Source: an uncultured Acidobacteriota bacterium (GTDB taxonomy: Bacteria > Acidobacteriota > Vicinamibacteria > Vicinamibacterales > UBA2999). From it: DNA of 64,000 nt. Position 1 is the stretch's first letter. Every line of letters begins with the position of its first letter. The DNA lies in contig CAVUKN010000005.1 of NCBI GenBank assembly GCA_963742105.1, positions 1,775,884 through 1,839,883 of the forward strand, in the 5' to 3' direction. The translations under genes were made by a program, and so were the position numbers. Under the pieces are notes generated by a model. The model ran no database searches and was not told where the DNA came from. It saw only the letters and a list, made by a program, of their open reading frames with translations. Below are positions 1 to 64,000 of this stretch, in pieces.

Positions 1-2
1 TC

Positions 3-314
3 GATACCCTCGCGACATCGGCGCTCGATGTACCGATCTACGTCATCGTCTGGGTCGGCGACGACCCTGCCGAGAACGACGGTGATCCCGTTCACGACGG
101 AGCGCCGCCCTCCGACTGTGATCTCCAGGCCGATCCTGTGTGCGCGGATGGCAATGCCGGGAATGGCGTGATCGTCCTGGTGGCCACGGCGTTCGGTGCA
201 GACGGTACGCAGCGGACAGTGACCGCCACTGTGGCCCGTGAGCGGAATGCCGACGGGAAACCTGTCGACGATCACCCGACCGCCGATGTTGTGTCATGGC
301 GAGAAGGGCGGTAG
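3..314 (+). CDS. PilX-like pilus-associated protein, C-terminal fragment (paralog of 2896..3742); 5' end outside window
   Basis: Frame 3 is open from the window edge to TAG 312-314. Translation ..VPIYVIVWVGDDPAENDGDPVHDGAPPSDCD..AFGADGTQR..VVSWREGR* aligns with ..YVIVWVADDPAESDADPLHDGAPPVGCD..AFGPDGTQR.. of the 2896..3742 product. Confidence 0.6.
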   Translation, partial: DTLATSALDVPIYVIVWVGDDPAENDGDPVHDGAPPSDCDLQADPVCADGNAGNGVIVLVATAFGADGTQRTVTATVARERNADGKPVDDHPTADVVSWREGR

Positions 315-469
315 CGATCGAGCCTGCGGGGCTTGCACCAGGCCTGTGATCGGCTGTTACGGATTTAGACCCGTAGTTCCGCGATAGGTCAGCGACTCCC
401 ACCCCGATTCGTCCCGTAACTCGCTGTTCGACCAAATCTTACAGGTGCGCGATCGCATGGCTCAGCCAT

Positions 470-485
470 TGGCAGCGCCGTTGCT
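470..485 (+). promoter_or_regulatory. sigma-54 (RpoN) -24/-12 promoter candidate for the pseudopilin operon
   Basis: TGGCAGCGCCGTTGCT matches TGGCAC-N5-TTGCW with exact GG/GC spacing. It ends 24 nt upstream of the GTG at 509. An NtrC-type enhancer-binding protein is encoded at 8554..9947. Confidence 0.55.
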
Positions 486-508
486 GTGGTGGGTGTCAGC
501 GGTTACAA

Positions 509-1081
509 GTGCGTCAACGACCCTCTGAAATCGGCTTCACGATCATCGAACTGGTGCTCGTTCTGGCCGTCTTCGCCGTCCTCTCGGCAATGGCGGTGCC
601 GGCGTTGTCCGCATTCGGCGAGCGTATGAAGCTTGGGCAGGGTCAGCGCGAAGTGGAGCGCGAGCTTCAGATGGCGCGGCTGAAGGCAGTCACCGCCAAC
701 CGGCGTATGCGCGTGCTGTTCAACTGTCCGGCGGCGGGCCAGTATCGTCGCGTTGAAGTGCTCGGAAGTGCACTTGACGATGCCGCCGATCGTTGCTCCG
801 AGGCCAAGTATCCAATCCTGCCGCCCGACAGGAATCCGCTGACCCGTCCGAACTTCGACGGAGCCGTTCGTTACCTCCCCCGCACCGTGTCGTTCGGTGC
901 GGCGTCCGGACTCGAATTCGCGCCCGATGGAACGGTCATGTATCAGAGCGGTGGTGTGTGGATTGACGTTCCCGATCCGGACGGTACGGCCGTGACGCTG
1001 ACCAAAACCGGCATGAGCGTCGTCGCCAGTATCACGGTGAATCACCTTGGCAAGATTCAGCCTGTTCAACTCCCGTACTGA
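509..1081 (+). CDS. type IV pilus minor pilin / pseudopilin, FimT-GspH-like
   Basis: Prepilin leader and class III signal MRQRPSEIG|FTIIELVLVLAVFAVLSAMAVP (G-F cleavage/methylation motif with Glu at +5). Followed by the GspH/FimT-like stretch REVERELQMARLKAVTANR. Confidence 0.75.
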   Translation: MRQRPSEIGFTIIELVLVLAVFAVLSAMAVPALSAFGERMKLGQGQREVERELQMARLKAVTANRRMRVLFNCPAAGQYRRVEVLGSALDDAADRCSEAKYPILPPDRNPLTRPNFDGAVRYLPRTVSFGAASGLEFAPDGTVMYQSGGVWIDVPDPDGTAVTLTKTGMSVVASITVNHLGKIQPVQLPY

Positions 1082-1670
1082 CCGTGGTGCCGCCGCAGCC
1101 GAGGGTCGCTTCGAACGGCGATCCGAAGGCGGCTTCTCGCTGGTTGAAGTGATCGTCGCGACCAGTCTGCTGGCCACCGCGTTGGTGACGCTCGCGCAGC
1201 TGTTCGCGATCTCGACGAAGACGAATCTCAGTTCCCGCAACACCACATACGCGACCGTCTTGGCGCAGCAGAAAGTGGAGGAATTGCGCTCCCTGACATG
1301 GGGCTTCGACCTGCAGGGACTGCCAATCAGCGATACGACGAGCGATACGGCCGTCAGCCCTGAGCAGCCGAACGGTGGCTCGGGGCTCGCCCCCTCACCG
1401 AAGACCGCGCTCAACGAGAACACGCCCGGATATGTCGACTACATCGATCAGTTCGGCAACAAGCTGGGTGGCGGAGCGCAGCCGCCGGCAAACGCGATCT
1501 ACATGCGGCGGTGGTCGATCGAACCGCTGCCCACGAACCCGAACAACACGTTGATCATCCAGGTGCTGGTGACCCGCAACCGCGACCGCGGCGCTGCCAA
1601 TGACGGGGCGGTCAACCGGTTGCCCGACGAGGCCCGCCTCATCACGGTCAAGACGCGAAAGGCTCAGTGA
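1047..1670 (+). CDS. type IV pilus minor pilin, PilV-like (prepilin-type N-terminal domain)
   Basis: RSEGG|FSLVEVIVATSLLATALVTLAQLF prepilin motif. The only in-frame start is TTG 1047, which overlaps the upstream gene by 35 nt. Position in the operon fits PilV. Confidence 0.65.
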   Translation: MARFSLFNSRTDRGAAAAEGRFERRSEGGFSLVEVIVATSLLATALVTLAQLFAISTKTNLSSRNTTYATVLAQQKVEELRSLTWGFDLQGLPISDTTSDTAVSPEQPNGGSGLAPSPKTALNENTPGYVDYIDQFGNKLGGGAQPPANAIYMRRWSIEPLPTNPNNTLIIQVLVTRNRDRGAANDGAVNRLPDEARLITVKTRKAQ

Positions 1671-2893
1671 TGCGGACGCAACGCCTCCAATCGGAAGCGG
1701 GCTTTACCCTCGTCGAGATGCTGATCTCGGCGGCGATCATGCTCACCGTGACCGCCGGCGTCTTCACGCTGATGAATCCGTCGGAAGGCATCTACAAGGC
1801 CCAGCCCGAAGCTTCGGACATGCAGCAGCGCATGCGGATCGGCGTCGACACGCTGTCGAAGGATCTGGTCATGGCTGGCGCGGGCACGTATGTCGGCGCG
1901 GTCGCAGGTGCGCTCTACAACTACTTCGCACCTGTGATGCCTTATCGTGTCGGTGATTCGAACAGCGATCCTGCTGCAGGCATCTACTATCGTTGCTCTC
2001 CCGGCTGCAGAGGCTCGGAGGCGATCACGCTTCTCTATGTGCCGCCGACGCCGTCGCAGACGACGATCCGGCAGGGTATGCCTCGCAACTCCAAGGAGTT
2101 CAAGGTCAACGACCAGCCGAACTGCCCGCCGAACAAAAAGGAGGCGCTGTGCGGCTTCAAGGAAGGGATGCGCGCGCTGATCTTCGACAAGAACGGCGCG
2201 TGGGACGCGTTCACGCTCACCCAGATTCAGGACCCGGCGCTTCACCTCCAGCACAGCGGCGATCTGAGCACCGACTACGACGACGGTTCGCAGATTACGC
2301 AGGTGGCGACCCACACCTATTACCTCAAGACCGACATCGCAACGAACACCTATCAGTTGATGCACTACGACGGGTACATGACCGACCTGCCGGTCGTCGA
2401 CAACGTCGTGAAGCTGGAGTTCCAGTATTTCGGCGATCCCCAGCCGCCGACGCTGATTCCGGGGAAGTCGTTGACCGACCTGGTCGGCCCGTGGACCACC
2501 TATGGTCCGAAGCCGCCTCCGCTAGGGGTCGACAACGGCTCAGACTCGTGGCCGGCCGGTGAAAACTGCCTTTTTTCGCTGCAGGCCGGGCAGCAGGTGT
2601 CGCGCCTCCCGGTGCTCGCCGCGGGTAACGGGCAGGTACCGCTTCCGGCGGCCATGCTGATGGATGGTCCGTGGTGCCCGGACGCCACCTTCTCCAATCG
2701 CTTCGACGCTGACCTGCTCCGTATTCGCCGCGTCCGCGTCAACCTCCGAGTACAGGTCGCGCCCTCGTCACTGCGCGGGCCGGCTGGCCTTCTGTTCACG
2801 CGGGGCGGCACTGCCAACGCTGCCGAGCGGTACGTCCCCGACCAGGAAGTCAGTTTCGACATCACGCCACGCAACATGAACCTGGGACGCTGA
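1667..2893 (+). CDS. type IV pilus assembly protein PilW-like (prepilin-type N-terminal domain)
   Basis: QSEAG|FTLVEMLISAAIMLTVTAGVF followed by QQRMRIGVDTLSKDLVMAG, as in PilW proteins. A 4-nt overlap (ATGA) with the upstream gene suggests translational coupling. Confidence 0.7.
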   Translation: MMRTQRLQSEAGFTLVEMLISAAIMLTVTAGVFTLMNPSEGIYKAQPEASDMQQRMRIGVDTLSKDLVMAGAGTYVGAVAGALYNYFAPVMPYRVGDSNSDPAAGIYYRCSPGCRGSEAITLLYVPPTPSQTTIRQGMPRNSKEFKVNDQPNCPPNKKEALCGFKEGMRALIFDKNGAWDAFTLTQIQDPALHLQHSGDLSTDYDDGSQITQVATHTYYLKTDIATNTYQLMHYDGYMTDLPVVDNVVKLEFQYFGDPQPPTLIPGKSLTDLVGPWTTYGPKPPPLGVDNGSDSWPAGENCLFSLQAGQQVSRLPVLAAGNGQVPLPAAMLMDGPWCPDATFSNRFDADLLRIRRVRVNLRVQVAPSSLRGPAGLLFTRGGTANAAERYVPDQEVSFDITPRNMNLGR

Positions 2894-2895
2894 CC

Positions 2896-3742
2896 ATGAG
2901 CCGACATTTCGAGCGGCCTCCGCTGTCGGCGCGTGCGGCCGACGAACGAGGCGTCGCGCTGGTCATTGCGCTGATGGCGATGGCGCTGATGATGGCCCTC
3001 GGCCTGGCCCTGATCCTGACGACTACCACCGAAGGAAAGATTGCGGGCAACTACCGCCAGGGCTCGGAAGCGCTGTACGCGGCCGATGCCGCCGTCGAGC
3101 GGGTGATGCAGGACATCCTGACCGTGCCGAACTGGGACGACATGCTCGCCGGCACCGTCACTTCAGGATTCATTGACGGGGCACCGTCTGGGTCACGCAC
3201 GCTGCCGGACGGTTCGACGCTCGATCTGACCGAGGCGACCAACGTGGTGCGATGCGGGAAGACCACGCTGCAGCGACGCCGACCTGGTCGCGTTCACCGA
3301 CGATCATCCGTGGGGTCCCAACAACCCGAAATGGCAGCTCTATGCCTACGGTCCGCTCGAGGACATGATTCCCACCGGAACCATCAACTCAAACGCGTAC
3401 GTGATCGTCTGGGTCGCGGACGATCCCGCGGAGAGCGACGCTGATCCGCTTCACGATGGCGCCCCGCCGGTCGGCTGCGATCCCACCAAGGACGCGACGT
3501 GTGCGGCCGGCAATCTGGGTCGCGGCGTCATCTCCATGCTGGCGCAGGCGTTCGGTCCCGATGGAACCCAGCGGGTCATCGAAGTGACGCTGGCGCGAAC
3601 CGACACCACCGAGCTGGAGCGTGGCTACACGGGCCAGCGCGGACAGGACGAACAGAACCGCCGCTCACGTAAGGCGCCGGTACAGACGCCCGGCAAGGCG
3701 CTGACGCAACGCTCGTGGACGCTGTCGGGGGGCGGCACCTAG
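2896..3742 (+). CDS. PilX-like pilus assembly protein (PilX N-terminal domain); one frameshift near 3265
   Basis: N-terminus ERGVALVIALMAMALMMALGLALILTTTTEGKIAGNYRQGSEALYAADAAVE (PilX_N-like). Reading continues in the +1 frame after ..VRCGKTT as CSDADLVAFTDDHPWGPNNPKWQLYAYGPLEDMIPTG.. (ORFs 2896..3444 and 3365..3742). Confidence 0.7.
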
Positions 3743-3744
3743 TC

Positions 3745-6700
3745 ATGATCAATCTCGCAACGAATCGCTGGACCTACGTCAGCGCGGTCGCGCTTGCAGT
3801 CGTCATGCGGCCGAGCGCGGCGTCGGCACAGGTGGACCCGCTGCTGTTTCTCAAGGACGTCCCGCCGAATGTGCTGCTGGTGGTGGACACGTCTGCGCGC
3901 ATGCAGCGCGGTCCCGACGGCACGTACTACGACCCGGGTGTCTACAACCGGTCAGGTAACAGGACCTGGCACCCGACCATCGGCGTCACCGGCAGCATGA
4001 ACAACTACCGCCGCAAGTTTGCTGGCTTCGCGACGACCAGCGCCGCGGCGGGCACGCCGCTCGCGACCACGACCAACATCACAGTCGTCGGCGACAACGA
4101 TCCGAAGTACTCCTACTTCGATGCGCGGACACGCCTGTCGCTGACGCGCGCCGCCGTGACGCAGCTGATCAACGAGAACACGCTGGTCGCGCGATTCGGA
4201 TTCATCAAGACGCGCCAGAGCTCGCCGGCGATTCCCAATTCAGTCGGGAACGGCACCGCCACCGACTCCGACCTCGCGCAGCAGACGCCCAATGAGCTGA
4301 CGGTTGCCGGCACGTGGTCGTTCACGATGCCGACCGTCGCTGCCGAGAACGGCTCGCTGACGGCCGCTCCGGCCGGTACCGTGGTCTACAAGGCCGACGT
4401 CGCCGGGGCCAACGCCAACATAGTGACGCTCCTCTCAAAAGGGGTAACCACTGCCGGCGCGTTGCTTCCCGCCGGCGGTGACACGGCGACGAAGATCGAT
4501 GCGCCGCTCAACAACATGCTGCTCGACGCCAAGGCAGAGGCCGCGCGCATCATGGCGGCCGACTGCCGCAACACCATCGTCGTGCTCGTGACCGGCGGTG
4601 GCGAGGGGAATACGGCGTCGGGGAGCCCGAATCCCGCGACGACGGCGTCACAGTTCCTCAACATCAACGGCTATCGCGTTCCGATTTATGTCATCGCGAT
4701 CGCGCCCTCCGCCTCTGATGCGACCCAGTTGCAGACCATCGCCACGAATTCCGGCGGCAGGTACACGGAGATCACGAAGGCGATGATCGATGCGGCGTAC
4801 TCGTCGTGGTCCACGGGAACGCCGGCTGGATATCTCGCCGGCAAGCCGTCCGGAACGATCATCGTTCCGGAAATGGTCCGGGCGATGAACACGGCCGTCC
4901 AGCACGCGTTTCAACGGAACGCGCAGTTCAGCACCGGCGCGACGACGTCCGAGTTCCAGGTGACGAGTCCAATCGTCGGGACGGTCGACCTTACCAACGG
5001 CAAGGACATCAATGGCATCGCCTTGCCGAACACCTCCATCAGCGACAAGGCGGGGGCGGCCCTGCCGCAGCGCTCGAACCTGATGGTAACCACGTCCTTT
5101 GTGCTCCCCGGCTTCAGCGCCAGGTTGCGAGGGTTCCGGGTTTACAAACCGGTGGCCGACACGTCGGTTGCGGCCGGTTATAAGTTCGTCGCTGACGGGA
5201 CGCCGCTCTGGGTCGCGTCGACACCCACGGCTGCCTCAAGGAATCTGTACACCACCCTGCCGGACGGCACGATGGTGCCATTCACGACGGCACGGGCAGC
5301 GGACCTGGCGCCCTACATGAACATGTCGACGACAGACGCGTCGGCATTGATCGACTATTTCCGGGGACTGTCGATCGGGGCCGCTGTCGATTCGACGCCG
5401 GCAATTCTCAACCCGCCATCACTGGATCCACCCCCCGATCCCGATTACACGGCCTTCGCGCTCGCCAACAAGGACCGGCGAAGCATCGTCTTCGTCGGCA
5501 CGAACCGGGGCATTCTCGAGGCGATCGACGCGAGGCTCGGTGTCGAGGTGTGGGGCTTCATCCCGTACAACCTGCTGCCGAAGCTGAAGACGCTGCTCGA
5601 TGGCCAGTCCGTCGGCAGCTTCGATTACTTTGTCGACGGATCACCCAAGCTTGCCGACGTCAAGGTCGGAGGGACGTGGAAGACCTACTTGTTCTTCGGC
5701 GAAGGCCCGGGCGGCACGTTCTACCAGGCGCTCGACGTCACGATGAGCGGCATGTCCTCCGTTGTGACGACGGCCGACGACAACATCAGCAACGTGCTCT
5801 CGTACTTTGCGTCCTCGTCGGCGATCGCACTGAAGTGGTCGTTCCCCTCGTACTCGAGCTTCGATCCAACGAGTAGTACTACGCTGATGCCGTACGGTGA
5901 TCTCAAGTCGACGGCAACGGCGGCGGAACTGGCCGTAGGGCAGACGTGGTCCGATCCGTCCGTCGGGCAGGTTGAGGGGCCCGTGAGTCCTTATGTGCTC
6001 CTGGTTGGTTCCGGCTTCATGCCGAAGAGCGTCCAGGCACAGGCGAATCGCAATGACACCGTGGCCGGTTCGACCTTCTACATGCTGAACATCGAGAACG
6101 GCTCGGTGCTCGCCTATAAGGATGTGGGCAACGACAACAAGGGCGAAAACGTCGACAACTGCGCGACTGCCGGTGACTGCTCGAAGATGAAAAATGCGCT
6201 GCAGTCCGATCCGGTGGCATCCGGTCCCCAGGGCTCGCGCTTCATCAGCGACGTCTACATTGCCGACCTCGACGGCCGAATCTGGCGGTTCGACCTGGGC
6301 CTGGCGAGCGGTGTACCAAAATTCCTCGCCGCGCCGGTGAAGCTGTACGACGACAAAGACAGCCAGCCAATCTTCAACTCGATGGCGGTCATCGACATCG
6401 GCGGCGGCACCCAGCGCTACCTGTTTGCGGGGACTGGCAGCGACCTGCTTCCGTCGACCGGCGTGTCGACGCAGTACAAGCTGCTGGGTATTCTCGACCA
6501 GAGCAGCTCGGGCTCGGTAACGTTCACGAGGTTGCTGACGAAGGTGGACGGTGCGGGTGACGAAGAAAAGATCACGGCGTATCCCGCGGTGGCTGGCGAC
6601 GTGGTCTTCTTCACGACGACAACGTTCAAGGTTGGAGTGTGTACATTGCCGGACGCGAATCTCTACGCGCTGACGTTCATCGGCGGCCCCGCGTACGACA

Positions 6701-6906
6701 ATACCGGCGATGACAAGGTCACCAGCAAGGACACCCCGCTGGTGAAGACGGTCACCGGGGTGCGGGCCACCGCGCCCTTCGTTGTCGACCAGCACCTGGT
6801 GTTCGGCGCCGGAGAGACGCTGCAGCTGTTCGGAGATCCGCAGGACTTCAACAACGGCGTGGGGCAGGCGGGCGTCCGCATCCTGTCCTGGCGGGAAGAG
6901 CGGTAG
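3745..6906 (+). CDS. pilY1: PilY1-like pilus tip adhesin/assembly protein (N-terminal VWA-like region, C-terminal beta-propeller)
   Basis: ATG 3745 gives signal peptide MINLATNRWTYVSAVALAVVMRPSAASA|QV. VLLVVDTSARMQ is a VWA/MIDAS-like strand. The C-terminal part has PilY1-propeller-like motifs (YIADLDGRIWRFDL, YLFAGTGSD). Size and position after PilX fit PilY1. No frameshift in 3.2 kb. Confidence 0.7.
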   Translation: MINLATNRWTYVSAVALAVVMRPSAASAQVDPLLFLKDVPPNVLLVVDTSARMQRGPDGTYYDPGVYNRSGNRTWHPTIGVTGSMNNYRRKFAGFATTSAAAGTPLATTTNITVVGDNDPKYSYFDARTRLSLTRAAVTQLINENTLVARFGFIKTRQSSPAIPNSVGNGTATDSDLAQQTPNELTVAGTWSFTMPTVAAENGSLTAAPAGTVVYKADVAGANANIVTLLSKGVTTAGALLPAGGDTATKIDAPLNNMLLDAKAEAARIMAADCRNTIVVLVTGGGEGNTASGSPNPATTASQFLNINGYRVPIYVIAIAPSASDATQLQTIATNSGGRYTEITKAMIDAAYSSWSTGTPAGYLAGKPSGTIIVPEMVRAMNTAVQHAFQRNAQFSTGATTSEFQVTSPIVGTVDLTNGKDINGIALPNTSISDKAGAALPQRSNLMVTTSFVLPGFSARLRGFRVYKPVADTSVAAGYKFVADGTPLWVASTPTAASRNLYTTLPDGTMVPFTTARAADLAPYMNMSTTDASALIDYFRGLSIGAAVDSTPAILNPPSLDPPPDPDYTAFALANKDRRSIVFVGTNRGILEAIDARLGVEVWGFIPYNLLPKLKTLLDGQSVGSFDYFVDGSPKLADVKVGGTWKTYLFFGEGPGGTFYQALDVTMSGMSSVVTTADDNISNVLSYFASSSAIALKWSFPSYSSFDPTSSTTLMPYGDLKSTATAAELAVGQTWSDPSVGQVEGPVSPYVLLVGSGFMPKSVQAQANRNDTVAGSTFYMLNIENGSVLAYKDVGNDNKGENVDNCATAGDCSKMKNALQSDPVASGPQGSRFISDVYIADLDGRIWRFDLGLASGVPKFLAAPVKLYDDKDSQPIFNSMAVIDIGGGTQRYLFAGTGSDLLPSTGVSTQYKLLGILDQSSSGSVTFTRLLTKVDGAGDEEKITAYPAVAGDVVFFTTTTFKVGVCTLPDANLYALTFIGGPAYDNTGDDKVTSKDTPLVKTVTGVRATAPFVVDQHLVFGAGETLQLFGDPQDFNNGVGQAGVRILSWREER

Positions 6907-7796
6907 TGGCCGGCCCGGAGATCTGCCCGTCCTGCGGCGCCAAGATCAGGAGAGGGCGTCCCAGGTGTCTGCGATGCCATGCGCCGATGGTGGCGGCGTC
7001 GCGTCCGCAGCCCGGTGGTGTGACTTCCACAGGTCCTCGGCCCCGACTGGTGATGATCGGCTCCGTGCTGACCGCCGGCATGGTCATCTTCGCGATAGCC
7101 GCGCTGATGAAGCCGTGGAATGTCCGCGCCGCCGGATCCACGGCCGTACACCAGCCGGCGGCCGCTGGTCGCCTGGCATCGGCGGCGACGACGTCTCCCG
7201 AGCAGTCAGCCCCCGGAGTACCAGATCAGCCGAGTGTCGCCGCTGACGGGACACGGGCCGCCGTCAATTCCTATCGGAACGGGAATGTCGCCGGCGCGAT
7301 CGCTGAGCTGACAGCCGTTGTCGATGCCAATCCCACCAGCGCCGATGCGCTGAACGACCTCGGCCAGGCGCTCGTACGCGCGAAGCGCCCCAGCGATGCA
7401 ATTTCCTACTTCGACCGGGCGATTGCCCGGTCGCCCGAGACGTGGGCGTATCACTTCAATCGTGCCCGGGCGTCGGCGGAGCTGCAGGACTGGCCGGGTG
7501 CGATTGCCGGATACCGGCGGGCGGCGGCGCTGTTTCCGGAGGACTACGCCACCCAGTTCAACCTGGCCCGTGCGCTGCAGGCCAATGGCGATCTCGCCGA
7601 CGCGGTTGACGCGTTCCAGCGGGCGGTCGTGCTGGCGCCCGGTCAGCCCGACTTCCTGCTCTCCCTCGGTACGGCGCAGGAGGCGGCCCGGCGGCCGGCA
7701 GAGGCTGCGGCCAGCTACCGGAAATACCTGGAACTGCAGCCGGCATCGCCTGATGCCGAGAAGATCAAGGACCGGATCGCGCGGCTCACGTCTTGA
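6906..7796 (+). CDS. zinc-ribbon / single-TM / TPR-repeat protein
   Basis: N-terminal CPSCGAKIRRGRPRCLRCHAP (CxxC..CxxC), then TM segment LVMIGSVLTAGMVIFAIAALM, then tandem TPR-like repeats (ALNDLGQALVRAKRPSDAISYFDRAIARSP..). GTG overlaps the pilY1 stop (TAGTG). Confidence 0.6.
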   Translation: MAGPEICPSCGAKIRRGRPRCLRCHAPMVAASRPQPGGVTSTGPRPRLVMIGSVLTAGMVIFAIAALMKPWNVRAAGSTAVHQPAAAGRLASAATTSPEQSAPGVPDQPSVAADGTRAAVNSYRNGNVAGAIAELTAVVDANPTSADALNDLGQALVRAKRPSDAISYFDRAIARSPETWAYHFNRARASAELQDWPGAIAGYRRAAALFPEDYATQFNLARALQANGDLADAVDAFQRAVVLAPGQPDFLLSLGTAQEAARRPAEAAASYRKYLELQPASPDAEKIKDRIARLTS

Positions 7797-7828
7797 CGCC
7801 GGCGGAGACGGGGTCTGAGAATCCAGAC

Positions 7829-8375
7829 ATGCGCCCGCTACTCGTTTTCGTGCTGGCCGGTTACGTTCTGACCGGAATCGCTGCGGCCCAGTCGCTTGGA
7901 GAAGTCGCCAGGCGGGAGGAGGCGCGGCGCAAGGCGGTCACGTCCGGCGGCAAGGTGTACACGGGCGACAGCCTGAGGCCAGACGCCGCACCGGCGGCGC
8001 CAACTGCGGCGCCCACCCCCGCGCCCGCGAGTCCAGAGAAACCTGCGCCAGCTGCACAGGCGGCGACACCCGACGCGGCAGACGCGGCCAAGAAGGACGA
8101 GAAGTACGTGGCGCCAGCGCATCAGCGCGGAACGGGACGCCCTCAGTCGCGCAGAGCTCTTCGCCGAATCGCTGCAGAGCCGGATCAACGCGCTGACTGC
8201 TGATTTCGCGGCCCGCGACGACCCGTTCCAGCGCAACCAGATCGGCGGCGACCGCCAGAAAGCGCTCTCCGAACTCGATCGCGTTCGCAAGGAAATCACC
8301 CAGCACACCAAGGCGATTTCGGACATCCAGGAAGAAGCCCGCAAAGCAGGCGTTCCCGCCGGCTGGGTCCGGTAG
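7829..8375 (+). CDS. secreted Ala/Pro-rich coiled-coil protein, unknown function; one frameshift near 8108
   Basis: Signal-like MRPLLVFVLAGYVLTGIAAAQS. After ..KKDEKY the reading continues one frame over as WRQRISAERDALSRAELFAESLQSRINALTADFAARDDPFQRNQIGGDRQKALSELDRVRKEITQHTKAISDIQEEARKAGVPAGWVR* (stop 8373-8375). Confidence 0.5.
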
Positions 8376-8383
8376 GCGGCTTT

Positions 8384-8553
8384 CATTCTTGAATCGTGAA
8401 TCGTGATTCTTGAATAGGGAATCGGGATTCGGGAATCGGGAATCAGGAATGGTGGCAATCGCGATTTCCTCAGCACCAATCACGAATCAAAATCGCGATT
8501 CACCTAATCACCAATCACCAATCACAAATCAAGAATCAAGAATCACGAATCGC
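8384..8553. repeat. heptad-array element E1 (AATC-core flavour)
   Basis: About 24 consecutive 7-nt units (GAATCGT GAATCGT GATTCTT GAATAGG GAATCGG GATTCGG GAATCGG GAATCAG .. CAATCAC CAATCAC AAATCAA GAATCAA GAATCAC GAATCGC). The outer parts are reverse complements of each other. Palindrome AATCGCGATT occurs at 8457-8466 and 8491-8500. Confidence 0.85.
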
Positions 8554-9947
<1,394 letters not shown>

Positions 9948-10016
9948 ACCTCCTGCTGCTGGCGATGGCGTTCCGGGCGTGGAGCGGGGCCGCGTGTTCG
10001 GTCGTTCCTCCGCGTC

Positions 10017-11368
10017 ATGGCCGCGATTGCCGCCTTCTCGCTCGAAATCCAGATCGCGACCTGGCTGCACATCGGCAACATCCGCTCCGTGCGCCTCATC
10101 AACCTCGCTGCCGCCGCCATCGGCGTGTCGTGGCACGCGTATCGTCGATCGGTCTTCCGCCGGCTCGAGCGCGACAGTGTCGAGACTGAGCAGCCCTTGT
10201 CGCCGCGATCGCCTGACGGGTCACCTGCTTCACGGCCGTTCATTGCTGCACCGGCGGTCACGCTGCCGCCGCTGGCGGCGATTGCCGGGCTGGTGCTGCT
10301 GGTCACGTTGCTGGCGACGATGCGCCCGGTGATGGGAGCAGATCCCGTATCATCTGCAGCGCGTCGATCAGATCACGCGGTCGGGAACTCTGGCCTATGA
10401 CGCCGGCGTCGCGGACGTCAAGGTCAACGCGCTCGCGGGCGTCTACGAACTTCTCCTTGCCGACCTTCGCATTCCAGGTATGAGCTGCGGCGCTGGTGCG
10501 TTTCCACGGCCTGCTCGGCCTCGGGCTGTACCTGCTGTCGATCGCCGCGGTCGCGCCGTGGGCCGGAATCCGCCGGCGCTGGTTTCTGATCACGCTCCTG
10601 GTTGTGCCGGTGGTGTTTCAGCAACTGGTGCTGGTGAAGAACGATCTGTTCGGTGCGTTGCCGGCGTTCGTGGCGCTGGCGTGGGTGGTCACGCGAGGGC
10701 CCGCGCTGTCGCTCGCGGAGTGCACGGCGGCGGCGGCGCTGGCCGGATTTTCGGTCGGCATCAAGATTTCGAGTGCGCCGATCGCGCTGGTCGTCTGTGG
10801 ATTGGTTGCCGCCGACCACCGGAGTTGGACGCGCGTGGCGGCGTCTGTGGCGGCAGCATCGGTCGGCTCGATTGCCGGCGGTCTGCTGTTCACGCTGATC
10901 GAGAACGACCTGGTCTACGGCGCGCCACTTCAGCCCTATCTGTCTCTCGGCAACCGTCACGATTCCATCGGCGACGCCGCGATTGGCCTTGCCCGGTTCG
11001 CCGTATCGCTGGTGGATCTCGGCACCGTCACCCCACGTGTGTGGCCGGGACGCGGCGGGTGGGGAAGCACATTCGGGCTGCCGGTCGTCTGGGCGCTCGC
11101 GGTGCTGGCGCTGCGGTGGCGCGACTGGCAGGCGCGGCGTGCGCTGCTCGCCGCCCTTGCCTGCCTCATCGTGTTTGGTGCGACGTATCCCGATGCCGAC
11201 GTCGCGCACCGGATGGTGATTGCACCGGGACTGCTGCTGATTGTGGTCGCGCTCGGGTGCCTCGACCGGGAGGAGCGATACGCCCGCGGGCTGCGTGCCG
11301 GGTTGATTGCGGTCATCGCGCTGTCGGCCCTGCAGATTGGCCGTAGCGCGTGGTTGTATCTGGGTTGA
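10017..11368 (+). CDS. polytopic integral membrane protein (possibly GT-C-like glycosyltransferase or polymerase); two frameshifts near 10335 and 10480
   Basis: At least 9 hydrophobic segments (e.g. LLGLGLYLLSIAAVAPW, WFLITLLVVPVVFQQLVLV, GALPAFVALAWVV). The middle piece IPYHLQRVDQITRSGTLAYDAGVADVKVNALAGVYELLLADLRIP lies in a third frame. The functional call is weak. Confidence 0.4.
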
Positions 11369-11391
11369 GCGGCGAACGTGGAACGACTCGC

Positions 11392-11675
11392 GGTTCAGGA
11401 GGTGCCGGAGGTGCCGACGGTGCCAGAGGTGCGATTCGGGGGTTCTGAACGTTCAGAACGGGAATCCTGCCGTTCACGGCGGGCGGCGCATGCTCGCCTT
11501 GCGCGCCAGCTGGTTCCCGATGTCGGGTGGTGCGTCGCGGCGCCTGCAGCCGAGCGCCAGGTCGCCGCCTTCTCCACCTCGAACTGAGACGCGCGAACTG
11601 CGAGAACCGAGAGAACCTCGTGCACCCGAGAACCGAACCCGCCAGCACCCCCGGCACCTCCGGCACCCTGTGAAC
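11392..11675. repeat. inverted-repeat element E2 (9-nt unit GGTGCCGNN arms, about 200-nt spacer)
   Basis: Left arm GGTTCAGGAGGTGCCGGAGGTGCCGACGGTGCCAGAGGTGCG (11392-11435). Right arm GCCAGCACCCCCGGCACCTCCGGCACCCTGTGAAC (11641-11675) is its near reverse complement. Internal palindrome GGTTCTGAACGTTCAGAAC. GAACCGA heptads lie at 11600-11640. Confidence 0.75.
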
Positions 11676-12810
11676 GACCCGCCGTTTCCTTCAGGCCCGC
11701 CGCTCTCAGCTCTTTAGGCCCATCCGTGAGAGTACAGGCCACCAGCTCCTCCTCGGTCACGTCGTCGATCGTCATCGTGGCGCCAATCTCGATGGCGATC
11801 ACGAAGTGCAGCCGTCCGTTGACGACCTTCTTGTCCCGGCGGACGGCTTCGAGCACGTCTCCCATCGGAAGATCCAGGACCGGTGGCAAGGGGCCGAGCG
11901 CGGCGATCAGGTGCGCCAGTGCCTCGCGCTCCCGCCCGGCGAGCGCGCCGCGTGCCACAGCCAGATCCGCTGCCGCCAGCATGCCGTAGGCGATCGCTTC
12001 GCCGTGGCGATAGCGCCGGTACTTGGTGACCGCCTCGAGCGCGTGGCCGACGGTGTGCCCGTAATTAAGGATTCGCCGCAGTCCGCTCTCACGCTCGTCC
12101 TTCGACACGACGTCGGCCTTGATACGGCAGGATTCGACGATGGCGGGCACCAGCACGGAGGGGTTGCGATCGAAGACCGCCTTCGTCTGGCTCACCAGCA
12201 GGTCGAACAGCGAGCGGCTCGCGATCATCCCGTATTTCACCACCTCGTAGAGGCCGGACCGGAACTCACGTCGCGGCAGCGTGGCAAGCAGCAGCGGATC
12301 GATGACGACGAGTCGCGGCTGGTGAAAGGCCCCGATCAGGTTCTTGCCGAGCGTGTGGTTCACGCCGACCTTGCCGCCGATGGAGCTGTCCACTTGCGCG
12401 AGCAGCGTCGTCGGCACGTGTACGAGTGTGATCCCGCGCAAGAAGGTCGCTGCGGCGAAACCCGCCGAATCGCCGATCACGCCGCCGCCGATCGCGATGA
12501 GCGCGCTGCCGCGGTCCGCACTAGCCCGGATCAGCGCGTCGTACACCTTCGAGACCGACTGGAGGTTCTTGTAGCGTTCGCCGTCCGGCAGCAGGATTGG
12601 CTCGACTGCGCCAAGCACGCGCTGAAATTGCGCCCCGTGAAGACGCCAGACGTTCTGACTCGATACCACGAATCGCCGCGGCCCGATGCCGTTCAAATCG
12701 AGGAGTGCCGGCAACTGATCGGCGATGCCGTCGCCAATGAGGATCGTCGAAGCGGCTCCGCCCGCCGTGACGTCTACGCGAACTGGATGAGCGGGGTCGA
12801 TGGAGGTCAC
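11395..12810 (-). CDS. aroB: 3-dehydroquinate synthase; the catalytic domain ends near 11715 and the last ~105 codons read through repeat E2
   Basis: A GTG at 12810 is preceded by AGGA. Motifs include LIAIGGGVIGDSAGFAAATFLRGI, QVDSSIGGKVGVN and NYGHTVGHALE. A TAA at 11714-11716 lies one frame off right after ..EELVACTLTDG, so the tail GAGGAGGAGGFGS.. is probably not real. Confidence 0.85.
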   Translation of the reverse strand: MTSIDPAHPVRVDVTAGGAASTILIGDGIADQLPALLDLNGIGPRRFVVSSQNVWRLHGAQFQRVLGAVEPILLPDGERYKNLQSVSKVYDALIRASADRGSALIAIGGGVIGDSAGFAAATFLRGITLVHVPTTLLAQVDSSIGGKVGVNHTLGKNLIGAFHQPRLVVIDPLLLATLPRREFRSGLYEVVKYGMIASRSLFDLLVSQTKAVFDRNPSVLVPAIVESCRIKADVVSKDERESGLRRILNYGHTVGHALEAVTKYRRYRHGEAIAYGMLAAADLAVARGALAGREREALAHLIAALGPLPPVLDLPMGDVLEAVRRDKKVVNGRLHFVIAIEIGATMTIDDVTEEELVACTLTDGPKELRAAGLKETAGRSQGAGGAGGAGGFGSRVHEVLSVLAVRASQFEVEKAATWRSAAGAATHHPTSGTSWRARRACAARRERQDSRSERSEPPNRTSGTVGTSGTS

Positions 12811-12906
12811 GCTGGGCGTCCTGAAAAGAATCCAACTTCCAAGTCCCTCGGACGCTGGAGGTCGAGAGTTTGACCATTGTGCATTGCACGTTGATAGGAT
12901 TACAAC

Positions 12907-14461
12907 GTGCACATCGGCGGCGATTTCCTGGTGATCGGCAGTGGCATCGCCGGTCTGCGTGCCGCCATTTCGCTCGCCGACCGCGGCAACGTGGTCATCC
13001 TCACCAAGGCTGATCCCCGCGAAAGCAACACAGGCTACGCGCAGGGCGGCATCGCCGCTGCCGTCGGCCCGGACGACTCGCCTCAATTGCATGCGCAGGA
13101 CACGCTTGCCGCGGGCGATGGCCTTTGCGTCGCGCCGGCCGTCGAGGTGCTCGTGCACGACGGACCTCGGTACGTCCGCGAACTGCTCGACTGGGGCGCG
13201 TTCGATCGCGATGAACGTGGACAACCGGCGCTCGGACGTGAGGCCGCCCACACGGTCAGGCGCGTGCTGCATGCCCGTGATGCCACCGGCCGCCATATCG
13301 GGCAGGTGCTGTGGGAACGGGTGGCGGCGCGTTCGGGCGTGACGGTGCGCAGCGACGCCGCGGCCCTCTCGCTCGTGATGCAGGACGGCGCCTGCGCTGG
13401 TGCACGATTCCTCGATCGACGCGGTCACGTGCACGACGTGATTGCGCCACGCACACTGATTGCGACAGGTGGCGCCGGGCAGGTATTCCGCGAGACGACC
13501 AACCCGGCGATCGCCACCGGTGACGGAATCGCGATGGCGTACGAAGCCGGCGCTCAGGTCACGGATCTCGAGTTCATCCAGTTTCATCCGACGGCGTTGA
13601 GCGTCCCCGGCGCTCCCCGGTTCCTGCTGTCGGAGGCGCTTCGCGGCGAGGGCGCGCATCTCGTCAACACACAGGGTGAACGCTTCATGACGCGCTACGA
13701 AGAGGCGGGGGAGCTGGCGTCGCGCGACCTGGTGTCGCGCGCCATCGTCAAGGAAGCATTCCGTACTGGCGGGCCGATCTTCCTGACCATGGCGCATCTC
13801 GACCACGCATATGTCCGCAGCCGGTTTCCTACCATCGCGGCAGTCGTGCAAGAGGCCGGTCTCGATCTCGCCACCGATCGCAGTACCGGTCAGTCCGGCG
13901 GCGCATTACAGCATGGGCGGAATCGAGACCGACCTCGACGGCCGGACGTCGATTCCGGGTCTGTTTGCGGCCGGCGAGGCGGCGTGTACCGGAGTGCACG
14001 GCGCCAACCGCCTGGCCAGCAACTCGTTGCTCGAGGGGCTAGTGTTCGGCGCCCGCTCGGCGACGGCGATGGCAGCCGCCATCGAACCAGCCCGCCTGTT
14101 TGCGGAGCTTGCCCCCTTGTGCGCAGCCGATCGGGCGCCCTCTGGCGACCTGCGTGCGCCGGCGCCCGGTGACGTTCGTGATCTCATGTGGCAGCACGTC
14201 GGTCTGGTCCGGACGCGCGACGGATTGGTCGAGGCGAACACAAAGCTGTCCGTCTGGCGGGATGCAACCAGAACCGCTCTGACCGCCAATCCCGGAGACG
14301 ATGGGCTTCGGCGCGTCGCGAGCCTGGTCGCGGTCGGCCATCTCATCGCGCGGGCGGCGCTGCGGCGGGAGGAGAGCCGGGGCGGCCACTTCCGCGCCGA
14401 CTTCCCGAAACGCGACGATATACACTGGAAACGGCACATCGCCGACGCGCTTCGCGCTTAG
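12907..14461 (+). CDS. nadB: L-aspartate oxidase; one frameshift near 13880
   Basis: FAD motif DFLVIGSGIAGLRAA. Also YAQGGIAAA, LEFIQFHPTAL, RFLLSEALRGEGA, then (next frame) VPVSPAAHYSMGGIETD..GLFAAGEAACTGVHGANRLASNSLLEGLVFG. Confidence 0.9.
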
Positions 14462-16393
<1,932 letters not shown>

Positions 16394-16410
16394 GAGAGCG
16401 CGTCTTCGGA

Positions 16411-16511
16411 AAACTCCCAACACACGCACTCGACCAACTCCCAACTCCCAATCGGACCCGACCAGCCTTTTGGGAGTTGGGTGAGCGTGAGACCTTGGGA
16501 GTTGGGAGTTG
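16411..16511. repeat. heptad-array hairpin E3 (CTCCCAA/TTGGGAG flavour)
   Basis: AAACTCCCAAC..CCAACTCCCAACTCCCAAT ..loop.. TTGGGAGTTGGG..CCTTGGGAGTTGGGAGTTG. It fills the convergent junction between the lipoprotein gene and tatC. Confidence 0.85.
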
Positions 16512-16517
16512 TCGAAT

Positions 16518-17345
16518 TCAGCTTGCCAGATCGGGTTCGCGCTTCTTGCCGAAGAGCCACGCCAGGCCGATGCTGACGATGTAGAGCAGGATCACCGGGC
16601 CGCCCATCGCAAACATGCCGACGCCGCCGCCATCTGGCGACAGCACGGCCGCGGCGATGGTAATCAGCAGAATCGCGAACTTGAAGTTCTTGATCATGAA
16701 CCGCGGCGTGATCATCCCCATCCGGGCCAGGAACAGCACGATCGTCGGCAGTTCGAACGTGATGCCCATCGCCAGCACCAGTCGCAAGTACATCGAGAAG
16801 GCCGGCTCGATGCGCGGCGCGAAGTCAAGGTACTCGTTCTGGTAACTGACGAAGAACTTCCAGACGATTGGGAACACGATGTAGTGCCCGAACACGGCGC
16901 CGGTCACGAACAGGATGGTCGACATCAGAATGAACGGGATGGCGAGCTTCTTTTCGTGCGCGTAGAGCCCGGGGGCGATGAAGAGCCACACCTGCGAGAA
17001 CACGACGGGCGAGGCGAGCAGCAGGCCGGCCATCAGGCCGATCCAGATGTTCAGCATGAACGCTTCGGTCGGTTCGATGAAGATCAGCTTCTGGCCGGGC
17101 TGCAGCATCTGCTTCATCGGCAGCATGATGAAGCGGAAGATGTTGTCGATGTACGCGAAGGCGACGGCAAAGCCGACCCCAACCGCGAGGAGTGAGTAGA
17201 TGATCCGCCGGCGGAGCTCGTCGAGATGCTCCAGGAACGACATCTTCCCCGCTTCAGCGGTGGATTCGCTGTCGTCGTCGTCCCAATCGGGATCGTCGTC
17301 CGGAGCCGGCTTCTGCGACTGGCTCGGGAAAGGCACCAGGGCCAT
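16518..17345 (-). CDS. tatC: twin-arginine translocase subunit TatC
   Basis: MSFLEHLDELRRRIIYSLLAV.., six TM segments and FELPTIVLFLARMGMITP, typical of TatC. The gene is intact. Confidence 0.9.
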   Translation of the reverse strand: MALVPFPSQSQKPAPDDDPDWDDDDSESTAEAGKMSFLEHLDELRRRIIYSLLAVGVGFAVAFAYIDNIFRFIMLPMKQMLQPGQKLIFIEPTEAFMLNIWIGLMAGLLLASPVVFSQVWLFIAPGLYAHEKKLAIPFILMSTILFVTGAVFGHYIVFPIVWKFFVSYQNEYLDFAPRIEPAFSMYLRLVLAMGITFELPTIVLFLARMGMITPRFMIKNFKFAILLITIAAAVLSPDGGGVGMFAMGGPVILLYIVSIGLAWLFGKKREPDLAS

Positions 17346-17351
17346 AAGGAC

Positions 17352-17678
17352 CTATGCGGGGGTGCCGGTGCCGGTGTTGCGGGTGACCGTCTCGGATGCG
17401 GCCGCGCGCGCCGCGTAGTCCGCGTCAGAACCGGGAACCGGAACAGCCGGGCTCACCACCGGCTTGTGTTCCGGTTCGGCTTTCACCTGGTGCTCCTTTC
17501 GCTCCTCCACGCGGATCTCTTCCTCGAGTGTGCTGCGCAGTTCGTTGGAGGCCTTCTTGAACTCGTTAATGCTCCGTCCAAGCGATCTGCCGAGTTCGGG
17601 CAGCTTTCGCGGCCCGAAGATGATGAGCGCGACCACCAGAATGATGATCATTTCGGGCATGCCAATCGATCCAAACAT
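17352..17678 (-). CDS. tatA: twin-arginine translocase subunit TatA/E
   Basis: ATG 17678 gives MFGSIGMPEMIIILVVALIIFGPRKLPELGRSLGRSINEFKKA (a TatA hallmark). It lies immediately upstream of tatC. Confidence 0.85.
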   Translation of the reverse strand: MFGSIGMPEMIIILVVALIIFGPRKLPELGRSLGRSINEFKKASNELRSTLEEEIRVEERKEHQVKAEPEHKPVVSPAVPVPGSDADYAARAAASETVTRNTGTGTPA

Positions 17679-17717
17679 ACTCAGCCTTCTGGGAAATTCC
17701 CGTAAGTGGTTCAAAAG

Positions 17718-17747
17718 ATTATAGAAATGCGGTCTGGACGGGGTCAA
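17718..17747 (-). promoter_or_regulatory. sigma-70-type promoter candidate for tatAC
   Basis: The minus strand reads TTGACC-N18-TATAAT (plus-strand ggtcaa 17742-17747 and attata 17718-17723). It sits about 40 nt upstream of the tatA ATG. Confidence 0.55.
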
Positions 17748-17770
17748 GGTGACAGTGTAAATTCAGTTTC

Positions 17771-19396
17771 ATGCGCAGGTACCCCTCTCTGTCGGCCGCC
17801 GTCTTCGTCATCGTCGTCTGTGCGGTGGTTGGAGGTTTCTTCGGTCGCAGCGCGCTTGTCGCGCAGGACCGGGTTCCGGACCAATACAAGGTCTTCACCG
17901 CGGCGCTGGCGGCGGTTGAAAGCGAGTACTCCGGCCAGGCCGATTCGGACCGGCTGGTCTACGGCGCGATTTCCGGCATGCTGCAGACGCTGGACCCGCA
18001 TTCGAGCTTCTTCGATCCCAAGTCGTACGCCCAGATGCGGGAGCGTCAGGAAGGGCGGTACTACGGTCTCGGGATCTCGATCAGCGTGATCGGCGACGAC
18101 ATTACCGTCGCCAACGTATTCGAAGCGTCGCCGGCCTATCAGAAGGGCATTCGCCGCGGTGACGTCATCGCCAGGATTGAAGGCGAAGACACGAAGGGCT
18201 GGACCAGCGAGAAGGCCGTCTCGAAACTGCGCGGTCAGAAGGGGACCTTCGTCAACGTCGGCATGAAGCGCAGCGGCTACGACAAGCTGATCGATCTGCA
18301 GGTGATGCGGGACGAGATCCACATCCCGACCGTACCCTCCGCCTTCATGCTCGACTCGACCACCGGCTACATCAAGCTGCGTGAGTTCGGCGAGAACACC
18401 GACGCGGAACTCGGGAAGGCACTGAAGGACCTGTCCGCGAAGGGGATGAAACGCGTGGTGTTCGACCTGCGCGCCAATCCCGGCGGCGCTCTCGATCAGG
18501 CCATCAAGGTCGCGAATCGGTTCCTGCCGCGTGGCGACATGATCGTCTACACGCGCGGCCGCGTGCAGAACTCCGACCAGGATTACCGGGCGACCGAACA
18601 GAGCGACTACCTGAACCTCCCGATGATCACGCTGGTCAACCGGAGCAGCGCCAGCGCATCGGAAATCGTCTCCGGTGCACTGCAGGATCACGATCGCTCG
18701 CTCGTAGTGGGTGAAACCACTTTCGGCAAGGCGCTGGTGCAGTCGGTCTACCGTGTGAGCGGCGGCGCCGGTGCGGCGATTACCACCGCCCGTTACTACA
18801 CGCCGAGCGGCCGGCTGATTCAGCGTCCGTGGGACGGCAGCTTCGACGAATACCTCTCCTACACCGCACGGGAGCAGGACGCGAACAAGGTCCACAAGCC
18901 CGACGAGCTCAAGTACACGGACAGCGGCCGCAAGGTGTACAGCGGCGGCGGCGTCGAGCCCGACCGGCGATTCGATGGACCACTCGAAGGTTTCAACCCC
19001 ACGAAACAGGGCCGCCTGTTGTACGTGCGCACGCTGTTCGACAACTACGCCCAGCGCTTCCGTCGCCAGGGAGACTCCCGGATCGCACCGAGCGCCGGGT
19101 CGACGCCGCGCGAGCTCGCCGCGGACTTCGATGTGACCGACGCGATGGTCGCCGAGTTCAAGCAGATGGTGAAGGACCAGCGCATCCCGATCGACGAGGC
19201 GCTGTGGCAGAAGGACCTGGAGTTCATCAAGGCGATGATCCACAAGGAGATCGACGTGGATCTGTTCGGCGAAGCCGCCGCGTTCAAGGGGCTGACGAAG
19301 CGTGACCCGCAGCTGCAGTTTGCCGTCGGCCTCTTCCCCGAGGCGCAGACGCTGCTCGACCTGCGGAAGCAACGGCCGACGCGCGCGTCGCGCTGA
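17771..19396 (+). CDS. S41 family C-terminal processing peptidase
   Basis: Signal/TM, then a PDZ region (YYGLGISISVIGDDITVANVFEASPAYQKGIRRGDVIARIEG) and the catalytic region (FDLRANPGGAL, VNRSSASASEIVSGALQDHDRSLVVGETTFGKALVQ). Intact. Confidence 0.85.
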   Translation: MRRYPSLSAAVFVIVVCAVVGGFFGRSALVAQDRVPDQYKVFTAALAAVESEYSGQADSDRLVYGAISGMLQTLDPHSSFFDPKSYAQMRERQEGRYYGLGISISVIGDDITVANVFEASPAYQKGIRRGDVIARIEGEDTKGWTSEKAVSKLRGQKGTFVNVGMKRSGYDKLIDLQVMRDEIHIPTVPSAFMLDSTTGYIKLREFGENTDAELGKALKDLSAKGMKRVVFDLRANPGGALDQAIKVANRFLPRGDMIVYTRGRVQNSDQDYRATEQSDYLNLPMITLVNRSSASASEIVSGALQDHDRSLVVGETTFGKALVQSVYRVSGGAGAAITTARYYTPSGRLIQRPWDGSFDEYLSYTAREQDANKVHKPDELKYTDSGRKVYSGGGVEPDRRFDGPLEGFNPTKQGRLLYVRTLFDNYAQRFRRQGDSRIAPSAGSTPRELAADFDVTDAMVAEFKQMVKDQRIPIDEALWQKDLEFIKAMIHKEIDVDLFGEAAAFKGLTKRDPQLQFAVGLFPEAQTLLDLRKQRPTRASR

Positions 19397-19400
19397 CAAG

Positions 19401-19485
19401 GAAACTCCCAACGGCTGCCGGTGGACCAACTCCCAAATCCCAAACAAGTTGGGAGTTGGACCAGGGTCAATTGGGAGTTGGAAGT
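19401..19485. repeat. heptad-array hairpin E4 (CTCCCAA/TTGGGAG flavour)
   Basis: GAAACTCCCAAC..CCAACTCCCAAATCCCAAACAAGTTGGGAGTTGG..AATTGGGAGTTGGAAG, directly 3' of the S41 peptidase stop. A small related hairpin TTGGGTCCCCAACCCAA follows at about 19519-19535. Confidence 0.8.
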
Positions 19486-19558
19486 TAACGAGAGCACAGT
19501 CATTCCACACCCCGCCCTTTGGGTCCCCAACCCAAAATATTGTGGTGTGACTTGGGTC

Positions 19559-19587
19559 TTGCCACTATGGCTAGGCCCTGCTAGACT
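19559..19587 (+). promoter_or_regulatory. sigma-70-type promoter candidate
   Basis: TTGCCA (19559-19564), 17-nt spacer, TAGACT (19582-19587), in a locally AT-richer patch 240 nt upstream of smc. Confidence 0.45.
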
Positions 19588-19593
19588 GCCAAC

Positions 19594-19815
19594 CGTTTGA
19601 ACGGCTGAGGACCTGCCGTTGGCTGAGTGCCTGAACCGGAGAGTGCCGGAGGCGTTCGCGAAAGCAGGCCGAACATGTGCCAGCGTGTGGCAGCCGGGCA
19701 GGCACCGACCGTACAACCAAACGATTTCCGGGTTCCATCCCGCGGACCTGACACGTCCGCTCACGAAACCGCCCGGTCTGGTCGTGGTCGGCGTGTGTCT
19801 CCCGTACGAACCAGG
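19594..19815 (+). ncRNA. candidate structured RNA or long structured smc leader (unidentified)
   Basis: No credible ORF. GUGCCUG..CCGG (19627-19639) pairs with CCGG.CAGGCAC (19694-19705) and encloses two hairpins (GUUCGC-GAAA-GC..GAAC and GCCA-GCGUG-UGGC). A perfect hairpin GCGGAC-N7-GUCCGC lies at 19742-19760. Confidence 0.25.
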
Positions 19816-19824
19816 GGATAAGGA

Positions 19825-22800
19825 ATGCGCCTCGAACGCCTCGAAATTTCCGGCTTCAAGTCCTTTTCTGACCGGGCGGAGCTTGCTTTCGACCGTGGGG
19901 TGACTGCCATCGTCGGCCCCAACGGTTGTGGCAAAAGCAACGTCGCCGACGCCATCACGTGGGTGCTCGGGGAACAGAGTGCGAAGAGCCTCCGCGGGGA
20001 CAAGATGGAAGACGTCATCTTCAGCGGCAGCGACGCGCGCAAGGCAGGTGCGACGGCTGAAGTGCGTCTGCGCCTCGGTGGTCTGCCGGTGCAGCCCAAG
20101 GTCACGGTCGATTCGGTTGCGGGCGTGCTCCCTGCTGCAGAAGTGCTGCGGGAGTTCAGGCCAGTCGCCGTCGAGGGCGAGGAGTCTGGTCAAGCGAACG
20201 GCAACGGGAACGGCAATGGGTACCACGCTGATGAACCGACGCTCGACGCGCTCACGGAAGAGTTCACGCGAGACGTCGAGGTCACCCGGCGACTCTATCG
20301 CTCGGGCGAGAGTGAGTATCTGATCGACGGCGAGGTGTGTCGCCTCAAGGATGTCCATGAGCTGCTGATGGATACCGGCCTGGGCGCGAAGGCCTACGCG
20401 ATCATCGAGCAGGGCAAGATCGGCATGATTCTCAGCTCCCGGCCGACCGACCGCCGTCAGCTGATCGAGGAAGCCGCCGGGATTACGAGATACAAGTCGC
20501 GGCGCCGGGCGGCCGAGCTCAAGCTGGAAGCGGCGCAACAAAACCTCACGCGCATCGACGACATCGTGTTCGAAGTCGAGAAGCAGCGCGGCACGCTCAA
20601 GCGGCAGGCAGCGAAGGCGCGACGCTACAAGAAGCTGCGTGACGAACTGCGTCGATGGGAAAAAGTGCTGTTCGCGAGGCGGTATCGTGAACTGGCGCAC
20701 AGCATCGAGGGGGCGCGAACGCGCCTCGCCGACGCGCGGGAGCGCGAGACGGCGGCCGCCGCTCGCCTTGCCGAGGTCGAGTCAGACCTGAGCCGGCTCC
20801 GCATCGAGCAGGCCGAAGCCGACGCACGTGCCTCCCGCATCCGCGAAGACGCGCATGCGGGTGAACTCGACATCAACCGCCGCCAGCAGCAGCAGGCGTT
20901 CGACCGACAGCAGAGCGAGAACCTGGCCGTCCGCGCCGAGCAGATGGGCGACGAAATCCGCGAGCTCGAGACGCGCCGGGAGCCCGGTCGCCTGGCGCTC
21001 GAATCGCGTCGTGAAACGGCGGCGGATACAGCGCGCCAACGTGAGGAAGCGGCCACCGTCCTCGCCTCGGCCAACGACGACGTGGCGGCGGCGCAGCAGC
21101 GGATCGAAACGCTCGAAGCCGAAGTCGAGCTGGTACGGGGCGACGTCTACCGGGCCGCCAACGCGGCGACGGCACTCCGCCACGCGATACATCACGGGGC
21201 GATGCAGTACGAGCGTGTCGGCGAGACGCTCGGCAAGCTCGATGTCGAACACGGCGACCTGCAACGCGAATCCGAGAAGGTCATTGCGGACCGCGGCGAA
21301 GCGACCAGCGCGCTCACGCGTACCAACGACCATCTGGAGCAGCTGAAGCTGGATCGGGCTGCCCGGGAGTCGGAGCTCACGACGGCGCGCACCGAGTACG
21401 AGTGGCGATCGCGCGAGGTACGCACCCGCGAACAGGATCTTGCTGGGTCAGAGGCCCGCCTTGCGTCGCTCCAGGAACTCGCCTCCAGCCGTGCCGAGTT
21501 CAGCGACGCGGCGCGCATGGTGCTCGTCCAGGCGAATGGCCATGTCGGCCAGCAGGGTGCGGTTGCCGATTACGTCGAAGTCGACAGCCGCTACGAGCGG
21601 GCGGTCGAAGCGTGCCTCGGCGATCTGCTCCAGCATGTGATCGTCGAACGTCACGATCAGGCGGCCGCAGGCCTGTCGCTGGTGCGTGAGCAGGACGCCG
21701 GCCGCTGTGGATTCGTCGTGATCGATCCCGGTTCGAATGGATATCACCCTCACCAGGTCGTGCGTGCGCCCGGCATCACGCCGGTCGCCGACGTCATGCG
21801 CGTGATCGGACCGCACACGACGACGATCCATAAGGTCTTGCCAGAGGCCTACGTTGCCGACACGTTCGATCAGGCGGTCGCGTTCTCGCGCCAGACACCC
21901 GCCGTCGTCGCGACGCTCGACGGGGACGTGTTCCGGGGCCCCCATCTGGTGGCAGGTGGCGCCAAGGTGGAGTCGCGGGGGATTCTCGCCACGCGGCGTG
22001 AAATCAAGGAGCTGTGCGACCGTCTCGAGGCCGACCGCGAGGGACTGCGTCGGCTCGCCGCTGAGGCCGAGGCGCTCGACCTCGCCATCGCGCAGGCGAC
22101 CTCGGCGATCGCCGCGCTCAACAGCGAGCAGCACAGGCTCGAAAAGGACGTCATCGGGTTCAGCGCGCAATTGACGCGCAGCGACGACGATGCAGCCCGC
22201 CTCGCACGAAAGGCCGAAATCATCGCGCTGGAGCGTCGTCGCGCGGAAGAGGAACGGACGGCTCTGGAGGCGCGACGGATCGAGACCGAAGCGTCGATCG
22301 GGCGGCTCTCCGAGGAGCAGGGTGAGGCTGAAGGCCGCCTGTCGGAGGCGCAGCGGCGGCTTGCCGATGCCCGCGAAAACGTGTCGAACCTGAGCGCACG
22401 TGCCGCTGAAGCGAGGGCCACTCACGCAGGATTGGTGGAACGCGCAGCCGCGCTGGCGGCGGAAGTCGGTCGACTCGAAGAAGCCGCACGCGAGCTCGAA
22501 GCACGCGTCGAAGCGCGCCAGAACGAGGTCGAGCAGACACGGGCCAACCGCGAACGCCTCCTGTCCGGTATCGCAGACGGCGAGAGGGCACTCGACGAGA
22601 AGATTCGTGCGCTCGACGAATTGCGCGTGAGCCTGCGATCGGCTGACGAATCTGCCGGTGAGCTGCGGACACGAGTCGACGCGCAGGACGGGGTGATTCG
22701 CGAAGCGCGTCGCATCCTGGAGGAGATCCGCGCCGAAGCCGGGGAGCTCGAAGTGGCCCGCGCGACGGCGGAGAGCGATCTGGCCCATCTGGCGCAGTCA

Positions 22801-23649
22801 TGCGTCGACGCCGTACAGGCGACGCTCGACGAGGTGCTCGCCGACGTCGAGCAGATGGAGGCTGCTGGAGAGACGACGCCCGATGCCGCAGCGATTACCG
22901 CGGATGAGGGTGACCCCGAGGCCGAGGAAGGTGAGATCGCCCCGGTGGCCACTGATGGGGTCCTGACAGAGCCGGCCGCTGAAATCGCTGCTCCCGTCCC
23001 TTCATCGATGAGCGCCGAAGAGGCGATCACCGCGCTGCGAGCGAAGATCGACCGCCTCGGCCCGGTCAACATGATGGCGATCGAGCAGTACGACGAGCTC
23101 GAGACTCGTCACGCGTTCCTGACTACTCAGCGGCAGGATCTGATCGAATCGATCGCCCAGACGTCCGAAGCGATCAAGCGGATCGACGAGACGACGAAGA
23201 CGCGATTCAAGGAAGCGTTCGCGGCAATCCAGCTGAACTTCCAGGTCACGTTCAGCACGCTGTTCGGGGGTGGCCGCGCCGGCCTGACGCTCCTCGACGA
23301 GAACGATCCGCTCGAAAGCGGCATCGACATCGTCGCGTCACCTCCAGGTAAGCGCCTCCAGAGCGTTCAGCTGCTGTCGGGAGGCGAGAAGGCACTGACC
23401 GCCATTGCCTTGATGTTCGCCATCTTCAAGTACAAGCCGAGCCCCTTCTGTCTGCTGGACGAGATCGACGCTCCGCTCGACGACGCGAATGTCAGCCGGT
23501 TCGTGGAGATGCTGCGCGGCATGCTCGACCGGACGCAGTTCATCCTGATCACCCACAACCGCCGGACGATGGAGATCGCTAACCGTCTCTACGGCGTGAC
23601 GATGGAGGAGCCTGGCGTCTCCAAGCTGGTTTCGGTCCAGTTGAACTAA
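19825..23649 (+). CDS. smc: chromosome segregation protein SMC
   Basis: Walker A: FKSFSDRAELAFDRGVTAIVGPNGCGKSNVADAI. Long coiled coils, a hinge (..VERHDQAAAGLSLVRE..), the signature LSGGEKALTAIALMFAIF and Walker B CLLDEIDAPLDD. Intact over 3.8 kb. Confidence 0.95.
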   Translation: MRLERLEISGFKSFSDRAELAFDRGVTAIVGPNGCGKSNVADAITWVLGEQSAKSLRGDKMEDVIFSGSDARKAGATAEVRLRLGGLPVQPKVTVDSVAGVLPAAEVLREFRPVAVEGEESGQANGNGNGNGYHADEPTLDALTEEFTRDVEVTRRLYRSGESEYLIDGEVCRLKDVHELLMDTGLGAKAYAIIEQGKIGMILSSRPTDRRQLIEEAAGITRYKSRRRAAELKLEAAQQNLTRIDDIVFEVEKQRGTLKRQAAKARRYKKLRDELRRWEKVLFARRYRELAHSIEGARTRLADARERETAAAARLAEVESDLSRLRIEQAEADARASRIREDAHAGELDINRRQQQQAFDRQQSENLAVRAEQMGDEIRELETRREPGRLALESRRETAADTARQREEAATVLASANDDVAAAQQRIETLEAEVELVRGDVYRAANAATALRHAIHHGAMQYERVGETLGKLDVEHGDLQRESEKVIADRGEATSALTRTNDHLEQLKLDRAARESELTTARTEYEWRSREVRTREQDLAGSEARLASLQELASSRAEFSDAARMVLVQANGHVGQQGAVADYVEVDSRYERAVEACLGDLLQHVIVERHDQAAAGLSLVREQDAGRCGFVVIDPGSNGYHPHQVVRAPGITPVADVMRVIGPHTTTIHKVLPEAYVADTFDQAVAFSRQTPAVVATLDGDVFRGPHLVAGGAKVESRGILATRREIKELCDRLEADREGLRRLAAEAEALDLAIAQATSAIAALNSEQHRLEKDVIGFSAQLTRSDDDAARLARKAEIIALERRRAEEERTALEARRIETEASIGRLSEEQGEAEGRLSEAQRRLADARENVSNLSARAAEARATHAGLVERAAALAAEVGRLEEAARELEARVEARQNEVEQTRANRERLLSGIADGERALDEKIRALDELRVSLRSADESAGELRTRVDAQDGVIREARRILEEIRAEAGELEVARATAESDLAHLAQSCVDAVQATLDEVLADVEQMEAAGETTPDAAAITADEGDPEAEEGEIAPVATDGVLTEPAAEIAAPVPSSMSAEEAITALRAKIDRLGPVNMMAIEQYDELETRHAFLTTQRQDLIESIAQTSEAIKRIDETTKTRFKEAFAAIQLNFQVTFSTLFGGGRAGLTLLDENDPLESGIDIVASPPGKRLQSVQLLSGGEKALTAIALMFAIFKYKPSPFCLLDEIDAPLDDANVSRFVEMLRGMLDRTQFILITHNRRTMEIANRLYGVTMEEPGVSKLVSVQLN

Positions 23650-23686
23650 GCTTCCGTAACCGACGTAAGGAGTCGCCGGAGGCCTC

Positions 23687-24553
23687 ATGAGACTTCGTCC
23701 TGTACCCTTGTCCGCGTTGGTCCTGACGGCAACCCTCGGTGCCGGCTGCGACGTGCACGTCGGGGAGAACGGTGTCTCGCTCGATGTGGCGAGCGGCAAG
23801 GCGCGCGAGGAGTGGAGCCGGACCTACACGCTCGCCCCAGGCGGTGATCTCGAGATCGTCAACGTCAACGGCGCGATCAATGTGGACGCGGGAACGGGAC
23901 CACAGGTCGAGGTGAAGGCAATCCGTCAGGCGCGTGCCCCCTCGGACGAAGAGGCGCAGGCCCTGCTGAAGGAGACGCAGATCACCGAAGAGGTGTCACG
24001 AGACCGCGTGTCGATTCGAACGTCGAATGGCAACGGCGTACTCCGTGGCCGCCGCTCCATGAACGTCGAGTATCAGGTGCGTGTGCCTGCGGGCACACAG
24101 GTGAACGTCAAGACGGAGAACGGCGGGATTGGTCTGCACGGCGTGGATGGGACCGTCACGGCGTCGACAACGAACGGCGGCATCCGCGGCACCAACCTGG
24201 CCGGCGCGGTGTCCGCGCACATCGTCAATGGCGGAATCGTGATGGAAGTCGCGCGCGTGGCCGGTCCGATTCAGCTCGACGCGATCAACGGCGGCATCCG
24301 GCTCGACATACCCACCACAGTCAATGCGGACGTCGACGCGCATGCCGTCAATGGCGGCGTCTCGACGGAGGACGGTTTTCCGATCAGCGTGTCCGAACGC
24401 AGCAGGACACGCGTCGCAGGGAAGATGAACGCCGGTGGGACGTCCATTTCGCTGAGCACCGTGAACGGCGGCGTCCGCATCGGCACGTTCAAGCCGGGCG
24501 AAGGCGCTCCAGCGGGCCAGAAGGAAGCGTTGCGCCGCCCGCCGGGGACGTAG
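23687..24553 (+). CDS. DUF4097-like beta-strand-repeat lipoprotein (putative adhesin fold)
   Basis: Lipobox LTATLGAG|C. Repeated NGGI/NGAI strands (NVNGAINVDA, TENGGIGLHG, TTNGGIRGTN, IVNGGIVMEV, AINGGIRLDI, AVNGGVSTED, TVNGGVRIGT). Confidence 0.6.
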   Translation: MRLRPVPLSALVLTATLGAGCDVHVGENGVSLDVASGKAREEWSRTYTLAPGGDLEIVNVNGAINVDAGTGPQVEVKAIRQARAPSDEEAQALLKETQITEEVSRDRVSIRTSNGNGVLRGRRSMNVEYQVRVPAGTQVNVKTENGGIGLHGVDGTVTASTTNGGIRGTNLAGAVSAHIVNGGIVMEVARVAGPIQLDAINGGIRLDIPTTVNADVDAHAVNGGVSTEDGFPISVSERSRTRVAGKMNAGGTSISLSTVNGGVRIGTFKPGEGAPAGQKEALRRPPGT

Positions 24554-24554
24554 C

Positions 24555-24574
24555 GGCGGGGCTTCAGCCCCGCC
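24555..24574 (+). terminator. stem-loop immediately 3' of the DUF4097-like gene
   Basis: GGCGGGGC-TTCA-GCCCCGCC, a perfect 8-bp GC stem starting 2 nt after the stop. No T-tract follows. Confidence 0.35.
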
Positions 24575-24615
24575 TCGCGACACAGCCTGCTCCAAGCGGT
24601 CCCCTTATCGACCTG

Positions 24616-25731
24616 ATGGCCAACGAGGACAAGGCGACGCGCTATCACCGGCTGCAGCGTCGGGCATCGCTGCTGGCGACGGTGACCGGCGCGGCCCTGC
24701 TGCTGCTGCTTGTGGTCACCGGCGTGTCGGCGGCCATTCGATCCGCCGTCGATCGTTCCACCGGTGGTGCATTCCCGCTGACGGTTATGGCATACGTCGC
24801 CGTGGTGTTCCTCCTGTACGAGCTCACCCAGCTGCCGTTCGCGTACTACCAGGGCGTCGCGCTCGAGCAGCGCTATGGTCTCTCCACCGAAACGCGCCAG
24901 CACTGGTGGATGAACCACGTCAAGGCGGCAGCACTGGGAGTGTCGTTCGCCGCCCTCGCCGCGCTGCTGGTGGTAGCGCTGGTGCGGTGGAGTCCGGAGT
25001 GGTGGTGGGTGATCGCCGCGGCGGCGTTCGTCCTGATTCTGGTCGGCCTGGCGCAACTGGCACCCGTGCTCCTGTTGCCGCTGTTCTACGACGTGAAGCC
25101 GCTCAACCGACCGGAACTCGTCGCGCGGCTGGTCGCGCTTGCCGGGCGGTCAGGCGCGCGTGTGATCGGCGTGTTCGAGTGGAGACTGAGCGACCGTACC
25201 CGCAAGGCCAACGCTGCCCTCACCGGAATCGGTCGAACACGACGCATCCTGCTTTCCGACACCCTTCTTCGCGAGCACTCGGACGAGGAGATCGAGGTGA
25301 TCCTCGCCCACGAACTCGCGCACCATGTCCACCGGGACATCTGGTCGGGAATCGCTCTTGAGACCGTGCTGATTGCGGCCGGGTTCTTTGTCGCCGATCG
25401 GGCCCTGGTCATGATCGATGGATCGTTCGGGCTATCCGGGAAGGGTGACGTGGCGGCGCTACCGCTCCTGCTCCTGGCCGCCGGCGCGGTGTCCGTCGTC
25501 TTCCTGCCGCTCGCCAACGGGCTGTCGCGGGCGCACGAACGCCGGGCCGATCAGTACGCACTGGAGATGACGCGCAATGCAGACGCGTTCGTGACGGCGA
25601 TGAAGCGGCTGGCAGCTCAGAACCTGGCGGAGGAGCAGCCTTCCCCGATTGTCGAATGGCTGCTGCATTCGCATCCATCGACCCGTTCGCGCATAGAGGC
25701 GGCGCGCCGATGGGCGGCAGAGCACTTGTGA
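24616..25731 (+). CDS. M48 family zinc metallopeptidase (Ste24/HtpX-like), membrane-bound
   Basis: Several TM segments, the HEXXH motif in IEVILAHELAHHVHRD, and a downstream ..RRADQYALEM.. region typical of M48. Confidence 0.8.
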   Translation: MANEDKATRYHRLQRRASLLATVTGAALLLLLVVTGVSAAIRSAVDRSTGGAFPLTVMAYVAVVFLLYELTQLPFAYYQGVALEQRYGLSTETRQHWWMNHVKAAALGVSFAALAALLVVALVRWSPEWWWVIAAAAFVLILVGLAQLAPVLLLPLFYDVKPLNRPELVARLVALAGRSGARVIGVFEWRLSDRTRKANAALTGIGRTRRILLSDTLLREHSDEEIEVILAHELAHHVHRDIWSGIALETVLIAAGFFVADRALVMIDGSFGLSGKGDVAALPLLLLAAGAVSVVFLPLANGLSRAHERRADQYALEMTRNADAFVTAMKRLAAQNLAEEQPSPIVEWLLHSHPSTRSRIEAARRWAAEHL

Positions 25732-25839
25732 TTTGCGATTTGTGATTTAGGATTTGCGATCTCTGATCTGTGATTTGAGATTCGAGGCCCGGCAGTGACG
25801 TCTTCACAAATCACAAATCACCAAATCCAATCCAAATTG
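25729..25839. repeat. heptad-array hairpin E5 (TGATTTG/CAAATCA flavour)
   Basis: TGATTTGCGATTTGTGATTTAGGATTTGCGATCTCTGATCTGTGATTTGAGATT ..loop.. CACAAATCACAAATCACCAAATCCAATCCAAATT. It fills the convergent junction between the M48 and cupredoxin-like genes. Confidence 0.85.
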
Positions 25840-25840
25840 T

Positions 25841-26245
25841 TTACCGTGCCCTGACGACCAACTCCCCCTTCATCGTCTTGTGACGTGAGTCCGACGTCAG
25901 GTTCGAGTAGAAGGGGAATTCGCCGACCCGGTCGGCCCGGAACTCGAACGTGACCTCGCCACCGGCGGGAATGCGCTTGGAGACGCGGTATTCATCGATC
26001 GTCAGGCTATACGCGACGTCGGTGCTTCGAACAGTCAGCTTCACCAGCTCGTCCTGCTTGACTTCAAGACGGTCCGGCGTGAAGCGGTAATTGCTCGCGG
26101 TCAGGTCGAATTCGCGACGGTTCGGCATCTGCTCCTGGCCGGCCGGCGCGCCGGATGCGAACAGGCGCGAGGCTGCCGGGCCGGCGATCAGGCAGGCGCC
26201 TGCGCCGATGAGCAGAAACCCGAGGAGGCGGCTGGTGCTTTTCAT
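25841..26245 (-). CDS. cupredoxin-like domain protein, secreted (the canonical Cys ligand appears replaced)
   Basis: Signal peptide MKSTSRLLGFLLIGAGACLIAG. Beta-sandwich pattern FTPDRLEVKQDELVKLTVRS..GGEVTFEFRADRVGEFPFYSNLTSDSRHKTMKGELVV. This resembles the F.C...H..GM.G.L.V tail of cupredoxins but has Ser in place of Cys. Confidence 0.5.
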   Translation of the reverse strand: MKSTSRLLGFLLIGAGACLIAGPAASRLFASGAPAGQEQMPNRREFDLTASNYRFTPDRLEVKQDELVKLTVRSTDVAYSLTIDEYRVSKRIPAGGEVTFEFRADRVGEFPFYSNLTSDSRHKTMKGELVVRAR

Positions 26246-26290
26246 GACGGATTCGGGGCGACGCCCGATCCTTGCACCAGTTTAGACGAC

Positions 26291-26340
26291 AAGAGGCCGC
26301 TCGAAGGCGGCCTCTTCAACGGCCGGGGTCATTTCCGGCC
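26291..26340 (-). terminator. tandem stem-loops 3' of pnp
   Basis: GGCCGG-N8-CCGGCC (26321-26340) and AAGAGGCCGC-N6-GCGGCCTCTT (26291-26316). On the minus strand the second is followed by GTCGTCTAAA, a weak U-tract. Confidence 0.5.
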
Positions 26341-26360
26341 AACGATCTGCACTGAAGCGC

Positions 26361-28514
26361 TTACTTCTTCGCCACTTCCTGTGGCGGCTCGTCCTGCAGC
26401 AGCGCCTTGCGACTGAGCCGGATCTTGCCGGTCGGGTCGATGTTGATGACCTTGACCATGATCTGCTGCCCTTCCTTCAGCTCATCCCGCACGTCCTTGA
26501 CGCGATGGTTGGCGATTTCGGAAACGTGGAGCAGTCCGTCCGTGCCGGCCATGATTTCCACAAATGCACCGAAGTCGGTGATCCGCTGCACCTTCCCCAG
26601 ATACGTCTTGTTCAACTCGGGAGTGGCGGTGAGCTCCTGAATGATGGAGATCGCCTTGGCCGCCGACTCTCCGTCAGCGGAGGCGACGTTGACCGTGCCG
26701 TTGTCCTCGACGTCGATCTTCACGCCCGTCCGCTCGATGATGCTGCGGATCATCTTGCCGCCCGGGCCGATGACGTCGCGGATCTTGTCGACCGGAATCT
26801 TGATGGTGACGATCCGCGGCGCGAACGCGGACATGCTGCCGCGCGGCGACGAGATCGTCTTTGCCATCTCGGCCAGGATGTGCAGGCGGCCGGCCTTCGC
26901 CTGCTCCAGCGCCTTGGCCATGATCTCCGACGTGATCCCGGAGACCTTGATGTCCATCTGTAGGGCAGTGATGCCGGTCGCCGTCCCGGCAACCTTGAAG
27001 TCCATGTCGCCGTAATGATCCTCGGCTCCGGCGATGTCGGAGAGCACGGCCCACTTGCCGGTCTTCTCGTCCATGATCAGACCCATGGCGATGCCAGCGA
27101 CCGGTGACTTGATCGGCACGCCCGCGTCCATCATCGCCATCGAGCCGCCGCAGACCGAGGCCATCGACGACGATCCGTTCGACTCGAGAATGTCGGAGAC
27201 GATGCGGACCGTGTAGGCGAACTTGTCGGAGTCGGGTACCACCGGCGCAAGCGCGCGCTCGGCGAGCGCGCCGTGGCCGATCTCGCGGCGGCCGGGGCCG
27301 GTGAAGCGGCCGACTTCGCCCACCGAGAAGGGCGGGAAGTTGTAGTGCAGCATGAACCGCTTGTAGTACTCGCCGGTCACATGCTCGACCTTCTGCTCGT
27401 CGTCAGCCGTGCCGAGGGTGCAGGTGACCAGCGCCTGGGTTTCGCCCCGGGTGAAGACGACAGAGCCGTGTACGCGCGGGAGGACGCTTGCCTCGCTCCA
27501 GATCGGGCGGATCTCGTCGAACTTGCGGCCATCGAGACGGACGCTCTTGTTCAGCACCTCGTCGCGAAGCACTCTTTCCTTGAGACCGTGGAAGATGTGC
27601 TTTGCTGCCGCGCGCGATTCCGCCGCCGACTCGTCGTCCGGCAGGCTGGACAGGAAGGCGCTCAGCACTTCATCGACGGTGCCGTAGCTTTCGAGCTTGT
27701 CCTTGATCCGCATGGCTTCCGCCAGCGGTCCGAACATCCTCGTTTCGGCCTCGCTGTGGAAGTCGGCGTCGACATGCTTGGCCGAGACGGAGAGCTTCGT
27801 CTTTCCGGAAGCGGCGGTGAGTTCTTCGATGCCGGCGACGATGTCCTTGATGGCGGCGTGTGCCGCTTCGAGCGCACCGACGACTTCAGGCTCGCTGACC
27901 TCCTTCGCGCCCGCCTCCACCATCACGATGCCGTCTTTGCTGCCGGCAACGATGAGGTCGAGCGTGCTCTGCTTGCGCTCTTCGTGCGTCGGGTTGATCA
28001 CGTAGCCGCCGTTCACCATGCCGACACGGACGCCGGCGATCGGTTTGACGAACGGAATCTCCGACAGCGCGAGCGCGGCTGACGCACCGGTGATGGCGAG
28101 GACGTCGCCGTCGTTTTCCGTGTCAGCGGAGAGCAGCATCGCGATGATCTGCGTCTCGTAACGCCACCCCTCCGGGAAGAGCGGGCGGATCGGGCGATCG
28201 ATCAGCCGGCTGGTCAGGATTTCCTTTTCCGGCGGCTTGCCTTCACGCTTGAAGAACCCGCCGGGGATGCGACCCGAGGCGTAGGTGTATTCGCGATAGT
28301 CGACCGTCAGCGGCAGGAAATCGATGCCTTCCCGCGGGCTGGCGGCATGACACGCGGTGACGAGCACCATGGTGTCGCCGGAGCGAACGATGACGGCACC
28401 GTCGGCCTGTTTGGCGAGTTTGCCGGTCTCGATGGAGATGGAGCGCGATCCGACGCGGATCTCGCGCTTCTGCAGATTCACATTGTGCATAGCGTTGGTC
28501 GAGCCTTCTTTCAC
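26361..28514 (-). CDS. pnp: polyribonucleotide nucleotidyltransferase (PNPase)
   Basis: Two RNase PH domains (ISIETGKLAKQADGAVIV, ..FTGPGRREIGHGALAERAL..), a KH domain (IKIPVDKIRDVIGPGGKMIRSI) and an S1 domain (YLGKVQRITDFGAFVEI..GLLHVSEI). An alternative start is ATG 28490. Intact. Confidence 0.95.
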   Translation of the reverse strand: MKEGSTNAMHNVNLQKREIRVGSRSISIETGKLAKQADGAVIVRSGDTMVLVTACHAASPREGIDFLPLTVDYREYTYASGRIPGGFFKREGKPPEKEILTSRLIDRPIRPLFPEGWRYETQIIAMLLSADTENDGDVLAITGASAALALSEIPFVKPIAGVRVGMVNGGYVINPTHEERKQSTLDLIVAGSKDGIVMVEAGAKEVSEPEVVGALEAAHAAIKDIVAGIEELTAASGKTKLSVSAKHVDADFHSEAETRMFGPLAEAMRIKDKLESYGTVDEVLSAFLSSLPDDESAAESRAAAKHIFHGLKERVLRDEVLNKSVRLDGRKFDEIRPIWSEASVLPRVHGSVVFTRGETQALVTCTLGTADDEQKVEHVTGEYYKRFMLHYNFPPFSVGEVGRFTGPGRREIGHGALAERALAPVVPDSDKFAYTVRIVSDILESNGSSSMASVCGGSMAMMDAGVPIKSPVAGIAMGLIMDEKTGKWAVLSDIAGAEDHYGDMDFKVAGTATGITALQMDIKVSGITSEIMAKALEQAKAGRLHILAEMAKTISSPRGSMSAFAPRIVTIKIPVDKIRDVIGPGGKMIRSIIERTGVKIDVEDNGTVNVASADGESAAKAISIIQELTATPELNKTYLGKVQRITDFGAFVEIMAGTDGLLHVSEIANHRVKDVRDELKEGQQIMVKVINIDPTGKIRLSRKALLQDEPPQEVAKK

Positions 28515-28539
28515 CGGGACCGCTTCACGGATCCTCGGC

Positions 28540-28809
28540 CTACTTGCGGATGCCGAGACGACGGATCAGATCCGCGTAGCGTTCCGAGTCCTTGCTCTTG
28601 AGATAGTCGAGCAGCCGCCGGCGCTGGCCGACCAGCTTGAGGAGGCCGCGACGTGAGTGGTGGTCCTTTGCGTGCGTCTTGAAATGTTCGGTGAGGTAGT
28701 TGATCCGCTCACTGAGAAGCGCGACCTGAACTTCAGGGGACCCGGTATCGCTGTCGTGTGTTTTGTAGGTTCCGATAAGGTCGGTCTTGCGGTCCTTGCT
28801 CAACGCCAC
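28540..28809 (-). CDS. rpsO: 30S ribosomal protein S15
   Basis: GTG 28809 is preceded by GGAGGA. Product [70 protein letters not shown] (89 aa). Confidence 0.95.
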
Positions 28810-28947
28810 TGCTGTTTCCTCCACGTGCGGCCCAGGAAGCGACATGCGCCACCGGACTCGCCGTATGTTCATTCGTCGGTCCGCTCGTGCTTCTGCGGAG
28901 CGCGGCCCACAGACGGAGCTAACTCTGGTTCCCGTAAAGGGTTAATT

Positions 28948-29898
28948 TTAGTTCAGCACCACCGCCGGATGCAAAGACCCGGGGGAATTTCCCGCCGTTG
29001 CCAACGCCAGCAGGTGACCGTGACTGTCGAACAGGCGGACCCAGGTAGCTTGGGGCGTCGGGCTCCGGGCCGCGGGCTCCGGATCGTGCGCCCTGGACGC
29101 CGGTTGATACTGGCCCGGTTCAAGCTCCCGCCCATGCCCGACCCAGACCCGACCCTCTTCGGTCACGACGACCGCGGGAAACGCCTGAAGCAGCTTCTCC
29201 ATGGGGAACAGCCAGTCAGTGAGTGTCTCCCGGCTTCCTTCACGGGCACCAGGCCCGTCCGCGTCGCCAAAGAGGCTGTCCAGCGACATCGCCTCATCCA
29301 GCCGGAACTCGCCGCTGCGCGTGCGCTGCAAGGCGGTCAGGTACGCGCCGGTGCCGACGGTCTGCCCGAGGTCGTGCGCGAACGACCGCACGTAGAACCC
29401 GGCCGAGCAGGTCAGCTCGATCTCGACGGTCCAGCCGTCGAACGCGACGACGCCAGCGCGCATGACCTGGACCGGAACCGCGGTCAACGTGACCTCCTCG
29501 TTCCGCCGCGCCATGTCATAGGCGCGACGGCCGGCGACCTTCTTGGCCGAGAACGCGGGCGGCAGTTGCTCGTTCCGTCCGCACAGGTCCGTGAGCGCGG
29601 CGTCGAGCGCGGCCCGGTCCGGATGGCGATCGCTGCGCGACGTCTCGTCACCATCCGCGTCGTAGGAGTCCGTGGTCGCTCCGAAACGGATGGTGGCGAC
29701 GTAATCCTTGTCCGAGCTGGTGAGGAAGCGCACCAGGCGTGTCGCCCGGCCGATCGCCAGCGGGAGAACACCTGTGGCCAGCGGATCGAGGGTTCCGGTG
29801 TGGCCGATGCGTGACTCGCGCAGCGCCCGGCGCGCCGCTGCGACGACATCGTGCGATGTCAGGCCCGGCGGCTTGTCGATGACGAGAACGCCGTCCAT
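28948..29898 (-). CDS. truB: tRNA pseudouridine(55) synthase
   Basis: MDGVLVIDKPPGLTSHDVV..RIGHTGTLDPLATGVLPLAIGRATRL with the catalytic Asp motif. Intact. Confidence 0.9.
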   Translation of the reverse strand: MDGVLVIDKPPGLTSHDVVAAARRALRESRIGHTGTLDPLATGVLPLAIGRATRLVRFLTSSDKDYVATIRFGATTDSYDADGDETSRSDRHPDRAALDAALTDLCGRNEQLPPAFSAKKVAGRRAYDMARRNEEVTLTAVPVQVMRAGVVAFDGWTVEIELTCSAGFYVRSFAHDLGQTVGTGAYLTALQRTRSGEFRLDEAMSLDSLFGDADGPGAREGSRETLTDWLFPMEKLLQAFPAVVVTEEGRVWVGHGRELEPGQYQPASRAHDPEPAARSPTPQATWVRLFDSHGHLLALATAGNSPGSLHPAVVLN

Positions 29899-29908
29899 AG
29901 GGAGAATC

Positions 29909-29937
29909 CTAGCTGGTAGCTGGCTACCGGCTACCAG
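29909..29937. repeat. short heptad hairpin E6 (TAGCTGG/CTACCNG flavour)
   Basis: CTAGCTGGTAGCTGG-CTACCGGCTACCAG, two units per arm. The right arm overlaps the last codons and stop of nrnA. Confidence 0.5.
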
Positions 29938-30916
29938 ATCCAGCCTTTTCGATCGCGTCCGTCAGCTTCTGCTCGAACAGCACGCGCAATTCGGGAAGCG
30001 TGCCGCGCGCACTGCAGCCGGACGCGTTCTTGTGGCCGCCGCCGCCGAACTCCTTGGCGATGGCGTTGACGTCGATCGTGCCTTTCGAGCGCATGCTGAC
30101 GCGCCACTCGCCGGGGCCGTTCTCCTTGAAGAACACGGCGGCAAGGATGTCCTTGACGGTCAGCGGGAGATTGATGAGACCTTCGGTGTCTTCGTAGGTT
30201 CCACCGCACTGTTTCGCCAGTTGTTTGTCCACCCACACGGTGGCGATGCGCCCGGTGTCGTCCAGCTGCATCCCGCTCAGCACCGCGCCGAACAGTTTCA
30301 GGCGCCCGAGGTGGCTGCTGTCGAAGATGTTGCGCGCCACGTCCTGCGCGCTCACGCCGGCCTCGATGCACTGGCGGCAGATGTCGAAGGTACGCGGCGT
30401 GATGTTGGAGTAATGAAATGAGCCGGTGTCGGTCAGGATGGCCACGTACACGTGCGTGGCGATCTCGACGCTGAGCGGTACACCGAGCTCGCGGATCACG
30501 TCGAACACCATCTCGCCACAGGCGGCCGCCGACAGGTCAAACCAGTTCGACTGTCCGAACATCTGGTTTCCCGGATGGTGATCGATGTTGATGACGAACG
30601 TGCGGTCCAGTCCGGTGACGCCAGTCCGGGCCAGGTCGCCGCACTCCATGATGATCGCGGCGTCGCCCGGATCATCGACGTGTTCCGTCACCTCGATGTC
30701 GCGCACTCCGGGGAACACCAGCATGGCCGGCGGCGGCGCATCCCGGCTGACGACGCGAACGTCCTTGCCGAGGTGCTTGAGCGCGAACGCCATCGCGAGT
30801 GAGGATCCGATCGCGTCCCCATCCGGTCGGGTGTGAGACGTCACTACGAACCGCTGCCGGCGCCGGATGTCGTCGGCGACGGTCGCTGCACTGGACTCAC
30901 TCGTCGTTTGTGTCAT
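29924..30916 (-). CDS. nrnA: DHH/DHHA1 phosphoesterase, NrnA-like (oligoribonuclease / pAp phosphatase)
   Basis: DHH motifs VTSHTRPDGDAIGS, IIMECGD and VINIDHHPGN. DHHA1 motif GGGHKNASG. Position between rbfA and truB matches other phyla. Confidence 0.75.
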   Translation of the reverse strand: MTQTTSESSAATVADDIRRRQRFVVTSHTRPDGDAIGSSLAMAFALKHLGKDVRVVSRDAPPPAMLVFPGVRDIEVTEHVDDPGDAAIIMECGDLARTGVTGLDRTFVINIDHHPGNQMFGQSNWFDLSAAACGEMVFDVIRELGVPLSVEIATHVYVAILTDTGSFHYSNITPRTFDICRQCIEAGVSAQDVARNIFDSSHLGRLKLFGAVLSGMQLDDTGRIATVWVDKQLAKQCGGTYEDTEGLINLPLTVKDILAAVFFKENGPGEWRVSMRSKGTIDVNAIAKEFGGGGHKNASGCSARGTLPELRVLFEQKLTDAIEKAGSGSR

Positions 30917-31322
30917 CTCGGTGGGCAGGACTCAGCGCGTCGGGCGGAGTGCCCACGCCGCTGCGTTGCGATTCTTCCTCGTGAAGGTCCCGGAGGATCT
31001 GCTCGACACGGTCCTGGTGGCCAATCGACTCGTCGAACCGGAATTCCAGCTCCGGCACGCGCCGCAGGGTCAGGATGCTGCCAATCTGTCGTCGCAGGAA
31101 GGGCGTGGCGCGGACCAGCGCCTTGGCGGTTTCCTTGCGCGCCTTCTCGTCGCCAAGCGACGTATAGAAGACGCGCGCCTGCTGGAGATCCGGCGACACT
31201 TTTACCCGCGTCAGGGTGATGAAGCCGATGCCGGGATCATGCACGGCGCCGCGACTCAGCAGCGTGCTGAGTTCGTCGCGGATCTGCTCGCCGACTCGGT
31301 CTGGGCGGTGACCTTGTGCCAT
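30897..31322 (-). CDS. rbfA: ribosome-binding factor A
   Basis: ATG 31322 gives MAQGHRPDRVGEQIRDELSTLLSRGAVHDPGIGFITLTRVKVSPDLQQARVFYT..LRRVPELEFRFD. Overlaps the nrnA start by 20 nt. Confidence 0.9.
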   Translation of the reverse strand: MAQGHRPDRVGEQIRDELSTLLSRGAVHDPGIGFITLTRVKVSPDLQQARVFYTSLGDEKARKETAKALVRATPFLRRQIGSILTLRRVPELEFRFDESIGHQDRVEQILRDLHEEESQRSGVGTPPDALSPAHRDDTNDE

Positions 31323-31325
31323 CGA

Positions 31326-31421
31326 TAACTCCCAACTCCCAAGAACCAACTCCCAAGATTGCCCTCCCGAAACAAGCATTTGGGAGTTGGACACGTATAT
31401 GGGGTTGGGAATTGGGAGTTA
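31326..31421. repeat. heptad-array hairpin E7 (CTCCCAA/TTGGGAG flavour) between infB and rbfA
   Basis: AACTCCCAACTCCCAAGAACCAACTCCCAAG ..loop.. TTTGGGAGTTGG..GGGGTTGGGAATTGGGAGTT. On the mRNA strand the 3' arm ends ..GGGAGUUAUCG-AUG(rbfA). Confidence 0.85.
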
Positions 31422-31427
31422 GCGCCG

Positions 31428-34287
31428 CTAGGCGGTCACAGCGGCGACCTTCTCCATTGCGAACGCCTCGATGACGTCGCCGACCTTGATGTCGTTGAAC
31501 CCGGCCAGCGCGATACCGCACTCGAACCCGGATTTCACTTCCGACACGTCGTCCTTGAAGCGCTTGAGCGAGGCAATCTTGCCTTCGTGGATCACGACGT
31601 TGTCGCGCAGCAGGCGCACCTGCGTGTCGCCGGATCGCTTGATCAGACCGGTCGTGACCATGCAGCCGGCGATCGCGCCGATCTTCGGCACCCGGAATAC
31701 TTCGCGCACCTCCGCGGCCCCGAGGCGCACTTCCTTGAAGGTCGGTTCGAGCAGACCTTCCATCGCCTTCTGGATCTCGTCAGTGACGTTGTAGATGATC
31801 GAGTGCTGGCGGATGTCGACCTGCTCGCGCTCCGCCATCTCCGCCGCATTGCGGTCGGGACGGACGTTGAAGCCGATGATGATGGCGTTGGACGCCGACC
31901 CCAGGAGCACGTCGGACTCGTTGATGGCACCGACGCCTGAGCGGATGATCCGGATCTTCACCTTGTCGTCCGACAGCTTCTGCAGCGTGTCGGCAAGCAC
32001 CTCCGACGACCCCTGCACGTCCGCCTTCACGATGATCGGCAACTCCTTCACGCCGCCTTCGGCAATCTGCTGCTGCAGCGACTCGAGTGTCAGGCGGCCG
32101 CCGCGTGCGCCGAGCGCGCGTTCCTTCGCCTGCGTCTGACGGAACGTGGCGATCTGGCGGGCCTTGGCAGCATCGGCGACCGTCTGGAACTGATCGCCGG
32201 GGCTGGGCAGGCTGGTCAAGCCGAGTACTTCGACCGGCGTCGCCGGGCCGGCCGACCGTCACCGAGCGACCGCGATCGTCGATCAGCGCGCGCACCTTGC
32301 CGACGACTGGTCCGGCAATGAAGTTGTCGCCGACGGTGAGGGTGCCGTCCTGGACCAGGACTGTCGCGACGGGACCACGGCCGCGATCGAGCTTGGCTTC
32401 GAGCACTGCGCCCGATGCGCTCCGTTTCGGGTTCGCCTTCAGCTCGAGGATGTCGGTCGAGAGGAGAATCATCTCGAGCAACTGGTCGAGGTTCTGGCGC
32501 TTCTTGGCCGACACCGGCACCATGACGGTGTTGCCGCCCCAGTCTTCCGGTATCAGGTTCAGTTCGGCGAGCTCACGCTTGACGGTTTCCGGGTTTGCGC
32601 CCGGCTTGTCGATCTTGTTGATCGCCACCACGATCGGCACGTTTGCGGCGCGGGCGTGATCGATCGCTTCCTTCGTCTGCGGCATGACTCCGTCGTCTGC
32701 CGCGACGACGAGGACCACGACGTCGGTGACCTTGGCGCCACGAGCGCGCATCAGAGTGAACGCCGCGTGACCCGGCGTGTCCAGGAAGACGACGTTGCGG
32801 TCGCCAACTTCGACGTGGTAGGCGCCGATGTGCTGCGTGATGCCGCCGGCTTCGCGCTCGGCAACCTTGGTTTCACGGATCGCGTCGAGGAGCGAGGTCT
32901 TGCCGTGGTCGACGTGCCCCATGACCGTGACGACCGGCGCTCGCGTCACCACGTCTTCGGGACGCGATTCATCGCCCTCGGTGGAGACGATTTCCTCCTC
33001 GAAGCTCCGCATTTCGACTTCGGCTCCGAATTCGCGCGCCGTCATCGTGGTGGTGTCGGCGTCGAGCGTCGAGTTGATGGTGACGCGCATGCCCTTCATG
33101 AGCAGCTTGCCGAGCACGTCCTTCACGCGAACGTCGAGCTTGTCGGCCAGGTCCTTGACCGTCATGCCCTCTGCCAGGGTGATGGTGCGGCTGATCGGCG
33201 GCGGCGCCGCCGGCGCGGCAGGCATACTCGGCGCTGAGGGACGTTCCCGGCGGGTCTGCGTCGGGCGCTGACCGGGCCTGTGCTGCTGGCCCATCGGCGG
33301 GCGCTGGCCGAACGGCGGGCGCTGGCCGGGCGGGCCCGGCCGGGCGGACATCGGCTGGTTCGGTCGGACCGGCTGCGACGGCAGCGGTCGCGGCCCGCCG
33401 AGCATGCCCGGAGTTGTCGGACGCGGCGGTGCGCCATATCCCGGCCGCCCCGCGGGCGGACGAGCACCGGCAGGAATTGGCCGGGCCGGGGCACCCGTTG
33501 TGGCCGGGCGCGCAGACGCCGGTTGCGCCTGGGGGGCCTGCACCATTCGCGGCTGCGTCACGGCCGGGCGCTTCGCCGGGGCCAGCGGACGGGCGGGCGG
33601 CGGCGGTGCATTGGGATCCTCGACGCGAAGCCGTAGCGTGGGCGGCACGAAACGCCCGCTCGGCGGCGGGGGCGGTTGAACTGCGGGTGACGCAGGCGCA
33701 GACTTCTCGACTTCGGCCGGTTCGGTTGCAACGGACACAGGGGCGATTTCTTCCTCGACGGGTGTGGCGGCGACCGGCTCCGGCGTTTCCACCGGTGCGG
33801 GTGCCTCGATGGTATGCGGTTCCGGAGCTGGCGCCTCGACCACGGCAACGGGCTCCGGTGCCTGCACTTCCTCGACAACTGGAGGCTGAGGCGGAGCTTC
33901 GACCTGTTCCACGACGGGCGCCGGCGCAGCGGCGACCGCCCCCGCTTCATCGGGATGCACTACGGGTCTGACGGTCTTGACAAGGCGAGGGGGACCGAGC
34001 TGCGGGGCGGCCGGCTTCGTCGGCTCGGCCTTCTTGACCAGCGTCGGCTTCTTGCCGCCGGTGGCCTTGGCGGGCGCGTGATGGTGCTCGGCGAACATGT
34101 CGCCGCCCGGTAGTGCAATGTTGCGCTGGCGGGCGACGCGCTCGACGAACGACCGCGCGACGACCTCTTCGAGCGTGCTCGATGCGCTCTTCAGCTCGAT
34201 TCCGTGATCGCGCTTCAGCAGCGCCAGCACTTCCTGGCTCGTGGTGTCGAGCAGCTCCGCGACCTTGTAAATCCGAACCGTTGCCAA
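31428..34287 (-). CDS. infB: translation initiation factor IF-2; one frameshift near 32225
   Basis: TTG 34287 is preceded by AAGGA. N-terminus [13 protein letters not shown].., then a Pro/Ala-rich linker. G domain: [25 protein letters not shown] and NKIDK. After ..[11 protein letters not shown] the reading continues in ORF 31428..32219 (..[40 protein letters not shown]). Confidence 0.95.
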
Positions 34288-34317
34288 ATCGATGTCCTTC
34301 TTAGCTACGTAACCTGG

Positions 34318-35554
34318 CTACTCGTGCTTGGCCGCGTCATCATCCGCCGTCGCGACACTGTCGTCGTCGCGCTCACCGGGCGTCTGCAGGGTGTCGTCGG
34401 CGTCGGCCAGTGCCGGCTCGCTCTCGATCCCTTCCTGCGCCTCGGCCGAGACTTCGGCGGGATTCGCCTCGCCGTCGCCCAGTTCCAGCGCACCGAACTG
34501 CGCTTCGACTTCGCGACGCTTCTCTTCCTCGCTCTTGATGTCGATCCGCCAGCCGGTCAACTTGGCGGCGAGCCGGACGTTCTGCCCCTTCTTGCCGATC
34601 GCCAGGGACAGCTGCTTGTCCTCGACCACGACCTCCATCACCCGTTCGGCATCGTCGACGATGGTGACGCGCTGCACTTTCGCAGGGCTGAGTGCATTCG
34701 TCACGAAGATGACCGGGTCGTCGGACCACTCGACGATGTCGATCTTCTCGCCACGCAGCTCGCGGATGATCGCCTGGACGCGGGTGCCCTTCATGCCGAC
34801 GCACGCGCCGACCGGATCGACGTCGCGTTCACGCGAGTAGACCGCGACTTTCGCGCGGTCGCCGGCTTCGCGCACGGCGCCACGGATCATCACCGTCCCG
34901 TCGTAGATTTCCGGCACTTCCTGTTCGAACAGCTTGATCAGCAGTGCGGGATCCGTGCGGGACAATACGATCTGCGGGTCCCTTCGCACTGCGATTGACC
35001 CCCTTGATGACGGCGCGGATCCGTTCTCCCGGCGTGTAGCTTTCGGCGCGCGACTGCTCCTTGCGCGGCAGGACCGCTTCGTTCCGACCGAGCTCGACGA
35101 CGAGATCGCCGTTCTCGAACCGCTTGACGACCGCGTTCTGCACGTCGCCGACGCGGTTGCTGAACTCGGCGTAGACGTTCTCGCGTTCCGCTTCGCGAAC
35201 CTTCTGGAAGATGACCTGCTTTGCCGTCTGCGCCGCGATACGCCCGAGTACGTCCGTCCGCTTCGGGAACTCGATTTCCATGTCGACTTCCGCTTCGTCG
35301 CCGTACAGCTCCTGCGCTTCCTTCAGCGAAATCTCGGTTGCCGGATTCTCGACGGTGCCGACGATGTGCTTGATGGCGAACAGGTCGACCTGGCCGGTCT
35401 CGGGATTGAAGCGCGTCTTCAGGTTCTCGTTCGTCTTGTAGTACTTGCGCGACGCCGTCAGGACGGCGTCCTCGATCGCGGTGATGATCGTGTCGGCCTC
35501 GATGCCCTTTTCCTTGGCCAGCGCTTCGATCGTTTGCATCAACGGGTTTTGCAT
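34318..35554 (-). CDS. nusA: transcription termination/antitermination factor NusA; one frameshift near 34985
   Basis: N-terminal and S1 regions lie in ORF 34829..35554 (..[33 protein letters not shown]..). KH domains lie in ORF 34318..34989 ([23 protein letters not shown].., [52 protein letters not shown]). Confidence 0.95.
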
Positions 35555-35562
35555 AGCTCTCT

Positions 35563-35650
35563 ATTCGTGATTCTTGATTCTTGATTCGTGAATGACGCGC
35601 CGGTGTCTCTCGTCCGGTAATCAAGAATCACGACTCAAACATCACGAATC
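35563..35650. repeat. heptad-array hairpin E9 (GATTCTT/AAGAATC flavour) between rimP and nusA
   Basis: TTCGTGATTCTTGATTCTTGATTCGTGAATG ..loop.. GTAATCAAGAATCACGACTCAAACATCACGAATC. Confidence 0.8.
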
Positions 35651-35651
35651 T

Positions 35652-36128
35652 CTAAAACTCCACTTCCAACCGCCCCCGCGTAATCAACCGATACGGCAGC
35701 CGGTGCATCCGTCGTTCGGCGACTCCAGCAGCACGTCCTCGCCGTCGACCCCGCGCAGGTGACCCTCGAACGCCTTCTGGTTGTCCACCGGCTCGCTCAC
35801 CACGACCTTGGCAGTAGCGCCCGGCGAAGCGCCCGTAGTCGTCGAATCCGCGCAGCGGCCGGTCGAGCCCGGGCGATGAAACCTCGAGCGTGTACGCAAA
35901 CGGCAGCGGGTCTTCGACGTCGAGGATGGTGCTCAACTCGCGGTTGACCTGCTCGCAATCCTCGATGCTGACACTCTCCTCCGGCGTGGCCGACGGCCCT
36001 GGCCGGTCGATAAACACCCGAACGACATGTCCCAACGCCTCCCGGCGGCTCTGGATGTCCCAGATGACGAGCCCCCGCGCTGCGGCGACCCGCTCCGCGA
36101 TTGCGCGAATCTGTTCGAGGGGTTGCAT
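35652..36128 (-). CDS. rimP: ribosome maturation factor RimP; two compensating frameshifts near 35825 and 35700
   Basis: MQPLEQIRAIAERVAAARGLVIWDIQ..VVRVFIDRPG..VSIEDCEQVNRELSTILDVEDPLPFAYTLEVSSPGLDRPL. The middle part AKVVVSEPVDNQKAFEGHLRGVDGEDVLL lies in ORF 35684..35899, then the reading returns to the first frame (..RLPYRLITRGRLEVEF*). Confidence 0.85.
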   Translation of the reverse strand: MQPLEQIRAIAERVAAARGLVIWDIQSRREALGHVVRVFIDRPGPSATPEESVSIEDCEQVNRELSTILDVEDPLPFAYTLEVSSPGLDRPLRGFDDYGRFAGRYCQGRGERAGGQPEGVRGSPARGRRRGRAAGVAERRMHRLPYRLITRGRLEVEF

Positions 36129-36185
36129 CCGGCCCAGCTCGTTCGCGAGGACGCGGCGCCCGCACGTCGCACATGCCCTAAAACT

Positions 36186-36207
36186 AAAAAAGTGGGCGCA
36201 AGCCCAC
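36186..36207 (-). terminator. canonical Rho-independent terminator 3' of rimO
   Basis: The minus strand reads GTGGGC-TTGC-GCCCAC followed by TTTTTT (plus strand aaaaaa 36186-36191, then stem 36192-36207). Confidence 0.7.
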
Positions 36208-36324
36208 CTGGAGTCTTACTCCGATTGGTGACAGCCGTTAAGTGTATCACTTTCGGCACGTCGAACGTGCCGGCCAGCCGCGCGGTTCACGATGGCGAGC
36301 CCGGCGCGGCCCGCTGCTGGAGCA

Positions 36325-37747
36325 CTAGACGCCGGCAGGAACCTGGACGGGGCGAGCGACCAGATCGTAGTCGCGGCTGCTGACGATTTCGGCGGTCAGG
36401 AACTGGCCAGGGCTGAGCTCGGACGGATCGCACTCGGTCAGATAGACGACCGGATCGATATCCGGCGCCTGACCCTCGAGGCGGGCCCGCAGGACGAGTT
36501 CGTGGTCGCTCGACGGGCCGTCGACGAGCAGCCGAACCTGCTCTCCAACCCGGCTTCGCGTGGCGGCTCGCCACGATCTTCTTCTGCAACCGCATGAGCT
36601 TGGACTGGCGCTGCTTCTTCACCACGGCCGGGACATCGTCCACCATCGCGTGGGCAGTCGTGCCCTCCTCGTGCGAGTAGGTGAAGACGCCGACATGATC
36701 GAAACGCGTGGCTTCGACGAAGCTTTCGAGTTGGGCGAAGTCGTCTGCCGTTTCGCCAGGGAAGCCGACGATGAAGGTGGTGCGAAGGGTGACGCCAGGT
36801 AGCCGCGTCCGGATGCGGTCGAGCAGCGTCTCGTAGCTCGCGCGCGTGCCTGGCCGCCTCATTCGCTTGAGTACCGCGATCCGCAGCGTGCTGCAGTGGC
36901 AGGTCGATGTACTTGCAGACCTTGTCGCTTTCGGCCATCGCGTCCAGCACTTCGTCGGTGATGGTGGTCGGATAGAGATACAGCATCCGGATCCACTCGA
37001 GACCGTCCACGCGGTTCAACTCGCGCAGCAGGCGAGCGAGCCCGCCCCGTTCGCCGCGGTCAATCCCGTAGAAGCTCGTGTCCTGCGAGATCAGCAGCAG
37101 TTCCCTGACACCGCGCGCCGCCAGGTTCGTCGCTTCCTGAACGATCGACTCGACCGACCGGCTCCGGTAGTCGCCGCGAAGTTTCGGGATGATGCAGAAG
37201 GCGCATCGGTAGTCGCATCCCTCCGGCGATCTTCACGTAGGCGTAATGACGCGGAGTGGCGAGCAGTCGCGGCGTGTCCGCGTCGTAGATATAGGTCGGG
37301 AGATTGCGGGTTTCGGGCTGCGGGTTACGGGACTTCGGCCCTGACCGGCTCGCCGTTCGAGCGCTGCACCTGGATGAGGCCTGGATCCCGAAGCCTGGAG
37401 CCCGGGGCCCTCAGCGCATTCACGATTTCAGGCACTTCGTCCGTTCCGAGCACGACGTCGATCTCCGGGATCTCGGCTCGGAGCTCGTCGCGGTATCGCT
37501 CGGCCATGCAGCCGGTGACGATCAACTGCCGGCACGCGCCGTTCTTCTTGTGCTCGGCCATCTCCAGGATGGCGTCGATCGACTCCTGCTTGGCCTTGTC
37601 GATGAAGGCGCAGGTGTTGACGATCAGCACGTCCGCGTCGGCGGCATCGCGGGTCAGCTGGTGCCCTTCGCCCTGGGCCAGGCCCAGCATGACCTCGGAG
37701 TCCACGAGGTTCTTGGGGCAGCCGAGCGAAACCATTCCAATCTTCAT
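36325..37747 (-). CDS. rimO: ribosomal protein S12 methylthiotransferase RimO (radical SAM MTTase); at least 4 frameshifts near 37327, 37225, 36880 and 36555
   Basis: [29 protein letters not shown].. (UPF0004 domain). Radical-SAM motif [20 protein letters not shown] (spans a shift). Also [20 protein letters not shown], and a TRAM tail ..[36 protein letters not shown] (stop 36325-36327). Confidence 0.85.
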
Positions 37748-37790
37748 CAGGGATATCTAAGGATACCCGACGGATAATCGTCAGGCCGAC

Positions 37791-39213
<1,423 letters not shown>

Positions 39214-39221
39214 CCGTCACG

Positions 39222-39312
39222 CAAAAACAACCACGAAGTGCACGAAGGTACGAAGACCTGAATATTTCTCCTGTCCTTCGTCCCTTCGTGGGCTTCGTGG
39301 TTGGTTTTTCGT
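39222..39312. repeat. repeat-array hairpin E10 (CACGAAG/CTTCGTG flavour)
   Basis: CAAAAACAACCACGAAGTGCACGAAGGTACGAAG ..loop.. CTTCGTCCCTTCGTGGGCTTCGTGGTTGGTTTTTCG. It fills the convergent junction between asnS and the isomerase gene. Confidence 0.85.
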
Positions 39313-39320
39313 ACTCCAAA

Positions 39321-40176
39321 TCAGTACGTGACGAACGTCTTCTCCAGGCGTTCGCGCGCCTTCGCAATTCTCTTCAACACGTCGACCGGCTGGGCCCCGT
39401 TGCTGCCGACTTCGAACATCAGCGCACCGTCGTAGCCGATCTTCTGCGTCGCCATCATCGCTTCGTCCCAGTTGATGCGTGCCGGCGTACGGGACGAGGT
39501 GGTCGTCTCGCTTGCCGTTGTTGTCGTGCACGTGGGTGGTCCAGAGGTGGCCTGAAACGGTTTCGACCGCTTCGGCGACGTCGGTCATGAGGTGCGCGTG
39601 ACCGTAGTCGAGGCAGATCCCGACGTCCACGCCCTCGAGCTGTTCCTCGATAGTGTCCACCAGGCCGGCCGCACCGGACAGCGGGTTGGGCATCACCTCG
39701 AGCGCGACGCGAACGTTGACGCGGGTGGCGGCTTCGACGATGTCGATCACGCTCCGGCGTGCGGCGTCCGGTTGATTGTCGCCGGGCGGGATCTTCTGTC
39801 CGGTCGGGATGCCGACGTGCACCACAAGGAACTCGAAGGGGATGGAGCCGGCAATGGCCAGCGCCGCTTCTGCTTCGGACACGGCCGCCTTCCGTCGCGT
39901 CTCGTCGCCAGACGCGATGGAAAACGATCCGACCCACTCGCCGCCGCGCATCGCCTCCATCACCGGTGCGTGCACCGAGTGGAGGGTCACTCGCGTGTCG
40001 CCGAGCCACTCGCGCAGCTCAGCGATCGCGTCCGGGTTGCGGTAATCGAAATGGGAGCGCGTCGCGAAGAGCTCGATCAGCTCGAAACCGTGCGCCGCAA
40101 GGTCGACCACGTCCTCACGCGTGAGGCGGCGGTCGTGGAAGAGATGCGTCGAGACACCGAATCCGCGGTCCGCCAC
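39321..40176 (-). CDS. sugar phosphate isomerase/epimerase (xylose-isomerase-like TIM barrel); one frameshift near 39470
   Basis: GFGVSTHLFHDRRLTREDVVDLAAHGFELIELFATRSHFD.., FLVVHVG, ALEVMPN and THVHDN. The tail lies in another frame: INWDEAMMATQKIGYDGALMFEV..RERLEKTFVTY* (stop 39321-39323). The start GTG 40176 is tentative. Confidence 0.6.
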
Positions 40177-40191
40177 GCTCCCGATTCTAGC

Positions 40192-40463
40192 TGTTCGCGC
40201 TTTTGCGTTCCCAGTTCTCAGTTCGTGTTCAGGTTCGGCTGACGTGCCTACTTGCTGTTGGCTCGAGCAACAGTCTGTGATGCTGTCGGCGCCTCGGACC
40301 TCGGACCTCGGACCTCGGACCTCGAACTGCGAATTGCGAAGGACGAACGACCAACGACGAACTTCGAATTCCGAACTTCGAACTCCGAATTCCGAACTTC
40401 GAACTTCGAACTTCGAACCGAACCTGAACACGAACCGAGAAGCGAGAACCGAGAAGTGCGAAC
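40192..40463. repeat. compound nested heptad-array element E11 (about 270 bp)
   Basis: Outer arms CAGTTCTCAGTTCGTGTTCAGGTTCGG (40212-40238) and CCGAACCTGAACACGAACCGAGAAGCGAGAACC (from 40418). Small hairpin CTGTTG-GCTCGAG-CAACAG at 40255-40273. Inner arms (CCTCGGA)x4..CGAATTGCGAAGG versus (CGAACTT/CGAATTC)x8. Confidence 0.9.
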
Positions 40464-40472
40464 AGGCTCTGA

Positions 40473-41543
40473 TTACCGCAACTCGTCGAGATGCTCGGCG
40501 AGCAAGTTCCTGCAGACGGGCGAAGCGCGGGTAGCGCTCGAGGTTGGCGCGGACGTACCGCAGCGTTCGCGGCATGTACTGGATGTAAACGGTGTTTCCG
40601 CGGGTCAAGGTCTGGTAGCCGAACGTGCCGAGCGCCTTGAGGTTGCGCTGCACCGCCATCAGGTCGAATCGGCGGCGGAATGCATCGATGTCCGGCCGCG
40701 CCGTCGCCGGTCCGCCCGGCTTCGCCGTCCGGGATGGCGAGTCGTTCGGTGCGAGGAAGACTGCGATCAGCTGCTCGACCTGCGTCTCGGTGAAGTCGAC
40801 GTAGGAGTCGCGCAGCAGCGACACGAGGTCGTAGGTGTCCGGCCCCATGCGCGCATCCTGGAAGTCGATGATGTACAGCCGCCCGTCGTGCAGCATCAGG
40901 TTGCGGCTGTGATAATCGCGATGACAGAGGACGCGCGGTTCAGCCGCCAGTTCTTCGGCGATGACCGCGAACTCCTCGCCCAGCGCGGCGCGTTCGCGGG
41001 CATCCAGCGTCGCGCCTCGATAGCCCTCGAGGAAGTGCTTCACGAAGAACTGCAGCTCCCACGTCAGCTTCTCGACGTCGAAGGCGATCCGGTACGGCAG
41101 GTACTCGTTGGACGACAGTTCGGCGCCCCGCTGCTGCAGCGTCTGGATCAGCGCGACTGCCTCGCGATACAGCGCGTCGTGTTCGCTCGACGAGGCCGCC
41201 CCGAGGTGGGCCTGCAGCGTGACGTCGCCGAGGTCCTCCAGCGCGATGACGCCGAGCTCGTTGGAGTGGCCGGTAATCCGCGGCACCGGGACCGGCATCG
41301 CCGCCAGCAGCCGCGCCACGTTGACGAATGGCAGCGACTCGAACTCGATGGGCCCTCGGATGGACGGCAATCACCTGCGACGGTTCGTCGCGGAGCAGCA
41401 CGCGGAAGTAGCGCCGGTCGGACGCGTCGCCCGTCAGCGGAACGACCCGGGCCCCGCGGGCGTTGAGACCGGTCTCGTTCAGATACCGATCGATGCGGGC
41501 TCGGACGTCGGTCGTTGTCAGCTGTCGATTGTTCTGCAGTCAT
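40473..41543 (-). CDS. phosphotransferase-family sugar kinase, AmgK-like (anomeric MurNAc/GlcNAc kinase family); at least 3 frameshifts near 41500, 41355 and 40510
   Basis: ..VRARIDRYLNETGL..VVPLTGDASDRRYFRVLL.., catalytic loop LCHRDYHSRNLML, then IIDFQDARMGPDTYDLVSLLRDSY. The true C-terminus ..RLQELLAEHLDELR* is reached one frame off (TAA 40473-40475). Confidence 0.6.
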
Positions 41544-41556
41544 CAGGGCCAAGAGA

Positions 41557-42505
41557 TTACAGCGGCGCGACGGCGATGTCCCCGATCTGCTTTTCGCCGT
41601 CGACACCGTTGCCCGTGGCGCGACGTAGCGTCACGCCGTGCCACGACGTATCTGCAGGCACGCGAACGCCATCGGTCACGATTGTGTCTCGCAGCACCGC
41701 GCCCGCCTCGACCACCACGTCGTCCCACAGAATCGACCGATGCAGCTGGGCAGTAGGGGCGATCCGGCACTTCGCCCCGACGTCCATCGACGACACCCTC
41801 GCGAGCCGCCGATCAGCAGTGACGAATCGAGATAGTCGGCAGGCGTACCGATATCGAGAAATTCAGCGTCGCAGCGCCATGCGCGCACGGCGCCGGGACG
41901 CTGGGCGATGAGAGCGGGGTAGAGCGCCGCAACGGACTCGTACGGCGTGTCCGGCGGAACCGAATCGAAGGCAGACGCCTCCACGACCTGAAGCCCGATG
42001 AAGTGGTACGACGGCTGACCGGTGCCACGCAGAACGCGACCGGTGATGTAGCCGGCGCCATCCACCGCGAGGCCGTCGTACTTGTCGGGCTCGCTGTTGG
42101 GCACGACCGCCAGTGTTGCCAGCGCATCATGGTCCCGATGCGTCGGCAACGAGCGCACCGACGTCCGCGTCCGTCAGCGTGTCGCCATTCACGACGAGAA
42201 ACGGTGACGTCCCGAGCAGCGATCGTGCGCGCCGCGGTCCGCCCGCTGATCCGAGCAGCGGAGTCTCCCACGAATAGCGCACGCGCAATCCCAGCGTGCT
42301 GCCGTCACCGAGCCGTCGCGTCAGTGATCTCGGGCCGATGGTGCAGGTTGAGCACGGCCTCACGAACGCCTGCCGCCGCAAGTTTTCGCAGGATCCGTTC
42401 GGCGATCGCGATCCCGGCGACGGGGACAGCGCCCTTCGCACGGACCAGAGACAGGGGACGCAGCCGGGTCGCGTGGCCGGCGGTCAGCACGAGTGCGGGA
42501 AGCAC
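41557..42505 (-). CDS. sugar-1-phosphate nucleotidylyltransferase, MurU-like; 3 frameshifts near 42310, 42140 and 41800
   Basis: MLPALVLTAGHATRLRPLSLVRAKGAVPVAG (G-x-G-T-R-x-x-P-like), ..SWETPLLGSAGGP.., FLVVNGDTLTD, ..PDKYDGLAVD.. and FLDIGTPADYL, with a left-handed-helix-like tail. It ends 14 nt upstream of the kinase ATG. Confidence 0.6.
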
Positions 42506-42576
42506 GAGGAGTGGAACGGTGCGGAGACGACGGAGGGACCGGCAACCGCGTTCCCTCCGTAATCTCCGTCGTGGAC

Positions 42577-44153
42577 CTAGTCTTTCTTGACGATGACGAA
42601 CCGCTCCTGGCCCTGGTGAATCACGACCAGCGACGCCGAGCGGCCGGATACGACCTTGGCAAGTTCGCGCTGCGCCTCGGCCGAGTTGGTCACCGGCTGT
42701 CGGTTGACGTCGATGATCACGTCGCCAGGCTGCAGCCCCGCCCGCGCCGCCGCGCTGCTGGCATCGACATCGACGACCAGCGCGCCTCGCGTGTTGTCCT
42801 GCAGGCGGAGGCGGCGCGCCACGTCCGCCGTGATGTTGCTCAGCGACATCCCGAAGCCTGCCGTGGCCTCGTTCTGCGGCTCGTTGTTGTCATCGCGATT
42901 GCGGGTCTGCTGCGATTCCGCTTCGAGGTCGAGCTCGTCCACCGTGACGCTCAGCGTCTGCTCGCCGCTGCCGCGGCGCACGCGGATCGGCACCGTCGTT
43001 CCGGGCTTGGTCGCCATGACCATGCTGACCAGGTCGTCGTTCTTCTTGACCGGCTTGCCGTTGAAGGCCACGATCACGTCGCCCGGCTTCATGCCGGCCT
43101 TGTTGGCGGCCCCGCTCGGACTGACGCTGCGGACGAGCGCGCCTTCCGTGGTCTTCAGGCCGAGCGCCTCGATGTCGTCACGACGGATGGCCGAGACTTC
43201 CACGCCGATGCGGCCGCGTGTGATCTTGCCCGTGCGCAACTGCGGGAGCAGTTCGCGAACGACGTTGATCGGCATCGCGAAGCCGATGCCGATGTTTCCC
43301 TGGCGCGCCGCGTCGGTGTAGATCGCGGTATTGATCCCGACGACTTCGCCACGGACGTTCAGCAGCGGACCGCCTGAATTCCCCGGATTGATTGCCGCGT
43401 CCGTCTGGAGCATCTGCGCAAAACGCTGCTGCGTGGTTTCGAACGGACGCTGCGTGCCGCTGATGACGCCGACGCTCACCGTGTGGGCGAGGCCGAACGG
43501 ATTGCCGATCGCCATCACCCAGTCGCCCGCCTCCATGACCGAGGAGTCGCCGAACTTGATCTCCGGCAGCGAGTGGTTCGGCATCTCGGTGAGCTGGATG
43601 AGCGCGCTGTCGGTCAGCGGATCGCGGCCGATGATCTTGGCTGCGTATTCCTGGTCTTCACCTTCGCCGTAGAGCGAAACCTCGATCTTGTTCGCGCCCT
43701 CGACCACGTGGTTGTTGGTCAGGATGAATCCGGCCTTGTCGATGATGAAGCCGGTGCCGGCTGCCTGCACGGTCTGCTCGCGCGGCTGCCGCCCTTGACC
43801 CTGGCCCCCCTGGCCCTGGCCGCGGCCCTGGCCGCCGCCCCCGCCGCCGCCGAAGAAGCGGTCGAACAGGTCGTCGCCACCACCCCGCCGAAGAAATCAC
43901 TGAGGTCCTGCGCCCGTTGCTTGGACTCGGTGCGGATATTGACGACGGCCGGCGAGACGGCCTTCGCGATGTTGCGGAACGTCGCCGCGTCGACCGTGCC
44001 CGTCAGCGGCGCGCTGTTCATCGCCGGCGCCGCCACGGTCTGCGCCGAGGATTCCGGCGACAGTCCGAGCCGCGACGCAATCACCATCCCGACGGAGAGT
44101 GAAGCAATCGCGATCAGAACCGCGTAAAAGAGTGTCGTCTTCCGGTTGGACAT
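42577..44153 (-). CDS. htrA: HtrA/DegP-family periplasmic serine endoprotease with two PDZ domains; one frameshift near 43885
   Basis: Signal/TM MSNRKTTLFYAVLIAIASLSVGMVIA. Catalytic residues His (ILTNNHVV), Asp (DSALIQL) and Ser (TDAAINPGNSGGPLL), plus two PDZ regions. The shift lies in a Gly-rich linker where GGCGGGGTGG appears to lack one G. Confidence 0.9.
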
Positions 44154-44185
44154 CAGAGCCTCCGAACCATACGAGCCTAACAATT

Positions 44186-44290
44186 AACGAATTGATGAAT
44201 CTACGAATTTCCGACATTCAGAGGACCGGAGGGGCCCGGCGGGCGCACGCCCGAAAGGTGGCCGTTCGAAAATCCGTCAATTCGTCAATC
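44186..44290. repeat. weak inverted repeat E15 (ACGAATTGA core)
   Basis: AACGAATTGATGAATCTACGAATTTCC (44186-44212) versus GAAAATCCGTCAATTCGTCAATC (44268-44290). The arms match only partially, and the right arm overlaps the stop of the M24 peptidase gene. Confidence 0.35.
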
Positions 44291-45461
44291 TCACGATATC
44301 TGTCTGCCGCGGCCCGGTGACTTCCACTGTCCCTTCGCCGCGGAATACGTTGATTTCGGTTCGCACACCGAACGTGTCGAAATAGACACCCGGCTCTACG
44401 GTGAAGCCGGTCCCTGGCAGAATCCGCCGATCGTCGTGGGTTTCGTAATCGTCGAGATGGACCCCATTCCCATGGACGCTCTCACCCAGACTATGGCCGG
44501 TACGGTGCAGGATGTGCTGTGCATACCCGGCCTGCTCGAGAACCTCACGGGCGGCTCGGTCGACTTCCCACCCGCGCAGATCACGACCGCCCCCGGCTGC
44601 CGCTTCGACCAGTTGCACCGCGGCATCACGCGCGCGCGCGATGGCGGCGAAGGCCCGGCTGACCGGCGCCGGCGGCTCGGCACCCGTATAGGCCACCCAG
44701 GTGATGTCAGCAAAGACCGCGCCTGCGGTCGCTTGCTTCCCCCACAGGTCCAGGAGGAGGACGGTGTCCCCGGTGATCGGTGCCGAGGACCCCGCCGAGG
44801 GTAGATAGTGAGGGTTCCCAGCGTGCGGACCGACCGCGACCACCGGGTCGGAGTCGCTCACCAGGCCCTCCTCGACGAACCACCCGGCCATCTGTTGCTG
44901 CAGTGAATATTCGGTCATTTCGGCGCGGTCCCGCAGGGCCCTGGCCGCAGCCTCGAACGCTCGATCCTTGATTCGATACAGGGCGGCGGAGGCGGCGCGA
45001 TGGGTGTCCAGTTGCGCAGACGTCCAGGTGGCTTCGAACTGCTGGACGAGATCGCCTGATGACACAATTTCGACCCCACGCCGTCGCACGGCTTCGGCCG
45101 TCCCTGCATCGACGCGCGACAGATAGGGGATGGCACAGTCTGGTGAGTATTCCATCGCCACACGTCGGACGCCGCTCAGGAGCCGCGTCAACCCCGACTC
45201 GAGGTCCTGGCGCCGCGCGTACGCCATCTTCTCGCCGGGCAAGGCATCCAGGTTGTGCCGCTCGATGGCGTGCACCAGGCCACGCGGCGCACCGTTGGCC
45301 GGAATCAGGTAATACCAGCGGCGCGACGTCATGTGCCCGCCACCGTCGAGCCCGGCCAGGTGAGAGGCGATCGGGTTCGAACCGTGGAAGTCGTAGAGGA
45401 GCCAGCCGTCCAGCCCTTCCGTCCGAAGCGCCTCCTGAATGGCGGCGACGTCGAGCGCCAT
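44277..45461 (-). CDS. M24 family metallopeptidase (Xaa-Pro aminopeptidase-like)
   Basis: Pita-bread fold motifs: VLLLDLWG.., FADITWV, HRTGHSLGESVHG, GFTVEPGVYF and GVRTEINV. Intact. Confidence 0.75.
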   Translation of the reverse strand: MALDVAAIQEALRTEGLDGWLLYDFHGSNPIASHLAGLDGGGHMTSRRWYYLIPANGAPRGLVHAIERHNLDALPGEKMAYARRQDLESGLTRLLSGVRRVAMEYSPDCAIPYLSRVDAGTAEAVRRRGVEIVSSGDLVQQFEATWTSAQLDTHRAASAALYRIKDRAFEAAARALRDRAEMTEYSLQQQMAGWFVEEGLVSDSDPVVAVGPHAGNPHYLPSAGSSAPITGDTVLLLDLWGKQATAGAVFADITWVAYTGAEPPAPVSRAFAAIARARDAAVQLVEAAAGGGRDLRGWEVDRAAREVLEQAGYAQHILHRTGHSLGESVHGNGVHLDDYETHDDRRILPGTGFTVEPGVYFDTFGVRTEINVFRGEGTVEVTGPRQTDIVRLTN

Positions 45462-45509
45462 AGGTGATCAGTATAAGAGGGCGCACCCGCCCAGGTACAA
45501 TTCGACCCT

Positions 45510-47612
45510 ATGAAGCCGTGGTTGGTGGCGGTACTGGCCGTGTGTGCCGGCAGTGCTCTGCTTGCGCAGCAGGCGTCAGCACCACCCCCTGTCATCTTCC
45601 GCGCCGAAGTGAATTACGTGGAGCTCGACGCGATCGTCACCGACGCCCAGGGCAATGTCGTGTCGAATCTGACGGCGGCCGACTTCGACGTGCTTCGAAG
45701 ATGGCAAGCCGCAGAAGATCTCGACCTTCTGCGCACGTCGACCTGCCGATCGAGAAGGCGGAACGGCCGCTGTTCGCGAACGCACCGATTCAGCCGGACG
45801 TGCAGGCCAACCGCGCAGTCGAGGGGCGCATTTACCTGATTGTCCTCGACGACGAGAACACGGCCGTCGCCAGGACGCCACGGGTGAAGCGAACCGTCCG
45901 CCAGTTCATCGAGACCGCCATGGGTGTCAACGACGTGGCCGCCGTCGTGTACACCGGCCGCAACGACGCATCGCAGGACTTCACCAGCAATCCGCGGCTG
46001 TTGCTCGCAGCCGTCGACAAGTTCATGGGGAGAAAGCTCCCGTCGGCCACCTTGAACAAGCTCGATTCCGCCCGAGTCGATCCGACCACCGGCCAGCTGG
46101 TTGCCGGGCCGGACATCGACCAGGAGGAACGCTCGTACCGGGCGCGAACGGTCATGGGCTCGATCCGCAAGCTCTCGGAATTCATGGCGGGCGTACATGG
46201 CCGGCGCAAGGCGATGCTCTGGTTCGGCGAAGGAATCGATTACGACATCACGCAGATACTCGACTCCAGCGGCAGCATCGGCACGGTGGGCACCGGCGCC
46301 GGCGTGGTGCGCCCGAGTGCCGCGTCGACGATCGTGCTCGAAGACATCCGCAACGCGATCGCGGCGGCGCAGCGCAGCAACGTGGCGATCTACACCATCG
46401 ATCCACGAGGGTTGTTCAATCCCGGCGACGACCTGATCGAGGCGAGCGGCACCACGGACGACATCGGCATCCCCACCGCGGCGCTGCAGACGGAAGTCCG
46501 CAACGCCCAGGAGAACCTCCGGCAGGTCGCGGTCGACACGGGTGGTTTCGCGGTGCTCAACACCAACGATTTCGCCACCGCGTTCGACCGGATCATCCGC
46601 GAGAACAGCTCGTACTACCTGTTCGGCTACTACCCGACCAACGACAAGCGCGACGGGCGTTTCCGGAAGGTGCAGGTGCGTGTGAAGCGCCCCGGTCTGA
46701 TCGTTCGATCGCGCACCGGATACATCGCGCCGACCGGCAAGGCGCAGCCGCCTCCCGCCGGGAAGCCCGACGGAGCCCCACTCGTGGTCACCGACGCGCT
46801 CAGCAGCCCGTTGCCCGTGACCGGCATCCCGATGCGCGTATACGCGGGTCCGTTCAAGGGTGCGGCCCCCAACGCCGCCGTGGCGATCGTCACTCGAAAT
46901 CGATGCGTCGCATTTCGATTTCGTGCAGCGAGACGGGCTATGGGTGGAACAGGTGGACGTAATCACGCTGGCGATGAACGCCGCCGGCAAGAGCTTCCCG
47001 GGCGAGCGGCAGAAGCTGACGTTGACCTTGAAGCCCGAGACCTACGAGCGGGTCATCGCGAACGGTCTGCGGGTCGTGACACAGATGGATTTGCCGCCCG
47101 GCCGTTATCAGATCCGCGTCGCGGCCGGCAACGCCACGAGGGCAGGCAGCGTGCTCTATGACCTCGAGGTGCCCGATTTCAGCAAGGGACCGATTGCGCT
47201 CAGTGGCGTGGCGCTGACGTCGATGCAAGCGGCCAACGACATGGGCACTGTTCGTCCCAAGAATCCGCTCGGCGACTACCTGCCCGGGCCGCCGATCGCG
47301 ACCCGCGACTTCCGCCAGGGCGACACGCTGACGATCTTTGCCGAGGTGTACGAGAACGCGCGTAGCGCGCAGGCGCACCAGGTGGCGATCAAGACTGAAT
47401 TGCGCAGCGACGAGGGACGCGTGGTTGCGAACACCTCGGAGAGCCGCTCGTCGAGCGAACTGCAGGGGAAGAGCGGCGGCTACGGATTTACGTCCAACGT
47501 GCCGTTGGCCGGAGTCGCACCCGGCCTGTACGTCCTCCACGTCGAGGCGCAGTCGCAGATCGAAGGCGCGCCGACCGCTGCTCGCGACGTTCTCCTACGG
47601 GTAACGCCCTGA
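45510..47612 (+). CDS. VWA domain-containing secreted protein (VWFA-related acidobacterial-type); 3 frameshifts near 45696, 45730 and 46885
   Basis: Signal MKPWLVAVLAVCAGSALLAQ. N-terminal FRAEVNYVELDAIVTDAQGNVVSNLTAADFDVLEDGKPQKISTF (spans shifts). VWA core IYLIVLDDENT..AAVVYTG..NVAIYTIDPRG..GGFAVLNTND. Beta-rich C-terminus ..GLYVLHVEAQS... Confidence 0.6.
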
Positions 47613-47750
47613 GGAACGCCGATGGCTTGAAGCCTGCGGCGTCGCGTCACGGCGTGCAAGTGACAACTCAGTGGCGAAGCAGCACCGCGGGCCAGAGCTC
47701 CCGAAGCGGATTCCCACCCAACGCTCAGAAATCCAGCTCGGAGATCCGCC

Positions 47751-48149
47751 ATGGCAGACACGTTGCAGCGACCACCGACCATGCAGACCGTCGCCGTGAC
47801 CTCCACCGGCCTGACGCCACGCACCGCGGCGACGCTGACGTATCTCTCGTGGTGGGTCACCGGGGTGCTGTTCTGGCTGGTCGAGCGAGACGATCGGTTC
47901 GTGCGTTTTCACGCCGCGCAGGCGGTGGTGGCGTTCGGCGCGATCTCGGTGATGATCGCCGTCTTCCTCGGGCTGGCGGCCGCGTCGCTCTCGTTCCTGC
48001 CGGCGGCGTTCAACCTGTTTCTCGCGGCGGCGGGCGTGACGTGGCTGGGCGGGATGGTGCTCTGGCTGACGACGATGTGGAAAGCGGCGAACGGGGAAGC
48101 GTTTCGCCTCCCGCTCGCCGCTGACTGGGCCGACAGGATCAATTCATGA
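47751..48149 (+). CDS. DUF4870-like small membrane protein
   Basis: ..ATLTYLSWWVTGVLFWLVERDDRFVRFHAAQAVVAFG.. plus two further TM segments. This pattern is typical of the DUF4870 family. Confidence 0.5.
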   Translation: MADTLQRPPTMQTVAVTSTGLTPRTAATLTYLSWWVTGVLFWLVERDDRFVRFHAAQAVVAFGAISVMIAVFLGLAAASLSFLPAAFNLFLAAAGVTWLGGMVLWLTTMWKAANGEAFRLPLAADWADRINS

Positions 48150-48227
48150 TTTGTGATTTGTGATTTGCGATTTGAACGGGCCTCGCCGTGCCTCCAATCA
48201 CAAATCACAAATCACAAATCGCAAATG
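48147..48227. repeat. heptad-array hairpin E12 (TGATTTG/CAAATCA flavour)
   Basis: TGATTTGTGATTTGTGATTTGCGATTTG ..loop.. CAATCACAAATCACAAATCACAAATCGCAAATG. It fills the convergent junction 48149/48230. Confidence 0.85.
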
Positions 48228-48229
48228 AC

Positions 48230-48665
48230 CTAGGGCAGCTTCGGCACCTTCGTCGGCTTGACCGTGCCGTTCGCGTGGCTGAACTTGTAGTTGTTGTTCC
48301 GTTCCTTGCCGCGTCAGCGGGTCGGTCAGCGTGATCGTGATGATTTCGTCCGGCTGAATCGGCTTCGGGTTGCGGAAGGTGTCGCCACCGACCACGGTGC
48401 CCTTGGCGTCGTACCAGAACTCCTCGATCTTGAAGCCGGCGATCGGCTGCTTGGACAGGTTCTTGACCTTGAAGGTGGTGACGAGTTCCTTGGCCGTCCG
48501 CTTGACTTCCGGCGCGGTCATCGCGATCTGTGCCTCACCGCGCAGCGCAGGCTGAAGCTTGGGTGGCGCCGCGGGCGTCTGTCCAGCGGCCAGTCCGGCT
48601 GAACCCGCAACGGTAATGAGCGCCGCGGCCGCCATGGCGAGCAGCGTCTTGCTATGACCTGTCAT
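48230..48665 (-). CDS. secreted protein, unknown function; one frameshift near 48290
   Basis: Signal MTGHSKTLLAMAAAALITVAGSAGLAAG. Then ..FKVKNLSKQPIAGFKIEEFWYDAKGTVVGGDTFRNPKPIQPDEIITITLTDPL... The tail ERNNNYKFSHANGTVKPTKVPKLP* lies in the next frame (stop 48230-48232). Confidence 0.45.
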
Positions 48666-48699
48666 CTATGCCTCCCGAAAGTGTCGGAATTATAGGCAC

Positions 48700-49164
48700 T
48701 TACATCTCTCCGTTCCAGTCCTCTGGCTCCGGCGCCGCGGACCGGAAGATCTCGAGATGCCATTTGCCGCCGCCCCACGGCTCGATCACTTCCGTGGCGA
48801 CCACGTCGACGAGGATCTCGGCGAACGATCGCCCCTCGGGATCCCCTTCCAGGTGATAGGCCGCCTCGTCCCACGCGAAATTCGGGTACAGCACCATCGT
48901 CAGGAACAGGTCATAGCCGTCGTCGACGACGATGATCTGGCCGCAGGGACGCTTGATGGTCGAGTGATAGATGAGGTATTTCTCCGCGCTGTGAGCGCGG
49001 ATATAGCGCTTCAGCGCAAATTCGCGTGCGACGATCTCCTCGACGGCGATCTTCTTTTCCCAGCAGTCGCGGCAGTATCGTTCCTCGCCGCGCGGCTCCG
49101 ACACATCCTTCGCCCCGCAGAGGGCACACTTCGACTTCGCCAGGTTCGATTTCCGAGGGGGCAT
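48700..49164 (-). CDS. hypothetical cytoplasmic protein with N-terminal zinc-ribbon-like CxxC..CxxC
   Basis: MPPRKSNLAKSKCALCGAKDVSEPRGEERYCRDCWEKK.. followed by an acidic, W-rich domain (..YPNFAWDEAAYHLEGDPEG..EPWGGGKWHLEIF..EPEDWNGEM*). I recognise no family. Confidence 0.4.
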   Translation of the reverse strand: MPPRKSNLAKSKCALCGAKDVSEPRGEERYCRDCWEKKIAVEEIVAREFALKRYIRAHSAEKYLIYHSTIKRPCGQIIVVDDGYDLFLTMVLYPNFAWDEAAYHLEGDPEGRSFAEILVDVVATEVIEPWGGGKWHLEIFRSAAPEPEDWNGEM

Positions 49165-49177
49165 TCACGGACATTAT

Positions 49178-49262
49178 AGGCTTCGGGCTTCAGGCCTCGG
49201 GCTGCGGGCGGAGTCCGAAGGCGCCACCCAGCCCACAGCGGGTCCGCGTTGCCAGAGGTCGG
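49178..49262. repeat. weak heptad array E16 (GGCNNCG units)
   Basis: AGGCTTC GGGCTTC AGGCCTC GGGCTGC GGGCGGA, followed by a partially complementary CCGAAGGCGCC..CCCAGCCCACAGC. Confidence 0.35.
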
Positions 49263-49276
49263 GACGCCCGCGACCA

Positions 49277-50512
49277 TCACGTCTTGATGATGCCCAAGCG
49301 GCCTGGGCGCGGCGTAGCCGGGAATGATCCTGGGCAGCGCGGTTGCGGGCGCACCGAGGTGTGCCGTGACGATCTCGGCGAAGACGTCACGGAAGTCGGT
49401 GGTGACCGCGAGGTCGCGCGACTTCGAATCGCTGCTCGGAGCGCAGACCCGGCCACTTGCCGTAGACGCGGCCGCCCTTGACCGGACCGCCGATCAGCAT
49501 CATCGCGTTGCCGTGTCCGTGGTCGGTGCCGCCGTTGCCGTTCTCCGACGCGGCGCGGCCGAACTCCGACATCGTCAGGATCACCGTGTCGGCCATGCGA
49601 TCGCCGAGGTCGCGCGGTCAGCGCGTCGAGACCGCGCGCGAGGTCGTCGAGCCGTCCGGCCAGCTGTCCGTTGTCGGATCCCTGGTTGACGTGCGTGTCC
49701 CAGCCGGTCGATTCGGCGAACGCGACTTCGAGCCCGACGTTGGCCTTGGCGATACGGGCGATCTCCTGCAGCGCGCGGCCGAACGGCGTCCGCGGATAGT
49801 CAGCGCCGTTCGCCGGCTGGTACGACCCGGCGGTCGCCTTCTGCAGCACGCTCATGGCCTCGAACGCCTCGCGCGCGCTGGCGCCGAGCAGCGAATCGGC
49901 CGTGCGCGAGTAGCTGTCCTCGATCGCTCGCGCCGATCCCATCGTGTCGCGGACCGCGAACTCGTCGACGCCCGGGAACGGCCAGCGTCGCCGCGCGCCC
50001 CTGCATCGTCCGCGGCGTCTGGCGCGTCACCGCGACGCCCTGCAGCGGCGTCGTGCTGTTGGTCGCCTGCAGATACCGGTTCAGCCAGCCGTCGCGCGTG
50101 CTCTTCACGCCGGGCGTCGCCGACTCCATGTAGTCCTGCGCGTCGAAGTGCGATCGCGTCGAGTCGGGCGAGCCGCAGGCATGAATCGCCGCGAGCAGTC
50201 CCGTTGTCCCAGAGCGGCTTGAGCGGCGCCATCCGCGGGTGGAGGCCGAAGAAGCCGTCGAGATCGACGGCGCCGTTGTCGCGGCCCGGCCTGCGCGATG
50301 CCGATCGACGGTCGCAGCCGGTAGTAGTCGGCTTCGCCGAACGGCACCAGCATGTTCAGGCCGTCGAGCGCGCCGCGCTGAAAGACGGCGATCAGCAGGC
50401 GCTTGCGGGCATCGGCCGCGGCGGCGGCGCGAGTCAGGAACCCGGGCGCGAAGCCGAGCGAGAGCATCGCCGCGGCGCCCGACTTGATGAAGACGCGTCG
50501 TGTGGTCGTCAT
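49277..50512 (-). CDS. DUF1501 domain protein with Tat signal; at least 6 frameshifts
   Basis: MTTTRRVFIKSGAAAMLSLGFAPGFL (twin-Arg signal). LLIAVFQRGALDGLNMLVP, AIHACGSPDSTRSHFDAQDYME, ESTGWDTHVNQG and MSEFGRAASENGNGGTDHGHGNAMMLIGGPVKGG. The pieces are scattered over ORFs 50105..50512, 49852..50232, 49800..50591, 49277..49942 and 49387..49596. Confidence 0.7.
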
Positions 50513-50527
50513 AAGAAGTCTGACTCG

Positions 50528-50620
50528 TGCAATCGTGAATCGTGAATCGTGGTCGCGAATCGAATCGAATCACGGAGCTCCGTCCCGACATTCACGATTC
50601 ACGATTCACCATTCACGATT
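50528..50620. repeat. heptad-array hairpin E13 (GAATCGT/ACGATTC flavour)
   Basis: GCAATCGTGAATCGTGAATCGTGGTCGCGAATCGAATCGAATCAC ..loop.. CATTCACGATTCACGATTCACCATTCACGATTGG. Confidence 0.85.
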
Positions 50621-52067
50621 GGTTTCACCGTCTCTGAAACTCCGGTCCGCCGATCGACGGTCGCCTGCTGCGGCCCCGCAATCCGCTGCGCGATGTTCAT
50701 CCGCGCCACGAGGCGCGCCGGCCGAGACCCAGGTGTCCGCCGTGTCGTCGTAGCCCGTCGGCGGCTGGCACATGTAGAGCGGCATGCCCATCTGCATCAG
50801 CGCGTTCAGCAGCTGGCGACCGTCGCCCGGCACGTCGCGGCCGGTCGCCCGCATGGCGCTGGCGAGGAACTCGAGCGGCGTCTTGACCTTGGCGCCGCGC
50901 GCCGCGAAGAACTCGTCGGACGTGATGATCGTGCTTGACGACTTCGCGCAGGTCGCCGTCGGTGTCGCGGAATTTCTTCGCGGCGCGATCGACGAGCGCC
51001 TTCGGCGGCTCATCGCTGACGAAGCGCTGCGCCAGCTCGAAGGCGATGTGATGCGCGGTCGCCGGATGTCGCGCGACGATGTCGAGGACCTGCTCGCCGT
51101 CCTCGATGCCGCCGCCGGCCTTGATCTTGTGGCCGAGGACGATCTTCTCGCCGGTGTCGTGCAGCATCGGCGCGAACCGGAACTCGCCCTCCTGTACCGC
51201 CCCGGCGCCAGCTGCGGCCTGCCGGCCACGTCGCGCCGGACGGGCTGCCGCCGGTTGACCTCCGGCTGCCTGGTTGGCCGGCGCGATCGTCCAGCCGGTG
51301 AACGCCCGGGCCACTTCGATGATGTCCTTCTGGGTGTAGCCGCCGTCGACGCCGAGCGTGTGCAGTTCGAGCAGTTCGCGGCCGTAGTTCTCGTTGAGGC
51401 CACGGCGGCGCTGCTGGCGCTGCTGGGCCCGGCGGCGGTTGGCGCCACCGCAGCCGCGCTGCACGCTGCCGCTGCAGTTCCTGCTGCCGTTCGGCAGCCG
51501 CCGGATCGGCGCTCAGCCAGTTGTCGAGATAGAAGAGCATCGCCGGGCTCTTGGCCGTCGCCTCGAGCAGGTCGCGGAACTTGCCGAAGACATGCGGACG
51601 GATCGCGTGCCGTTCGTAGTCGGCGATCCATTCGGACGTCCGACCCTTGCCGGCGAAGACGTTGAAGTGGTTGAACCAGAAGTCGACGAGCTGTTCTTCG
51701 AGCTGACGTTCGCTGTAGATGGCACGGATGACCTTTTCGGCGCTCAAGGCCTGCACCGACTGCGCGGCCCCAGCGCCGCGCCTCCATCTGGTCGGCGAAA
51801 TTGCTCGGGCCGTGCCGGCTGTTCCGGCAGCCGCGCCTTCAGCGCGCTGTCGTCGATGCCGTCCGGATGCAGCTGCTGGTCGATCCAGGTCGACAGCCCG
51901 ATCTGCTGAACCCGCTCGACGTCGCCCGGTCGCGGACCGTAGGCCAGACGGTTGAGTGCGTGCTCGACAGCCTCTCGGTCTTTCGGGACACCGGCGGCGC
52001 CGAGCGTCGACCCGGCCAGCACCGCGCCGAGCAGCAACGCTCCCGCCAGGATTCCTCGCTGCGTCAT
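50599..52067 (-). CDS. DUF1800 domain protein; at least 4 frameshifts, 3' end uncertain
   Basis: ATG 52067 is preceded by GAGGGTGG. Signal [89 protein letters not shown]-like [11 protein letters not shown] and MCQPPTGY. The partner DUF1501 gene lies immediately downstream. Confidence 0.7.
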
Positions 52068-52157
52068 AACCCACCCTCGCAGAAACTGCATCTGGGACAT
52101 TAGACGGCAGATTCTGCGCGGCGGCGAAGTCGGAAAAGTGTGAAGAATTTGTGCGCG

Positions 52158-54294
52158 CTACCGGGTCAGCGTCTCCTGTCGGAGCGCCGGCAGATACACG
52201 TTTTCGACGTATTCCTTCACCATTCTGCGCGTGCTGAACTGCGGCAGCACCGTCCGGATCGACTGCTTGACCACCTGCAGCCAGCGCCGCGGAATGCCGT
52301 TGGCGTCGCGGTCGTAGAACGCCGGGACCAGCTCGTTCTCGATGAGCGAGTACAGCGACTGCACGTCGGCCCAGTCCTGCGCCCCGTGGTCGTGCGGATC
52401 GGCCTGCGCCCTCGATGAGCCATCCGTTCGCGCCGGTGAACCCTTCGGCCCACCAGCCGTCGCCGATCGAGAGGTGCGGCGTGCCGTTGATCGCCGCCTT
52501 CATCCCGCTGGTGCCGCTCGCTTCGAGCGGCTTGCGCGGGTTGTTCATCCAGACGTCGCAGCCCTGCACGAGGAAGTGCGCCACATGCAGGTCGTAGCCC
52601 TTCGACGAACGCGACGCGGCCGCCGAACATCGGATCGAGTGCGCGCTTGTAGATCCGCTGCAGGTGATGCTTGCCGACTTCGTCGGCCGGATGCGCCTTG
52701 CCGGCGAAGACCAGCTGCACGGGACGGCCGGGTGCCGTGAGGATGCGCGCGAGCCGCTCGGCGTCGGTGAAGATCAGTTCCGGACGCTTGTAGCCGGTGA
52801 AGCGGCGGGCGAACCCGATCGTCAGGGTGTTCTGGTCCAGCATCGTGCCCGCCGCCACCACCTGGAGCGCGTTCACCTCGGCCTTCGTCCACCGCGTGCG
52901 GGCGCGTTCACGGATGAATCCGAACAGGAAGCTGCGCAGCGACTGCCGCGCTGCCCACAGCTCCTCGTCGGGAATCGCCAACACCCGATCCGCAACCGCG
53001 GGGTCGTCGTGACGATCGAGCCAGTCGGGCCCGAGATGGCGTTCGAACAGCGTCCCCATCTCCGACGACATCCACGTCGGCACGTGCACGCCGTTGGTGA
53101 TGAAGTGAATCGGCAGACTGCTCGCGCGGCGTGTCGGGCCAGATCGGCTGCCACATGTTCTTTCGTGACGTCGCCGTGCAGCTTGCTGACGCCGTTGACG
53201 GCGCCGCTCGTGCGCAGTGACAAGCGCCGTCATGTTGAACATCGGGCCGCTGCCGTTGTCGTAGTGCCCGAGAGCGAGGAACCGCTCGCGATAGCCGCCG
53301 AGGTCGCCCCACGCGCCGGCGAGGTGGGTCTCGACCAGATGAAACGGGAACGCGTCGTGGCCCGCAGGGACCGGCGTGTGCGTCGTGAATACGGTGGTGC
53401 GGCGCACTTCGTCGAGCGCCGCGTCGAAGGCCCAGCCCTTCTCGCACAGCTCGCGGATCCGCTGCAGCACCACGAATGCGGCGTGACCTTCGTTCAGGTG
53501 ATACACCGCCGGCTCCGACCCCATCTGCTTCAGGACGCGGACGCCGCCGATGCCGAGGATGATTTCCTGCTGCACGCGCGTTTCGCGGTCGCCGCCGTAG
53601 AGGCGTGCCGAGAGATCGCGATCCCACGGCGCGTTCTCCTCGACGTTCGTGTCGAGCAGGTAGAGCTTCACGCGACCGACGCGCACCCGCCACACCTGCA
53701 CCAGCACCGTCCGGTTACCGAGCGGCACGGCGACGATGCACGGCTTGCCCTCGGGAGTGATGGCGGGTTCGATCGGCGCGTCGGCCCAATTGAGCTGCTC
53801 GTAGACCTCCTGCTGCCAGCCGTCCGGCGTCAGGTTCTGGTGGAAGTAGCCCTGCGGATACATGAAGCCGACGCCGATCAGCGGCACGCCGAGGTCGCTG
53901 GCTTCCTTGCAGTGATCGCCGGCGAGAACACCGAGGCCGCCGGCGTAAATCGGCAGCGACTGATGCAGCGCGAACTCGGCGGAGAAGTAGGCGATCGATT
54001 TGCCGGACGACGTCAGGGCAGTGGCTCTCACACCAGGTGTTGTGAGCGGCGCGGGCCTGCATCGAGACGCACAATCGCCTCGTCGTAATCTCTGAGCCAG
54101 GACGGGTCCTGAAGTTTCCGCTCGAGGATCTCGGGGGAGATCAGCTGCAGCATCTTGACGGGGTTGTGGGCGGTCTGGCGCCAGAGTGGGTAGTCCAGAT
54201 TGCGGAACACGTTCCGCGCGACCGGTGTCCAGCTCCACCAGAGGTCGTACGACAGGTCTTTCAGACGATTGATGCGCTCAGGCAAATGAACCAA
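52158..54294 (-). CDS. glgP: alpha-glucan family phosphorylase (GT35, PLP-dependent); about 7 frameshifts
   Basis: [79 protein letters not shown] and [27 protein letters not shown] (PLP Lys). The tail ..[17 protein letters not shown] ends at 52158. Confidence 0.85.
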
Positions 54295-54668
54295 GGCGAG
54301 CTCCCGTTAACGCCGCACCGCGCCAGATTGGTCTGGCCCCTGATGTTTGGATTATCGGCGGCAAGTTCGAGTCGGATGAGCGGTTCCCGCGGGCGGCGCG
54401 GTCGATGTGGCAACTCGCGCGCCCTTTGATGGAATTCCACCGCGTGACCCAAGCGTCGCATGCTAGCACGCACCTACATCGAGTCCTGCGACCGGAGGAT
54501 CCACCTCCAGCCGGCGCCCTCGGCGCCACGCGCCCGCGTCGGGGATCGAGGGGGCAAACGGCAGACATCGTGGGCGTCTTTCCGCCATATGCGACAGCCA
54601 CGGCCCCTCACCGATTCCCTGACCGCGACCGTCGGGTCGCATCGGGAACGTCGCTCGCCGGTCTCTGG

Positions 54669-55730
54669 TCAGGAGGCGTGACGAGGTCGGTGACCGGCGG
54701 TGATGGCCCGATGTTCCTCAATCACCTCGTCTCCGAATGCTTCGCGGAGCCATAGACGCTCGATGGTGGGGTAGACGGCCGCCACCGGCAGCGCGACGAG
54801 CGCTCCCATCACGCCGGCGAGCTCGGCACCGACTGCCAACGCGAGCAGCACCGCCAGGTTGCTCAGGCGCAGCCTGCCGGCGTACACGCGCGGGGTAAGG
54901 ATGTAGTTCTCGATCACGTGATAGGTGAGGTAGATCGGGACCATCGCCAGCGCGGTCGCCGAGGATTGCGTCGCCGCCATGGCCATCGCCGGCAGGCAGG
55001 ACAGAAAGAATCCGACCACGGGGATGAAGTCGGCGACGAACGCCAGCAGCGCCAGCAGCAGCGCGGCGGGGACGTGTAGCACCTCGAGCCAGTGTAGAAG
55101 TACACCGCCGCACAGACCGACGTTGTCACGTTGCCGATGACGTAACCGCGTGCGGCTGCCGCTGCCTCCTCCGCCGTCCGATCGAATCGCGGCCGCAGCC
55201 GTTCGACGACGAAGCCGCGCACCCAGCGATAGGTCGGTTCCGCTTCGATCAGTAGATACACCACCAGGATCCACGCGAGGACGAAGGCGCCGATCGCCGC
55301 CAGCATGCGACCGGCCGATGATCATCACGTAGGAACCGAGCATCGACGCATCGGCCCCCGGCGAGCGCCTGATGATGTCGACGACGGCGCGAGGGGCGTG
55401 CTGCTGAATCGTTCGCTCGAATGTGGTCAGCTGGTTACTGAGATCCGATGCCTGGCTTGCCAGAGAGGACCAGGTGATCGCCAGGAAGCCCAGCAGCGAG
55501 CCGACGATGACCGCCACGAGCGACCATGAGGCAAGCCAGCGGGGGATGCCTCGCCGTTCCATCGCACAGACTGCCGGATGCAGCGCGACCGCGATGATCA
55601 CCGCCACGAGACCCAGCATGACCACCCAGACCAGCTCCCGCCAGACCCAGACGATGGCGATTGCGGCGATGATCTTGAGCAGCGTCGCCCACGGCAGGTA
55701 AATCGAGAGGCGATTGGCGGGTGCAGCCAT
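54669..55730 (-). CDS. AI-2E family transporter (PerM/YhhT-like permease); two compensating frameshifts near 55310 and 55120
   Basis: Eight TM segments. ..FVADFIPVVGFFLSCLPAMAMA.., LTYHVIENYILTPRVYAG.. and ..LLALAVGAELAGVMGALVALPVAA... The middle part MLAAIGAFVLAWILVVYLLIEAEPTYRWVRGF.. lies in ORF 54914..55306. Confidence 0.7.
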   Translation of the reverse strand: MAAPANRLSIYLPWATLLKIIAAIAIVWVWRELVWVVMLGLVAVIIAVALHPAVCAMERRGIPRWLASWSLVAVIVGSLLGFLAITWSSLASQASDLSNQLTTFERTIQQHAPRAVVDIIRRSPGADASMLGSYVMIIGRSHAGGDRRLRPRVDPGGVSTDRSGTDLSLGARLRRRTAAAAIRSDGGGGSGSRTRLRHRQRDNVGLCGGVLLHWLEVLHVPAALLLALLAFVADFIPVVGFFLSCLPAMAMAATQSSATALAMVPIYLTYHVIENYILTPRVYAGRLRLSNLAVLLALAVGAELAGVMGALVALPVAAVYPTIERLWLREAFGDEVIEEHRAITAGHRPRHAS

Positions 55731-55767
55731 TGACTTCACACCGCCGAGGTGCAAGGTTTGAACCGCC

Positions 55768-56514
55768 GTGCCCGTTCTGGTTGCAACACATCTCAGGAAG
55801 CTCTACGGGGAAACAGTCGCTGTCGAGGACGTCTCTTTCGTCATCGAGCCGAAAGAGACCGTCGGGCTGCTCGGCCCAAACGGGGCAGGGAAGACGACCA
55901 CGATCAACATGATCCTGGGTGTGCTCGAGCCGAGCGGCGGGACAGTTCACATCGAAGGGCACGACGTGACCCGTGAGCGCCGGGAAGCGCTCCAGAAGAC
56001 GAATTTCGCGGCAGTGTATGCCCCGCTGCCGGGCAATCTGACGGTGGAGCAGAACCTGATGGTGTTTGCACGCATCTATGGCGTGCGCCATCGCGCGGCC
56101 AGGGTCTCCGCCGTGATCGACGAGTTCGATCTGGCGCGGTTCCGCCATGTCAAGTGTGGCGTGCTGTCGTCGGGAGAGCAGACGCGCGTGTCCCTGGCGA
56201 AGGCGATGCTGAATGAACCCAGTCTGCTGCTGCTGGATGAACCGACAGCGTCGCTCGATCCCGCGACCGCGCAGGACATCCGAGCTGGCATCCGCCGGTT
56301 CACCGAGCAAGGCCGCGGTGGCGTCCTGTGGACATCGCACAACATGTACGAAGTGGAGCAGGTATGCGACCGCGTGTTGTTCCTCTCACACGGACGCATT
56401 CTCCTCGAAGGCGATCCCAAAACGTTGCCGTCCGAGCACGGTATCGAAACCCTCGAGGAGCTGTTCATCGCCGTGGCGCGTGAACCGCTCAGCGTGGCCG
56501 AACCCCGAAGTTGA
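55768..56514 (+). CDS. ABC transporter ATP-binding protein (ABC-2/DrrA-like)
   Basis: Walker A GLLGPNGAGKTTT, signature LSSGEQTRV and Walker B LLLLDEPTASLD. Intact. Confidence 0.85.
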   Translation: MPVLVATHLRKLYGETVAVEDVSFVIEPKETVGLLGPNGAGKTTTINMILGVLEPSGGTVHIEGHDVTRERREALQKTNFAAVYAPLPGNLTVEQNLMVFARIYGVRHRAARVSAVIDEFDLARFRHVKCGVLSSGEQTRVSLAKAMLNEPSLLLLDEPTASLDPATAQDIRAGIRRFTEQGRGGVLWTSHNMYEVEQVCDRVLFLSHGRILLEGDPKTLPSEHGIETLEELFIAVAREPLSVAEPRS

Positions 56515-56544
56515 ACGCGAGCCGACAAGCGAGCACCAAGAAGC

Positions 56545-57360
56545 GTGAATATGCCAACGCTGCGTCTGTCCCGCGCCCTGGCGATCATCGAGCGGCAGTT
56601 GTATTTGATGCGGGGCAGTCCCGCGCGTGTCGTTCCCCTGTTCGGCTTCGTCGTCATCGACATCGTCCTGTGGGGCTTCATCACCCGGTATCTCAATACC
56701 GTGGCGACGGGCATGAACTTCGTCACGTCCCTCCTGGGCGCGGTGGTGCTGTGGGACTTTTGCGTCCGCGTGCTCCACGGCGTGACGATGGCGTTTTTCG
56801 AGGATGTGTGGTCGCGGAATTTCCTGAACATCTTCGCCAGCCCGCTGTCGGTCGCGGAGTATCTCGCCGGCCAGGTGGTGTCCAGCATGTTCACCAGCGC
56901 GGTCGGCCTGGTCGCGATGGTGGCGCTGGCGACGCTGGTCTTCGGTGTCCCGTTCGCCGCGTACGGCGTGATGGTGCTGCCGTTCCTGCTGGTGCTGTTC
57001 CTGTTCGGGATTGCGATGGGGATCCTGGGCGCGTCATGCGTGCTGCGCTGGGGTCCGGCGGCGGAGTGGTGGGTGTGGCCGATCCCGGCGATGATCGCGC
57101 CGTTCGCCGGCGTGTTCTATCCCGTCGCGACGCTTCCTGCCTGGATGCACCCGATCGCGCGCATTCTGCCGCCCTCGTACGTGTTCGAAGCGCTGAGGAC
57201 GATCGTCACCGATGGAACCTTCCAGCCCTGGGCGCTTGTCTTCGGCGGTGCGCTCGCCACCGTCTACATCGTGGCCGCGGCCTGGATCTTCACCCGGGTC
57301 CATCGTCACGCCGTGCGCACCGGCCTGATCGCGCGGTACAGCGCCGAAACTATTACCTGA
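56545..57360 (+). CDS. ABC-2 type transporter permease
   Basis: Six TM segments; N-terminal ..RALAIIERQLYLMRGSPARV.. and ..FFEDVWSRNFLNIFASPLS.. are typical of the ABC-2 family. It follows the ATPase gene by 30 nt. Confidence 0.75.
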   Translation: MNMPTLRLSRALAIIERQLYLMRGSPARVVPLFGFVVIDIVLWGFITRYLNTVATGMNFVTSLLGAVVLWDFCVRVLHGVTMAFFEDVWSRNFLNIFASPLSVAEYLAGQVVSSMFTSAVGLVAMVALATLVFGVPFAAYGVMVLPFLLVLFLFGIAMGILGASCVLRWGPAAEWWVWPIPAMIAPFAGVFYPVATLPAWMHPIARILPPSYVFEALRTIVTDGTFQPWALVFGGALATVYIVAAAWIFTRVHRHAVRTGLIARYSAETIT

Positions 57361-57362
57361 AC

Positions 57363-57468
57363 GTGTGTTCACGCTTCTCCGTTCTTCGTTCTCGGTTCGT
57401 GTTCAGGTTCGGTTCCAGAACCGAACGTGAACACGAACGGAGAAGAGAGAACCAAGAAGCGTGAACGG
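57363..57468. repeat. heptad-array hairpin E14 (GTTCGTG-TTCAGGT flavour, shared with the outer arms of E11)
   Basis: GTGTGTTCACGCTTCTCCGTTCTTCGTTCTCGGTTCGTGTTCAGGTTCGGTTCC|AGAACCGAACGTGAACACGAACGGAGAAGAGAGAACCAAGAAGCGTGAACGG. It is nearly palindromic about 57416 and fills the convergent junction 57360/57485. Confidence 0.9.
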
Positions 57469-57484
57469 AAGTCGTTCTGGGTTG

Positions 57485-58237
57485 TCAGTTCGCCGCGAAG
57501 CAGTACAGCAGTCCTGCGCCGCCGGTGCCGACCAGACCCGGCTGACTGCAGCCGCGCGAGGCGTGGGCCGAGTTCCAGGACGTGTTGCCGCCGCCGGTGC
57601 GATCGAAGTGGCCGAGCATCACGCTGCCGGTGTCGGCATTGCTCGTGTAGTTGCCGCAGGTCGTGTCGTTGGTTCCGGCGATCGCGCGCCCGTGCGAGTC
57701 GGATCCGGTCAGGATGTCGTGCTGGTTCGGTGTGTCGCCGACCCCATTGACCGTGCCCCCCTTTTCGGTGAGGGCGGTCTGCTTGTTGATCTGATTCCGA
57801 TCACGCTCGACGTCGCCATGCAGATCGGCAACGTTGTTGGCGATCACGGCGCCGCGCACGTTGTACCAGGGGCCGGCGCCGATCCGGTCACGTGCGTTCA
57901 CTGCCGGTTGACCGTTGGCGGCGGTCGCGCTCAGGTAGGCGCGCCATTGACGACCCTGTGGCGTCGGGACGTTCGCCCCCTGCGCCATCTGCGTGCAGTA
58001 CGCGTCGGCGCCGGCGAGGCCGCCATAGTTCGCGCCGTCTCCCTTGCCGACGCTCGTGATGAAGAACGACGGTGGCCCGGCCGGCGCGCCGCGGCCCGCC
58101 GCGCCTCCGGCCCGGCCCTGTGCCGGCGCCTGTCCCGCTCCACCGGCCGGCGGCTGCTGCGGGGCCTGAGCGGTGAGCGCCACGGTCACCGCGGCGATGG
58201 CGCCAATGCCCGTCGCGATTCGTTTCACAGTACGCAT
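57485..58237 (-). CDS. secreted DUF1554-like protein (Cys-containing lectin/endostatin-like fold)
   Basis: ATG 58237 is preceded by GAGGAGGA. Signal MRTVKRIATGIGAIAAVTVALTAQA, a Gly/Ala/Pro linker, then FFITSVGKGDGANYGGLAGADAYCTQMA..WRAYLS..NNVADLH..ILTGSD..CGNYTS, matching my recollection of the DUF1554 pattern. Confidence 0.5.
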   Translation of the reverse strand: MRTVKRIATGIGAIAAVTVALTAQAPQQPPAGGAGQAPAQGRAGGAAGRGAPAGPPSFFITSVGKGDGANYGGLAGADAYCTQMAQGANVPTPQGRQWRAYLSATAANGQPAVNARDRIGAGPWYNVRGAVIANNVADLHGDVERDRNQINKQTALTEKGGTVNGVGDTPNQHDILTGSDSHGRAIAGTNDTTCGNYTSNADTGSVMLGHFDRTGGGNTSWNSAHASRGCSQPGLVGTGGAGLLYCFAAN

Positions 58238-58431
58238 GAAGCTGTCCTCCTCGTGAAAACGGGACCGGGTCTGGTTTTCACGATCGCCGCGACCACTTGC
58301 GACGTCTTGATCAAGCCAGGCCCGGGCCGGTTTGCGGCGGACTGTACCACAGCGGTGCGACGGTGCCTGGTCGAGGTTCACCTCGACAAGACGACGTGAA
58401 CACCGGTCAGAAATCGGTTTAGGATCCGGCC

Positions 58432-59198
58432 ATGCGGAACCCGACGTTGTTTCTGCTGCTCCTGCTGATCGGCGTGGCAGTGACGCCGATCGTCGCTGTG
58501 ATCGATACGCTCTCCGGTGTCGATGCGCAACAGGCACCCGCCGCCAATCCACGGCAGCAGCCGGGGGCGACCGTCACGATGTACGAGCCGGATCAGCATG
58601 ACCTGTACGACGGTCACTTCGTGCTCAGCGCCGGTCGCGTCTAATGGTGGGCGGCCTCAACGATCCAGTTGGCTGGAATCACATGGACAACGACGCGCAG
58701 ACTGTCAATTCGGTCGGCGGCAGTTCGGAGATCGACGTCGACGAGATCAAGAACACCGGAACGTTCGAGGCGCGGTTGAAGGTGCCGGAGGGCGACCTGG
58801 TGATCGCCATGGATCGTTTCAATGAGTTCAATCCGTGTCAGAACGGCGGGATTGTCGCCGCCCTGCACGAGCACGGGACCGACTCCGGCTGTGGCGACAA
58901 CAATTGGCCGAAGACGTTCGTGTTCCTCGCCGGCTGGGGCTTCGGCCACGCCGACTTCAACGGCAAGCGTCTCTACGACAACTACGAAACGCATTTCATG
59001 GTGACGCAGGGAATTCGCGACCGAAAGACATTGAAGGTGTCGTACCCACTGCCTAACAAGCAGAAGCCGGCCGGCGAAGTGAATCCGGCGACACAGCAGC
59101 TCGACTTCTACATCCGCAGCCCGCAGATGAACCCGAAGAACACGCCGAATCGGGACGTGTTCGCACACTTCTTCGCCATGGAAGTGACATGGAAGTGA
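58432..59198 (+). CDS. secreted protein, unknown function; probable frameshift at about 58640 joining ORFs 58432..58644 and 58644..59198
   Basis: Signal MRNPTLFLLLLLIGVAVTPIVAV in the first ORF. The second ORF has no signal or RBS of its own and starts at the first ORF's stop (TAATG). The product ..NEFNPCQNGGIVAALHEHGTDSGCGDNNWPKTFVFLAGWGFGHADFNGK.. matches no family I recognise. Confidence 0.4.
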
Positions 59199-59289
59199 TC
59201 TGATGCGGCGGTCAGTACGGTGCCGTATGGCGAGTCCTGTCACCCGCGCCGCCGCGGACTTGACACGGTTCGCGTCCCGGCAGGGATCC

Positions 59290-60144
59290 ATGCGACGCAG
59301 CCTGACCAGGCTGGCCCCTCTGGCCGTATGGCTCTCGTGCGGCATCGCGGGCGCTGCGCAAGCTCCTGTCGATCCGGTCACGCGCCTCGGCGAATACGTT
59401 CAGAACTATTACTCGAAGGCCCGCAGTATCGTCACCGAGGAGACGGTGGTCGTGCAGCCGCTGCAAGGTGACATGAGCGCGGCAGGGTTTCCGCGCCGCG
59501 CGGTGTACGAACTGAGAGTGGAATGGAATCCGGATGCGGCGACCCCTGGCGAGCGCGCCACCGCCGTCCGGGAGCTGGTGAAGGAAGCAGGGCCGGCGAT
59601 CTTCGACAAGGGCGAGGAGCGTTGCGCCGACCCGCCGTTGATTACGCCCGAACCGCTTTCATTCCTGCTGCCCGATAACCGCGCGGACTGGACGTTCGCG
59701 ATGGGACGTCCCCAGCGGCTCGACGGGCGGCCCGCCATGACGCTGGAGTATTCGTTGCGCGAGTCGCACCCGGCACGCGTGACCGAAAAAGAATGCCTGT
59801 TCACCGATCTGAGCGGTCAGACGGTTGGACGGCTGTGGGCCGATCCGGCAACGGCGGAAATCTTCCGCATCGACGAGCACCTGAAAGGACTCGTCGATAT
59901 CAAGATACCGAAGGAATGGTGGCAACGCGGCCGGCCACGGGAAATCACCTTCGAGCAACTGAATTCGTCGGTGCGCTACAAGCGGGTGATCTTCAGCGAT
60001 CCGCCGGAGGAATTGCTGCTGCCGGTCTCCATCGAAACGGTGCACGTCCATCGCAGCGACACCGGCGCGGCGTCGCGTCTACGCATCACCCACTCGTACA
60101 CCAATTACCGCCGCTTCGTCACCGGTTCGCGACTGATCCCCTGA
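59290..60144 (+). CDS. secreted protein, unknown function
   Basis: ATG 59290 gives signal MRRSLTRLAPLAVWLSCGIAGAAQA|PV (the ORF is open from 59203). The product ..YELRVEWNPDAATPGE..TLEYSLRESHPARVTEKECLF..RITHSYTNYRRF matches no family I recognise. Confidence 0.4.
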   Translation: MRRSLTRLAPLAVWLSCGIAGAAQAPVDPVTRLGEYVQNYYSKARSIVTEETVVVQPLQGDMSAAGFPRRAVYELRVEWNPDAATPGERATAVRELVKEAGPAIFDKGEERCADPPLITPEPLSFLLPDNRADWTFAMGRPQRLDGRPAMTLEYSLRESHPARVTEKECLFTDLSGQTVGRLWADPATAEIFRIDEHLKGLVDIKIPKEWWQRGRPREITFEQLNSSVRYKRVIFSDPPEELLLPVSIETVHVHRSDTGAASRLRITHSYTNYRRFVTGSRLIP

Positions 60145-60169
60145 CGCGCGACCCTGATCACCCGCAGCG

Positions 60170-61780
60170 TCAGACCCCGGTCTTCGCCTTCGCTTCGAAC
60201 TCTTCGTACGGGCCTTTGAAGTCCTCGATGCGGTGGCCGTCGAAATGCCACACGCGGGTGCCGACTTCTTCGATCAGGTCCTGGTCGTGGGTCACGAGGA
60301 AGATCGTTCCCTCGTACTTCTGCAACGCAATGTTCAGCGCGTTGATCGACTCGAGATCGAGGTGGTTCGTCGGCTCGTCGAGCACGAGGACGTTCGGCTT
60401 CTGCAGCATGATCCGGCAGAAGAGGAGCCGCGCAGTTTCACCACCCGACAGGGCTTCGGTCGGTTTCAGCCCCTCCTCCCCGGTGAACAGCATCTGCCCG
60501 AGCAGCCCGTGAATGTCCTGCCGTGCCGCGTCGGGATCGAACTGATGCAGCCAGTCGACCGCGATCATGCCCTTCTGGATGGCGCCAGTGTGGTCCTGCG
60601 CGAAGTAGCCGACGGACACCTCGTGTCCCCAGCGCACGTTCCCTGAGTCGATCGCTGTCGGGTCGGGCGTGACGCCGGGAGCGTCAGCGAGGAGCGCCCG
60701 CAGCAGCGTGGTCTTGCCGACACCATTCCTCCCGACGATGACGATCTTCTCCCCACGATTTACGACGGCCGCAAAGTCGTCGATCACCTGCAGCTCCGGT
60801 GAGAACGCCTTGCTCACGCCGGTGCATTCCATGGCGAGCTTGCCCGACGGCCGCGCCTGATTGAAACGGATGTACGGTCGCTGAATGTTGGAGCGCGCGA
60901 GGTCGGTGGTCTGCAGCCGCTCGACTTCCTTGCGCCGCGACGTTGTCTGGGCCGCCCGCGTGCCGGCGCCAAACCGCTGGATGAAGTCCATGAGCTGCGC
61001 GATCTTCTTCTCGCGCTGCGCGTTCTCGGACTCGACGCGAGACCGGATCTGGGTCTTGGCCACAACCATGTCGTCGTAGCCGCCGGTGTAGGTGATGATC
61101 GTCTGGTAATCGATGTCCGCCGTGTGCGTGCACACCTGGTTGAGGAAGTGGCGATCGTGGGAGATCACGATCAGCGTCCCGTCGTAGCGGTTGAGGAAGT
61201 CTTCCAGCCAGTGGATCGAGTCGAGGTCGAGGTGGTTGGTCGGCTCGTCCAGCAGGAGTGCCGCCGGACTGCCGAACAGCGCCTGGGCAAGGAGCACGCG
61301 GACCTTCTGGCCGCCCTGCAGCTCGCCCATGTTCCGTTCGTGGAGTTCGTCGGGAATGTCGAGACCCTGCAGCAGAACGGCTGCATTGCTCTCGGCGCTG
61401 TAGCCATCCTCATCGCCGACGATACCCTCGAGCTCACCCAGCCGCATGCCGTCGTCGTCGGTCATGTCGGGCTTGGCATACAGGGTTTCGCGTTCCTGGA
61501 GCGCGGCCCACAGCCGCGTGTTCCCCATGATCACTGTGTCGATGACGCGATACGCGTCGAAGGCGTACTGGTCCTGACGCAGGACGCCAAGCTTGTCCGG
61601 CCGCGTCACCGAACCGCGTTGCGGAGTCAGTTCTCCGGTCAGCAGTTTCATGAAGGTCGACTTGCCGGCACCGTTGGGACCGGTCAGGCCGTAGCGCCGG
61701 CCGGGCGTAAACGTGGTGGTGACGTCCTCGAAGAGGATCTTCGAGCCGTACCGCATGGACACACCGCTGACTGAGATCAT
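60170..61780 (-). CDS. ABC-F family ATPase (tandem ABC domains, no TM; YbiT/EttA-like)
   Basis: ATG 61780 gives MISVSGVSMRYG... Two Walker A motifs (GLTGPNGAGKST, IVGRNGVGKTT), two signatures (LQGGQKVRV, LSGGETARL) and two Walker B motifs (LLLDEPTNHLD, LVLDEPTNHLD). Intact. Confidence 0.85.
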   Translation of the reverse strand: MISVSGVSMRYGSKILFEDVTTTFTPGRRYGLTGPNGAGKSTFMKLLTGELTPQRGSVTRPDKLGVLRQDQYAFDAYRVIDTVIMGNTRLWAALQERETLYAKPDMTDDDGMRLGELEGIVGDEDGYSAESNAAVLLQGLDIPDELHERNMGELQGGQKVRVLLAQALFGSPAALLLDEPTNHLDLDSIHWLEDFLNRYDGTLIVISHDRHFLNQVCTHTADIDYQTIITYTGGYDDMVVAKTQIRSRVESENAQREKKIAQLMDFIQRFGAGTRAAQTTSRRKEVERLQTTDLARSNIQRPYIRFNQARPSGKLAMECTGVSKAFSPELQVIDDFAAVVNRGEKIVIVGRNGVGKTTLLRALLADAPGVTPDPTAIDSGNVRWGHEVSVGYFAQDHTGAIQKGMIAVDWLHQFDPDAARQDIHGLLGQMLFTGEEGLKPTEALSGGETARLLFCRIMLQKPNVLVLDEPTNHLDLESINALNIALQKYEGTIFLVTHDQDLIEEVGTRVWHFDGHRIEDFKGPYEEFEAKAKTGV

Positions 61781-61880
61781 TCTGTGCTCGCTTACCTGAC
61801 GATAGAACCCTTCACGATAGCAGATGGAAACGGTCACGTGCCAACCGAGGAAAACGGCCGGCAACGGCCAGGCGCGGGCG

Positions 61881-61909
61881 GTCTTCCCGCCGAGGGTGCG
61901 TGCTATACT
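61881..61909 (+). promoter_or_regulatory. possible extended -10 promoter for tRNA-Leu
   Basis: TGcTATACT (61901-61909) with a poor -35 (TCTTCC), 34 nt upstream of the tRNA 5' end. Confidence 0.3.
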
Positions 61910-61942
61910 CCGGTGTTCGCTTTCGGGCGAATTTCTCCACCT

Positions 61943-62029
61943 GCGGAAGTGGCGGAATTGGCAGACGCGCTAGCCTCAGGAGCTAGTGGCCGCAAGGCCA
62001 TGAAGGTTCGAGTCCTTTCTTCCGCACCA
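61943..62029 (+). tRNA. tRNA-Leu (anticodon CAG), CCA encoded
   Basis: GCGGAAGUGGCGGAAUUGGCAGACGCGCUAGCCUCAGGAGCUAG..long variable arm..GAAGGUUCGAGUCCUUUCUUCCGCACCA. Acceptor GCGGAAG pairs with CUUCCGC, and the anticodon loop is CU-CAG-GA. Near-identical to E. coli tRNA-Leu(CAG) in the 5' half. Confidence 0.97.
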
Positions 62030-62034
62030 GCCTT

Positions 62035-62066
62035 CGCTCACGCCTTCGATCCATTTTGCGTGAGCG
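62035..62066 (+). terminator. stem-loop 3' of tRNA-Leu
   Basis: CGCTCACGC-N14-GCGTGAGCG, a 9-bp perfect stem beginning 6 nt after CCA. The loop ends in TTTT, and no T-tract follows. Confidence 0.35.
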
Positions 62067-62416
62067 TCACCAAGTCCAAGACACTCCATACAGACCCGGG
62101 TCGGTCTTCCCATCGGCGGCCGCGAGGGCTTCTCCTACATCGCGACGCTCTGATCGTCTGTTCAGTTTGCAGTGAAACAGAACTCGTCCGTAGGTGATAC
62201 GGCTGAGCGTATCTGCACACTGATTTAAGCTCAGCAGCAATCCTCGTATTGACCAGCCCGAACTCAACCTTCGACAATCGATCCCCTCCCCTCACGTACA
62301 CGGGCGCCTACCAACGAACACTGGCGCCGCCGCCAAGAAACTGAGCTGTTGAGCGCGTCGCAGCACGGCTGCATATGCGTCCAGCTCTTGTGTCTGACGA
62401 CGCGAAAGGCTGGTCG

Positions 62417-64000
62417 ATGAAGAACGCGGGTCGTGCCCTGTTCGGGTTCATGCTGGTCCTGGCTACGGTCGCTCCCGGATGGGCGCAGAACAACGGCAAG
62501 CCGAAGAAGAACGACGTTACGTCGGTCGAGCCGACCACTCAGGTGATTGTGCGTGCGAAAAACTGGGGGTCGTTGAAGGACCTCCTGCCCGATGTCGGAA
62601 AGGCTGGCGGCAAGGTCAAGCGCCAGCTCGACCTCATCGACTCACTGGTTGCGCAGGTTCCGGCGAGCGCGCTCGACGGACTTCGTCACAACCCGCACGT
62701 TCAGCAGCTCGATATCGACCGGCCCGTGTTCGGGGCGATGGAGCGTACGGGCGCTACAGTGGGTGCCGACATCGTTCGCCAGCAGATGGGACTCGATGGC
62801 CGCGGGATCGGCGTGGCCGTCATCGATTCGGGCGTGACGACGTGGCACGACGACCTTAGCGACAACGGTTCTGGCCAGCGCGTCGACGCCTTCGTTGATT
62901 TCGTCAATGACCGCTCGGTTGCCTACGACGACTACGGTCATGGGACCCACGTCGCTGGAATCATCGCCGGGAATGGCTATGACTCGAGCGGCCGACGGAC
63001 AGGAATCGCGCCTGGTGCCCACCTGATCGTGCTCAAGGCGCTCGACGAAAACGGCGGTGGAACCATCAGCGATATCATTGCCGCGCTCGACTACGTTCAC
63101 ACCAATCGATACGCCCTCAACATTCGCGTCGTCAACCTGTCGATCGGCGCCGGTGTGTATCAGTCGTACCTGACGGATCCGCTGACGCTGGCGACCCGCC
63201 GAATCGTCGAGGACGGGATCGTCGTGGTGGCTGCCGCCGGAAACGCGGGGAAGGATCCGGCGGGCAATATCCGCTACGGTGGCGTCACCGCGCCGGGGAA
63301 TGCGCCCTGGGTCCTGACAGTCGGCGCGTCGAGCCACATGGGTACTGCCGATCGAGCCGACGATACGATGGCGGCGTTCAGTTCACGCGGCCCGACGGCA
63401 GTCAACTACACGGCGAAACCCGACCTCGTGGCTCCCGGCGTCGGCATCGAATCACTGAGCGGTCCCAAGAGCACCCTGTACGCGAGCAAGGCGCAGTACC
63501 TGCTCGATGGAACGGTTCCGACCTCATCCAAGCCGTATCTCAGCTTGACGGGAACGAGCATGGCCGCGCCTGTCGTGGCCGGCACCGTCGCACTCATGCT
63601 GCAGGCCGACCCCGCGCTGACGCCAAACGCGGTCAAGGCCATTCTGCAATACACGTCTGAACGCTATTACGGCTCCGACTCCTTGACGCAGGGGGCCGGC
63701 TTTCTCAACTCCGCAGGCGCGGTTCAACTCGCCCGCGCGTTCGCAAATCCATCGATCAAGGTAGACGCGCCGCGTTCCTGGACGCGGCGTCTCATCTGGG
63801 CCAACCATTCCATTCGCGGCGGCACGCTCGATCCCTCGGCCAACGCGTGGCCGACGGATGTCACCTGGGGCGACTCGCGCACGCCTGCCGGTGAGCTGAT
63901 TGGGTGGGGTAAATGGTGGGGCGTGTCGTGCGCGAATCTGTCGTGCTCGTCGCTGACATGGGGCTCATCGACGTCGCCAAATGTCGTGTGGGGAACCAAA
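62417..64000 (+). CDS. S8 family (subtilisin-like) secreted serine protease, 3' end outside window
   Basis: Signal MKNAGRALFGFMLVLATVAPGWAQ and an I9-like propeptide. Catalytic Asp (GVAVIDSGV), His (HGTHVAGIIAG), Asn (NLSIG) and Ser (LTGTSMAAPVVAG). A Trp-rich C-terminal region (..GWGKWWGVSC..TWGSS..VVWGT) runs off the window. It is absent from the ORF track only because no stop is reached. Confidence 0.85.
   Translation, partial: MKNAGRALFGFMLVLATVAPGWAQNNGKPKKNDVTSVEPTTQVIVRAKNWGSLKDLLPDVGKAGGKVKRQLDLIDSLVAQVPASALDGLRHNPHVQQLDIDRPVFGAMERTGATVGADIVRQQMGLDGRGIGVAVIDSGVTTWHDDLSDNGSGQRVDAFVDFVNDRSVAYDDYGHGTHVAGIIAGNGYDSSGRRTGIAPGAHLIVLKALDENGGGTISDIIAALDYVHTNRYALNIRVVNLSIGAGVYQSYLTDPLTLATRRIVEDGIVVVAAAGNAGKDPAGNIRYGGVTAPGNAPWVLTVGASSHMGTADRADDTMAAFSSRGPTAVNYTAKPDLVAPGVGIESLSGPKSTLYASKAQYLLDGTVPTSSKPYLSLTGTSMAAPVVAGTVALMLQADPALTPNAVKAILQYTSERYYGSDSLTQGAGFLNSAGAVQLARAFANPSIKVDAPRSWTRRLIWANHSIRGGTLDPSANAWPTDVTWGDSRTPAGELIGWGKWWGVSCANLSCSSLTWGSSTSPNVVWGTK

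Follow-up and report, generated by a model that had tools for sequence, protein, structure and literature searches.

Among the closest known systems to the element reported here are the intervening sequences (IVSs) of bacterial 23S rRNA genes. 23S rRNA IVSs with an S23p (PF05635) ORF are described for Coxiella burnetii and Leptospira, ORF-less IVSs also exist, and IVSs in general are regarded as selfish (PMC4990558; Ralph and McClelland, 1993, cited there). In the Coxiella IVS, terminal inverted repeats pair into a stem whose loop holds the S23p ORF, and at the site cut by RNase III there are heptameric repeats that vary in copy number (PMC4990558). The GGGAATC and GGGGA(T/C)T heptamers of Xanthomonas and Nostoc are 89-93% intergenic, lie a mean of 28 nt from the upstream ORF, and form 70-75 convergent inverted pairs per genome, i.e., potential stem-loops, with repeat numbers that vary among related species (Rehm et al., 2015; PMC4692102). 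The TAACTGA repeats of Beggiatoaceae sit just upstream of start codons (PMC4679880). REP/REPIN and TIR-repeat families are tied to RAYT/TIRYT tyrosine transposases, among which is a TIRYT group specific to Acidobacteria (PMC3116915; PMC3733652). Inverted heptanucleotide arrays have long been noticed in many bacterial genomes, including those of Xanthomonas and Nostoc, and are unexplained. Here we describe a heptad-rich hairpin between genes for an AmgK-like kinase and a sugar-phosphate isomerase in a 64,000-nt stretch of Vicinamibacterales DNA (hereafter, the window).

Anatomy of the element and its gene junction

All checkable details of the original prediction, i.e., an element of ~270 bp with its arms, core, small perfect hairpin, exact heptads, and stop-free frame, were present in the sequence (Table 1). 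The inverted arms are 48 nt each, 83% complementary, and 179 nt apart, and both matched the profile of the family described below (40464-40415, minus strand, E = 1.2e-13; 40190-40239, plus strand, E = 9e-11). The 18-nt core said to be common to the outer arms and a second hairpin (E14) was indeed found exactly at 40221-40238 (+), 40418-40435 (-), and 57395-57412 (+), with a one-mismatch copy at 57421-57438 (-), and the arms are homologous to E14. At up to three mismatches, the core occurs at five sites in the window versus 0.08 expected. A metagenome contig (L192) holds an ortholog of the 57.4-kb copy, its flank being 77% identical over 994 nt.

Table 1. Features of the kinase/isomerase junction and related hairpins in the window.
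Feature	Position	Strand	Basis or remark
Whole element, 275 bp	40191-40465		Between kinase stop and isomerase start
Terminal arm, 5' in sense (minus-strand) transcript	40418..40465	(-)	Pairs with 40191-40238
Terminal arm, 3' in sense transcript	40191..40238	(-)	Includes second core copy, 40221-40238
18-nt conserved core GTTCGTGTTCAGGTTCGG, one of two copies	40418..40435	(-)	Exact match
In-register array of 18 heptads	40292..40417	(-)	One register and orientation; TRF detection and unit parsing
Four exact TCCGAGG (= CCTCGGA) units	40292..40324	(-)	In register with remaining array
Unique interior with small perfect hairpin CTGTTG-GCTCGAG-CAACAG (40255-40273)	40239..40291	none	Direct reading
True TAA stop of AmgK-like kinase	40473..40475	(-)	Frame ends ..LLAEHLDELR*; 7 nt upstream of element
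-10-like box TAGAAT	40184..40189	(-)	1 nt past element, 7 nt upstream of putative isomerase GTG (40176-40174)
Separate heptad hairpin, CACGAAG/CTTCGTG units	39219..39312	none	Arms 37 nt, 86% complementary
Second family copy (E14), simple hairpin, 8 nt between cores	57367..57466	none	Core and arm-profile matches

The 5' arm is itself built on heptads, with TTC spacings of 7, 7, 7, 7, 6, 6, and 5, and this periodicity is carried on in the adjoining array, whose GTTCGNN-type heptads are in phase with the arm. The array comprises 18 heptads, a count that is uncertain given the indel errors of the assembly: TTCGAAG (three times), TTCGGAA, TTCGGAG, TTCGAAG, TTCGGAA, TTCGAAG, TTCGTCG, TTGGTCG, TTCGTCC, TTCGCAA, TTCGCAG, TTCGAGG, and TCCGAGG (four times). 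TRF called 4.7 copies of CCTCGGA at 100% identity (40292-40324), then ~13.7 CGAACNN units (40323-40418). Hence the four exact CCTCGGA units stood as predicted, but they do not oppose a second set of CGAACTT/CGAATTC units, all being part of a single in-register array. The four TCCGAGG units are a T-to-C variant of TTCGAGG that was probably amplified recently. The array is one-sided, and it is self-complementary because TTCGAA, a palindrome, supplies the pairing partner. GTTCGAA resembles a tRNA T-loop, and GANTC sites are present in other heptads.

Two further claims did not hold. The element had been called the largest copy, but the longest hairpin element in the window, with arm repeats that are 9-mers, spans 305 nt at 11382-11686. 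It had also been called a compound, nested hairpin, but a variable heptad interior between conserved arms is the usual layout of the family, and no second inserted element is present. The separate heptad hairpin fills the convergent gap between the isomerase and an aminoacyl-tRNA synthetase (aaRS) gene, at a distance of 8 nt to the true isomerase stop (39323-39321) and of 5 nt to that of the aaRS gene (39211-39213).

Period 7 was the sole enriched tandem period in the window, and period-7 tracts are otherwise seen roughly once every 10 kb; across the Vicinamibacterales, such tracts have many different units. An estimate from crude GC3-based gene calling, which placed half of the period-7 tracts inside ORFs, was judged unreliable since stop-free repeats extend ORFs. 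An 818-aa aroB read-through lies at 11.4 kb, and GGGAATC units of the Xanthomonas type are present at 8411-8452.

No Rfam family matched the whole window at the gathering threshold or 39150-40600 at E up to 1; spurious miRNA-like matches fell on the neighboring hairpin only. Rfam likewise reported no rRNA at the element, which lies between two protein-coding genes, outside of 23S rRNA helix 25/45. No PF05635 ORF was found in the window by hmmsearch.

The 717-aa ORF of the original prediction (39217..41370, minus strand) exists and includes the peptide ..FEVRSSEFGVRSSEFEVRRWSF.., and it joins kinase and isomerase in appearance only. It is a reading-frame artifact, open because heptads without stop triplets read through in all frames, and the window element encodes nothing. 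The kinase stop was correctly placed in another frame, but the element is not the source of the frame problem, which traces to an apparent 1-nt insertion near 40517 that is most likely an assembly error. Relative to the locus of another Vicinamibacterales species (L002, an independent MAG), a 2.3-kb stretch of the window holds three single-base insertions, near 41356, 40517, and 39477, and the aaRS gene is split in the window. By inspection, the 3' end of the kinase showed a GC3 collapse in the read-through frame.

Comparison with relatives upheld the view that the element is an intergenic spacer rather than a linker. At 72 of 72 orthologous junctions, an in-frame stop closes the kinase after a conserved C-terminus, PRFARLRELLAEHL(D/E)ELR*, and the isomerase starts on its own beyond a spacer of 1-260 nt; none is fused. 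A strong hairpin is optional at this site, with z below -2 in only 24 of the 59 relatives whose spacer is at least 45 nt. L002 has an element at the same junction with GTTCGGG units instead of GTTCGAA, some relatives have one-armed arrays (L039, L041, and L049), and other lineages have GC-rich or REP-like hairpins. A TAnAAT box occupies the equivalent place in at least 44 of the 72 relatives, junctions devoid of any element included. A promoter scan did not find a full sigma-70 consensus.

On folding, the element gave RNA z-scores of -6.5 (sense, minus strand) and -8.4 (plus strand), and none of 100 shuffles was as stable. The sense-strand fold has 26 consecutive pairs around the core; the 18-nt core plus four flanking pairs makes up an uninterrupted helix of ~22 bp, and a helix of at least this length is a prerequisite for excision by RNase III. 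In the family alignment the core columns are the most invariant and are always paired. Conservation of the arms looks more like a sequence constraint than a pairing constraint, since overall arm pairing (85.4%) barely exceeded that of shuffled controls (84.7 ± 0.5%) and the variable dinucleotides between conserved blocks are mostly non-complementary between arms. Double-sided changes were in weak excess (50 cells vs. 36 ± 5 in shuffles), pairing being otherwise explained by column composition. As a test for the RNA strand, G-U-type and A-C-type mismatches showed no asymmetry (111 vs. 120). There were no terminator-like sites within 39000-41600 and no U-tract, the flank past the stem reading CUAGAAUCGGGAGC. 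A/T-rich flanks were considered as a terminator signature and rejected, as adjacent stop codons explain them better. A preferred orientation to the upstream gene ("TTC arm first") was also dropped, as a palindrome reads the same from both sides.

The dispersed family and its gene-bearing members

The element belongs to a lineage-restricted family of hairpin cassettes that are dispersed in the Vicinamibacterales (Acidobacteriota), and within it represents an ORF-less ("miniature") copy. This GTTC-core heptad hairpin family was defined in the present analysis, and at least 120 soil metagenome contigs contained its core. The conserved, inverted arms (~47 nt; consensus gtcGTTCACgCTTCTCggTTCTCgcTTCTCgGTTCGTGTTCAGGTTCGG) consist of TTC-phased heptads and the irregular 18-nt core. 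The interior is hypervariable, covers a continuous length range of 6-179 nt, and starts with GTTCGNN heptad arrays (e.g., L002, L095, L120, and L152). Between loci only the arms (~47-50 nt) match, at 85-98% identity, while flanks are unrelated and the neighbors are diverse housekeeping genes. The arm profile found four arms in the window, three in L002, and none in the loci of 79 other relatives (887 kb in total). Orthologous and paralogous copies differ in heptad unit variants and unit number, and two copies at an orthologous purA site (L083 and L152) have common arms around unrelated interiors of 104 and 178 nt. Most copies start 0-16 nt past a stop codon, and the gene context was convergent for 13, co-directional for 17, and divergent for 5; in L152, the copy abuts a gene start, the purA ATG lying 4 nt past the arm. 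A TAnAAT box comes shortly after the end of many copies. GTAG-type REPs are nested inside some GTTC elements (L132 and L148).

A link to gene-bearing cassettes was missed by the original prediction. Full-length members of the family carry, between the same GTTC arms, a gene for a four-helix-bundle protein belonging to the PF05635/TIGR02436 family (S23p, Avd-like). The arm-flanked genes matched PF05635 with E-values of 2.6e-15 and 8.7e-13 and also matched TIGR02436, and the closest solved structure to the cassette protein is Xanthomonas XCC0516 (PDB 2GSC). This combination of GTTC arms and PF05635 gene occurs at four genomic sites (L183/L201/L203, L168/L186, L202, and L204), and ORF-less copies outnumber gene-bearing ones by ~43 to 3. 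At the kinase/isomerase junction itself, four relatives from other clades (L024, L205, L207, and L208) hold a PF05635 gene that is flanked by heptad arrays with different unit types. In a small sample, picked from homologues of two queries, all nine independent PF05635 sites lay between inverted heptad (sometimes 8-mer) arrays, that of a marine bacterium with 41% GC included, and each S23p subfamily was accompanied by its own heptad unit. S23p proteins are called at 145-230 aa where stop-free tracts extend ORFs. Judging by the common arms and arrays, the window copy may descend from a full-length cassette; its unique interior showed no similarity to the leader or ORF of full-length members and no S23p gene or leader remnant.

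Signs of transposition were sought directly. Among 35 elements, direct repeats of 2-5 nt at offsets of 0-3 were no more frequent than in permuted flanks, and no recurrent transposase-like neighbor was found within 1.5 kb of ~120 loci. We know of no mobility activity for S23p.

Origin and possible role

We consider it rather likely, with ample room for doubt, that the element is an ORF-less, IVS-like hairpin cassette that was enlarged by slippage and is probably processed as double-stranded RNA; its function and mobility are what we infer. The window copy lies past the stop codon of the kinase and ahead of the -10 box that belongs to the isomerase. Replication slippage may have enlarged its 18-unit heptad microsatellite, with the four identical TCCGAGG units as the presumed latest expansion. 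At the 3' end of the kinase transcript, the arms would pair into a long stem resembling the rRNA IVS stems that are cut by RNase III, and from this likeness the most likely effect would be that the upstream transcript is ended or processed at the stem. The isomerase would then be expressed from its own promoter. It is probable that the family propagates as a selfish cassette or did so in the past; ORF-less copies would relate to S23p-bearing copies as MITEs do to insertion sequences.

An immobile microsatellite hairpin that grew locally from heptanucleotides, in which S23p genes merely land or persist, is an unlikely alternative origin. Heptanucleotide repeats are reported to be the most frequent class of long SSRs in prokaryotes, with slippage given as their cause (Mrazek, 2007, as summarized in PMC4679880; PMC4692102). 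The varied units of period-7 tracts across the Vicinamibacterales, the one-armed arrays, and the failure to find target-site duplications would also fit. Local slippage, however, cannot explain why more than 100 unrelated contexts hold the same non-repetitive ~47-nt arm, irregular 18-nt core included, at 85-98% identity; the same arms also occur with the same protein subfamily at four different sites. If hosts instead selected such hairpins mainly as terminators or REP/BIME-like 3'-end stabilizers, family likeness would reflect convergence or recruitment, and copies just past stop codons, the excess of convergent and co-directional over divergent contexts, and the hairpins of other lineages at this junction would be expected. 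We regard this as quite improbable, as the element lacks a U-tract and a terminator consensus, most relatives have a weak hairpin or none, some copies lie against gene starts, pairing is no better conserved than sequence, and the family is lineage-restricted.

The pattern of constraint also bears on action at the DNA level, with the heptad-phased arms as putative arrays of binding sites for a sequence-specific protein such as an S23p pentamer or a ribbon-helix-helix or LexA-like protein. Each heptad has five conserved and two free positions in both arms, the free positions are not kept complementary, the equal mismatch classes give no sign of selection on a single RNA strand, each S23p subfamily has its own unit, and the core contains one GTTC-N7-GTTC, which we take to be the LexA box type of Acidobacterium and Alphaproteobacteria. 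Yet ORF-less copies far outnumber gene-bearing ones, and a palindrome reads the same on both strands, so that strand symmetry is expected anyway; we give this proposal a low probability. A collapsed or chimeric low-complexity tract is far less probable still. The three 1-nt insertions and the split aaRS gene do indicate an error-prone assembly in which the unit number may be off, but the same architecture recurs at the orthologous junction of the independent MAG and in independent metagenome contigs, more than 100 in number, that come from other projects. Finally, the single minus-strand frame open from 41370 to 39217 might suggest a genuine kinase-isomerase fusion with a repeat linker. Comparative data already refute this, leaving it a negligible chance: no relative is fused, the kinase C-terminus and in-frame stop are conserved, the read-through frame shows a GC3 collapse, a conserved -10 box and start belong to the isomerase itself, and the open frame depends on three apparent frameshift errors.

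Returning to the IVS-like cassette, a broader and distinctly tentative extension is that the inverted heptad arrays of Xanthomonas, Nostoc, and the Vicinamibacterales are the cis-acting arms of widespread mobile hairpin cassettes. Autonomous members would encode a pentameric S23p, each subfamily recognizing its own unit, ORF-less copies would be MITE-like, and the 23S rRNA IVS would be the special case in which a cassette had settled in rRNA. This follow-up joins the excess of heptanucleotide repeats, the selfish 23S rRNA IVSs, and the S23p/TIGR02436 family, which has no known function and counts Avd, the DGR accessory protein, among its relatives. Should this connection be borne out, binding or mobilization of its cognate heptad hairpin by S23p becomes directly testable, and the cassettes would count as a novel kind of non-autonomous element that carries its own fast-evolving microsatellite. 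For annotation, such stop-free tracts of heptads mislead gene callers into fusing or lengthening ORFs, and masking is needed in the abundant soil Acidobacteria.

Comparison with known systems

The GTTC family shares with cyanobacterial STRR and Beggiatoaceae TAACTGA heptamers intergenic tandem heptanucleotide arrays whose origin is unexplained, whereas those repeats are mostly direct arrays of one fixed unit, with no terminal arms described (PMC4679880). Xanthomonas and Nostoc heptamers are likewise tandem heptads with ~5 conserved and two free positions, and the window element has the tandem 7-nt units, intergenic position, and nearby upstream stop that mark heptameric SSRs of the Xanthomonas type; these often form convergent pairs, and the array here is one-sided. 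They differ in being G-rich and read as G-quadruplex formers, and neither conserved non-repetitive terminal arms nor a link to S23p was described for them (PMC4692102). G3 tracts are absent from the units TTCGAAG and TCCGAGG, which thus lack the hallmark of a G-quadruplex.

Like REP/REPINs, the family is extragenic, forms inverted hairpin doublets as well as singlets, showed no target-site duplications, and was amplified in a lineage-specific manner. REP units, however, are palindromes of 20-40 nt, whereas the GTTC arms are 47 nt and not self-palindromic. Their terminus is G(T/C)C-GTTCAC, with CGTC in a minority of copies only, and a GTAG or clear CGTC head is missing; a heptad microsatellite makes up the interior, and the gene found with the arms is PF05635 rather than a Y1 transposase. 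The window element has the terminal inverted repeats and small size of a MITE. Like the Correia elements of Neisseria, which are RNase III substrates, the family is small, non-autonomous, intergenic, presumably co-transcribed, and far commoner than its gene-bearing relative. Unlike MITEs, it showed no target-site duplication, and the gene-bearing relative has no recognized transposase.

The window element differs from 23S rRNA IVSs in lying within an mRNA intergenic spacer instead of helix 25/45, in having no ORF, and in its much longer array (18 units); the family differs in its ~47-nt, heptad-phased arms and its presence at more than 100 sites, and RNase III cleavage is proposed here by analogy only. 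In both, inverted terminal repeats form a long stem, flanked in the window element by heptameric repeats, full-length copies carry a four-helix-bundle gene in the loop, and, as in the Coxiella IVS, tandem heptamers of variable number lie at the base of the stem.

Architecture and dispersal of the element

The element forms an imperfect hairpin (window 40191-40465) with outer arms of 48 nt that are 83% complementary and are separated by 179 nt. Each of the two arms contains an exact copy of the 18-mer GTTCGTGTTCAGGTTCGG. A further exact copy is found in the left arm of another hairpin (57367-57466), and a copy with one mismatch in that hairpin's right arm; allowing up to 3 mismatches, the window has 5 sites vs. 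0.08 expected by chance. Together with the small hairpin and the repeat units (CCTCGGA x4.7 at 100% identity, then CGAACNN units), these features bear out the original prediction's description of the sequence. As RNA, the element is far more stably folded than shuffled sequence, with z = -6.5 for the minus strand, which is sense for both flanking genes, and z = -8.4 for the plus strand, and the element's core extended to ~22 uninterrupted base pairs in the window fold.

On the sense strand, the TTC spacing through the arm is 7, 7, 7, 7, 6, 6, 5, and the series runs on into one 18-heptad array from 40417 down to 40292. Since all 18 heptads sit in a single register, the CCTCGGA units are a recently amplified T-to-C variant of the adjoining unit. 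No complementary array lies on the opposite side of the element's interior, where there is instead a 53-nt unique stretch with the small hairpin. The proposed hairpin within a hairpin needs revision, as the apparent inner hairpin arises because TTCGAA is a palindrome.

A metagenome scan found the 18-mer in at least 120 contigs, with soil and rhizosphere as the main sources. Between loci, the match is confined to the arms (85-98% identity) and does not extend to the flanks, which are unrelated. The consensus layout of this GTTC family has gtcGTTCACgCTTCTCggTTCTCgcTTCTCgGTTCGTGTTCAGGTTCGG and (TTCGNNN)n on one side of a variable centre and (NNNCGAA)n and a mirror-image arm on the other, with a stop codon often 0-16 nt from the consensus arm. 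Interiors form a continuous size range of 6-179 nt, the extremes noted among ORF-less copies being the 57.4-kb copy (8 nt) and the element itself (179 nt). The family is lineage-restricted: an arm profile matched four arms in the window and three in L002 (a relative's locus) but gave no match in the 79 other relatives' loci. L002 has an element at the kinase-isomerase junction too, with GTTCGGG units in place of GTTCGAA. The contig L192 carries the orthologous counterpart of the 57.4-kb copy. Orthologous sites retain their arms while the interiors change; at an orthologous purA site, the contigs L083 and L152 have arms in common and unrelated interiors (104 and 178 nt).

In 31-43 paired elements, the arms consist of blocks of five conserved positions with two free positions between blocks. 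The free positions are mostly non-complementary (Watson-Crick pairs in 13-22 of 43 elements), and mismatches of G-U type (111) and A-C type (120) are equally frequent. Since paired arm cells barely exceed column shuffles (85.4% vs. 84.7 +/- 0.5%) and the excess of double-sided changes is modest (50 cells vs. 36 +/- 5, a value reached in 1 of 500 shuffles), conservation is clearer for sequence blocks than for pairing itself. Perfect pairing in every family element is seen in one stretch only, the irregular core. In the window (40418-40438) the core contains one GTTC-N7-GTTC (GTTCAGGTTCGGTTC), the direct-repeat LexA box type of Acidobacterium and Alphaproteobacteria; given the GTTC richness, this likeness is probably coincidental. 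A GTAG-type REP-like palindrome (e.g., GGTCCGGCTGAAGCCGGACACTACGTA) is nested in the interiors of two GTTC elements (L132:4300-4430 and L148:230-335) and also fills the kinase-isomerase junction in L034, L050, L063, L046, and L059.

Period 7 is the sole enriched tandem period in both the window and 887 kb of relatives, the latter containing 92 such tracts, 2-13 at each other period from 4 to 13, and 34 at the double period of 14. About 12 further heptad hairpins with other units (GGGAGTT/AACTCCC, GATTTGT/ACAAATC, GAATCGT/ACGATTC, CACGAAG/CTTCGTG) occur in the window at ~1 per 5 kb, most of them 5-40 nt from a stop codon; that at 39219-39312 takes up precisely the space separating the convergent isomerase and aminoacyl-tRNA synthetase genes. 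Several window arrays show a 21-nt, three-unit super-period by TRF.

Features of the element, the window, and related loci
Feature	Location	Units or neighbours
Small perfect hairpin	40255-40273	
Array units 1-8, sense strand		TTCGAAG x3, TTCGGAA, TTCGGAG, TTCGAAG, TTCGGAA, TTCGAAG
Array units 9-14, sense strand		TTCGTCG, TTGGTCG, TTCGTCC, TTCGCAA, TTCGCAG, TTCGAGG
Array units 15-18, sense strand		TCCGAGG x4
Longer compound hairpin, 305 nt	11382-11686	9-mer arms GGAGGTGCC/GGCACCTCC
Further heptad hairpins	8391-8551, 16434-16511, 19426-19460, 25726-25827, 31298-31449, 35563-35649, 39219-39312, 44183-44289, 48142-48226, 50530-50621	
GTTC/S23p site 1		methylmalonyl-CoA mutase and gdh
GTTC/S23p site 2		next to hrcA
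GTTC/S23p site 3		next to gcpE
GTTC/S23p site 4		PBP and xdhC
Leader motif	L183:175-260, L202:1885-1960, L203:1865-1935, L204:1995-2060	
Kinase-isomerase junction	L205	GTCCGTA
Kinase-isomerase junction	L207, L208	GGTCGGT
More distant homologues	L209-211	GGGATTA/TAATCCC
More distant homologues, 41% GC organism, pyrH–frr gap	L212-214	TAGTGAG/CTCACTA
More distant homologues, hisH–hisA gap	L215-216	GCTAGGG/CCCTAGC

The kinase-isomerase junction

The two genes flanking the element are both on the minus strand. Upstream is the gene for an APH-family kinase, whose best NCBIfam matches are AmgK models far under their cut-offs, and downstream that for a xylose-isomerase-like TIM-barrel protein. The 717-aa ORF (39217..41370) is present in the window; its open frame across the element is trivial, since the heptads hold no stop triplet. 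We compared 80 orthologous loci, all from Vicinamibacterales or Acidobacteriota MAGs with kinase identity of at most 75%, in 72 of which the junction could be mapped. Because all 72 have the kinase C-terminus in frame (...LLAEHL(D/E)ELR*), with a median spacer of 87 nt (range 1-260) before a separate isomerase start, the fusion is an artefact, as originally predicted, and the tract a spacer. On the same scale the window spacer is 305 nt (actual distance 296 nt, from TAA 40473-40475 to a putative GTG at 40176-40174). The element, proposed as the largest copy, thus occupies the longest of all these junctions but is not the largest hairpin in the window, the one at 11382-11686 being longer. The termini of that hairpin resemble GTTCA...TGAAC, with GAAC-type heptads inside, and an 818-aa minus-strand ORF (11395..13851) containing an AroB-like gene reads through it, an ORF-extension artefact like the 717-aa ORF.

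A -10-like TAGAAT box (40189-40184) lies 1 nt past the element and 7 nt ahead of the putative GTG. Since 44 or more of the 72 relatives have a TAnAAT box at the equivalent position, element-free junctions included, the two genes look like separate expression units. In loci L001-L080, just upstream of the isomerase, the conserved box precedes a GTT or the start codon by 5-8 nt (e.g., TAGAATTGGAGGTTG, TACAATGAATAGTTC), which points to promoters of a -10-only kind in this lineage, with leaders that are very short or lacking; the box also directly follows the right arm in L168, L183, L201, L203, and L204, and cassettes often end immediately upstream of it. In place of a repeat element, two junctions (L064:6840-7490 and L073:6840-7500) hold an extra gene, whose ~215-aa product has a hydrophobic segment at its N terminus.

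The true kinase stop is reached only past an apparent 1-nt insertion near 40517, and comparison with L002 located two more, near 41356 (kinase) and 39477 (isomerase). Two of the three disrupt the kinase and one the isomerase, and none lies in a long homopolymer. Since the adjoining class II aminoacyl-tRNA synthetase gene (37791-39213) is also split into two overlapping ORFs, the assembly here is probably error-prone, which suggests insertion-biased assembly rather than pseudogenes.

S23p genes between heptad arrays

A few GTTC-family members have long interiors, and those of L183 and L168 (ortholog L186) encode a PF05635 "23S rRNA-intervening sequence protein" (E 2.6e-15 and 8.7e-13) that also matches TIGR02436, "four helix bundle protein"; full-length members thus carry an S23p gene. 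Among solved structures the nearest is X. campestris XCC0516 (PDB 2GSC), and public data contain at least 697 homologues of this subfamily. In all four long-contig contexts (L201-L204), the S23p gene lies between heptad arrays and GTTC-family arms, as the arm profile confirmed. Counting orthologous sites once, identical arms and one protein subfamily recur at four different sites, and gene and arms therefore travel together. Among metagenome loci, ORF-less copies outnumber gene-bearing ones by ~43 to 3.

In L183, L168, and L201-L204 the S23p ORFs extend 3' into the CGAAC heptad array, which accounts for the variable tails with 7-aa periodicity (..EPRTPNPEH..) and the called lengths of 145-230 aa, against a ~110-aa domain, among proteins P0001-P0120. 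Changes in heptad number would shift the S23p frame and stop. The leaders of full-length members repeat a (G)AACTGCGTACA-type motif between the left array and the S23p start, a candidate that could be a promoter or binding site.

L024, another kinase-isomerase ortholog, has a different PF05635 gene at the junction, between GTCCGTA/TACGGAC arrays, and homologues of its protein occur in the same synteny (NTP-transferase, kinase, S23p, isomerase, aminoacyl-tRNA synthetase). Inverted heptad arrays, occasionally 8-mers, lay on both sides in 9/9 independent site/unit combinations with DNA available; period-7 tracts have a background of ~1 per 10 kb. The sample is small but fully consistent, and the broader S23p–heptad link that it supports is the part worth follow-up.

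Origin, possible role, and known counterparts

The element is non-coding and a member of a dispersed family with conserved arms. The heptad array that makes up its interior evolves rapidly and may have enlarged via slippage. If its role were simply that of a terminator, a U-tract would be expected and is absent; moreover, strong spacer structure is seen in just 24 of the 59 relatives whose spacers are 45 nt or longer, and some copies abut start codons. We propose instead that the transcribed stem might be processed like an rRNA IVS, parting the kinase message from that of the isomerase, which would have its own promoter. The family may be, or have been, mobile, with ORF-less copies perhaps relating to S23p-bearing ones as MITEs do to insertion sequences. 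Classical transposition accords poorly with the elements, at which no target-site duplication was detectable, and with the diverse, housekeeping genes beside them, among which no recurrent transposase was found.

Our literature search returned no paper tying PF05635 genes to heptad arrays more generally, and the sole described precedent found was the 23S rRNA IVS of Coxiella burnetii, in which a 28-bp terminal inverted-repeat stem is cut by RNase III, the loop contains an S23p ORF, and strains differ in how many GACAGAT heptamers they have at the 5' cut site (PMC4990558). In Xanthomonas, GGGAATC heptamer repeats form convergent pairs near upstream stop codons and were read as G-quadruplex formers, with no reference to S23p (PMC4692102); the GGGAATC/GGGATTC units at window 8411-8452 are the heptamer of these abundant inverted pairs. 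The element is a variant, itself new, of known kinds, namely IVS-like hairpins and heptamer-repeat pairs.
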